Assembly (NCBI GenBank): GCA_964229355.1 | Contig: CAXRDE010000005.1 | Span: 37,131-101,130, forward strand | Length of the DNA stretch: 64,000 nt | DNA from: Candidatus Sericytochromatia bacterium | Lineage (GTDB): Bacteria > Cyanobacteriota > Sericytochromatia > UBA7694 | Direction: 5' to 3' | Shown here: positions 1 through 64,000 of the stretch, in pieces | Numbering within the stretch: the stretch's first letter is position 1 | Layout: every line of letters starts with the position of its first letter | Translations under genes and position numbers: made by a program | Notes under the pieces: generated by a model | What the model was told of the DNA's origin: nothing | Databases searched by the model: none | What the model saw: only the letters and a program-made list of their open reading frames with translations

Positions 1-5
1 CCGCC

Positions 6-671
6 ATGCAGCAAGCGTTTGCGCAATATTTTGCCAAACTCAAAGCCCAGAAATGGGAAGGCATTGTAGCCTTTGATCGCCTGCAAAACCAAAAAATATA
101 TATGACACCGCGCTTTGACAAACTGCAGGCAGAGGCCAAAAAGCGCATCCTTGGCCTACTGTTGCTCGATTATGGCGAATACGTACAATTGCTGCCCCTT
201 CTGCCCGAGGGTGACCGCCGCACGCTGCAGGGCAGCATGTTACCCTATACCGTGTATGCCGCCGATGGTCGAGTGTTGTCAGCGGCGTATAACCCCTGCA
301 ATCGCTTAACCACGCTTACCGAATACGAGCGCTCCCGTCTGCCGTTTCTCGGCATCAATATTCAACGGGTGCAACGCTTTCCGATGGGAGCTGCTCTGCA
401 AGCCCGCACCAAAAAACTGTTTTGGAGCATTTTGGGCTATGAACAAGCCGGAGACTACTGGATAGAATGGGTCCCGGAAAAAGGCTTCTTTGAAATTGAC
501 GTGCCCTCGCGCAATCACAACCAGTACCTCGAAACCTTTTGGGAAAGCATGCCCACAGCCTACCGCTACCTGGTGGTGGATCGCGGCACCCCCACCTACT
601 TTTATTACCGGGGCAAAAAATCCCCCATTCAGAATACCTTTACCGATCCCGAGTTGGAGCCTGCCTCATGA
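6..671 (+). CDS. hypothetical protein (reading frame is open to the window edge, so possibly 5'-partial)
   Basis: Long ORF of 221 aa with no recognisable motif. Its stop overlaps the start of the next gene in an ATGA (668-671). Confidence 0.45.
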   Translation: MQQAFAQYFAKLKAQKWEGIVAFDRLQNQKIYMTPRFDKLQAEAKKRILGLLLLDYGEYVQLLPLLPEGDRRTLQGSMLPYTVYAADGRVLSAAYNPCNRLTTLTEYERSRLPFLGINIQRVQRFPMGAALQARTKKLFWSILGYEQAGDYWIEWVPEKGFFEIDVPSRNHNQYLETFWESMPTAYRYLVVDRGTPTYFYYRGKKSPIQNTFTDPELEPAS

Positions 672-1474
672 GTGCTTTATTGCATTATTTACATCTGCCT
701 GCCCAAACCCCTGAAAACCGGCCACCCCTGGTGTTTTTACATGGTCTCTTTGGCTATGGCCGCAATTGGCGTACCATCGCCCGCGCTTTTGAGCCAACAC
801 ATACGGTGGTTCTTCCCGATCTGCGTAATCACGGGCAATCTTTTCATGACCCGGATCTGAGTTTGCAAGCCATGGCGCAAGATCTGGAGCGGCTGCGGGC
901 CCATCTGGGCTGGCATCAATTTAGCCTGGTAGGCCACTCTCTGGGGGGCAAAGTGGCCATGCAGTACGCCCATGATTTTGGACTGAGCCTGTCTCACCTG
1001 TTTGTGCTGGATATTGCTCCCAAAAGCTACCCCTTAACTGAGCACCGTCAGCTGATCACCGCCATGCAAAGCCTGGACTTGCCCGCCATCCAACAGCGCA
1101 GCGACGCAGAGCAGGCCCTAAAAACCGTCATTCCCAACCCCGCCTTGCGCCAGTTTCTACTGTCAAACCTCAGGCAGCACAACGGTCAATGGGCCTGGCA
1201 AATGAACCTCGAAGCTTTTGCCCAGCGCATCGACACCCTGCAAACGGCTCCCCAGGCGACTCAGCCCTTTACCCGTTGCCCCGTGCATTTTTTAGGGGGC
1301 GCAAAGGCTGACTATATCACCGAGGCAGACAGGGCTTTGATTCACGCCCAGTTTCCCGAGGCGCACATCGATTGGCTGGCCCATGCGGGCCACTGGCTCC
1401 ATGCAGAGCAGCCCGAAGCGCTCATTGCGTTTTTAAGAGCCAGATGTCACAATACAAAGAGAGAACACAGTTGA
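668..1474 (+). CDS. alpha/beta-fold hydrolase (esterase YbfF-like)
   Basis: Nucleophile elbow GHSLGG and an LVFLHGLFG oxyanion region. Start chosen at the ATG at 668 rather than the ORF-track start at 539, which reads through the upstream gene. ATGA coupling with the preceding ORF. Confidence 0.75.
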   Translation: MSALLHYLHLPAQTPENRPPLVFLHGLFGYGRNWRTIARAFEPTHTVVLPDLRNHGQSFHDPDLSLQAMAQDLERLRAHLGWHQFSLVGHSLGGKVAMQYAHDFGLSLSHLFVLDIAPKSYPLTEHRQLITAMQSLDLPAIQQRSDAEQALKTVIPNPALRQFLLSNLRQHNGQWAWQMNLEAFAQRIDTLQTAPQATQPFTRCPVHFLGGAKADYITEADRALIHAQFPEAHIDWLAHAGHWLHAEQPEALIAFLRARCHNTKREHS

Positions 1475-1486
1475 GGACAGGATAAC

Positions 1487-2689
1487 TTGGCTCGAAAACC
1501 AAAAAACCGCAGCCCCTTTGGACAATTGCTGTGGCAACAACGCAAACAACATAAAATGACCATGCGCACCCTGGCCAATACCGTCGGGGTTTCAGAGTCA
1601 TATATTTCGCTTTTAGAGTCCGGCGATCGCCAGCAGCCCGCACGCGAGCTGGTGCTTAAACTGGCCCACGCCTTAGGAGCACGCAGCTCAAATCAGCTGG
1701 CGGACCAATTTTTACTGGCCGCGGGTTATTACCCTGCCGATAAACAAATGTACGAGCACCACGGTGATACCGTGCAGAGCTTTTTAGATACCTTACACAA
1801 AGACCCCACCAATTTTCAGGCTTATAGCGCCCTGATTTTTGCCTACATTAAACTGGGCAAAAGCGACGAGGCCCGTCACATGATTCAAGAGGGCTTAGGA
1901 CGTTTTGAAAACAGCAATCAACTGCAATCTTTATTGGCGAGCTTAGAGCTGGCCAAACAGAATTTTGACAAAGCCATTGAGCTACAACAGTTCGCTCTGA
2001 AGCAGCAACAGCAAGAACAACCTCACGAAGCCTTAAGCAGTGAAGAAAGCCGCCGATTTCAGCTCAACCTGGGTATTATGCACTTTTTAAGAGGCTTGCA
2101 TTATCAGGAGCTTTGGTTACAATCTGCCGAGCCTGGGCGTGCTGTTGCTGCCCAGGCAGACTATGCCACCGCCAAGGCCTTATTAAAAGCGCTGCTTGAT
2201 ACCCAGGCTGATGCCTACATCTTAGACGAATACGCACGCATTTGCTTCAACCAGGGCTTTGTGGGGGGTAAAACGCCTGGAGATAGCCAGCGTTACTGGA
2301 AAGAGTGCAGCGAAAGTTTTGAAGCCGTCTTACGCACCCCTGACAAATTTACCCTGGGACGACAAATTCTGATGGAAGCCTGCGTGTTTCTGGCCATGGC
2401 TTACACCCATCAGGGACGCTTTGAAACCGCTGAGGTACTGATTCATAGCTTAGAAGTCTCCATTAATCCGCCCACAGCCCTTCTTTACTACCTCAAGGCC
2501 TGCTACCACAGTTTAAAGGGCCAGGCTACCCAACAAAGCAGCGAAGCCCCGCTAGCCCTTGAGGCCTTAGAAACCGTACACCGTATCGATCCCCATTTCA
2601 CGCCCCAGGCTTTAACAGATCCTGATTTAGCCTGGTTGCGCCTAAACCACCTGTCACGTCTGGAGCGTTTGATTCATGAAAAACCTTAA
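1487..2689 (+). CDS. HTH (XRE-family) transcriptional regulator with C-terminal TPR-like region
   Basis: N-terminal FGQLLWQQRKQHKMTMRTLANTVGVSESYISLLESGDRQ is a Cro/C1-type HTH, followed by a long helical-repeat region. TTG start at 1487 is supported by alignment to the paralog at 40112..41302 (MPRRKAKGEGKTPFSLRLQALRK...). Confidence 0.7.
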   Translation: MARKPKNRSPFGQLLWQQRKQHKMTMRTLANTVGVSESYISLLESGDRQQPARELVLKLAHALGARSSNQLADQFLLAAGYYPADKQMYEHHGDTVQSFLDTLHKDPTNFQAYSALIFAYIKLGKSDEARHMIQEGLGRFENSNQLQSLLASLELAKQNFDKAIELQQFALKQQQQEQPHEALSSEESRRFQLNLGIMHFLRGLHYQELWLQSAEPGRAVAAQADYATAKALLKALLDTQADAYILDEYARICFNQGFVGGKTPGDSQRYWKECSESFEAVLRTPDKFTLGRQILMEACVFLAMAYTHQGRFETAEVLIHSLEVSINPPTALLYYLKACYHSLKGQATQQSSEAPLALEALETVHRIDPHFTPQALTDPDLAWLRLNHLSRLERLIHEKP

Positions 2690-3371
2690 ATTTTCTCTTT
2701 TGTCCATCGGAGTTTTAAGCTGCCTGTCCCTGAGCTTCCTGGGCAGCTGTGGTCGTACACTTCAAACGGGTCAGCCTGTGGCCAACGAAAGTTTTATGGC
2801 TTCACTGAACCCGATTTCCAAAGGTGAACAATTAAACCCGATTTCAAAAGGTGAACAACTCAACCCTGGCTCAAAAGGCGAACGCACCCTCTTTGGTCTG
2901 CTCACCTTGCTGGGCAGCAATCGTTACCTGCCAGACTACGGCATTCAGTTCTATTTAGATGGCCAACCCATACCCAGCGATTGGGTAGAGCTGCGCCAGG
3001 CCCAGGATAATCACCTGCGTTTTGAGGTGCGTAATCTACCCAACGCAGGCATTCATATGCTCTCAGCCCATTACCAGGGAGAACAGCTCGAAACCATGAT
3101 TCCGCCAGATGCCCAACGCCTTGATCTGGATCTGCACTCCAGCTTTGTGGTGGATGTGGTGCAATTTGCCCATGCCCACAATATTCGCCGTTTAGAAGCA
3201 TGGACTCCCGAACTGCTGCAAACCCTTACTGCCCACGAGGGGCTCAAGCAATTGCTTAACACCTTTGCACAAAACACCGGTCAGGCCACCCCACAGCAGC
3301 TGCACACCTGGATTCAGAATCCCCAAACTGAGCAGTCCGTCCGCGAAGCCCTCCAAAGCCTCGCCCCTTAA
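2676..3371 (+). CDS. lipoprotein with internal tandem peptide repeats
   Basis: Signal peptide with lipobox (LSFLGSC). LNPISKGEQ occurs twice and LNPGSKGE once. Overlaps the regulator gene by 14 bp. Confidence 0.6.
   Translation: MKNLKFSLLSIGVLSCLSLSFLGSCGRTLQTGQPVANESFMASLNPISKGEQLNPISKGEQLNPGSKGERTLFGLLTLLGSNRYLPDYGIQFYLDGQPIPSDWVELRQAQDNHLRFEVRNLPNAGIHMLSAHYQGEQLETMIPPDAQRLDLDLHSSFVVDVVQFAHAHNIRRLEAWTPELLQTLTAHEGLKQLLNTFAQNTGQATPQQLHTWIQNPQTEQSVREALQSLAP
2806..2883 (+). repeat. 27-bp tandem coding repeat (about 2.7 copies) inside the lipoprotein gene
   Basis: Direct repeats ctgaacccgatttccaaaggtgaacaa / ttaaacccgatttcaaaaggtgaacaa / ctcaaccctggctcaaaaggcgaa visible in the sequence. Confidence 0.7.
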
Positions 3372-4424
3372 ATGGATTTCCCTCAGCTCACAGGTTATAC
3401 CTTTCAAAGCGTGCTGGGTCAGGGCGGTTTTGGCACCACTTACCTGGCGCTGCATGAAGCCAGTCAAAGCCGCTGCGTAATTAAGGCGCTGTCTTTTGAG
3501 CACCTCAAAGACTGGAAAACCGTCGAACTCTTTGAGCGCGAGGCCCACACCCTACGCCAGCTGCGCCACGGGCGTATCCCCAGGCATCGCGATTTTATTC
3601 AGGACACCCACAGTGAGCCCGCGCAGTTTTATTTGGTGCAGGATTACGCGCCTGGGCAAGATCTGGCCACGCGTGTAGCACAGGGCCAGCGCTTTCAAGA
3701 AGAAGATATTGTAAACATCGCCTTGCAAATCACAGACATTTTAATCTATCTGCAGGCCCAGCATCCGCCACTCATTCACCGCGATATCAAACCCAGCAAC
3801 CTCATGTTGGAAGGTGATCAGGTGTACCTGATCGATTTTGGGGCCGTGACCCGCACCGCACCAGGCGAACGGGGCAGCACCATGGTAGGCAGTCTGGGCT
3901 ATATGGCTCCTGAGCAGTTTCATGGTCAGGCCTACGCCGCTACAGATATTTATGGCCTGGGCGTTAGCCTGATTTTTTTGATGACCCGTAAAGAACCGAG
4001 TGAACTGAGTTCAGGCGGCTTTCAACTGAAGTTTAAACATTTGCTGCACTGCTCACGGGGTCTGGCAGAAGTCCTTGAAAAAATGGTGGCTCCGCACCAC
4101 AGCGAGCGGTACCCCAACGCCAAAGCCCTACATCAGGACCTGCTGTTGCTCCAACAGGGTAAAGCCCCCGGCATGTTAGCCATCAAAGCCCCGACGAGCG
4201 AGACAGCGGCTCCCGCTTCAGGTGGCAACACAAAGCATTCCATTGTCTTGTGGGGTATTATAGCCCTGCTGATCGCTTTTATCGGGGTCATGGCCCTGGG
4301 ACGATCAGAGCGGGCAGAAAGACAGCGGTTCAACGCCATCCGCAATAAAATAGAAAAAGCCTACGAAGAAACCTATCGCGCTGAATACGGCGATCCGCCC
4401 CGTCCAGTCAAGATTCCGGAATAA
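3372..4424 (+). CDS. serine/threonine protein kinase with C-terminal transmembrane helix
   Basis: Gly-rich loop GQGGFGTTY, VIK lysine, catalytic HRDIKPSNLML, DFG and APE motifs, and a hydrophobic segment IVLWGIIALLIAFIGVMAL. Begins 1 nt after the lipoprotein stop. Confidence 0.85.
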   Translation: MDFPQLTGYTFQSVLGQGGFGTTYLALHEASQSRCVIKALSFEHLKDWKTVELFEREAHTLRQLRHGRIPRHRDFIQDTHSEPAQFYLVQDYAPGQDLATRVAQGQRFQEEDIVNIALQITDILIYLQAQHPPLIHRDIKPSNLMLEGDQVYLIDFGAVTRTAPGERGSTMVGSLGYMAPEQFHGQAYAATDIYGLGVSLIFLMTRKEPSELSSGGFQLKFKHLLHCSRGLAEVLEKMVAPHHSERYPNAKALHQDLLLLQQGKAPGMLAIKAPTSETAAPASGGNTKHSIVLWGIIALLIAFIGVMALGRSERAERQRFNAIRNKIEKAYEETYRAEYGDPPRPVKIPE

Positions 4425-4427
4425 AGC

Positions 4428-4694
4428 TCAACGGCGTTTGTTGGGGGAGCAAGCCCGGACATCGAAAGCATTGTAGGGTGCCCGTTGACGATGTTTGGTC
4501 TTTCTGCCGCTAACCCGAGCGCGCCACATGCGAAAGCTAGAAGCTTTCATTTCACGGCGCATCAGACGAATCACCTCTTTTTCAGAGAGCCCAAAGAGAG
4601 ATGCAATGGCTTCAAAAGGGGTGCGATCTTCCCAGGCCATTTCAATAATACGCGATATATCAACCGCAGTGAGTTCAGGGTTTGTCTTTTGCAT
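4428..4694 (-). CDS. TIGR03643/DUF2805 family small protein
   Basis: ISRIIEMAWEDRTPFEAI...RLMRREMK...FRMWRARVSGRKTKHR matches the conserved DUF2805 core. Confidence 0.65.
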   Translation of the reverse strand: MQKTNPELTAVDISRIIEMAWEDRTPFEAIASLFGLSEKEVIRLMRREMKASSFRMWRARVSGRKTKHRQRAPYNAFDVRACSPNKRR

Positions 4695-4738
4695 GATGTT
4701 ATTTTGGCGTATGATAAAACAAAAAAGGAAGTGCTTTC

Positions 4739-5155
4739 ATGGCCTATCAGACCCCATCTTCTGCTGACATCAAAACCCTTTTACAACAGACCCGCAGCAT
4801 TGCGGTGGTGGGCCTGTCGGATAAACCTTTTCGCGCCTCGTATGGGGTGAGTCAATACATGCAACAGCAGGGCTACACCCTTTATGGCGTTAACCCCATG
4901 CTCAGCGAAGCCCTCGGACAGCCCGCTTACCCCGATTTAACCGCTTTGCCCGTGACCGTGGATATGGTCAACGTCTTTCGGCGTTCAGAAGAGGTGCCGG
5001 CGATTGTGGATGCCGCCATTGCTCACGGTGCCAAAGCCCTTTGGCTGCAGTTGGGCGTTATTGATGAAGCCGCTGCTGAGAAAGCCCAGGCAGCCGGATT
5101 AACGGTGGTCATGGACCGATGCCTAATGGTGGTGCATCGTCAGCTCTGCGGCTAA
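4739..5155 (+). CDS. CoA-binding domain protein (YccU/YneT-like)
   Basis: SIAVVGLSDKPFRASYGV...GYTLYGVNP...VDMVNVFRRSE...LWLQLGV is the CoA-binding (Rossmann-like) family pattern. Confidence 0.7.
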   Translation: MAYQTPSSADIKTLLQQTRSIAVVGLSDKPFRASYGVSQYMQQQGYTLYGVNPMLSEALGQPAYPDLTALPVTVDMVNVFRRSEEVPAIVDAAIAHGAKALWLQLGVIDEAAAEKAQAAGLTVVMDRCLMVVHRQLCG

Positions 5156-5196
5156 GCTTGTTCCTGACGTATGATGAGCAAAAAAGGAAAAAAAAC

Positions 5197-6162
5197 ATGG
5201 GATTATTAGTAGACGGCAAATGGAAAGATCAATGGTACGACACCAGCGAAAGCGGCGGGCGTTTTCAACGCAGTGAAGCCGCCTTTCGCCACTGGCTGAC
5301 CCCCAACGGGGAACCTGGCCCGGAGGGACAAAAAGGCTTTCCAGCCGCCAAAGATCGCTATCACCTCTATGTCTCTTACGCCTGCCCCTGGGCTCACCGC
5401 ACCTTAATTTTTCGGGCCCTCAAAGATCTGACGGAACTGATTCCGGTCTCCGTGGTGCACCCCGAAATGCTTGAGAATGGCTGGCACTTTGGCAACGATT
5501 TTGACGGTGCCACCGGCGACCCGCTGTATAACTTTGACTATGCGTATCAGCTGTATACCCACGCCCAGGCGGACTACTCAGGACGGGTGACCGTGCCCAT
5601 TCTCTGGGATACCCAGGAAGAAACCCTGGTCTCCAATGAGTCCTCTGAAATCATCCGCATGTTCAACACCGCCTTCAATGACCTCACCGGCAACACCCTG
5701 GACTTTTACCCTGAAGCCCTGCGGGAAGACATTCACGCCGTCAACGAGCGGGTGTACCACACCCTCAATAACGGGGTTTACAAAGCCGGGTTTGCCACCA
5801 CCCAGAGCGCTTATGAAGAGGCCGTTCACCCCCTGTTTGACACCCTGGACTGGCTCGAAGAAAAACTCTCACAAGAGGGGCCGTATCTGTTGGGCGAACA
5901 CCTGACCGAAGCGGACTGGCGTTTGTTTACCACCCTGATTCGTTTTGATCCCGTGTATGTGGGTCACTTTAAATGCAACCTGCGCCGCCTGCAAGACTAC
6001 CCCCATTTGTCTGCTTACACCCAGCGCCTGTACGAGCACCCCGGTGTGGCGGACACCGTGCACTTTGACCACATTAAGCAGCACTACTATTACTCACATC
6101 CCACCATCAACCCCCATCGGATTGTTCCCGTGGGACCGGCCACAGGAGTCGGCCTTGCTTAA
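5197..6162 (+). CDS. Xi-class glutathione transferase / glutathionyl-hydroquinone reductase (YqjG/ECM4-like)
   Basis: Catalytic CPWAHR motif; the N-terminus DGKWKDQWYD...GRFQRSEAAFR is typical of this class. RBS aaggaa upstream of the ATG at 5197; the ORF-track start at 5119 is rejected. Confidence 0.8.
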   Translation: MGLLVDGKWKDQWYDTSESGGRFQRSEAAFRHWLTPNGEPGPEGQKGFPAAKDRYHLYVSYACPWAHRTLIFRALKDLTELIPVSVVHPEMLENGWHFGNDFDGATGDPLYNFDYAYQLYTHAQADYSGRVTVPILWDTQEETLVSNESSEIIRMFNTAFNDLTGNTLDFYPEALREDIHAVNERVYHTLNNGVYKAGFATTQSAYEEAVHPLFDTLDWLEEKLSQEGPYLLGEHLTEADWRLFTTLIRFDPVYVGHFKCNLRRLQDYPHLSAYTQRLYEHPGVADTVHFDHIKQHYYYSHPTINPHRIVPVGPATGVGLA

Positions 6163-6844
6163 AGGTTTACTTGCAACCCTCTGTCTCATCGGTCTGAGCG
6201 TTCAGGCCGATGTGCTGCCCGCACAGGCTGCGCCAGACCACACGGAACATGCAGAACATAGCGAACACGATCACCACGACGGCCCTGATGCCAAATCGCT
6301 CAAAGAACTGGCCATTGGTCAGGCGGTGCGTGCCAACGACATGGACGCCACCCGCCAGTTGGTGCGGGAGTGGTTGCGTTTAGGGGGAGATGCCAACACC
6401 ATGATTTTTATGGGCATTGTCTTGCATCACCCTGACTTTACCCGCTTGCTCATTGCCGAAGGTGCCAATCTCAATGGCACCGCTCTGGGCATGTACAAAG
6501 ACGTGCCTGCCTTACAGGTGGCCATTTTAGAAGAAGAAGAGGCCCTGGCTTTGATTCTGATCGAAGCGGGCGCAAACCTAAAACAGCGAGATGCAGAAGG
6601 CCATACCGCCCTGATGCGCGCGGCGGTGGCGGGGCAAGTCAAAGTGGTCGAAGCCCTGTTGGCTCGTCAGGCCGACGTATTGGCCGTCAACCAGGCGAAG
6701 CAAACAGCCACCCAGCTCATGATGCATAATTTAGCCAGAGCGCGTTTGTCTGAACGGCTCTACACCCAGTACCAACAAATTCTTAGCTTACTCGACGAAG
6801 CCGAAATTCAAGCCAAAAAAAGCAAAAAGGAACAACACCCATGA
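6155..6844 (+). CDS. secreted ankyrin-repeat protein
   Basis: Signal-like LLKGLLATLCLIGLSVQA, then ankyrin-type repeats (GANLNGTALGMY..., GANLKQRDAEGHTALMRAAVAGQVKVVEALL). Start is uncertain (TTG at 6155); the ORF-track start at 5945 lies inside the GST gene. Confidence 0.55.
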   Translation: MLKGLLATLCLIGLSVQADVLPAQAAPDHTEHAEHSEHDHHDGPDAKSLKELAIGQAVRANDMDATRQLVREWLRLGGDANTMIFMGIVLHHPDFTRLLIAEGANLNGTALGMYKDVPALQVAILEEEEALALILIEAGANLKQRDAEGHTALMRAAVAGQVKVVEALLARQADVLAVNQAKQTATQLMMHNLARARLSERLYTQYQQILSLLDEAEIQAKKSKKEQHP

Positions 6845-7326
6845 CCCAAAGTACCCTCACCCAACCCGAAGTGGGCCAAAAAGCCCCTGACTTTACCCTG
6901 CCTGACCAGAACGGAAACCCGGTCAGCCTGAGCGATTTTCAGGGCAAGCAAACGGTGGTGGTGTATTTTTATCCCAAAGCCATGACCCCCGGCTGCACCA
7001 CCCAGGCCTGCAGTATTCGCGATCACCACACCCGCTATACAGACCAGGACATCACGGTACTGGCCTTAAGTCCAGACCCCGTCAGTCGCTTAAAAAAGTT
7101 TGAAGACAAACACGATCTCAACTTCACCCTGCTCTCTGACGAAGACCACGCCGTGGCCGACGCTTACGGCGTCTGGGGACTCAAAAAGTTTATGGGCCGT
7201 GAGTACGACGGCATTCACCGCATGACCTTTATTATTGGCAAAGACGGCCGCATCCAACACGTCATGAAAAAAGTCAAAACCAAAACCCACCACGAGGACG
7301 TGTTGGACTGGATCGCCCAGCACTAG
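6841..7326 (+). CDS. bcp: thiol peroxidase Bcp (peroxiredoxin Q)
   Basis: VVVYFYPKAMTPGCTTQAC peroxidatic Cys motif, 161 aa. ATGA overlap with the upstream gene. Confidence 0.85.
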   Translation: MTQSTLTQPEVGQKAPDFTLPDQNGNPVSLSDFQGKQTVVVYFYPKAMTPGCTTQACSIRDHHTRYTDQDITVLALSPDPVSRLKKFEDKHDLNFTLLSDEDHAVADAYGVWGLKKFMGREYDGIHRMTFIIGKDGRIQHVMKKVKTKTHHEDVLDWIAQH

Positions 7327-7327
7327 G

Positions 7328-8221
7328 ATGGCCTATTACCATTTACCTGAAAACTTTCATTTAGAAAGCTATGCCCAGGGGCTCAAAGCCCCTTCGGCCC
7401 AGGTGTCCCTGCGCACGGTCAGTAAAACCTTTAAAAACAAGGAACGCTACACCGTGCCCTGCTTTGTCTTGTTTATTCCCTTGCGGGGACAAAAGATTTT
7501 TTATCAGGACGGGCAGGAATTTCCGGTGGAAGCCGGTCAATTGCTGCTCATTCGTGCCGGAGCCCGTCTTTCTTGCGACCTGAGTCGTTTAGACGACGGG
7601 CTTTTTGAAGCCCTGATGTTTCAGATGCATGAGGACTTTATTGCAGAGGTATTGCACAAACATGCTCAGGCTCAGCAGCCATCGGCTTTGCAGGCCAGCA
7701 CGCCCCAGGACCTGTGTCTTCTGGGCGTCACTCCCCTGCTCAAAAGCTGTATCGAATCCCTGTTGCCCTTTTTTGACCCCACAGTAACCGGCCCCACCTC
7801 ACTGATTCAACTCAAAATGGAAGAACTTTTGCTGCATCTTTTGCATCTGGATGCGAATGACACCGCCCGTGTACACGCCCTGCTTGCAGAAGCTCAGGCT
7901 CCAGAACGGGCCGCTTACTTACGTCTCATTCAACAGGCTCTGGAATCCCCCATGGGCATTGAACAGATGGCACGGGCCATGCATCAAAGCCCCACCACCT
8001 TCAAAAAAAATTTCAAGCAATACCTGGGGCTCCCCCCCGCCCAGTATCTGCAAGACAAACGTTTAGAAGAAGCCCATTACTTGCTGCGAAGCACAGACCA
8101 AAACATTACCGAAATTGGCTTACAATGTGGCTTTGAAAGCCCGTCTCACTTCATACAGGTGTTCAAGCGCAAATACCACATGACCCCAGGACAACTGAAA
8201 AAGTCCGATTTGAACACCTGA
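7328..8221 (+). CDS. AraC-family transcriptional regulator
   Basis: C-terminal AraC HTH (ITEIGLQCGFESPSHFIQVFKRKYHMTPGQ) and an N-terminal cupin-like sensing domain. Confidence 0.8.
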   Translation: MAYYHLPENFHLESYAQGLKAPSAQVSLRTVSKTFKNKERYTVPCFVLFIPLRGQKIFYQDGQEFPVEAGQLLLIRAGARLSCDLSRLDDGLFEALMFQMHEDFIAEVLHKHAQAQQPSALQASTPQDLCLLGVTPLLKSCIESLLPFFDPTVTGPTSLIQLKMEELLLHLLHLDANDTARVHALLAEAQAPERAAYLRLIQQALESPMGIEQMARAMHQSPTTFKKNFKQYLGLPPAQYLQDKRLEEAHYLLRSTDQNITEIGLQCGFESPSHFIQVFKRKYHMTPGQLKKSDLNT

Positions 8222-8297
8222 GCGTCTGATCGCGATAGATTTCAAAACCCTCGCCTGCTAAGCTAAATTTAGATTAAGCTTATAAAGGATTTTGTTT

Positions 8298-8561
8298 ATG
8301 TTACGCCCCCTTGTTCTTGCCACCCTGACGGCTATCGCCCTGAGTTCTTGCGGACGCGGCGCCGCTCCCATGCCCGGCACCCTTCAGTCTCAGGCCGCTT
8401 TGCCTCCCGGTTACAGCCCCAACCCCTGTGTGGGCACCTCGGCACTTATTCCCCCCGATCAGCTCCCCAGCAAACCCAGCCGTCCCTGTGGCTGCAAACA
8501 AAGTCTGGGTGCTCAGGCCTTTATTCCCCCCGATCAATTACCACAAAAACCAGGCTGCTAA
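8298..8561 (+). CDS. small Cys/Pro-rich lipoprotein with a repeated IPPDQLP motif
   Basis: Signal and lipobox LSSCGRG; the duplicated peptide LIPPDQLPSKP / FIPPDQLPQKP; several Cys. Confidence 0.5.
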   Translation: MLRPLVLATLTAIALSSCGRGAAPMPGTLQSQAALPPGYSPNPCVGTSALIPPDQLPSKPSRPCGCKQSLGAQAFIPPDQLPQKPGC

Positions 8562-8608
8562 GTCCATTAAACTTTGCAACCTGGCCTGTGTAGGTCTGTA
8601 AGCGCGCC

Positions 8609-8803
8609 TTAAATCTTTTTGACCGCTTTTTTCACCTGTCCTAGCGCCTCACCGGCCTGACGCTTCAGCTTTCCGCCCATGGCTTCAGCCTTGCCTTTCG
8701 CTTTTTCAGATTCGTCTCGGGTCATTTCACCCACCGCCTGGCGGACTTTGCCCTTAACCTGTGATTTTAGGCCTTCAGCCTGGAGTTTGTGTTCGGTTGC
8801 CAT
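8609..8803 (-). CDS. CsbD-family stress response protein
   Basis: Small Lys/Gly-rich protein (KGKVRQAVGEMTRDESEKAKGKAEAMGGKLKRQAGEALG) typical of CsbD. Confidence 0.65.
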   Translation of the reverse strand: MATEHKLQAEGLKSQVKGKVRQAVGEMTRDESEKAKGKAEAMGGKLKRQAGEALGQVKKAVKKI

Positions 8804-8894
8804 TAAAAGCACCTCTTTCTGTTTGTGTTGTTTTTAGCCTAACAGGGAACAAACAACTCAAGGAAGAGGGCTTAACGCAGCTTAAATAGCACTT

Positions 8895-17734: not shown

Positions 17735-19492
17735 ATGAGCACCCCCCATAAAGATCCATTGCGTGCCCTGGGCAGCAGGGTGCTGCGCCAAATTGCACGG
17801 CATTTAAAAATTAAGCATTATTACCGCAAATCCCCGTCTAAACTGCGTCGTGCCATTCATCGTGTCTGCGAGCGCCAGCACGGTCCCCAGGCTCTGGAAG
17901 CCATGAACCAATTGATACACCGCTTTCAGGGTGAAAGCACCGTCGAACCCCAAACCGGCCTGCAGGCTGCCGTCGAAGCCTTAAGGGATCCCCTGGCCTT
18001 GCCCCCACTCCCGCCCCCTGCATCACCCCCTCTCAAAAAGCCCCTGAAAAACATTCAGGCCCTCGAAGACCAAATCGAAGCCCGTCGCGCTGCCGAACGT
18101 AAAGCCATTGAAGAACACCGCCTGCGCTACCTCTTTAGCCCCTCTCAATTTGTGCACAAAGGCACTCACGAAGAATATATCTTAGAAAAAGACGAAGACA
18201 TCGAATTGCCCGACTACTACGCCGAACAAGAGCTGGTGGCGCTGCCTATTGACCCTTATCGCTACTACGTTTACTGGGATTTTGATACGCCCTTACAGGC
18301 TGAAGTCGAGAGCCTCATGAAACAGGCCCCGGACGTTTTTATGCTCAAGGTGTCCGATGTCACCGGCATTCAGTACACCGGAGACAACGCCCTGGCGGTG
18401 AGTTGGGAGCCCTGTAATCCGCTGATCAAGGAGTGGTATCTCAATACAGACTGGCACGATCGCCATGTGTGTGTCGAACTGGGTCACCGTCATGCCAAAG
18501 GCTTTAAAGTCCTTTTGCGCTCGAACGTAATCCACATTCCACCCGCAAGCGTCTCATCGGTGCGTTTGGATCGCTTTGCTGAGTTTGTGCCCGCACAACC
18601 CGTGGCTACCGACCGCATTGTCACCGAAGAGCCACAGCTCAGTACCAGCCAGGTGCCCATAGAAACTGCGGCTCAGGAGCTGGTGGGCGCTTTCTTCGAA
18701 AGCTACACCCCCACACCGGTGCAGTTTAACCCCATCCCGCCTGCCCGCAGCAGCGAAGCACGTCCTGTAGCCTCCCCACCACAGCCTGTCCAGCGTGTAG
18801 CCCCCCCTGCGCCTCAGGCTACCGCACCCGCAGAACACACTCCAACACCTGCAGCACCGCCCGTCATTCACTGGCGTCCTGCGCCCAGCCGCGCGGTGTT
18901 CTTAAAGCCCCCAGAACCCACAAAGGCCGAGCAAAGCCCTGAGCAAGCGCCGGCAACCCCTCAGTTGATGCCTACACAAGGCATGGATACCCACGAAACC
19001 GAACACTGGCTCAGCACCGCCGGGGGTCAACACATCCAGCAATGGCTGGGTCTGCCCTACGACGTGCGCTGGTTCAGCGACTTCCCCGCTGAGGCCCTCC
19101 CGCTCATGTTTGAACAGTGGATCACCGATCCTTACGATCAGGCCCTGATGATTTCTTACGCCATTTGGCCCTGGGAAGTCACCGAATATCTGCCGCTGGG
19201 GGCCAGCGACTGGACACTACAGAAATTCCTGGGGGCCAGTTTATTCAGCTGGTTTAGACCCGCAGGCAGTGAGCGCATGATCCGTTGGCAGACCCAACCC
19301 GGCGGCAGTGAAAAAATCCACTGGCTACGTCCTCAGGGTGCTTCCGAACAGCACTGGTCGGGCAGCTTACAGCCCCTACGCGCCCAGAGCGCCCACCCCT
19401 GGGAAAGCTGGCCACCCGCACCGCCACAGCCAGTCCCCTCGACGCCGCCCGCGCTGTCGCTGGCTTCAGGAAGCGGGTATTTTCGCGCATGA
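17735..19492 (+). CDS. Rho_N / DUF4912-like proline-rich protein
   Basis: N-terminal LRALGSRVLRQIARHLKIKHYYRKSPSKLRRAI is a Rho-N-like motif; Pro-rich linker. Translationally coupled (ATGA) to the GH57 gene, the usual DUF4912 context. GGAG RBS 9 nt upstream of the ATG at 17735. Confidence 0.5.
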   Translation: MSTPHKDPLRALGSRVLRQIARHLKIKHYYRKSPSKLRRAIHRVCERQHGPQALEAMNQLIHRFQGESTVEPQTGLQAAVEALRDPLALPPLPPPASPPLKKPLKNIQALEDQIEARRAAERKAIEEHRLRYLFSPSQFVHKGTHEEYILEKDEDIELPDYYAEQELVALPIDPYRYYVYWDFDTPLQAEVESLMKQAPDVFMLKVSDVTGIQYTGDNALAVSWEPCNPLIKEWYLNTDWHDRHVCVELGHRHAKGFKVLLRSNVIHIPPASVSSVRLDRFAEFVPAQPVATDRIVTEEPQLSTSQVPIETAAQELVGAFFESYTPTPVQFNPIPPARSSEARPVASPPQPVQRVAPPAPQATAPAEHTPTPAAPPVIHWRPAPSRAVFLKPPEPTKAEQSPEQAPATPQLMPTQGMDTHETEHWLSTAGGQHIQQWLGLPYDVRWFSDFPAEALPLMFEQWITDPYDQALMISYAIWPWEVTEYLPLGASDWTLQKFLGASLFSWFRPAGSERMIRWQTQPGGSEKIHWLRPQGASEQHWSGSLQPLRAQSAHPWESWPPAPPQPVPSTPPALSLASGSGYFRA

Positions 19493-21120
19493 AGTTCAAT
19501 TTTCAATTGCCTGAAATGGAGCCCATCGGCTATCACGCCATGGTGCTCCACGCCCACTTGCCCTATGTGCGCCACCCGGAATACGACTACTTTCTCGAAG
19601 AACACTGGCTCTACGAAGCCATTACCGAAACCTATGTGCCCCTGTTGGTCATGTTTGAAAACCTCGTCAAAGATGGCATTGACTTCCGCCTGACCATGAC
19701 CATGACGCCCTCTTTGTTGGCCATGCTGGCGGATCCGCTCTTGCAAGATCGCTACCTGGTCTATATTGGCCGTCTGGTAGAACTGGCCGAAAAAGAAGTG
19801 GTCCGCACCCGCGGCGATAGCCAGTTTCACCCCCTGGCCCTGTACTATGCGGATCGTTTTAAGGCCACCTATACCTTGTTTAACGACACTTACCACCGCA
19901 ATTTGGTGGACGGCTTTAAAAAGTTCCAGGACTACGGCTGTTTGGAAATCGTCACCTGCTGCGCCACCCACGGCTTTTTGCCCCTGTTTCAAATGTACCC
20001 TGAAGCGGTACAGGCCCAGGTAGAAGTGGCCGCCCAGAGTTATCGCAAGCATTTTGACCGCTCTCCCCGCGGCATTTGGCTGGCCGAGTGTGGCTTTTAT
20101 CCGGGTGCTGACCGCTTCTTAAAGCAAGCGGGCATTGAGTTCTTTTTTACCGACACCCACGGCATTGTCAACTCCACGCCCCGCTCACGTTACGGGGCCT
20201 ATGCTCCCATTTTCTGCCCCGATACCGGCGTGGCCGTGTTCTGTCGCGATCGCGAATCTTCAGAACAGGTGTGGAGCTCTGAAGTGGGTTATCCCGGAGA
20301 CCACTATTTTCGGGAATACTACCGAGACATTGGCTATGACTTAGACTTTGACTATATCAAAGACTATGTACAGCCCGATGGCACCCGCAAAAACACCGGC
20401 ATTAAGTATTATCGGGTGACGGGTAAAACCGCTGAAAAGCAGCCCTATAACTTAGAAATGGCCCGCCAAAAAAGCGATATCTACGCCAGCCACTTTGTGC
20501 GCAGCCGCGCCGAGCAGCTCACCAATCTGGCCCATGTGTTCGCAGGTCATAAACCCCTGGTGTTATCGCCCTATGACGCAGAACTGTACGGGCACTGGTG
20601 GTTTGAAGGTCCTGAATGGCTGAATTTGGTCATGCGCAAAGCCGCCCACAACCAGTCCACCTATAAAATGACCACGCCCTACGAGTACTTGCTCAACAAC
20701 CCCACCCAACAGGTGGCCGAGCCGTCACCTTCAAGCTGGGGTGCCAACGGTTATAACAGCTTCTGGCTCAACGAAACCAACGACAAAATCTACCGTCACC
20801 TGCATAAGGCCACCGAGCGCATGATCGAACTGGCCTACCGTTTTCCTGAAACCGAGGGCATTACCGAGCGCGCCTTAAATCAGGCGGCCCGTGAACTGTT
20901 ATTGGCCCAGAGCTCTGACTGGCCCTTTATTATGAAAACGGGCACCATGGTGGAATATGCCGTCAAACGGGTCAAGACCCACCTGTACCGTTTTAACCAG
21001 CTGTACCAGGGCATTTACCGTCAAGAAATTGACCCCGAATGGCTCACCAAGGTGGAGTATTTAGACAATATCTTCCCGGATATTGACTACAGCGTCTACC
21101 GTCTCAAAAGGGCCGCGTAA
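19489..21120 (+). CDS. glycoside hydrolase family 57 (1,4-alpha-glucan branching enzyme type)
   Basis: GYHAMVLHAHLPYVRHPE N-terminal motif and overall GH57/DUF1957 architecture; 543 aa. Confidence 0.8.
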   Translation: MKFNFQLPEMEPIGYHAMVLHAHLPYVRHPEYDYFLEEHWLYEAITETYVPLLVMFENLVKDGIDFRLTMTMTPSLLAMLADPLLQDRYLVYIGRLVELAEKEVVRTRGDSQFHPLALYYADRFKATYTLFNDTYHRNLVDGFKKFQDYGCLEIVTCCATHGFLPLFQMYPEAVQAQVEVAAQSYRKHFDRSPRGIWLAECGFYPGADRFLKQAGIEFFFTDTHGIVNSTPRSRYGAYAPIFCPDTGVAVFCRDRESSEQVWSSEVGYPGDHYFREYYRDIGYDLDFDYIKDYVQPDGTRKNTGIKYYRVTGKTAEKQPYNLEMARQKSDIYASHFVRSRAEQLTNLAHVFAGHKPLVLSPYDAELYGHWWFEGPEWLNLVMRKAAHNQSTYKMTTPYEYLLNNPTQQVAEPSPSSWGANGYNSFWLNETNDKIYRHLHKATERMIELAYRFPETEGITERALNQAARELLLAQSSDWPFIMKTGTMVEYAVKRVKTHLYRFNQLYQGIYRQEIDPEWLTKVEYLDNIFPDIDYSVYRLKRAA

Positions 21121-21122
21121 CC

Positions 21123-22118
21123 ATGCAAGCCGTGCCGCTCAAGATTCTGGGTATGGGCAAATATCTGCCGCCCCGTCAGGTACTGTCATCGGATTTGGAA
21201 GTACGTATGGGCCTGAAACCCGGCTGGATAGCCAGCAAATCCGGGGTCGAAGTCCGCCACTGGGCCGAACACGAAAGCAATGCAGAGCTGGGGGCTCAGG
21301 CCCTGAACGAGGCCTTACACAATGCCGGGCTGGTCTATGAAGACCTGGATTTAATTATCAACGCGTCCGGCTCCTATGATCATCCCATTCCCGATACCTC
21401 ATGCCTGATTCAACGGGCCATGGGCAAAGGGCGCTCCGGCATTCCCAGCTTTACCGTGGACGCCACCTGCTTAAGCTTTATTGCCGCGTTAGATGTAGCT
21501 GCAAGCTTTTTGGCCTCAGGTCGCTACCAGCGCATTGCCATTGTCTCTGCCGAAATCGCCTCCCGTTCGCTGAATCTTGAAGAAAAAGAGAGTGCCAGCT
21601 TACTGGGCGATGGCGCCGCCGCAGCCATTGTGGGTCTGCCAGAAGTGGGTGAGACCTCAGCCTTTTTGCAAAGTCGCTTAGAAACCTATGGTGATGGGGC
21701 CATGTACACCTATGTCAAAGGCGGCGGCAATGTGCTGCACCCCAACGACACCCAGGGAGATCCTGCAGACTTTACCTTTCACATGGATGGGCCCAAAGTG
21801 CTGGGCATGGCCTTTAAATACCTGCGTCCTTTTTTAAAAACCCTCTTTCGTCCGCTGGGCTTTACCCTGAGAGACTGTGACTTTATTGTGCCTCACCAGG
21901 CCAGTCAGGGCGCCATCGATACAGCCCAGCGCCTGTTTCGTTGGCGCGAAGACCAGTTCATTAACCACCTGGCCACCCACGGCAATTGCATTGCGGCCTC
22001 CATTCCCATGGCCCTGTACGATGCCATTCAACAGGGCCGTATTCAGCGGGGCCATCGGGTGTGCCTTTTGGGTACCGGCGCGGGCCTGTCGATTGGTGGC
22101 CTGGTGTTTGTGTACTAA
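21123..22118 (+). CDS. 3-oxoacyl-ACP synthase III (FabH-like KAS III) family protein
   Basis: Cys-His-Asn triad context: SFTVDATCLSFIAALDVA, IVPHQASQGAID, GNCIAASIPMAL; 331 aa. Confidence 0.8.
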   Translation: MQAVPLKILGMGKYLPPRQVLSSDLEVRMGLKPGWIASKSGVEVRHWAEHESNAELGAQALNEALHNAGLVYEDLDLIINASGSYDHPIPDTSCLIQRAMGKGRSGIPSFTVDATCLSFIAALDVAASFLASGRYQRIAIVSAEIASRSLNLEEKESASLLGDGAAAAIVGLPEVGETSAFLQSRLETYGDGAMYTYVKGGGNVLHPNDTQGDPADFTFHMDGPKVLGMAFKYLRPFLKTLFRPLGFTLRDCDFIVPHQASQGAIDTAQRLFRWREDQFINHLATHGNCIAASIPMALYDAIQQGRIQRGHRVCLLGTGAGLSIGGLVFVY

Positions 22119-22133
22119 ATTCATGGCGGGCTT

Positions 22134-23324
22134 ATGAACATCTTGTTTACCGGTGGGCGCAGCCCCGCCACCCTGGCCCTTGTACGCCGCTTTGCCGAAG
22201 CGGGCCACCGTTGTGATGTGGCCGAGAGTCTGCAACCCAACCTGGCGGGTGCCTCTCGGGCCTGTGCCAAAAACTTTACGGTGCCCGCCCCCCGTCAGCA
22301 CACCGCCGCTTACCTGCGGGCCCTGCAAGCCATTATTATCGACCGGGATATTGCCCTGGTGATTCCCACCTGCGAAGAAACCTTTTACATTGCCCGACAC
22401 CGTGAACTGCTCGAAGGCACGGGCAAGGGTTGTGAAGTGTTTACGCCGGACATGGCCTGTCTCGAAGAACTGCACAGCAAATACCAGTTTAACCAATTGT
22501 TACAGCGTCTCAAACTGCCAGCCCCCGCCACCGAGCGCATTTGCGATCGGGCGCATCTCAAACGGCGTTTGCCCGAGTGGGGACAATACGTGCTCAAGGG
22601 TGAATACTCCCGTTTTGCCAGCGCGGTGTATATTAACGCGCCCTTGCACAAGGTGTACCAAAACATTCAACCCAGCCCCAGCACCCCCTGGGTTTTGCAA
22701 GAGTTTTTAAACGGCCCCCAGTTTTGTTCGTATAGCGTGGCCCGCCAGGGTGAACTCACCGCACACAGTGTCTACCCCACGGTCTACACCGCCGGTACCG
22801 GTGCCACCATTTACTTTGAATCGGTAGATATTCCCGAAATTGAACACATTGTGCGGGCCATTGTCAGCTATTTTGGCTATACGGGCCAAATTTCCTTTGA
22901 TTTTATCTTGCATAAGGGCCTCTACTACGCCATTGAATGCAATCCCCGCACCACCACCGGCACCTTTTTGTTTGCCAAAGAAGACGCCCTGCCCGGCGCT
23001 TTTTTGCCCATAAACCCCGGTGAAACCGCCCCACGACTCGCCAGACCCCTGGCCCGCCAGCCCGTGGCCCTGAGCATTGCCATGCTCGGTTATGCCATTC
23101 CCCAGAGCCCCTGGAAAACCCCCCGCATTCTCAAAGATCTGTGGCGGGCCCACGATCCCTTGATGGAATGGCAAGATCCCGGCCCCTTTTGGCAACAGTT
23201 TGGCATGATCTTTCAAACCCTGCAACGGGCCAAAAAAGCAGGTACTGACTTGCTTTCTGCCAGTACCCTCGATATTGAATGGAATGGCGAAAACTGTGCA
23301 TTGGACACCAAGCAAGAACCCTAA
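22134..23324 (+). CDS. ATP-grasp domain protein
   Basis: Rossmann-like N-terminus MNILFTGGRSPATLALVRRFAEAGH; central YVLKGEYSRFASAVY and FLNGPQFCSYSV and C-terminal YAIECNPRTT resemble an ATP-grasp fold. 16 bp downstream of the KAS-III gene. Confidence 0.6.
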   Translation: MNILFTGGRSPATLALVRRFAEAGHRCDVAESLQPNLAGASRACAKNFTVPAPRQHTAAYLRALQAIIIDRDIALVIPTCEETFYIARHRELLEGTGKGCEVFTPDMACLEELHSKYQFNQLLQRLKLPAPATERICDRAHLKRRLPEWGQYVLKGEYSRFASAVYINAPLHKVYQNIQPSPSTPWVLQEFLNGPQFCSYSVARQGELTAHSVYPTVYTAGTGATIYFESVDIPEIEHIVRAIVSYFGYTGQISFDFILHKGLYYAIECNPRTTTGTFLFAKEDALPGAFLPINPGETAPRLARPLARQPVALSIAMLGYAIPQSPWKTPRILKDLWRAHDPLMEWQDPGPFWQQFGMIFQTLQRAKKAGTDLLSASTLDIEWNGENCALDTKQEP

Positions 23325-23404
23325 GGGGTGCTATGCTGTGAACAAGAGACACTCAATATTTTTATTTTTTCTTACTATTTTTGTACACATAAGGAATCAG
23401 TTAC

Positions 23405-24346
23405 ATGACACCACTGGTTAGCATTAAAGTTTTCGGCGTTGGCGGCAGCGGCGGAAACACGATTAATCATATGCGCGCTGCCGCCTTTGAAGGGGTTGAG
23501 TTTATTGCGGTCAATACCGATGCTCAGGCCCTCTCCATGGTGGACGCTCAAGAACGCCTGCAAATTGGCGGCAAAGGCACCCGCGGCTTAGGCGCGGGCG
23601 GAAACCCCGAAGTGGGCATGAAAGCCTTTGAAGAAAGCCGTGAAGAAATCAGTCATTATTTACAAGACACCGACATGGTGTTTGTCACCTGCGGCATGGG
23701 CGGCGGTACCGGTACCGGCGCAGGCCCAGCCCTGGCCGAAATGGCCAAATCCATGGGCGCTTTGACCGTGGGCGTGGTGACCCGTCCCTTTATGTTCGAA
23801 GGCAAACGTCGCAAAGAACAAGCCGATGCAGGCATTCAGCGCATGCTCAACGCCGTGGATACCCTGATTGTGGTCTCCAACGACCGCTTGCTGCAAAGCA
23901 TGAAAGGCGGCCTGGCCGTTAAGAATGCCTTCCAGGAAGTGGACAACGTATTGTTGCAAGCCATTCAGGGCATTTCAGACATCATTAACATCCCCGGTTT
24001 GATTAACGTGGACTTCGCCGACGTGCGCGCCATTATGAGCGACGCAGGCGTGGGCGTAATGGGCGTGGGCGTCAGTTCCATGGATGTGGAAAACCCAGCC
24101 GTCGAAGCCGTTAAAAAAGCCATCGAAAACCCCTTGCTGGAGTACTCCATCGATGGTGCCACCGGCGTGGTCTTCAACATCACCAGCGGTCAGGACGTTT
24201 CTCTGCACGAAATCAACGAAGCAGCGGAAGTCATTTACAACACCGTCAACCCCGATGCCAACGTTATTTTTGGTACCGTCCTTGACGAAAACATGCGCGA
24301 TCAGGTCAAAGTGACCGTCATTGCCATTGTGGGCCGTCATTTATAA
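23405..24346 (+). CDS. ftsZ: FtsZ (tubulin-like GTPase) lacking the C-terminal linker/tail
   Basis: GGGTGTG signature, T7 loop NDRLL, high collinearity with FtsZ core. Ends right after the core (..[11 protein letters not shown]). RBS aaggaa upstream. Confidence 0.85.
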
Positions 24347-24374
24347 GATCTTAACCGTCTAAGATAAGCAGAAA

Positions 24375-24408
24375 AGCCACGAATCTCTCAAGAATTCGTG
24401 GCTTTTTC
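24375..24408. terminator. bidirectional rho-independent terminator
   Basis: Perfect 9-bp stem gccacgaat/attcgtggc, then TTTTT on the plus strand and an A/T run on the minus strand. Lies between convergent ftsZ and the attH-like gene. Confidence 0.7.
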
Positions 24409-24417
24409 TATGAAAGC

Positions 24418-25614
24418 TCAGCGCGGTGCCCGTTGCGTACGATCCCCATAGCCCGTCAACTCCACATAGCCCTGCCCCGTTAAAGGCTGCTTGCCTGCCT
24501 GTCCTTTGAGCGTCACGGCCCCTTCCCAATAGGTAAAATCCAGGCGAAGCTCCTGATCGGCCTGGCGGGGTGTGACCGTCAAATCCAGTTGCTGGGCGGG
24601 CACCTTCAAACGCCATTGTGAGGGGTAGCGAATACCGGTTTGGGGACTGGTCCAGTACTCCAGCGGCACAATGCGAAAGTCCGTCGCCTGAAGCGGGGTG
24701 GTGCGGCCATCGGCCGCAATAAGGGTTCCTGAGGACACCGGGTCGACCGTGCCATCTTGACGCCGCAATTGGTAAAGCATCAGCTCGCGCTGATCGTCCA
24801 ATTGCAGCGAAAACCAATCCCAGCCCACCTGTTCAGGGGCCAGGGCACTCGTGCTCCACTCCCGATCCAGCCAGCTCAGACCGGTCAACGCAAGGGGGAG
24901 CGTTGGGGCTGCGTTGGACTCTGACTTCCAGGTGAGTGTCCCACGGGTATCCAGACGGGTCCGCGAGTAGTAATACGAGGCGTTGCCCGGCTGACTGCTT
25001 TTGGGGCTGAGGCCCTGCTGGCCTTGCAAGACCTCAGGCTTTTGCGACTGTACCGTTAAATCCAGACGCAGGGCATCGTCCTCGGCCTGCAAACGAAAGC
25101 CTTCAGCGGTGCGTTGAATCTGCCAGTCTTCAATCCAGACCCGCTGCGGGCTTGCCCCCGCCAGACCTGCGGCCCCACGGCTTAAGCGCTGCGAAGCAAA
25201 AAAGCGCTGTCGGGGAATATCGCTAAAGGCAAAATGAGCAAAATACACCTGTCGCGATGCCCAGTCTGAGGTGCGCTCCGGCATGTCCGACTGCAGAGCC
25301 CGGCGAAAAATCGTGAGCTGGTAACCGTAATTTTGCTGTGGGTTCTGCGCATCCTGGAGATTTCCCGTGTAGTACCACCACTCCGTCTGAAAGTCGAGGT
25401 GGGGGCCGTCATCCTGAGGGAAGACAAAGGCGCGCGGGGCTAACGCCCGTGCAAAACCCTGATCGGCAGGTGCAGACATGGCCTCAGCTACCGATTGACC
25501 TTGCTGGGCGTCTACAGAAGGATCCGAAGTCCGGGGCGAACAGGCTCCACACAACAGCAGCCCCACCCCCAGGGTCCGCAACAGGATTTTTAAAACAGCA
25601 CCTTGATACCTCAT
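24418..25614 (-). CDS. AttH-like lipocalin-fold lipoprotein (CrtC/hydroxyneurosporene-synthase-like domain)
   Basis: Signal peptide MRYQGAVLKILLRTLGVGLLLCGAC; FPQDDGPHLDFQTEWWYYTGNL is the AttH/CrtC-like motif. ATGA overlap with the upstream permease. Start at 25614, not the ORF-track 25761. Confidence 0.7.
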   Translation of the reverse strand: MRYQGAVLKILLRTLGVGLLLCGACSPRTSDPSVDAQQGQSVAEAMSAPADQGFARALAPRAFVFPQDDGPHLDFQTEWWYYTGNLQDAQNPQQNYGYQLTIFRRALQSDMPERTSDWASRQVYFAHFAFSDIPRQRFFASQRLSRGAAGLAGASPQRVWIEDWQIQRTAEGFRLQAEDDALRLDLTVQSQKPEVLQGQQGLSPKSSQPGNASYYYSRTRLDTRGTLTWKSESNAAPTLPLALTGLSWLDREWSTSALAPEQVGWDWFSLQLDDQRELMLYQLRRQDGTVDPVSSGTLIAADGRTTPLQATDFRIVPLEYWTSPQTGIRYPSQWRLKVPAQQLDLTVTPRQADQELRLDFTYWEGAVTLKGQAGKQPLTGQGYVELTGYGDRTQRAPR

Positions 25615-35386: not shown

Positions 35387-35883
35387 AGCGGCAACCCCCT
35401 TTGCGGTTATGGATTGCAGGACAGGGCGGCCAGGGGGTGAGTTTTATGGCCCAACTGCTTTGCCGAGCCCTTGCAGCGGAGCAGAAATTTGCGGTCAGCC
35501 GCAGCGACCCTGAATGGGGTATTCGGGGTGGACGGGTGGTCGCCTCGGTACTCATGGATCACCAGCGTATTAACTTTTCAGAAACCCTGAATTACAACGC
35601 GCTGATTTATCTGCATCCCTCTGTGCGAGAGCTCACTCCCCCCCGCAGTGCTGACGCCATTGAAATTGACGCCTACGCCCAGGGGCTCCTACCGCAGGCC
35701 CAGGCGCTGGATTTCCCTCAGGGTCTCAACCTGCTTGCCCTGGGGCACTTTCTGGCACAAATGCCCTGTTGCCACCCCAACAGCGTGGTATGGCAACTCA
35801 AGCGCATGCTGGGTCGTGATGCCATTGCAGCGTGGCCAGCAAACTTAACCCTTTTTGAGCAAGGGCTCAAGGGGTTACAATAA
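35383..35883 (+). CDS. 2-oxoacid:ferredoxin oxidoreductase gamma subunit
   Basis: IAGQGGQGVSFMAQLL matches the gamma-subunit motif GxGGQG. ATGA overlap with beta. Confidence 0.7.
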   Translation: MKRQPPLRLWIAGQGGQGVSFMAQLLCRALAAEQKFAVSRSDPEWGIRGGRVVASVLMDHQRINFSETLNYNALIYLHPSVRELTPPRSADAIEIDAYAQGLLPQAQALDFPQGLNLLALGHFLAQMPCCHPNSVVWQLKRMLGRDAIAAWPANLTLFEQGLKGLQ

Positions 35884-35886
35884 GCC

Positions 35887-36421
35887 TATGCAAGATATTC
35901 ATGACTTAAAACCGCTAATGAGCCTACCCTTTCCCTGGTTTAGCGTGCTACTCTTTGGGCTCGGTGTCGTGCTCCTGCTGACCGCCATAAGTTGGCTGAT
36001 CTGGCGTCTCCGGAAACGCCCACACCCCGCAAAAACAATCCCTACTCCAGCGAGCCCGTCGCCCTCTTCCCGCAAAGATCCCCGCGCGCAAGCCCTCAAG
36101 GCCCTACGACAACTCAAACCCCATGCCGAACAACCCGAAGCTTTCTACTTAAAGTTAGAACAGATTTTACGCCGTTATCTGAGTGCCATTCACGGTGAAC
36201 CCTTGCAAAGCTATACCGCCAGCGAACTATCGCAATTTTTCCAAAGGGAATGGCCCCGGTTGGAGGCCTCGCAGCGCAATGGCCTGCTTCAGGCCTTACA
36301 GCATGGAGAACAGGCCAAATTTGCCCGCCAAAGCCTGACGGTACAACGGCAAAGCGAAGATCTCAGCGCTATTCAGAACTTTATTACCCAGCAGACAACT
36401 CAGGAGACTGTATCCCCATGA
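35887..36421 (+). CDS. DUF4381-like single-pass membrane protein
   Basis: MQDIHDLKPL..PWFSVLLFGLGVVLLL..WLIWRLRKRP is the DUF4381 N-terminal pattern (L.DIH.P...W + TM + basic patch). Begins 4 nt after the gamma stop. Confidence 0.5.
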
Positions 36422-37163
36422 AACGCAAACTGTTCGTCTTGTCCACCTGTCTCGGTAGCCTCTGGCTTCCCGTCTTTGCGCAAACGCCAGACACTACCCA
36501 CTCCGTCAAAGGCGGTGCCAGCGAAATGGCCAGCCAGGGTTGGCAATGGCGGGATTACACCACTTATAACGCTGAACGTTTTTTTGCGCTGCCTCAGGTA
36601 CAACAGCCCTTAAACCCTAAAGCCATCGATTACAAGCTGTTACACGCTGCAGTGTTTTATGCCACCAACCGGGCACGTCAACAGCATGATCGCCAGCCCT
36701 TTAAACACAGCCCGGCCCTTGAAGTAGCGGCCACAGGTCACAGTCAGGCCATGACCCAACATGACTTTTTTCGCACACCAGTGTGGTACCCGGCATGGAA
36801 AGCATGTCACAACGGCTGAGCAAGGCCGGCATACCCGCCGGTTATACCGCAGAAAATATCGCTCAGTTCAGCGGACTCAACTACACGGCGGGCAAAGCAG
36901 TATACACCCCCGCCACCAACGGCGGATACTTCAGTTATACCCCCAAAGGCACACCTTTACGGCCACGCACCTATGCCGAAGTGGGCGAAACCGTTGTACA
37001 GCAGTGGATGGATTCGCCAGGACACCGTCAAAACATCTTAAATCCCGCCCTGAACTATTTGGGGGTGGGCCTGTCGGCTTTTGAAAAGAAAAGCTTTTAC
37101 AATATGCTGTACTTCAATGCCACCCAGAACTTCTCAAGCCGCCCTGAATCCCCGGGGCGTTAA
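36418..37163 (+). pseudogene. secreted CAP/SCP (YkwD-like) domain protein interrupted by a -1 frameshift
   Basis: Signal peptide MKRKLFVLSTCLGSLWLPVFA; CAP motifs HSQAM..HDFF in frame A. In frame B, FSHTS...ENIAQ...WMDSPGHRQNILNPALNYLGVG continues directly. The frames meet at the T6 run at 36766-36771, and one extra T would give HDFFSHTS. Confidence 0.6.
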
Positions 37164-38260
37164 TGCATAAGAAAGCCTTCGAAGTTCAGCATCTGGTTCC
37201 GAATAAAGCGCCTGTTCAAGAGGTTTAAGGCCCGCGCCTGACAATCCGCATAGCGATCCTTGCTGGTCAATTCACACGCCGTTTCAAAACTCTTTTGAGC
37301 CAACGAGCGATTGCGCATTTTTAAGGCAATTAAGCCCTTGAGCAGGTGAGCAAAGTTATTTTGGGGGTTGATATCAATCACGTGATTCACGTCATCCAGA
37401 GCCCGCTCTAACACCAGTCCCTGGTTAAAATAAATCAGGGAGCGCACCAGACGTATACCGCCATCATCTTTCACATGGCCCACCAGATCACTGATCAGGG
37501 CCAGGGCCTGCTCATTACGCTCGGGGTGATTCTCGTAACGCTGGCGACGGGCCCTGGCTGTATGCATCAACAACAGCGCATACTCCACCTTATAAGCCAC
37601 ACTGTCAGGATTCAAGGTCACCATTTTATCGAGGGTCTCTAAAGCTTGATCCGTTTCGCCTTTGGCCAGATGATAAGAAAGCACATCTTGCAGTTGAAAG
37701 GCCTGATAGGTTTTAGCGAGTGCTTTGCCTTTGGTTTCGCGCAGTAATTGCTGATACGCTTTATCAGGAGAAGCTTTGACTTCCCGCAGATAAGCGGTCA
37801 ACGCTTTTTCAAGATCCTGATTTTGTGCCAAAAGATACTGCACAAACACCCAGTCCCCAATGGACTTCAAATAGATTTCCGAAATATCTGAGGGAAAGCT
37901 AAGGGTCTCATAATCCAGTTTAATCTTATGTACGATGCTCAAGTCACTCTGACTTTCGGCCTTGGATACATAACTCAGCTTATGTTGGATCAACAAATAA
38001 GCCAACACGTCGATTTTTTCGGGTTCAATCATGGCTTGCTGGACAAAGTCTTGAGTGGCCATAAAGGGATGAGCCTGCGTCAATGCGCTGCGTAAAGCAA
38101 GCAGGTAAGCCAGATATGCTCCCAGCTCGCGGTCTTCAGCGTAGGTCACTTGCACCCTGGCTTCATCGCGAAAGGTCATCACCCTGGCCTGGGCTTGCCA
38201 GGGAAATGAGAACAGGGTACCTAATACCCACAAAGCCAAAAAAATATGACGAGAGAACAT
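37160..38260 (-). CDS. secreted TPR-like repeat protein
   Basis: Signal peptide MFSRHIFLALWVLGTLFSFPWQAQA; helical-repeat composition. Stop overlaps the CAP-gene end. Confidence 0.5.
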   Translation of the reverse strand: MFSRHIFLALWVLGTLFSFPWQAQARVMTFRDEARVQVTYAEDRELGAYLAYLLALRSALTQAHPFMATQDFVQQAMIEPEKIDVLAYLLIQHKLSYVSKAESQSDLSIVHKIKLDYETLSFPSDISEIYLKSIGDWVFVQYLLAQNQDLEKALTAYLREVKASPDKAYQQLLRETKGKALAKTYQAFQLQDVLSYHLAKGETDQALETLDKMVTLNPDSVAYKVEYALLLMHTARARRQRYENHPERNEQALALISDLVGHVKDDGGIRLVRSLIYFNQGLVLERALDDVNHVIDINPQNNFAHLLKGLIALKMRNRSLAQKSFETACELTSKDRYADCQARALNLLNRRFIRNQMLNFEGFLMH

Positions 38261-38345
38261 AAATAGACCTTTAATACTTCAAAATAAAACGTTAATATTC
38301 TTGAAGTATAGCAAAGACTTAGCCCGCTCTGGCCTTGATTGGCCC

Positions 38346-40115
38346 TTAAGGTGATTCAGGGTTCATTCGCAGCCAGATTTCAATATACTTTTGGTACTCA
38401 CTCGCCAGCGCACTGCTATGACTTTGCAACAGGCTTTGCATCTCTTCGCGGGCAGCCTGGGGCGTTATTTTACCCAGAATCAGCTGCGTTAAAAGGGTCA
38501 CCATACGGGCGTCTTTAATGCTCGACAGCTCCTGGTTCAACAGTTCAGAAACAGGCACTGACAAGACCTCTTCGCGGCCTTCACCCGAGACCGGATCTGT
38601 ATAAGCAATGGTTAACTTAACGGAACCACTGACATTGCCTTCGCCGCTCGCCTGAAAGCGCTCCAGAAAATACTGGGAGCTATTGGCCGCAAAGTGAATA
38701 GGCTCTACTTCACTGGCCACCTGAGAAGACTGTTCTGCCGCCGACACCGTACGTTGCAGGGCCGCCGGGTAATCCAGGCGGAACCGCACATCCCGGGCCG
38801 CAATTTGGGTTAAGGCAATAAAGCGCTCACCAAAGGCTCGCTCTGCATCCGCCACACTAATCACTGAGGTATAGCTGCCCTTACCCGCTTCGGTCAAGGT
38901 ATTCAAAAAGCCTTCGTTAAAATCAAAGCCGAATCCCAAACCCGAAAAGTAGATGCCTTCGGCATTGTTAATCCGGGTATTTTGCGCGATAATATCCGCG
39001 TTCACTTGCCCCTGATTGGCATAGGCATCGGTTAACATCATCACCCGATTGGTTTTGTTCGCATCATAATAGGTTCTGGCCAGCGCATAAGCCGATTGTA
39101 AACCCGCGTTAAGATTGGTGCCGGACTCGGTGCGCAGGGCATCCACAGCCGCCAGCCAGGCGGTCGTATCACCCTCATATTTCCAGGCTTCCACGCGGGT
39201 GGTGGCATTGTCAGAAAAGGTAATCAAATTGACCACATCACCAGCTTTAAGCTGTGCAGGCAAGGCCCGCAGCCCCGCTTTGGCCACCGCCAATAAATTC
39301 GGGGTTTGTCCAGATTCATTCAATTGTACAGACGCGCTATCCATAGAGCCTGAAACGTCCAGCAACAGGGTAAGCACCAGATTCTGGCGCTGTGCTTTGC
39401 TGATCTCAGGGGTTTTCACTTGAACCCCTAAATCATAAGCGGTTTGTGAACCGGCTTGCGCATCACCCGCAGCGGTATTGCTCACCGTATGCTGCCAAAG
39501 GCCCATCGCCACCTGAAAGGTACCCAGGTCTTTGAGATTTTGAACGGTAAAGGTTTCGTAATTCAAAAACTCCCAGGGCCGTACCCAGCTGGGATTCGGG
39601 TTCACCGGATTGGCCCGGCCCAGGGCAAACTTGGTCTGCTCTACACCGGCGGTACTGGCGGAGTCATCATAAGAAAAATAAAAGAAGTTCTGCGCATCAG
39701 GTATGGGGTCTACGGGCTGCTCTTCAACGGGTTCTTCGGAGCTTGTGTCGCTGGTATTGGAACCGGGCGCAGCAGTGCCCTGAGGCGTGGGCAGCATGGC
39801 GTTACTACCCCCGCTATCACCAGAGTAACTATCGCTCTCAGCCATGGCGGGTGGTGCCACCATGGGCACTTGCTCATTTATGGCACTGGTATCTTTGGCT
39901 GCACCTCGGCGTAAATCCGTAGTAGGCAGACCTGGAATCGGATCATAGATAGTAATGCCATCTAGCTCTTTGGGCCCCTTAGGGAAGGGGGTAATGTTTC
40001 CATTGTGATCCACCGAAGGATTGGAGGGATGGGTGGGGGTGTCGAGCCCTGAGCAAGACGTATAAAAGCTCAAAGAGAGCAAAAGAGCAGTGGTCATCAG
40101 GGGGCGCTTTTTCAT
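38346..40115 (-). CDS. vWA-domain lipoprotein
   Basis: Signal and lipobox (SFYTSCSG); MIDAS LLLDVSGSMDS; VMMLTDAYANQG strand. ATGA overlap with the upstream XRE-TPR gene. Confidence 0.7.
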   Translation of the reverse strand: MKKRPLMTTALLLSLSFYTSCSGLDTPTHPSNPSVDHNGNITPFPKGPKELDGITIYDPIPGLPTTDLRRGAAKDTSAINEQVPMVAPPAMAESDSYSGDSGGSNAMLPTPQGTAAPGSNTSDTSSEEPVEEQPVDPIPDAQNFFYFSYDDSASTAGVEQTKFALGRANPVNPNPSWVRPWEFLNYETFTVQNLKDLGTFQVAMGLWQHTVSNTAAGDAQAGSQTAYDLGVQVKTPEISKAQRQNLVLTLLLDVSGSMDSASVQLNESGQTPNLLAVAKAGLRALPAQLKAGDVVNLITFSDNATTRVEAWKYEGDTTAWLAAVDALRTESGTNLNAGLQSAYALARTYYDANKTNRVMMLTDAYANQGQVNADIIAQNTRINNAEGIYFSGLGFGFDFNEGFLNTLTEAGKGSYTSVISVADAERAFGERFIALTQIAARDVRFRLDYPAALQRTVSAAEQSSQVASEVEPIHFAANSSQYFLERFQASGEGNVSGSVKLTIAYTDPVSGEGREEVLSVPVSELLNQELSSIKDARMVTLLTQLILGKITPQAAREEMQSLLQSHSSALASEYQKYIEIWLRMNPESP

Positions 40116-41302
40116 GATTTTTTCTCCTTCAGTAATGCACGAAAATCCTGGGGGCGGGCCTGACGCAAAGGAGCCAGGTCGGGATCGTGAGCGGCTTCAG
40201 CGGCAACGGTATCAAAGGCCTGGTGAAGCGCCTGGCTTAAAGCCTGCAAAGCCCGATCTAACCAGGTGTTTTCTTGCGAGGTGCGGTACAGTGCGGTGTA
40301 TAGACAGGCATGAAGATAGTTGACGAGCCAATAGTCGGCCTGAAAAGCGCTCAGCAAGCCCAGCGTCAGTTCAGCAGACGCGAAGTCCTGCTTTTGGGTA
40401 TAGGCATGGGCTAAAAAGGCCGCTGATTCTCGCAAAGCATTTACCCCCAGCTCATTTTTTTGCGGGTGTATAATCACACGACGGTAAGCGTCGATGGTTT
40501 GTTCCCAGTCTGCGGCAAGCTGGGTTAAGTAAGCGCGGTTAAAAAGCAGACGGGCATATTCATCGAGAATATACACATCACCGGCGGGGCTTTTATCTTT
40601 AGAGAGGGCTTGTTCCATTAAAGTGGAAGCCTGCGTATATTGTTCTAGCGCCAGATCTTGCTCGCCTTCTCGCATATGTTGGTGGCCCATTAAAAAACGA
40701 ATGGCCCCCAAATTAAACATTAAATCCACTTCACTCAGATAGGGCACAGGCTTTTGTTGCACATGCTTTAAGGCACTTTCTTGACTGATCAGTGCCGCTT
40801 CATAATTGCCCTTGCTGAGTTCCAAATGGGCCAGTAAACACTGCATATATGCGGTTTCTTGAAAACGCTGCAGTCCCTCTTGAATATGCTTATACGCTTC
40901 TTCTTGACGTTCGGCGCGAATCAAAGCCAAAATCCAACGGGAAAAAAGCCGAAAATCCTGGGGATTTTCAGCCAAAGCCTGCATATACACCTGTAAGGTG
41001 TCGCGGTAAGCGTTAACCGCGCGAGGGTTGACGGGCATAAAGCCCGCCAGAATCAAAAGTTCGTCACGCAATTTGTCTCGGGTGGCCGCCTCAGCATCTG
41101 CAGAAGTTAAGGCGGCAGCCAGATTTAACACCACTTCCCGAGAGGGCTGACGCCCTCCCGATTCCAGCAGAGAAATAAAAGACTTCGAAACGCCCACCGC
41201 CTGGGCCAGTTGGTCCATGTTCAGGCGATGGTCTTTTCGTAAAGCCTGTAGGCGAAGCGAAAAGGGAGTTTTCCCTTCACCCTTGGCTTTTCTTCGAGGC
41301 AC
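40112..41302 (-). CDS. HTH (XRE-family) regulator with TPR repeats (paralog of 1487..2689)
   Basis: FSLRLQALRKDHRLNMDQLAQAVGVSKSFISLLESGGRQPS HTH, then TPR-like repeats. GTG start overlaps the upstream lipoprotein stop (TAGTG). Confidence 0.7.
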   Translation of the reverse strand: MPRRKAKGEGKTPFSLRLQALRKDHRLNMDQLAQAVGVSKSFISLLESGGRQPSREVVLNLAAALTSADAEAATRDKLRDELLILAGFMPVNPRAVNAYRDTLQVYMQALAENPQDFRLFSRWILALIRAERQEEAYKHIQEGLQRFQETAYMQCLLAHLELSKGNYEAALISQESALKHVQQKPVPYLSEVDLMFNLGAIRFLMGHQHMREGEQDLALEQYTQASTLMEQALSKDKSPAGDVYILDEYARLLFNRAYLTQLAADWEQTIDAYRRVIIHPQKNELGVNALRESAAFLAHAYTQKQDFASAELTLGLLSAFQADYWLVNYLHACLYTALYRTSQENTWLDRALQALSQALHQAFDTVAAEAAHDPDLAPLRQARPQDFRALLKEKKS

Positions 41303-42408
41303 TAGCGCACCTCCTCAGCTTCTACGCTCACAGGCGCTGGGGCTGAAACAGCCACTCCGGCAGAAGCACGGGCCACGCCATCACTGCCGCCACCCTGCAT
41401 TTCATTCCAGGCATACCAGGTGGGACGGTTCAATTGTTCAATTTTACCGGTCGTCGCGTCCATTTCCACAAAACCTCCTGCATAGGCTTCAGACTGTTTG
41501 GGCGAGGGATTGTCTACTTTAAAGTTTACCGAAATAAAATAGCGGAGTTTTCCCTGCTGCTCATTTAATGAGATATCCCACTGTGCATTGGCGGGTATTT
41601 CATATAATACCCGAATATTAGGGTCTTGCTCATTAGATAAGGGATATACAGGATAGCCCGGATCATTGCTACGGTCGGCGAAGGCCTTTTTCACCAGGTC
41701 CTGAGCGGCAGTGGTATCAATTTCCACCTTGCTCAAGTCGATGTTGGGGGCTCCCCACACCATGCGGTGCATGCGAATTTCTTTATCAAGCACGTACAGC
41801 ATCAGGGTTTCTTTTTTGGTATTTGAGACCCACTGAAAGCTGAACTTCACCGCCATTTGCTCGGGTTCTTGTGCCGCATTGGGCAGATAGTAGAACTGTT
41901 CGCCTTCTGAAGCAGAGCTCATCAGCAGACGGGCACTGGGGTCCCAGCTATTGACCAGCGGCATAAGATCCTGGTTATAGGTGGAAAGCAAGGTGTTGCC
42001 CTGAGGGGCCGCAAACGTCAGTTCTTCCACAAACTTCAGCTCCACTTGCTCAAAGGGGTTACCAAAATAACCGGGCATGATCATTTTGGCACCTTCTGCC
42101 ATATCCGCACCCATCATGGGAGCAGCAGGGCGAGCTGCGGGTGCGGCAGTCGCTGCATCTTCAGAAACCGCACCACCCCCATTCGCATTTGGACCTGTCT
42201 GGGCATTGGCAAAAGCATCAGTGGATAGACTGCGCTTACTCAGGGCATTGGGAAACAAGACCGACGCAGAGGTGTCTGGTTTTACAGAGGTATTGGGTGA
42301 AGCAGAGGATGAAGGTTTGGGCGTATCAGGGGTCTGAGGTGCTTGTCCACAAGCCACCATCAAACCACAGCTCAGGGCCATCATCATACGTAAAGTAAAG
42401 GTTTTCAT
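41302..42408 (-). CDS. lipoprotein (paralog A)
   Basis: Lipobox LMVACGQ. Shares KKETLMLYVLDKEIRMHRMVWG and ...LRYF..NFKV motifs with the adjacent paralog. Confidence 0.6.
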   Translation of the reverse strand: MKTFTLRMMMALSCGLMVACGQAPQTPDTPKPSSSASPNTSVKPDTSASVLFPNALSKRSLSTDAFANAQTGPNANGGGAVSEDAATAAPAARPAAPMMGADMAEGAKMIMPGYFGNPFEQVELKFVEELTFAAPQGNTLLSTYNQDLMPLVNSWDPSARLLMSSASEGEQFYYLPNAAQEPEQMAVKFSFQWVSNTKKETLMLYVLDKEIRMHRMVWGAPNIDLSKVEIDTTAAQDLVKKAFADRSNDPGYPVYPLSNEQDPNIRVLYEIPANAQWDISLNEQQGKLRYFISVNFKVDNPSPKQSEAYAGGFVEMDATTGKIEQLNRPTWYAWNEMQGGGSDGVARASAGVAVSAPAPVSVEAEEVR

Positions 42409-42419
42409 GGTTAAGCTCC

Positions 42420-43553
42420 TTATGCGTTATCTTGATCTGCTTCAGCAGCAGGTTCATCGGCAGCGATGGGATCCACAGCCACGTCCACAGGATATGCCAC
42501 ACCACCGTACATCATGCGATACATCACAGGACGGTTCATGGACTTAATCTGACCCGTAATAGCATCCAGCTCTAAGGAGCCGTACAAATACTGTTCAGTG
42601 GGGTACACAATATCAGGGCGAGGCTCACTGGGTTTTGTGGCGTTTGCATCGTCCACAGGTTCAGGCTCACCGGGTTTGGGCTCAGGAGCATCTACCTTGA
42701 CCTTAAAGTTAAAGTTCACAAAGTAGCGCAGGCTATCTTGAGATTGCTGGTTCAGGTTTAGACTCCACTGGGCATCCGCAGGCAGGTCATAAACAATCGT
42801 AGCTTCAGCGTTATCGGATTCAGGATAAACGGGAATTCCACTGGGATTGCTTTTGCTGAGGAAAGCAGCCCGGGCAATGCGTACCGCTTCATCAGAGTCA
42901 ATTTTAACGCGAGAGATTTCAATATTTTGCTCTCCCCACACCATGCGGTGTACACGAATTTCTTTATCGAGCACATACACATTCAGGGTTTCTTTCTTCG
43001 CATTTGAAGCCAGACGATACACAAAGCGAGGTTTTACACGCAAAGGCTCATCCTGACCGGGCAATTGAATGTACTCTTCGTGCTCAGCATTCATCTGGGC
43101 GCGAGATTCTAGCAAGCGGGCGTCCGCATCCCATTCCGCAAGCATCGGTTTTACATTCTGATTGTACACAGCCACCAGGGTACTGGCAGAGGCCGCAGGA
43201 TAAATATTTTCTTCGGCGTACTGAATGCTGTAGCTGTTAAAGTCATGGCCACCATAGTAATAACCTGGAGCAATGGACATGCGGTCCATCGCGGGTTCAG
43301 CCATGGCCATTTGTACTGAGAAACCAGTCTCAGGGGTTAAAACCTCAGCCAGGGGTACCACCTGGCCGTCAACGCGTCCCAATTTCAAAGGACGCTTCAC
43401 CAGCGCAGAGGCCAACACGGGACGTTGTGCCGTCACAACAGGGGTTTGAACACCTGAATTGTTAGCAGGTGCAGGGGTAATAGCAGGGGTGGCACAGGCA
43501 TTGAGTAATGCGCCGGCCGTTAAAGCAAAAAGCACGTGGCGATAAGATAGCAT
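42420..43553 (-). CDS. lipoprotein (paralog B)
   Basis: Lipobox LLNACATP; the KKETLNVYVLDKEIRVHRMVWG block is collinear with paralog A. Confidence 0.6.
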   Translation of the reverse strand: MLSYRHVLFALTAGALLNACATPAITPAPANNSGVQTPVVTAQRPVLASALVKRPLKLGRVDGQVVPLAEVLTPETGFSVQMAMAEPAMDRMSIAPGYYYGGHDFNSYSIQYAEENIYPAASASTLVAVYNQNVKPMLAEWDADARLLESRAQMNAEHEEYIQLPGQDEPLRVKPRFVYRLASNAKKETLNVYVLDKEIRVHRMVWGEQNIEISRVKIDSDEAVRIARAAFLSKSNPSGIPVYPESDNAEATIVYDLPADAQWSLNLNQQSQDSLRYFVNFNFKVKVDAPEPKPGEPEPVDDANATKPSEPRPDIVYPTEQYLYGSLELDAITGQIKSMNRPVMYRMMYGGVAYPVDVAVDPIAADEPAAEADQDNA

Positions 43554-43659
43554 GATTCGTTCTCCTTAGAAGACTAATTGATTGTGTTCTGGTCTTAGTA
43601 TAGCGCTTTGTTTACATAAAGTCAACAAAGAAAACTTAAAGTAAACACCAAAATCGCCG

Positions 43660-43688
43660 AAAAAAAAAGACTGTCGAAAAACAGTCTT
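43660..43688 (-). terminator. rho-independent terminator
   Basis: Stem aagactg/cagtctt with an 8-nt loop; a run of 9 A on the plus strand gives a U-tract on the minus-strand transcript downstream of gene 43724..44179. Confidence 0.6.
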
Positions 43689-43690
43689 GC

Positions 43691-43718
43691 AAGGTTAAAT
43701 CAAAGGTTAAATCAAAGA
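43691..43718. repeat. tandem AGGTTAAATCAA motif (2 copies)
   Basis: aaggttaaatcaaaggttaaatcaaag. The same core recurs inverted at 44180-44215, at 47204-47263 and at 17672-17690. Confidence 0.6.
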
Positions 43719-43723
43719 TTGTA

Positions 43724-44179
43724 CTAAAAGGTGGCGGGGATTTGCATGTTGTGCTGACGGGCACGCATGGCCTGGGCATGATGGACATCATCAATAACCC
43801 GCTGAACATTGAAAAAGCTCATGACGTACCACACCATAAAGAAGGGCACAGAGAGCAGTGCAACCCAAACCACATTGAGGTCGCTCAAACCATGGGTCAT
43901 CATGGCAAACATTAAGGTGGCCGCTAAGGCAATATAAAAACGGGCATCAAAGGCCAGGAGACGCTCTAAAAAGAGAACAAAAGCAGAAGGCTGGTAAACC
44001 GCTACAGGGCGCAGGGGCGCAGTGCGGTTTTGAAAATAAACCTGATCGCCTTGCTCGTAAGGCATGTACATGGGGTTACCTGATTGACGATCTTTGCTGC
44101 TATCACCGGATTTAAAGGCAGCGTCTTGAAAGTGAAATGTACCGAGATTTTGTGTGTTTTGAGCAGTGCTTAAGCGCAT
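43724..44179 (-). CDS. small membrane protein, hypothetical
   Basis: 151 aa with two C-terminal hydrophobic helices. Flanked on both sides by AGGTTAAAT motif pairs. Confidence 0.45.
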   Translation of the reverse strand: MRLSTAQNTQNLGTFHFQDAAFKSGDSSKDRQSGNPMYMPYEQGDQVYFQNRTAPLRPVAVYQPSAFVLFLERLLAFDARFYIALAATLMFAMMTHGLSDLNVVWVALLSVPFFMVWYVMSFFNVQRVIDDVHHAQAMRARQHNMQIPATF

Positions 44180-44340
44180 TGATTTAACCTATATAATCTT
44201 TATTTAACCTTGTTATTTTTATCTTAATATTTTTAATCAAAAATTGCAAGCGTTTTTTTGACACTTTATCAAAAAAAGTGCAAAAACCTGTGTTTATGCT
44301 GTTAAAATACCCACCATGACACCATTAAGTTTGTTAAACA

Positions 44341-44748
44341 ATGATTAAAGCAAAATTTATGCTTCTGGTTTTATTGGGCCTTGGCAGCTGTCAAACCCCG
44401 AATACGCCCCTCGCTCTCCCGACACCATCGAGCGAAACAGCCCAGGCATGGCAAGATGGCGAAAGCGCGTACCTCCAACACCTCGAACAGGAGCCCAACA
44501 CACCGCGGACCCTTACCGCCATTCAGGGCCAATGGATCGACGTGAATGGCATCGGCCAGTGGACCTTTTATAGTGAACCCGCGACACAAGCCGAGACGGA
44601 TGCTCCCGATGTGTTTCAGCTGTTTGCCCAATTGCGTCACCAATGGCATCATCCTCACTCACCCGTTACAGCCCAACAAACGGTGTATTGGACTCCCCAC
44701 ACAGGTTGGCAATCCGGTATTCTGAGCACAGAAGGAACACAACCATGA
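44341..44748 (+). CDS. lipoprotein, hypothetical
   Basis: Signal and lipobox LLGLGSCQ. ATGA overlap with menA. Confidence 0.5.
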   Translation: MIKAKFMLLVLLGLGSCQTPNTPLALPTPSSETAQAWQDGESAYLQHLEQEPNTPRTLTAIQGQWIDVNGIGQWTFYSEPATQAETDAPDVFQLFAQLRHQWHHPHSPVTAQQTVYWTPHTGWQSGILSTEGTQP

Positions 44749-45635
44749 TCAATACACACTCCTTAAAACTCTGGCTTCTCGCTGCCCGTCCCAAAACCCT
44801 GGGCGCAGCAGTGGCTCCTGTTATTGTGGGCACCGCCCTGGCTTTTGAACACAGTGGCATCGCCTGGTGGGCCATGTTGTCTTGCCTGGTGGGCTCACTG
44901 CTATTACAGCTGGGCACCAATTTCGCCAACGACTATTTTGACTTTGTCCAGGGGGCTGACACCGAAAGCCGTCTGGGCCCCACCCGCGTCACCCAGGCGG
45001 GCCTTATTGCACCAGAAACCGTACGCAACGCGTTCATTCTGATGTTTGCCCTGGTGGCCATTCCAGGCCTTTATCTGAGTTATGTGGGGGGCTGGCCCGT
45101 CTTTGTGTTGGGATGTTTGTCGGTATTGAGCGGGATCTTATACACCGCTGGGCCTTTTGCCCTGGCTTACCTGGGCTTAGGCGATATCTTTGTGTTGATC
45201 TTTTTTGGGATTGTAGCCACCGTGGGCACCTATTATGTGCAAACCCTGCATTTAAACAGCGCTATTTTTCTGGCGGCTCTGGGACCCGGCTTGTTTTCCA
45301 CCGCCATCTTGGCCGTCAATAACCTGCGGGATCGTCTCACCGACACCGAAAGCAATAAGCGCACGCTGGCCGTGCGCTTTGGCGCGAACTTCGCCCGTAT
45401 TGAATACTTTTTATGCTGCTGGATCGCCTGCCTGATGCCCTGGGTTATTTACTACTTCACCCCAGAAAAGCATCCCTACTCTCTGGCCGCCAGCCTGACG
45501 TTTATTTGGTGTATTCCCACCCTGCTCAGGGTCTTCCGCCTGGATGCAGATCCCGCTTTAAACCCCATTTTAGGGCAAACCGGTAAGTTTTTACTGGTGT
45601 ATAGCGCGGTCTTTGCCATAGGTTGGGTGCTCTAA
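44745..45635 (+). CDS. menA: 1,4-dihydroxy-2-naphthoate polyprenyltransferase (UbiA superfamily, MenA type)
   Basis: NDYFDFVQGAD aspartate-rich motif and about 8 TM helices; N-terminus WLLAARPKTLGAAVAPV is typical of MenA. Confidence 0.75.
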   Translation: MINTHSLKLWLLAARPKTLGAAVAPVIVGTALAFEHSGIAWWAMLSCLVGSLLLQLGTNFANDYFDFVQGADTESRLGPTRVTQAGLIAPETVRNAFILMFALVAIPGLYLSYVGGWPVFVLGCLSVLSGILYTAGPFALAYLGLGDIFVLIFFGIVATVGTYYVQTLHLNSAIFLAALGPGLFSTAILAVNNLRDRLTDTESNKRTLAVRFGANFARIEYFLCCWIACLMPWVIYYFTPEKHPYSLAASLTFIWCIPTLLRVFRLDADPALNPILGQTGKFLLVYSAVFAIGWVL

Positions 45636-45644
45636 ACAGAACAC

Positions 45645-47162
45645 CTAAGCCACGACCTTGATGGTATTCAAACGCACATCATCAGGGCCATTAATAAAGC
45701 CACCGTGGCGATACACCAATTGCAAATAGTCCACCAGTTCCTGGGTGATCCGCTCACCGGGCACTAAAATGGGGATACCGGGTGGATAAGGCGAAACCAC
45801 TTCGGTACAGATGCGACCTGCAGACTTCGAAAAGGGTACCGTTTCAACCTTTGCATAAAAAGCCTCACGGGGTGTCAACACTGCTTCAGGCAGCTCAGGT
45901 AAATCCATTTGTTGCAATAAAGGCAGCGCCTGACGGGGAATACCCTGGGTATGAATGTCCTGTGAAATACTGCGTACCGCTTCCACCAAACGCACCATAT
46001 CTTGTTGGGTGTTGGCAAAGGTAACAATTTCTAAGACATTGGTTAAGGTACCCATCTCGGATTGAATCCCGTGACGCTCGTTGAGCCAATCGCAAAAATC
46101 AAAACCGGAGACTCCCAGTGCTGAAACATTAATGGTTAACTTGCTTTCATCGAGGGCAAACAGGCCAGGAAAACCCACCCGCTCTGTACCAAAACAGTGA
46201 ATCCCGGGAATTTTATTGAGTTCGGTACGGGCCCAACGGGAGATTTCAAGGGCATGCTGCAAGAGTGTTTCACCGTGCAGCGCCATTTGACGGCGAGCGG
46301 TGTCTAAAGAAGCCATGAGCACGTAGTTGGGGCTGGTGCTTTGCATCAGTTGCAGCACCTTGCGGGCGCGGTTGACATCTACCCGTCCCGAATTAATGTG
46401 AAGCATAGAGCTCTGGGTCATGCCCGCGATAATTTTATGAGTGGACTGCACCACCATATCTGCCCCGACATCCACCGCAGACAAAGGGTACTCGGGGTGA
46501 AAGTGCAAATGGGGGCCATGGGCTTCGTCCACCAGAAGGGGTTTGCCGTGACGGTGACAAATTTCAGCGATACGCCGCAAATCCGAACTCACCCCATAAT
46601 AGGTGGGGTTCACCACAAACAAACCCTTTACATCAGGGTGACGCTGCAACGCAGCCTCCACGGCTTCAGGAGTCAGGTTATGGTCAATGCCCAGTTCCCG
46701 GTCCCAGGTGGGGGTGATATACACAGGAATTGCACCACTCAGCAACACCCCACTGATAATCGACTTGTGCACGTTGCGAGGAATCAGAATTTTATCCCCC
46801 GGATCGCACACGGTCAGCACCATCGTATTGTTACCACAGGTCGAGCCATTCACCAAAAAGAAGCTGTGCTCTGCCCCGTAGGCCTGGGCCGCCAATTCCA
46901 TGGCTTCTTTCAGCACGTGCTCAGGGTCATGCAGGTTATCCACCTCGGGCAACTCGCACAGATCGATTTCAAAGGTCTTACGGCCCACAAAGTCTAAAAA
47001 CTCAGGATCAATCCCCGCCCCATATTTGTGACCGGGGGTATGAAAACCCACCATATCTTTTTCGGTATAGGCTTTCAAGGCATCAAAGAATGGGGCGCGT
47101 GTTTGCGGGTTAAAGCCATTTGCGTGGGTTTGCGACACGGCATGAGATAGGGAGTTGAACAT
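45645..47162 (-). CDS. PLP-dependent Orn/Lys/Arg decarboxylase (fold type I, OKR_DC_1 family)
   Basis: GFHTPGHKYG N-terminal motif, and the STHKIIAGMTQSSMLH PLP-lysine region; 505 aa. Confidence 0.8.
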   Translation of the reverse strand: MFNSLSHAVSQTHANGFNPQTRAPFFDALKAYTEKDMVGFHTPGHKYGAGIDPEFLDFVGRKTFEIDLCELPEVDNLHDPEHVLKEAMELAAQAYGAEHSFFLVNGSTCGNNTMVLTVCDPGDKILIPRNVHKSIISGVLLSGAIPVYITPTWDRELGIDHNLTPEAVEAALQRHPDVKGLFVVNPTYYGVSSDLRRIAEICHRHGKPLLVDEAHGPHLHFHPEYPLSAVDVGADMVVQSTHKIIAGMTQSSMLHINSGRVDVNRARKVLQLMQSTSPNYVLMASLDTARRQMALHGETLLQHALEISRWARTELNKIPGIHCFGTERVGFPGLFALDESKLTINVSALGVSGFDFCDWLNERHGIQSEMGTLTNVLEIVTFANTQQDMVRLVEAVRSISQDIHTQGIPRQALPLLQQMDLPELPEAVLTPREAFYAKVETVPFSKSAGRICTEVVSPYPPGIPILVPGERITQELVDYLQLVYRHGGFINGPDDVRLNTIKVVA

Positions 47163-47203
47163 GGGGGGATCTTTCTTGTGTTGGAGGTGGTCAAAGGTTA
47201 ATT

Positions 47204-47263
47204 TCAGGTTAATAACTTTCTCTTAACCTTACTGTGTAATGTATCACATTTGAGGTTAAGATC
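47204..47263. promoter_or_regulatory. cluster of four AGGTTAA motifs (one inverted) upstream of the gene at 47378
   Basis: aaaggttaatttc, aggttaataac, tcttaacctta, gaggttaagat within 60 bp. Confidence 0.5.
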
Positions 47264-47377
47264 TGGCTAAAACCGGTGCGTTTCGCCTGAAAAAAAAGCT
47301 GGTATTTTACACAGGTTTTTGGGTATAGTGAGTAGTATACGAACAACCCTGTCGTTTTCAATTTGGAGAATTAAACC

Positions 47378-48592
47378 ATGGCCTCAATTTCTTCGGGTAC
47401 AAGCCCTTTAAGTCCGCTATCCGCTCAAACCTTGCGCCCGACAGAAAGTGCTACGCAATCCACAGCTCCTCCATCCGCTATCGCTGAAACACCCCCCCAG
47501 GCCGAAACACAAGATCAAGTGGCCGTACAAGCCAATCTCGAAGGGGCAGACTTTCACCCCACTGCAGGCGGCACGTTTCCTGATGCCGCTGCCGCAGCAG
47601 CGCCCGAAATCGAACTGCCCTCCCTGGATGATCCCGTTACGGGTGTTTTGCGGGGTGAGGCCCTGGAGGGCCGACTCAAAGCCCTGCAGCAAGAAATAGG
47701 CACCCAACTCAGCGCCGCCCAGGAACGTCATGCCACAGCCATTAGTAATGTCGAAACCAGCGGCATCCGTGATGACTTGCTCAATGAAGTCCTGAAACAT
47801 CAACACGCCATCGACACGCTCACCCAAATGCAAACCCTGTTGGAGCGAGGCGATCACGATGCGGTCAAACAATTGCAAGCCCTCATTAAAAGCTCGGCGA
47901 TTGATGAAGCCACAGGTAAAAATATCGACGTAGATAATCACTATGGTCCCGGTACCGATCGCCTCGCTGTGGAGCGCATCCGTCAACCGGACAGCACTTA
48001 CGTTGACAAAAATTTTAACTATGAACCCAAAGAGGCTTTTGTCTATCAATACGGCGAGATCGGCGAGGACGGCGGCACCAGCATGGAAGCTCAGGCCAAT
48101 TGTGGCCCTGCGTCCATGGCTATGGTCATTGAACGCCTGGGTGGCGACGCGCCCACCATGAAAGAAATTCGCCAGGAAGCCGGGGCACCCACGGGCAATC
48201 GCAAGGGCACTTACGGACTGGACTCAGACCAGGTGGAAAAAGGGCTGACAGAGATTTTGGGGAATCAGGGTATTCAAATTGAGACAGAGACACAGGTGTT
48301 TCGCAGCCGAGACAATGAAGGGGTTACCGAAGCCATGCGCGAGGCCCTGGCCGCAGGTAAAGAAGTCATTTTGCTGACGGCCAACCTCGAAAGCGGAGGT
48401 CAGGGACACTATATCGTCGTCAACGAAGTGCGTGAAGACGGGAGTATTGTCGTCGATGACCCACAGAACGAAGATGGACAGGGTCAGGTACATACCGCCG
48501 CAGAATTAGAGGCCGGTATGAAGCGGCGAGGCGGTTACGGCCGCGATACACGGGTGATTACTGTAAACCGGGCTACAGCCCCGGCTGCCTAG
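47378..48592 (+). CDS. protein with C-terminal C39-like (papain-fold) cysteine peptidase domain and a disordered N-terminus
   Basis: EAQANCGPASMAMVIERLGG (Cys) ... GQGHYIVVNEV (His) fit the Peptidase_C39_2 pattern. The N-terminal 120 aa are Ser/Thr/Pro/Ala/Gln-rich, with no signal peptide. Confidence 0.55.
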   Translation: MASISSGTSPLSPLSAQTLRPTESATQSTAPPSAIAETPPQAETQDQVAVQANLEGADFHPTAGGTFPDAAAAAAPEIELPSLDDPVTGVLRGEALEGRLKALQQEIGTQLSAAQERHATAISNVETSGIRDDLLNEVLKHQHAIDTLTQMQTLLERGDHDAVKQLQALIKSSAIDEATGKNIDVDNHYGPGTDRLAVERIRQPDSTYVDKNFNYEPKEAFVYQYGEIGEDGGTSMEAQANCGPASMAMVIERLGGDAPTMKEIRQEAGAPTGNRKGTYGLDSDQVEKGLTEILGNQGIQIETETQVFRSRDNEGVTEAMREALAAGKEVILLTANLESGGQGHYIVVNEVREDGSIVVDDPQNEDGQGQVHTAAELEAGMKRRGGYGRDTRVITVNRATAPAA

Positions 48593-48622
48593 CCTTTGCT
48601 AAAACTTTGCTAGAATAGAGCT

Positions 48623-49288
48623 ATGGAAAATACACCGTCCGCTCCCCTTGCCCCTGAAGTCCAGGAAGAAATTCTCAATATTACCCTGCATGGATTTGGC
48701 TTACTGTTGAGCCTCATTGGCTTTGGCACCCTGGTGGGTCTGGCGGTACAAACCCAGTCCATGCCCAAACTCCTGGCCGCCAGCACCTATTGCGCCACCC
48801 TCATTGTCATGTACATTGGCTCTTTGCTCTTTCATACCTCACTGGCCATCGATGTGCCCTGGAAAAAAGCCCTGGAAGTGGTAGATCACAGTGCCATCTA
48901 CTTGCTGATTGCGGGCACCTACACCCCTTTTTTAATGGTGTCTTTGCAAAGCACCTATGCGTGGTCCATGCTCGCCCTCATCTGGCTCCTGGCCATTGCA
49001 GGTATTTTGTATAAGGTCTTCTTCTTTTATAAATCAGACGTTTTATCGACCCTGGCGTATATCGCCATGGGTTGGATCTGCGTCTTCTTTATTAAGGACC
49101 TGTACTTGAGTATAGGGAGCACAGGCATCGGCCTGTTGGCGCTGGGGGGCGTGCTGTATACCGTGGGCTCGATGTTCTATTTGTTTGACCACAAATTCAA
49201 ATACGCCCACGCCCTCTGGCACCTCTTTGTCATGGCGGGCTCACTCTGCCATTATCTGAGCATTTTCTTCTACGTGATTCGGTCTTAG
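48623..49288 (+). CDS. hemolysin III family channel protein (PAQR/YqfA)
   Basis: Seven TM helices; conserved HxxxH (HALWHLFV) near the C-terminus and VDHSAIYLLIAGTYTPF. Confidence 0.75.
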   Translation: MENTPSAPLAPEVQEEILNITLHGFGLLLSLIGFGTLVGLAVQTQSMPKLLAASTYCATLIVMYIGSLLFHTSLAIDVPWKKALEVVDHSAIYLLIAGTYTPFLMVSLQSTYAWSMLALIWLLAIAGILYKVFFFYKSDVLSTLAYIAMGWICVFFIKDLYLSIGSTGIGLLALGGVLYTVGSMFYLFDHKFKYAHALWHLFVMAGSLCHYLSIFFYVIRS

Positions 49289-50128
49289 CTATTTCGCTTT
49301 GAAATCAGGCAAGGGCGTTTTGGCTTTCACAGGCCATTGCTTGTCTTGAATAATGGTGTTCAGGCGCTCAATACGGCCCTGAGGGTGAGGGTGAGAAGAA
49401 ACATATTGTCCCAGCGCAGAGGCTTCAAAACCCGCGGTTTTTTGGTGGCGGTCTAAAAAGTCTGTGGCCCCTCCCACGTGTTGGTAACGGCCATAAAGGG
49501 CTGCTAACCCTGTATGATCAGCCTCTAGCTCTTGCGCCCGTGAAAAGCCCTTTTGCATGCCCTGGGTCAAAGCGCCAATATTTTCACTGATGCCGCTTCC
49601 CCCGCCAAAAATGACTTCTGTGACCACCAGGAGGGCCAGCCCCCGTCCCATGGCCCGCAGATTATGGCGGTGGTGCAAATGGCCCATTTCATGGCCCAGC
49701 ACAAACACCAGCTCATTTTCAGAGTCAGCCTCGTCCACCAGACCTTCCATCACCACCACGTGCCCACCGGGCAGCGCAAAGGCGTTGGCGGTTTTCTCTG
49801 GGCTTAAATGCACCCGGTAATCCAGATGCGGAGCGTCACCATACTGGACCTTCACAAGACCGTTCATCAGGTTTTGTAAATAGGCCTGTTTGCGAGCCTG
49901 CTCGGGGGTTAATTCGTGCTGTAAAGCCTCCGTAAACATCTCGCCCAACTGGGCCTCACGCTCCCACGACAGTCGGGGTGCGTAATAATCCACCGCAAAG
50001 CCCAAAAGCCAATAGGCCAGCCCCAGCAAAAGCAACGAACCGCCCAGTAAGGTGGCAAAGTCCACCAGCGGAGAGCGACGGGTCACATTGACATTGTCCT
50101 CAGGCAAGGGGGTGGGCACGTACTGCAT
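49289..50128 (-). CDS. M48-family zinc metallopeptidase (HtpX-like)
   Basis: HEMGHLHHRH (HExxH), an N-terminal TM segment, and the GALTQGMQKGFSRAQELEADHTG third-ligand region. Confidence 0.75.
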   Translation of the reverse strand: MQYVPTPLPEDNVNVTRRSPLVDFATLLGGSLLLLGLAYWLLGFAVDYYAPRLSWEREAQLGEMFTEALQHELTPEQARKQAYLQNLMNGLVKVQYGDAPHLDYRVHLSPEKTANAFALPGGHVVVMEGLVDEADSENELVFVLGHEMGHLHHRHNLRAMGRGLALLVVTEVIFGGGSGISENIGALTQGMQKGFSRAQELEADHTGLAALYGRYQHVGGATDFLDRHQKTAGFEASALGQYVSSHPHPQGRIERLNTIIQDKQWPVKAKTPLPDFKAK

Positions 50129-50601
50129 CAGCTTTTATACCGAATCGCAGTCCCGTAAGCAATGGCTTCAATACTGCCGACACCGGCATTGCGCTTGTAC
50201 AGATCGCCCAGAAAACTGGTGTCTAAACGCACGTTCATGACCAGATCTGCCCCATGACGCAGGGCTTCTTCCTGCATACGCAGCGTGGCCTCACGACGGG
50301 CGCGATCCACCAGCGGTTCATATTGGGTGACCCGTCCTCCAAAAATATTTTGCAAGGCCGCCACAAACACCTTAAAGTAATCCACGGCCACCACCATATT
50401 ACCGGTCACCAAAATCGCTTCATCGACTTCTTTCTGGGCGTCTAGAATGGCCGGATCTTTGAGATTAAGCATCGGGAGCGCACGGTAAGCTGTTTCACGC
50501 TCTTGAATACTCACATAATGCTTGCGTTCGGCCTGCTGGCCAAAAAAGTATCCCAGCGCCAGTAAAGCCGCAAAAATACCCAGATTAAAAACAAGTTCCA
50601 T
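50128..50601 (-). CDS. YbjQ/UPF0145-family protein with N-terminal TM anchor
   Basis: A C-terminal YbjQ_1 domain (VTGNMVVAVDYFKVFVAALQNIFGG...AIAYGTAI) after a hydrophobic N-terminus. Confidence 0.6.
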   Translation of the reverse strand: MELVFNLGIFAALLALGYFFGQQAERKHYVSIQERETAYRALPMLNLKDPAILDAQKEVDEAILVTGNMVVAVDYFKVFVAALQNIFGGRVTQYEPLVDRARREATLRMQEEALRHGADLVMNVRLDTSFLGDLYKRNAGVGSIEAIAYGTAIRYKS

Positions 50602-50613
50602 AATGAACCCCGC

Positions 50614-50931
50614 TTATTCGACGCGCACAGCAGTGCCGTAAATGTACAATTCAGCAGCGCCAGCGGCCACGGAAGAGGTGGAATAACGCACATTGACCAC
50701 CGCATTGGCACCCAGGGCTTTGGCCTGTTGACGCATGCGCTCCGTGGCTTCTTCACGGGCTTCGCTCAACAGCTCGGTGTAACCTTTCAGCTCACCACCC
50801 ACCAGGTTTTTTAAAGACGCCATAAAGTCACGTCCCACATGCTTTGCGCGCACCGACGAGCCGTTGACCACGCCATAATGTTCCACAATGCGCTTGCCGG
50901 GAATGCTTTCAATATTTGTTAACAAGATCAT
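50614..50931 (-). CDS. YbjQ/UPF0145-family protein
   Basis: IVEHYGVVNGSSVRAKHVGRDFMASLKNLVGGELKGYTEL...ANAVVNVRY is the typical YbjQ_1 pattern. Confidence 0.7.
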   Translation of the reverse strand: MILLTNIESIPGKRIVEHYGVVNGSSVRAKHVGRDFMASLKNLVGGELKGYTELLSEAREEATERMRQQAKALGANAVVNVRYSTSSVAAGAAELYIYGTAVRVE

Positions 50932-51058
50932 CGACGGGTTCCTCTTTTAGCCCTAAATTATCACACACTGTGACTGAGAAAATTACTTTCTGATTATGCC
51001 GGAAACAGCCTTAAAAAAACAGGATTCGCATCACACTCTCAGGCCGTGTTTGCGGCAT

Positions 51059-51092
51059 GAAAAAAAGGGCTCTAAACGAGGGTTCAGAGCCC
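51059..51092 (-). terminator. rho-independent terminator downstream of the phasin-like gene
   Basis: Stem gggctct/agagccc with a 12-nt loop; a run of 7 A on the plus strand gives a U-tract on the minus-strand transcript. Confidence 0.6.
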
Positions 51093-51124
51093 CAGGGGGG
51101 GGTTAATGCAAATGTTACGATTGC

Positions 51125-51532
51125 TTACTTCTTGGGGGCAGAAGCGGCAATTTTGCTGGAGGTTTTAGCAGAGGCAGTGGCTAAAACTTCGTCTTTTTCG
51201 ATTTCTTTGCTCAGGGTGTCACGGCGAGCTTTCAGCTCATCCACGTGACGCTCGAGTTCATCAATGCGCTCGTCTAAGTTGTCTTTTTCAACTTTGGTGA
51301 TACCAAGGGTGGTACCGAGTTGTTGAACGCTAGAAACCATGTTTTCCCAACGCTGGGTGAATTCTTTTTCGCGGCTTTCGAGGTTGTCGCGCACTTCAGA
51401 TACGAATTTTTTGGCTTCGCTGTCGTGGAGGGTGCCTTTTTTTACAAACTCATCAGCAACTTCTTGTACTTTGTCTGCGCTCAGAGAAATGAACTCAGCG
51501 GTTAATAAACTAGCTCTTTTTAAAATATCCAT
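51125..51532 (-). CDS. phasin-family (COG3937-like) protein
   Basis: MDILKRASLLTAEFISLSADKVQEVADEFVKKGTL...; coiled-coil, Lys/Glu-rich, 135 aa. Confidence 0.55.
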   Translation of the reverse strand: MDILKRASLLTAEFISLSADKVQEVADEFVKKGTLHDSEAKKFVSEVRDNLESREKEFTQRWENMVSSVQQLGTTLGITKVEKDNLDERIDELERHVDELKARRDTLSKEIEKDEVLATASAKTSSKIAASAPKK

Positions 51533-51672
51533 TGTTAAAATCTCCTGATTTATCCATTTGCGAAGCTTTTGACTCGTTTAAGGGAGTTTCGCTTGCCTTA
51601 TGATCTTAGTTTATAACACACCGTGTAAAAACACAAGCCCTTTATGACGCAGTGAGTAAAAAATTTTCATAA

Positions 51673-51704
51673 AAATACGGGCCTTTTATAAAAAGGCCCG
51701 TATT
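51673..51704 (-). terminator. rho-independent terminator downstream of korB
   Basis: Perfect stem aatacgggcc/ggcccgtatt with loop tttttataaaaa, flanked by T-rich sequence on the minus strand. Confidence 0.65.
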
Positions 51705-51725
51705 CACTGGGTTTCAGAAAAACAT

Positions 51726-52763
51726 CTAGCCCATAAATTTCGCCATCACCTGCTCAAATTGAGCCTGTGTGGGCCGTAAATCTTCAGTGGGCAACACAGA
51801 CAGTGGTGTCTCCGATAAATTCAGCACCTGATCAAAAGGTACTTTTTCATCGTTGTAATAGAGTAAGCCCGTGGGCAATTCACCCGCTTCATGGGTCAAT
51901 TTAATCTGACGCATGGCCTCTAAGCGATCCGTGGGGTCATAGTCATTGCCCAATTTTTTCAACTTCAGGTGAGAACCATCGTGCAGCTTAACATCTACTG
52001 CATCGGTGTAATCCACTTCAATATCGTCAAAATGGGGAATAAAATCCAACTCTTGCAGCGGTTGCTCATTGGCTTTGACGTAGTCATAGCTTTTGGTGGA
52101 GCCACTGTGATCGTTAAAGGTGACGCAGGGGCTAATAATGTCAATAATCGCCGTCCCCCGGTAAGACAAAGCAGCCTGAATCAAGGGCACCACTTGTTTT
52201 TTGTCACCCGAGAAGGAGCGGGCCACAAAACCACAGCCCAGTTCAATGGCCAGGCCACAGAGGTCGATGGGTTCAAAGGGGTTTTCGGCGCCCTTTTTGA
52301 GTACACTGCCCAAATCGGCCGTGGCAGAAAACTGGCCCTTGGTTAAACCATAGACCCCATTGTTTTCCACAATGTACACCATATCTAAATTGCGGCGAAT
52401 GACGTGCACAAATTGGCCAATTCCAATGCTGGCGGTATCGCCGTCGCCACTGACCGAGAGGCCTACCAATTGGTGGCTGGCCACCAGGGCGCCGGTGGTA
52501 ACAGAGGGCATACGGCCGTGGGCCGAGTTAAAGGCATGGGCCTGACTGACAAAGTAGGCGGGGGTTTTACTGGAACACCCAATCCCGCTGAATTTACCCA
52601 GCATGGCAGGATCTACACCCGCTTCATAACACGCCTGAATAATATGCCCCGAAATGGCATTGTGACCACAACCGGGACACAGGGTGGTGGGTCCCCCCTG
52701 GTAATCAGACTTGGCCAGACCCAGGTAATTGGTTTTTGCTTTTTTTGTAGATAAATTAGACAT
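51726..52763 (-). CDS. korB: 2-oxoglutarate/2-oxoacid:ferredoxin oxidoreductase beta subunit (two-subunit type)
   Basis: CPGCGHNAISGHI..., GIGCSSKTPAYF, VSGDGDTASIG TPP motifs. GGAGG RBS 7 nt upstream of the ATG at 52763. The ORF-track start at 52799 would overlap korA by 44 bp. Confidence 0.8.
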   Translation of the reverse strand: MSNLSTKKAKTNYLGLAKSDYQGGPTTLCPGCGHNAISGHIIQACYEAGVDPAMLGKFSGIGCSSKTPAYFVSQAHAFNSAHGRMPSVTTGALVASHQLVGLSVSGDGDTASIGIGQFVHVIRRNLDMVYIVENNGVYGLTKGQFSATADLGSVLKKGAENPFEPIDLCGLAIELGCGFVARSFSGDKKQVVPLIQAALSYRGTAIIDIISPCVTFNDHSGSTKSYDYVKANEQPLQELDFIPHFDDIEVDYTDAVDVKLHDGSHLKLKKLGNDYDPTDRLEAMRQIKLTHEAGELPTGLLYYNDEKVPFDQVLNLSETPLSVLPTEDLRPTQAQFEQVMAKFMG

Positions 52764-54570
52764 GAGCGACCTCCACAGGTACTGTTTGTTCAGATTCAAG
52801 AATCGCTTGACTTAAAGACAGGGCATCCACAAAGGTGCCATCGTAATGGGTGACCGGGCGCAAACGGGGTGCCAGCGCAGGGTATTCCGCGGCCAACAGA
52901 CGAAGCATTTGCGCATCGCGGTTTTGCTCCAGCACGTAAACCCGCTCCTGGGCTTCTAAAAAGGCCTCCACTTGCGGATGGAAGGGCAGCGCACGAATCC
53001 GCAGGTAATCGGGCTGTAAACCTTTGTCCTGCAATTGATCGAGCATTTCAGGCATGGCCGCATCGGTAGAGCCGTAGGCAATCACCGCAAAATCCGTGTG
53101 GCCGTCTCCCACTTGCAAGTGGGGGGCAGGCAGCGTCTTCGCAATGGTTTCAAACTTCTGGCTTAAGCGGTCCAGGCCGGCTTTCCATTCGTCGGGCTTC
53201 TCGGTGTATTTGGCCTGGGCATTGTGCCCTGATCCCCGTGTAAAGTAAGGGGCCTTGGCGTGTTTGGTGCCAGGCAGGGTACGGTAGGGCACGCCATCAC
53301 CATCCACATCAGCATAGCGATGGAACTGTTCCACCTGATCCAGGGCTGCCGCATCTAAAACTTTCCCCCGATCCAGCGGCTGGGTAGCGTAGCTAAAGGG
53401 CTCAGCCATCCAGGTATTCATACCCAGGTCCAGATCACTCAGCAAAAACACGAGGGTCTGAAAGCGTTCTGCCAGGTCAAAGGCATCCTGAGCCATGGTG
53501 TAGCACTCTTCAACGGTGCCGGGCAACAGCACAATATGTTGGGTATCGCCATGAGAGAGACCATAGGCAGAAGTTAAATCGCCCTGGGAGTTGCGGGTGG
53601 GCAAGCCGGTGCTGGGGCCCATGCGCTGTACATCCACAATCACGCTGGGAATCTCGGCATAATAGGCGTAGCCCGCTAATTCTGACATCAGCGAAATCCC
53701 GGGGCCTGAGGTGGCCGTCATGGCGCGGGCACCGGCCCAACCAGCCCCCAGCACCATGCCTATGGCCGCAATTTCGTCTTCAGCCTGTACGGCGGCATAG
53801 AGATTTTTGCCGTCTTTGACCCGAAACGCGCCAAAGTAATCGATCAGGCTTTCGCATACCGAGCTAGAGGGGGTAATCGGGTACCACGACAGAAAAGTAC
53901 AGCCCCCCATCAGGGCGCCCAGGGCGGTGGCATTATTGCCTTCAATCAGAATTTTGCCCTCGGTGGCACCGGGAATGGTTTCGAGCACAAAGGGATCTTG
54001 CTTGGTCAAATGTTCAGCGGCCCAATCCCGTCCTACTGCAATGGCATGGGCGTTTAATTGCACGACTTTTTCTTTGTTGGCAAATTGTTTATTGACCGCC
54101 TGGGTAATGGCCGCAGGGTCAATATTGAGTAAATGCGCCAATACCCCCACGTAGATCATATTCACCACTTTTTTCTTGAGCTTGGCATTGTCCGTGGCCT
54201 GGTTCACCAGCTCCCCGAAGGGCACCCCGTAATTGATGTGGTCTTCACGCAGGGCGTGATCCAGTTTCATGCCTGTGTCGTGAATGACCACCGCACCGGC
54301 GCGCAGGCCCCGGATGTCGTCATACACCGTATTGGGGTTCATGAGCACCATGATATCGCAGGCCTGTTGGTTGGCCTGGTAGCCTTTTTCGTGCACCCGT
54401 ACCGTGTACCAGGTGGGTAAGCCGGCGATATTTGAGGGAAAGAGATTTTTTGCCGCCACGGGCACGCTCATGTTAAAAATAGAGCGCATTAAAATCAGGT
54501 TGGCGGACTGACTGCCCGTCCCATTGACCGTGGCAATTTGAATATTCACATTATTGACTTGTTGTTCCAC
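52756..54570 (-). CDS. korA: 2-oxoglutarate/2-oxoacid:ferredoxin oxidoreductase alpha subunit (fused gamma-alpha, KorA type)
   Basis: 604 aa; N-terminal gamma-like IATVNGTGSQSANLILMRSIF, then the alpha domain GNNATALGALMGGCTFLSWYPITPSS. Confidence 0.8.
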   Translation of the reverse strand: MEQQVNNVNIQIATVNGTGSQSANLILMRSIFNMSVPVAAKNLFPSNIAGLPTWYTVRVHEKGYQANQQACDIMVLMNPNTVYDDIRGLRAGAVVIHDTGMKLDHALREDHINYGVPFGELVNQATDNAKLKKKVVNMIYVGVLAHLLNIDPAAITQAVNKQFANKEKVVQLNAHAIAVGRDWAAEHLTKQDPFVLETIPGATEGKILIEGNNATALGALMGGCTFLSWYPITPSSSVCESLIDYFGAFRVKDGKNLYAAVQAEDEIAAIGMVLGAGWAGARAMTATSGPGISLMSELAGYAYYAEIPSVIVDVQRMGPSTGLPTRNSQGDLTSAYGLSHGDTQHIVLLPGTVEECYTMAQDAFDLAERFQTLVFLLSDLDLGMNTWMAEPFSYATQPLDRGKVLDAAALDQVEQFHRYADVDGDGVPYRTLPGTKHAKAPYFTRGSGHNAQAKYTEKPDEWKAGLDRLSQKFETIAKTLPAPHLQVGDGHTDFAVIAYGSTDAAMPEMLDQLQDKGLQPDYLRIRALPFHPQVEAFLEAQERVYVLEQNRDAQMLRLLAAEYPALAPRLRPVTHYDGTFVDALSLSQAILESEQTVPVEVAHV

Positions 54571-54701
54571 AGCAGATTCCTTTTACTTTGGTGATAACAC
54601 CTTGTTATACCATCAGTTGAACATAGATTGACAGCCTTGAACAGCCCTTCAAAAATAAGCACACACCGAAAAATCATAAACTTTTTGACAAGATAAACAA
54701 C

Positions 54702-54725
54702 GCTTTGTACGACGATATACAAAGC
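54702..54725. promoter_or_regulatory. perfect 8-bp inverted repeat (candidate operator) upstream of the MshEN-C39 gene
   Basis: gctttgta-cgacgata-tacaaagc, 12 nt downstream of a TTGACA hexamer (54685-54690), in the divergent korA / 54774 intergenic region. Confidence 0.4.
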
Positions 54726-54773
54726 ATCAATAGATTTTAATGTGAACTGTATCTGTGCACCGAAAGGCCGACC

Positions 54774-64000: not shown

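Follow-up and report, generated by a model that had tools for sequence, protein, structure and literature searches.

A conserved tail-less FtsZ encoded outside the dcw cluster in Candidatus Sericytochromatia, apparently an extra copy beside the canonical division protein

Candidatus Sericytochromatia are a non-photosynthetic sister lineage of cyanobacteria. The stretch of 64,000 nucleotides from this lineage that was analysed, referred to as the window, contains on the forward strand a short ftsZ gene (positions 23405..24346, including the stop codon) which starts with ATG and encodes a tail-less FtsZ of 313 amino acids, exclusively composed of a GTPase domain and an FtsZ_C domain. Both domains are readily recognized by Pfam (Tubulin PF00091, 1.1e-47; FtsZ_C PF12327, 1.7e-29), and the protein reaches 399 bits against TIGR00065, the NCBIfam equivalog model of FtsZ, for a cutoff of 295 bits. 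The G-box or tubulin signature GGGTGTG (residues 99-105, forward strand 23699..23719) is invariant in all 27 protein clusters that make up the short clade, i.e., the group of related tail-less proteins described below. The T7 loop, which in FtsZ gives catalytic residues to the adjoining subunit within the filament, is represented by the synergy loop N-V-D-F-A-D (residues 201-206, forward strand 24005..24022), with N201, D203 and D206 invariant in the two alignments, A1 and A2. The GTPase domain with its nucleotide-binding loops T1-T6, the T7 loop and the C-terminal subdomain expected from a member of the FtsZ family are all found in the short protein.

In addition to this core, the canonical division FtsZ possesses a disordered C-terminal linker, along with a C-terminal peptide that is conserved and binds the membrane anchors FtsA, SepF, ZipA and ZipN. 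These parts are absent from the short FtsZ. Its match to TIGR00065 spans profile positions 18-321 of 353 and leaves out the linker and the tail, and its alignment with the FtsZ of Bacillus subtilis (2VAM, E = 2.7e-106) covers residues 11-312, which correspond to the crystallographic core. In an alignment of 20 sequences (A1), the short protein ends 6 residues past the last core strand: beyond the stretch ending in VIATGF, the canonical FtsZs continue into a variable linker and a tail of the LDIPxFLRRR type, whereas the members of the short clade stop. In the same alignment, the short FtsZ shows no counterpart of either the LDIPxFLRRR or the LELPPFLQPRR tail, and an N-terminal extension is absent as well. 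The preliminary description of the locus, which had read it as an FtsZ terminating at the core with an intact tubulin signature and T7 loop, is confirmed on these points, including the absence of the C-terminal peptide upon alignment with FtsZ orthologues. The two marks of a canonical division FtsZ, namely the C-terminal tail and the location of the gene in the dcw cluster, are both missing.

Judging from the signals that surround it, short ftsZ would be a self-contained, monocistronic gene. An extended -10-like element of the form TGnTAnnnT, TGCTATGCT, is located on the forward strand at positions 23329..23337, 76 nt 5' of the ATG, in the 80-nt gap that follows the ATP-grasp gene. Exactly one TGnTAnnnT occurs in each of the seven upstream regions of short ftsZ that were compared (240 nt each), 57-94 nt before the ATG and irrespective of which gene lies 5' of short ftsZ; the motif was picked after inspection of the data and is promoter-like solely by comparison of sequences. 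A Shine-Dalgarno-like AAGGAA, read from the sequence, is placed 8 nt 5' of the start codon (forward strand, 23391..23396), and AAGGA or TAAGG also occurs at the orthologous loci L019, L020, L001, L098 and L005, six of the seven upstream regions possessing one of them. On the 3' side, an intrinsic terminator made of a GC-rich hairpin of 16 bp that leads into a T-tract (forward strand, 24371..24407) begins 25 nt after the stop codon, and a convergent gene comes next. The strength attributed to this terminator from the beginning agrees with its predicted RNA fold (-22.9 kcal/mol, z = -4.5, none of 200 shuffled sequences being equally stable). Similar hairpins occur 3' of short ftsZ at L019, L020, L001 and L003, and a terminator is found at most of the loci. 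A simple consensus terminator scanner overlooks the hairpin at 24371-24407.

The genes located upstream of short ftsZ include those coding for a FabH-like ketosynthase (21123-22118), a PRK06849-like ATP-grasp protein (22134-23324) and a GH57 branching enzyme. About 45 large ORFs across the 64 kb were surveyed with Pfam, and they include no other fts gene, no mur, sepF, ftsA or other division or cell-wall gene, and no magnetosome gene family. The initial placing of the gene behind a FabH-like/ATP-grasp cassette, devoid of ftsA, ftsQ or mur neighbours, is therefore correct, and dcw genes are also absent around short ftsZ at L001, L003-L006 and L098. The trio of FabH-like, ATP-grasp and ftsZ genes is kept in the window, at L001 and at L098, where the short proteins are 84-85% identical, while the outer flanks differ. 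More distant members of the clade (L003/L004, L005/L006 and the contig of P0022) exhibit a neighbourhood that is wholly different and frequently lies on the opposite strand. Since the linkage is lost in these members, the association of the FabH-like and ATP-grasp genes with ftsZ corresponds to local synteny rather than to a conserved functional unit, and the functional link to the cassette that had been hinted at is not supported. A functional operon comprising the three genes was rejected as a general trait, taking into account that the trio is confined to a subclade at ≥84% identity and that ftsZ has a promoter-like element of its own.

Three runs assembled independently of one another (SRR30982337, SRR30982338 and SRR30982339) encode an identical 313-aa product, and a database search retrieves 27 related protein clusters of 67-96% identity, several of which bear the name Candidatus Sericytochromatia. 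All of them share a common end point; 19 of the 27 are exactly 313 aa long, and the partial ones are broken off by contig ends. With respect to selection, the comparison with four orthologous genes yields dN/dS values of 0.02-0.11, at a dS of about 1 where synonymous sites are near saturation. Owing to the identical ORFs, the common end point and these low dN/dS values, the truncation is regarded as an old, selected feature of the clade. A longer ORF cut short at its 3' end by a frameshift or a sequencing error, as envisaged in the preliminary description, is discarded in view of the identical ORF in three assemblies and the clade-wide end point. Short ftsZ is intact, is subject to strong purifying selection and retains every GTP-binding and catalytic motif. 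In a library of representatives at 50% identity, searched with a profile, the short clade is merged into a canonical cluster without any representative of its own, and the top matches in that library, P0235-P0237, are tandem or fused canonical FtsZs for which two domain scores are summed.

A canonical, tailed FtsZ also exists in the lineage. The canonical group formed by P0032, P0047-P0049, P0056 and P0086, met among the closest matches outside the short clade, consists of full-length proteins with a Pro/Gln-rich linker and a tail of the form LELPPFL(Q/R)P(R/H)R, devoid of the N-terminal extension of the cyanobacterial proteins. At L007, L009, L011, L018, L021 and L101, the genes are arranged in the order mraY-murD-ftsW-murG-murC-murB-ftsQ-ftsZ. 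According to a search with P0032, the names given to this group by its sources are Candidatus Sericytochromatia and Blackallbacteria. The canonical type occurs broadly across the lineage, in at least about 29 clusters. In its core, the canonical group is 70-72% identical to cyanobacterial FtsZ, as compared to 57-59% for the short clade.

Both types of FtsZ coexist in close relatives of the organism represented by the window. The metagenome-assembled genome (MAG) CAYFGW01 encodes on its contig 13 (L020) a short FtsZ of 313 aa, 96% identical to that of the window, and on its contig 52 (L021) an FtsZ of 444 aa which ends in DQLELPPFLQPRR and whose gene is preceded by dcw genes. This pair was found by a scan of species-representative genomes with a query in two parts, namely the short FtsZ and the canonical core; the scan relied on six narrow peptide patterns, thus reaching the closest short-type genomes only (L019, L020), and offers no basis for counting carriers. 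Similarly, the MAG JACYMC01 (GCA_015272195.1) contains the short P0010 on contig 23 (L098) and the canonical P0134 on contig 173 (L018). The canonical copies of the MAG pairs measure 444-453 aa, and the pairing within a MAG is strong evidence, if not absolute, as MAG bins can be contaminated. A third pair consists of the short P0026 and the canonical P0032, whose distributions over runs coincide exactly, both being found in SRR14610174 and SRR14610220 (L005/L006 and L007/L008, respectively). Paired contigs closely resemble one another in composition (GC 51.2 versus 51.8% with a tetranucleotide r of 0.95, and GC 38.9 versus 38.5% with r = 0.96), a match which points to a common genome of origin even at very different genome GC. 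Two other candidate associations gave no pair: P0122 (Blackallbacteria, GCA_002783405.1) and P0022 do not belong to one assembly, and P0142, examined as a candidate canonical partner, comes from other samples. The short FtsZ as an extra copy beside a tailed FtsZ is thus supported by the genomes of relatives with a 96% identical short protein. Because close relatives carry both copies, the same reading is extended to the genome of the window. Out of the "specialised second FtsZ" proposed earlier, the second copy is upheld by CAYFGW01, JACYMC01 and the paired runs, whereas the specialised role goes beyond the evidence.

The relationship between the two copies was approached with a neighbour-joining (NJ) tree built from 308 core columns with 100 bootstraps, on a set of sequences devoid of alphaproteobacterial paralogues. 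The short clade is monophyletic in 100/100 bootstraps and sits on a long stem, close to Cyanobacteria and Sericytochromatia but with weak support for this placement. The canonical group of the lineage joins the Cyanobacteria in 78/100 bootstraps. The short clade and the canonical Sericytochromatia FtsZ are grouped in none of the 100 bootstraps, a result on which a recent duplication within the lineage was rejected. The long stem is due either to an origin far back in time or to a burst of change early on, two situations that NJ does not separate. Within one genome, the two copies are 56-59% identical, i.e., 41-44% divergent. The branching of the short group mirrors that of the canonical one, the proteins of the window and L020 corresponding to L021 and P0149, P0010 and P0013 to P0134, and P0026 to P0032; this mirrored branching fits a long co-inheritance of the two copies. 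For the same three pairs of organisms, the short proteins are 85.7, 73.9 and 73.3% identical and the canonical proteins 84.7, 78.2 and 82.8%. Since the divergence of the short copy is about equal to, or slightly above, that of the canonical copy, the short copy is now approximately as constrained as an essential protein.

Fourteen positions consistently distinguish the short clade from 31 canonical sequences, and seven of these switches (A26T, P165S, A224G, L225V, R236P, S247N and G266S in B. subtilis numbering) affect positions that are otherwise invariant or nearly so. None of the 14 clade-specific positions falls in the G-box or among the catalytic residues of the T7 loop. Taken together, the loops of the nucleotide pocket and longitudinal interface and the helix H7 show 69-71% identity between both copies of a genome, versus 49-52% elsewhere, and the loops T2, T3, T4 and T5 reach 79-100%. 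Among the 120 nearest relatives of the short FtsZ, no alphaproteobacterial sequence is encountered; outside the clade, they are cyanobacterial and Firmicute FtsZs. An origin independent of the truncated alphaproteobacterial paralogues is therefore likely.

With respect to function, co-assembly with the canonical FtsZ, which would modulate the tail density and the dynamics of the ring, is the most likely mechanism and probably the correct one. Devoid of a C-terminal peptide, the short FtsZ would be unable to bind tail-dependent membrane anchors, and would reach the division site only by head-to-tail co-polymerisation with the tailed FtsZ. The anchor to be expected is SepF, because FtsA is absent from the cyanobacterial lineage, Cyanobacteria and Melainabacteria possessing SepF but no FtsA (PMC8178401). 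Through co-assembly, tails and linkers would become sparser in the Z ring, and this dilution would in turn tune the turnover of the filaments, their anchoring or the downstream activation of the divisome, so that the short FtsZ would behave as a modulator of division rather than as the division scaffold itself. Co-assembly is plausible because the interface loops and helix H7 are more similar between the two copies than the rest of the core; the co-polymerisation as such is inferred from this conservation and from analogy with known systems. The divergence of 41-44% from the presumed partner could nevertheless impair co-assembly, and the seven switched core positions may confer a different activity.

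An independent role comparable to that of FtsZm ranks second after co-assembly and is a possible, though rather unlikely, explanation. The short FtsZ would then form homopolymers of its own, serving cell shape, an intracellular structure or envelope/lipid metabolism, and a partner recognizing the core would recruit it. Such a cytoskeleton would be consistent with the intact polymerisation and GTPase motifs, with a constraint as tight as that on the canonical copy, and with the long stem and the switched core positions, which together suggest a changed surface. The promoter-like element and the terminator that belong to short ftsZ alone, and the retention of the FabH-like/ATP-grasp/ftsZ trio at ≥84% identity in the window, L001 and L098 though both flanks differ, point in the same direction, and FtsZm provides a precedent for a role other than division. 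However, no partner gene is conserved, the neighbours being wholly different in L003/L004, L005/L006 and the P0022 contig, the interface loops are still close to those of the canonical copy, and both Agrobacterium FtsZ1 and chloroplast FtsZ1 act inside the Z ring.

It appears improbable that the short FtsZ is an ancient paralogue predating the split between Sericytochromatia and Cyanobacteria, or an old transfer, which would now build its own filaments and be recruited by a partner via its remodelled core. Should this be true, a part of the cyanobacterial radiation would ancestrally have run a two-FtsZ system, like that which chloroplasts later re-invented.

Similarly, little credit is given to a conditional inhibitor of division, i.e., mainly a poison subunit which, upon induction (by stress or in the absence of growth, for instance), would leave fewer tails in the Z ring or block the late activation of the divisome. 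The idea is inspired by Agrobacterium, where overexpression of FtsZ1 causes a division block that a hyperactive FtsW relieves in part (10.1101/2025.09.29.679267), and a separate promoter-like element would permit the regulation of short ftsZ apart from the dcw operon. Neither a regulator nor a stress-linked context is conserved around short ftsZ, however, and a constraint as tight as the one acting on the essential copy speaks for a structural role of a constitutive kind; in addition, the inhibitor is a variant of the co-assembly explanation rather than a truly separate mechanism.

The lack of any division gene in the rest of the 64-kb window would also suit a short FtsZ acting as the sole FtsZ, with a Z ring anchored by a core-binding factor or by direct membrane contact. 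This is very improbable: two MAGs contain both copies, a third pair with matching composition co-occurs in two runs, the canonical type is common in the lineage (at least about 29 clusters) and groups with cyanobacterial FtsZ, and no terminal extension of the short protein could serve as a membrane-targeting helix. The unusual tethering mechanism put forward in the preliminary description is effectively refuted by the full-length, tailed dcw FtsZ of relatives carrying the short gene. Finally, although all sequences come from metagenome assemblies and none from an isolate genome, there is scarcely any likelihood of an artefact (a pseudogene produced by truncation, an error made at the 3' end during sequencing or assembly, or a foreign contig mis-binned into Sericytochromatia MAGs) in the face of an identical ORF in three assemblies, an end point common to 27 clusters down to 67% identity, dN/dS values of 0.02-0.11 with a dS of about 1, a terminator directly after the gene, a GC content of the short contigs that tracks that of the dcw contigs (about 39% in one organism and 51-55% in others, r = 0.95-0.96), and congruent phylogenies of the short and canonical proteins.

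To our knowledge, studies of tail-less FtsZ paralogues have dealt almost exclusively with Alphaproteobacteria and plastids, and the short FtsZ adds to them a conserved and strongly selected example from Sericytochromatia, a lineage that has received little study. Full-text literature searches on FtsZ and Sericytochromatia, Blackallbacteria, Melainabacteria or Vampirovibrionia retrieve no description of a dual FtsZ system in these groups, and a survey of the phyla with two FtsZ copies names several of them, the Sericytochromatia lineage not being included (PMC8178401). Truncated FtsZ paralogues are an established kind, and the short FtsZ is probably a convergent addition to it, unreported but unsurprising; it is considered convergent because common descent with the alphaproteobacterial examples is unlikely. 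No principle of cell division is changed, and the short FtsZ does not represent a new way of dividing. The matched short and canonical sequences nevertheless offer a clean set with which the tuning of the Z ring by tail density could be examined. In a more practical respect, annotation pipelines call the short protein simply "cell division protein FtsZ", and such labels could mislead the inference of the division machinery in these MAGs or the use of ftsZ as a single-copy marker.

Compared to the known systems, the short FtsZ possesses the same core fold and motifs as the canonical FtsZ (TIGR00065), including the dcw copy of Sericytochromatia, and shares 55-59% identity with cyanobacterial and Firmicute FtsZ, but differs from the canonical FtsZ by the lack of the linker and C-terminal peptide, by its location outside the dcw cluster and by the clade-specific substitutions. 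The divergent FtsZ-like proteins FtsZl-1/FtsZl-2, TubZ and CetZ are too divergent for the FtsZ equivalog model and have characteristic operon partners. An assignment to these families was rejected, the short FtsZ exceeding the equivalog cutoff by more than 100 bits at the above degree of identity to bona fide FtsZ. The features of a truncated paralogue are present instead: by sequence, the protein is restricted to the core, and in close relatives a full-length FtsZ is found in the same genome.

The truncated paralogues of Alphaproteobacteria, e.g., FtsZ1 from Agrobacterium tumefaciens, the paralogues of Rhizobiaceae and Phyllobacteraceae, and FtsZ2 from Sinorhizobium meliloti, are the closest in kind. 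Like the short FtsZ, they consist of the GTPase core only and are encoded off the dcw cluster, beside an essential full-length dcw FtsZ. In both groups, the truncated proteins resemble one another across species more than they resemble the canonical FtsZ encoded alongside them, which suggests old duplicates kept by vertical descent. Agrobacterium FtsZ1, truncated after the GTPase domain, localizes at mid-cell only with the full-length FtsZ, with which it forms co-polymers, and forms no polymers alone (10.1101/412759). The short FtsZ differs from it by its phylum and its apparently independent origin, as well as by the nature of the evidence, the co-polymerisation of FtsZ1 with FtsZ_AT and its dependence on it being experimental whereas the short FtsZ is known here as a sequence. 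The likely anchor differs too, being of the SepF type in the lineage of the short FtsZ versus FtsA plus FzlA in Alphaproteobacteria. Truncated paralogues arose repeatedly and independently, at least five separate FtsZ duplications being cited for bacteria, with products that are often truncated (10.1101/2025.09.29.679267).

FtsZm from Magnetospirillum gryphiswaldense, to which the gene had been likened at the outset, is an apt comparison as to kind, since it is also tail-less, about 320 aa long, and accompanied by a generic full-length FtsZ. According to 10.1101/412759, FtsZm can polymerise alone and serves a process other than division, and it is summarised there as dispensable for division and as a probable interactant of the generic FtsZ. 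It is encoded in the magnetosome island (mamXY operon) and is needed for biomineralisation under certain conditions, whereas the window is devoid of magnetosome genes and, unlike FtsZm, the short ftsZ has no conserved functional neighbourhood.

The chloroplast proteins FtsZ1 (FtsZB in red algae) and FtsZ2 (FtsZA) constitute a two-FtsZ system, derived from the cyanobacterial radiation, in which, as in the present case, only one of the partners bears the anchor-binding peptide. Chloroplast FtsZ1, which is without the anchor-binding motif, is described as raising the dynamics of the Z ring (10.1101/2025.09.29.679267). It is encoded by a nuclear gene and possesses a C-terminal extension past the core, whereas the short FtsZ ends at the core, and no plant or algal sequence occurs among the nearest relatives of the latter. 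Because chloroplast FtsZ1 arose after endosymbiosis, the likeness is a convergent one, and the short FtsZ, together with the tailed FtsZ of its lineage, represents, within bacteria, a natural counterpart of the FtsZ1/FtsZ2 pair of chloroplasts.

The classical tubulin signature GGGTGTG is retained by the tail-less paralogue, i.e., the short FtsZ that is made of the core domain devoid of any linker or C-terminal peptide, in all 27 of its 27 clusters. In the canonical FtsZ encoded in the dcw cluster of Sericytochromatia, a set comprising the loci L018 and L021 and the proteins P0086 and P0121-P0149, the signature is replaced by GGGSGTG in 25 of 29 clusters. A related full-length FtsZ of 404 amino acids (P0141, to be considered along with P0136) is encoded on an ENA contig of 5,178,848 bp (5.18 Mb), which is probably a closed genome, and its tail, DLDIPPFLQRYR, differs from the canonical Sericytochromatia tail. 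Because a contig of this size is listed for none of the short-type clusters, the lineage of P0141 probably lacks the tail-less paralogue, which in turn suggests that the paralogue is limited to part of the class.

With respect to the genomic environment, the short ftsZ adjoins a tight pair of genes coding for a FabH-like ketosynthase and a PRK06849-type ATP-grasp protein (window 21123-23324, + strand). In three genomes, that of the window and those of the relatives' loci L001 (7727-9867) and L098 (5412-7557), the two genes remain together and adjoin the short ftsZ despite different outer flanks. The ketosynthase resembles PRK07204, with a score of 343 bits that falls under the cutoff of that model. 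Further upstream, a DUF4912 protein whose C-terminal half is long and Pro-rich and a GH57 1,4-alpha-glucan branching enzyme are encoded at window 17648-21120 (+ strand), the gene of the former overlapping the start of the latter by 4 nt; this second pair is also present in L001.

The motif TGTGCATTGGACAC (window 23295-23308, + strand) occurs some 20-35 nt further upstream of the promoter-like element of the short ftsZ, and is found in the relatives' loci L019, L020 and L098 as well, L001 displaying the variant GGTGCATCTGACAC. In L019, L020 and the window, the motif is contained in the last part of the ATP-grasp gene's coding sequence, and in L098 it is intergenic. It could serve to bind a regulator of the short ftsZ, or else be no more than conserved coding sequence.

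As for the canonical ftsZ, four to five tandem paralogous genes for B12-binding radical-SAM/methyltransferase proteins follow immediately at its 3' side in some Sericytochromatia contigs (L011, 10545-18991; L012, 8344-16790; also L009, 12421-14739).

Other genes of the window code for an ARPP-2 domain protein (8895-10046, - strand; PF22549, 8.2e-58), a TANGO2-family protein (16806-17570, - strand; PF05742, 1.2e-65), and two proteins with a C-terminal Peptidase_C39-like domain (47378-48592 and 54774-56072, both + strand), both devoid of an ABC transporter domain, between which sits a 2-oxoacid:ferredoxin oxidoreductase alpha/beta pair (51726-54570, - strand).

Two complete tandem FtsZ domains occur in each of three single predicted proteins of the representative library, P0235 (840 aa), P0236 (826 aa) and P0237 (744 aa), which could be genuine fusions or merged gene calls. 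P0235, with its IPEFLRRR tail, looks bacterial or plastid-like, and P0236 and P0237 look archaeal. An 828-aa ORF of the window (30758-33244, - strand) codes for a bacterial protein homologous to the shell protein of eukaryotic vaults, and matches the Major Vault Protein shoulder domain (PF11978, 6e-30) and a vault repeat domain (PF17795, 2e-10).

Follow-up and report, generated by a model that had tools for sequence, protein, structure and literature searches.

A phased AGGTTAA repeat array around a predicted membrane-protein gene of Sericytochromatia: a conserved element resembling Pho-box-type operators

The heptamer AGGTTAA (TTAACCT on the opposite strand) is, as judged from its distribution and its conservation among relatives, a real and deeply conserved cis-regulatory element in Sericytochromatia. 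In the window, the whole stretch of 64,000 nucleotides that was analysed, its intergenic copies cluster on both sides of a small gene, here called gene X, and in one further spacer. The heptamer may be the recognition unit of a sequence-specific DNA-binding protein, with the copies upstream of gene X forming a repressor operator array and the 3' copies serving for looping, a reading to which we give about an even chance.

Sericytochromatia are non-photosynthetic relatives of the cyanobacteria, known almost only from metagenomes, and we know of no report on gene regulation in this group. The motif provides a deeply conserved cis-element, together with a small defined target set (gene X and, in one sub-clade, also arginine decarboxylase/HlyIII) and a testable connection to the code by which PhoB/SphR recognizes DNA in photosynthetic cyanobacteria. 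If the unit were truly identical with the Pho box, the specificity of PhoB would be older than the class split and the protein here would be a repressor. If the copies act by pairing in the mRNA, gene X would offer a clean, phylogenetically broad bacterial case of pairing between the 5' and 3' ends of a message.

Distribution of the repeat and layout of the gene X module

Exact AGGTTAA copies lie at 43692 and 43704 (+ strand) and at 44184 and 44204 (- strand) beside gene X, and at 47195, 47206 and 47253 (+) and 47223 (-) in the spacer next to an arginine decarboxylase gene. The total is marginal, with 11 copies in the window against 6.4 expected and 5 of 100 shuffles reaching 11, yet the distribution is a strong signal, because all eight intergenic copies are confined to three spacers. 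True intergenic DNA, defined from the ORF and Pfam annotation of the window, amounts to 3.6 kb (43% GC); a Markov-1 model built on that DNA predicts 0.8 copies, and the observed eight were reached in 0 of 5000 simulations. The remaining three copies are single and coding, and the copy at 8754, apparently intergenic, falls within a small ORF reading as CsbD-like. Intergenic density in the window exceeds coding density about 75-fold. A weight matrix made from the eight units scores each at 14.8 bits or more, while the next best site in the window, a coding one, reaches 11.65 bits. The repeat search returned a perfect tandem with a 12-bp period at 43691-43714, inverted repeats 12-14 nt long on either side of gene X (43724..44179) and inverted pairs at 47194-47261, and no further cluster of units was found in about 270 kb of related loci.

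The preliminary description of this DNA had placed the motif in four intergenic regions. Three spacers are confirmed, whereas the fourth, at 17672-17690, does not belong: its two words (GGGTTAAAT and GGGTTACAAT) lack the core and rank 520th and 1040th with the unit matrix. The further proposal, that the motif is a selected non-coding element and not AT-rich noise, is borne out by the 75-fold density ratio, by positions kept in 12 lineages and by conservation far above the synonymous rate. The features of the gene X module are as follows, with slots counted from the first base of the -10 hexamer.

43660..43688 (- strand): intrinsic terminator of gene X, a 9-bp stem (43688-43667) followed by T9
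43691..43702 (+ strand): 3' unit B, AAGGTTAAATCA, directly adjoining the terminator stem
43703..43714 (+ strand): 3' unit A, AAGGTTAAATCA, which is TGATTTAACCTT in the mRNA; degenerate in L001, L008 and L012
43715..43726 (+ strand): third 3' unit, degenerate AAGATTGTACTA, which overlaps the stop codon and extends the 12-bp period of the two perfect units
43724..44179 (- strand): gene X, encoding a 151-aa protein with a predicted membrane hairpin
44180..44190 (- strand): 5' unit 3, AGGTTAAATCA, adjoining the ATG
44191..44199 (- strand): 5' unit 2, degenerate AAGATTATA, at slot +27; AAGGTTAT in other lineages
44200..44212 (- strand): 5' unit 1, CAAGGTTAAATAA, 8 nt past the -10 hexamer, at the inferred 5' end of the transcript
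44221..44226 (- strand): -10-like hexamer TAAGAT, inside the unit-like element ATATTAAGAT, slot -4
44233..44239 (- strand): unit-like TGATTAA in the -35/-10 spacer, slot -13, upstream of the inferred start and so untranscribed
44244..44249 (- strand): -35-like hexamer TTGCAA of the gene X promoter; TTGCAA, TTGCAT or TTGCTT across 12 of 12 lineages

Homologues of gene X comprise 34 proteins with 30-98% identity from assemblies labelled Candidatus Sericytochromatia. The module was compared at the loci of 12 gene X lineages (33-98% protein identity; individual lineages carry L numbers) from marine, soil and bioreactor assemblies. Every one of the 12 has the same order of parts: a TTGCAA-like hexamer, N17, a TAAGAT-like hexamer, N8, the first unit, further units, the gene, one to three inverted units, and a hairpin with a T-run. 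By this comparison, the layout is kept across the class Sericytochromatia. A common gene cluster is found in ten lineages, comprising UbiA and a 170-aa gene on the opposite strand, gene X, two proteins of about 380 aa without assigned function, an XRE-HTH-TPR protein and a VWA protein. In L014 and L022, gene X lies in another neighbourhood (an SLH protein, DUF58) with a convergent gene downstream, and the module is retained despite the different neighbours, so it belongs to gene X and not to them. Across five lineages, pairwise identity is 90.5% over the 100 nt that precede the ATG, compared with 47.6% at fourfold-degenerate sites of gene X and 87.6% at its second codon positions.

These comparisons also bear on two trivial readings, that the units flank, as inverted repeats, a gene cassette that inverts or moves, or that they are a chance AT-rich similarity, both of which are highly improbable. 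Inverted repeats of 12-14 nt do bracket a 460-bp gene whose context differs in L014 and L022, as a cassette would have it; but the gene has a single orientation in all of at least 20 contigs, no recombinase is nearby, the promoter and terminator stand outside the repeats yet move with the gene, and the third cluster encloses nothing. The simulations, the gap in matrix scores and conservation measured against fourfold sites exclude chance.

The gene X protein has no Pfam or NCBIfam match. Its N-terminal 65 residues are conserved and predicted to be disordered, and a two-helix membrane hairpin follows in the structure model (mean pLDDT 71). On this model of a disordered N-terminus and a helical membrane hairpin, the protein itself was rejected as the regulator. 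Neighbouring genes were also considered as targets of the units. The divergent UbiA operon was rejected, its likely extended -10 (TGTTAAAAT, 44300-44308) being about 100 nt away and L014 and L022 keeping the units without the operon. The downstream operon was ruled out as the target of the 3' units, since the unit stays in place next to an inserted gene in L008 and next to the convergent gene in L014 and L022.

Promoter, phased units and the two ends of the gene X transcript

The arrangement TTGCAA-N17-TAAGAT, with a spacing of exactly 17 nt in 12 of 12 lineages, is what we infer to be the sigma-70-like promoter of gene X, and together with an A-tract it is apparently a strong one. Unit-like words reach into this promoter. 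Slot -13 holds AGATTAA in L001, L008, L012 and L015 and perfect AGGTTAA in L017 and L018, while slot -4 is perfect AGGTTAA in L016, so that both slots upstream of the predicted start carry good copies in some relatives. Downstream, CAAGGTTAAAT begins 8 nt after the -10 hexamer, and CAAGGTTAA of 5' unit 1 is retained, with its distance to that hexamer unchanged, in 9 of 12 lineages. The degenerate unit AAGATTAT follows between 5' units 1 and 3, and the AGG of unit 3 can, by its position, act as a putative Shine-Dalgarno sequence. The unit as a mere ribosome-binding site is nevertheless ruled out, since the L013 units stand 35-60 nt before the ATG. It does not serve as a -10 element either, because TTAAAT/TAAATC lacks the key A2 and T6 bases and a distinct -10 is conserved. 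For the same reasons, namely a separate conserved -35/-10 pair and the missing -10 bases, the earlier alternative of a lineage-specific promoter element is not supported.

In the 5' array, unit-like slots occur at -13, -4, +16, +27 and +36/37 in every lineage, with extra unit copies near the ribosome-binding site in some. A 10-bp period fits them best (R = 0.79; 0.09 for a period of 11.5 bp), and the array comprises 3-6 slots 9-11 bp apart, just two units per array being perfect. In-phase units that continue into DNA that is not transcribed argue for a protein that reads the duplex along a single helical face while spanning the core promoter, which is how a repressor would be placed. Fixed slots about 10 bp apart, extending into untranscribed promoter DNA, likewise make a binding site for one regulator, as initially suggested, the best reading of the motif.

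The preliminary description had called the two upstream copies an inverted pair. They are direct repeats, 20 bp apart with the degenerate unit between them, and are inverted only with respect to the downstream pair; in the sense direction of gene X, the 5' copies are AGGTTAA and the 3' copies TTAACCT. Nor is each copy promoter-proximal, as had been stated, the pair at 43691-43714 sitting between the stop codon of gene X and its intrinsic terminator (43688-43667). The 3' units, one to three in number, are inverted and lie inside the predicted transcript in all lineages. A unit adjoins the terminator hairpin in 12 of 12 lineages, an equivalent of the hairpin with its T-run being present in every one, and in L018 it still does so although the 3' UTR is 75 nt longer. 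The (C)TTTGATTTAACCTTG of 3' unit B is nearly invariant. The period of the 3' pair is 12-15 bp, not 10-11 bp.

In the operator reading, the array extends from the -35/-10 spacer to the start codon of gene X, and an oligomer bound there would obstruct RNA polymerase, which is the ground for interpreting the array as a repressor operator. The one to three inverted 3' units would constitute a distal operator, and the same protein would bridge them to the 5' array, enclosing gene X in a loop of about 500 bp. Counted against this reading are the 12-15 bp period at the 3' end, the distant decarboxylase orthologues without an array, a position and strand unlike those of Pho activation, and regulated genes that are not known members of the Pho regulon. 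A model of DNA binding alone is further strained by a 3' unit that always adjoins the terminator and is always inverted, and by matched 5' and 3' flanks in L014 and L022.

These last observations are addressed by a tentative alternative, in which the 5' end of the gene X mRNA (ACAAGGUUAA...) pairs with UUAACCUUG before the terminator hairpin, either alone or on top of an operator function in DNA. Such a clamp would hide the 5' end of the message, together with the ribosome-binding site in some lineages, and would thereby control stability or translation. In 12 of 12 lineages both partners are oriented so as to be complementary and fall inside the inferred transcript, as far as predicted ends can tell. 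When the whole predicted transcript is folded, the minimum-energy structure has 12-32 long-range pairs, ending 0-1 nt from the terminator stem, in 11 of 11 folded lineages, although every inverted repeat folds in this way by construction. Every lineage has a longest Watson-Crick helix of 9-12 bp, with duplex energies of -14 to -30 kcal/mol, and gene X alone among 61 genes of the window shows more than 8 nt of complementarity between its 5' and 3' flanks (12 nt). Matching between the flanks of one 5' unit and those of one 3' unit is seen in L022 and L014, the two lineages that diverge most. L022 has matched flanks (AGGTTAAACAG) with 11 nt pairing within the lineage against at most 8 across lineages, and L014 has matched flanks (GTTAAGGGT and TTAGGTTA) with the best energy on the diagonal; this lineage-specific matching is what selection for RNA pairing predicts. 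The A-to-G change of unit 1 in L013, L015 and L016 remains compatible through G-U pairing, but the G-to-A change in L012 is uncompensated, and in the main clade the 3' unit is invariant while positions 10-12 of unit 1 vary, which is not classical covariation. Pairing accounts neither for the in-phase units in promoter DNA that is not transcribed nor for a requirement of 3-6 phased copies, and it does not explain the decarboxylase/HlyIII array, which is of mixed orientation and has no 3' partner. Against Rfam, the window yielded no hit reaching the gathering score, and 43500-47500 had no match even at E values up to 5. For the 3' copies, pairing of the transcript ends could conceivably be the true role or a second layer, at odds well short of even. 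Dual use, as an operator array in DNA and a panhandle-closing pairing in mRNA conserved since the Sericytochromatia radiation, is less likely still.

The arginine decarboxylase spacer and the candidate regulator

The second locus is the divergent spacer between arginine decarboxylase (45645..47162) and HlyIII/TrhA, where the array at 47194-47270 holds 4-5 units.

47194..47213 (+ strand): AAGGTTAAT-ttc-AGGTTAAT, two units in tandem with a period of 11 bp, lying 33 nt from the start codon of arginine decarboxylase
47222..47229 (- strand): inverted unit, CTTAACCT on the + strand
47233..47248 (no strand assigned): CRP-like palindrome TGTGTAATGTATCACA, between inverted units, read from the sequence
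47253..47270 (+ strand): unit AGGTTAAG and, 11 bp on, degenerate TGGCTAA

The 85-nt block at the decarboxylase gene is 88.6% identical and present in L001, L005 and L012, all of which lack the C39-like gene; the latter had been proposed as the target of this array but is an insertion peculiar to this genome, the relatives without it keeping the block. The palindrome is conserved in the same three lineages, and we infer that it may act as a CRP-like site. In the operator reading, this second array of 4-5 units would surround the CRP-like site in the promoter region of arginine decarboxylase/HlyIII in one sub-clade. The block is absent from L008, and distant decarboxylase orthologues in L020 and L021 have no array. 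L019 retains a remnant inverted pair upstream of its decarboxylase gene with the same N10 spacing. Conservation of the regulon at decarboxylase orthologues was rejected on the absence in L020 and L021, with only a remnant in L019.

The kind of regulator is suggested by the unit itself. The cyanobacterial Pho box consists of 8-bp CTTAACCT units with 3-bp linkers in three tandem repeats (PMC1906773), and its TTAA core is essential for PhoB binding (PMC11126600). Read on the other strand, the window units are CTTAACCT (twice), TTTAACCT (four times) and ATTAACCT (twice), with TTAA invariant. A matrix built only from the published boxes of Su et al. Table 1, with the consensus CTTAACCT, scores all eight window units at 9.5-11.1 bits or better, and its four best tandem matches in the window are the three AGGTTAA clusters. 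The unit, its invariant TTAA core and its head-to-tail repetition of about 11 bp thus equal the SphR/PhoB Pho box, on which ground an OmpR-type regulator is preferred. A PhoB-like or other OmpR-type repressor is favored further by the family's habit of repressing from sites that overlap the start, as with the cyanobacterial OmpR-type regulator RpaB at HLR1 (bioRxiv 10.1101/443713). By analogy, then, the regulator is tentatively taken as PhoB-like or as another winged-helix response regulator of OmpR type. Pfam and NCBIfam scans of the window detect neither a pst or pho gene nor any response regulator that carries a DNA-binding domain, and the receiver protein of the L001 and L008 clusters was rejected as a candidate because it has no output or DNA-binding domain.

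The resemblance could be taken further, as true Pho boxes in Pho-regulon promoters activated by PhoB/SphR under phosphate starvation, which we regard as distinctly unlikely. The consensus, the TTAA core and the 11-bp tandem pairs are as in the published pstS, phoA and sphX promoters, and the organism lies within the Cyanobacteriota/Melainabacteria group. Yet the units do not stand in for the -35, extending instead from the spacer to +45 in reverse relative to gene X, just two perfect tandem units occur per array, and the neighbours (an unknown membrane protein, arginine decarboxylase and HlyIII/TrhA) have no part in phosphate acquisition. Pieces of about 20 kb from related genomes contain neither pst nor phoB. 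As far as the sequence tells, Pho-box membership fails on position, strand and gene content.

Other regulators had been put forward at the outset, namely an AraC protein and XRE-TPR proteins. Nothing connects the AraC to the motif. The XRE-HTH-TPR protein (40112..41302) remains a candidate, since 10 of 12 lineages keep its gene at the same place, four genes downstream of gene X; on this reading, which is unlikely, the units would be its operators, with an oligomer bound to 7-bp units in several orientations in the manner of SinR. SinR provides a precedent as an XRE-type tetramer that recognizes a 7-bp unit in several orientations, as inverted, tandem and single copies, and forms loops (PMC3163267), and the decarboxylase array contains an inverted pair, AGGTTAA-N10-TTAACCT, of which L019 keeps the remnant. 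However, the prevailing arrangement is of direct repeats spaced by about 10 bp, an uncommon pattern for dimers of XRE proteins, and gene X of L014 and L022 retains its units away from the XRE cluster. The promoter of the XRE-containing operon has, around its -35, a dyad palindrome of its own, TGTTTACA...TGTAAACA, which is a more natural operator and fits such a protein better, and a 34%-identical paralogue in the window blurs the specificity.

Comparison with known regulatory systems

The message-end pairing known from icaR, hbs and hok fbi/tac mRNAs (PMC3868564, PMC5737220, PMC9841398) is resembled in the 9-14 nt of complementarity between leader and 3' UTR, in the single small gene involved and in the covering of the ribosome-binding site in some lineages. 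Unlike in those mRNAs, the word is present as well at a second promoter and in promoter DNA that is not transcribed, the very 5' end is what would join the base of the terminator, and the pairing is a predicted one here. SinR is approached through short multi-copy units in mixed orientations, a proposed looping oligomer and an XRE-type candidate gene nearby; it differs in its GTTCTYT unit and its preference for inverted pairs, whereas direct repeats prevail at gene X. The likeness to RpaB/HLR1 lies in octamer direct repeats, a response regulator and repression from a site centred near the transcription start, but HLR1 is (G/T)TTACA(T/A)(T/A) with a 2-nt linker in a single pair, compared with 5-6 slots and a distal inverted array here.

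The closest likeness is to the Pho box, with an identical 8-mer, the TTAA core, the pattern PyTTAAPyPy(T/A), a head-to-tail period of 11 bp (9-12) and an origin in the same phylum-level group. Pho boxes replace the -35, stand about 10 bp upstream of the -10 and follow the direction of transcription, whereas gene X has a separate -35/-10 pair with units from -13 to +45, carries TTAACCT on the template strand, opposite to the Pho-box orientation, and has inverted copies at its 3' end. Pho boxes flank phosphate-acquisition genes (pst, sphX, phoA, nucH), and the units here flank genes for the unknown membrane protein, arginine decarboxylase, HlyIII/TrhA and a C39-like peptidase. The repeat is accordingly a familiar kind of regulatory site and no new class of element, most like a Pho-box-type operator array, and what is unusual about it is an inverted copy at the base of the terminator, which gives gene X its 5'/3' bracketing.

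Promoter elements and regulators around gene X

The inverted repeat at the promoter of 42420..43553, a gene in the cluster downstream of gene X (43724..44179, minus strand, a 151-aa small membrane protein), is a second operator-like element, distinct from the AGGTTAA units.

43609-43647, inverted repeat TGTTTACA ... (A)GTAAACA, bracketing the -35 of the 42420..43553 promoter
43625-43620, TTGACT, that -35
44258-44272, palindrome TTGACACTTTATCAA (TTGA-N7-TCAA)
44300-44308, conserved extended -10 TGTTAAAAT, belonging to the divergent 44341.. gene
1487-2689, plus strand, XRE-HTH-TPR protein
40112-41302, minus strand, XRE-HTH-TPR protein of the gene X cluster

Sequence comparison of relatives finds the TGTTTACA ... 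(A)GTAAACA repeat conserved in L001, L005, L012, L013 and L015-L018, and it is possibly a site of the cluster's own XRE-TPR protein. The two XRE-HTH-TPR proteins are paralogous over their full length, sharing 34% identity, with almost the same recognition-helix regions. Upstream of gene X, the centre of the TTGACACTTTATCAA palindrome lies ~50 nt from each inferred divergent start site, and with TGTTAAAAT it forms what looks like a pair of back-to-back promoters with one upstream site in common.

Residues 1-35 of gene X show no variation among five lineages, while synonymous sites vary freely. This invariant region is predicted to be disordered, and the N-terminus is a conserved peptide on a predicted two-helix membrane anchor.

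The decarboxylase/HlyIII spacer

47233-47248, CRP-like palindrome TGTGTAATGTATCACA, with inverted AGGTTAA units on its flanks
47378-48592, plus strand, C39-like peptidase gene
54774-56072, second C39-like gene of the window

The TGTGTAATGTATCACA palindrome, in the spacer between the arginine decarboxylase and HlyIII genes, is kept in L001, L005 and L012, and the scanned proteins of the window yielded no cNMP-binding regulator. The first C39-like gene is missing from this spacer in L001, L005, L008 and L012, and is therefore a lineage-specific insertion between the two genes.

Other proteins of the window

~8600-8806, minus strand, small ORF resembling the CsbD family of stress proteins
8895-10046, minus strand, ARPP-2 protein
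16806-17570, minus strand, TANGO2 protein
23405-24346, plus strand, short (313 aa) FtsZ/tubulin-family protein
30758-33244, minus strand, 828-aa protein matching the Pfam domains MVP_shoulder and Vault_3

The small ORF, falling below the 80-aa cut-off of the ORF list, reads like a CsbD-family stress protein and holds one isolated AGGTTAA copy. The short FtsZ/tubulin-family protein, the ARPP-2 protein and the TANGO2 protein represent families that are uncommon or little studied in bacteria. By its MVP_shoulder and Vault_3 domains, the 828-aa protein is a bacterial protein homologous to the major vault protein of eukaryotes.
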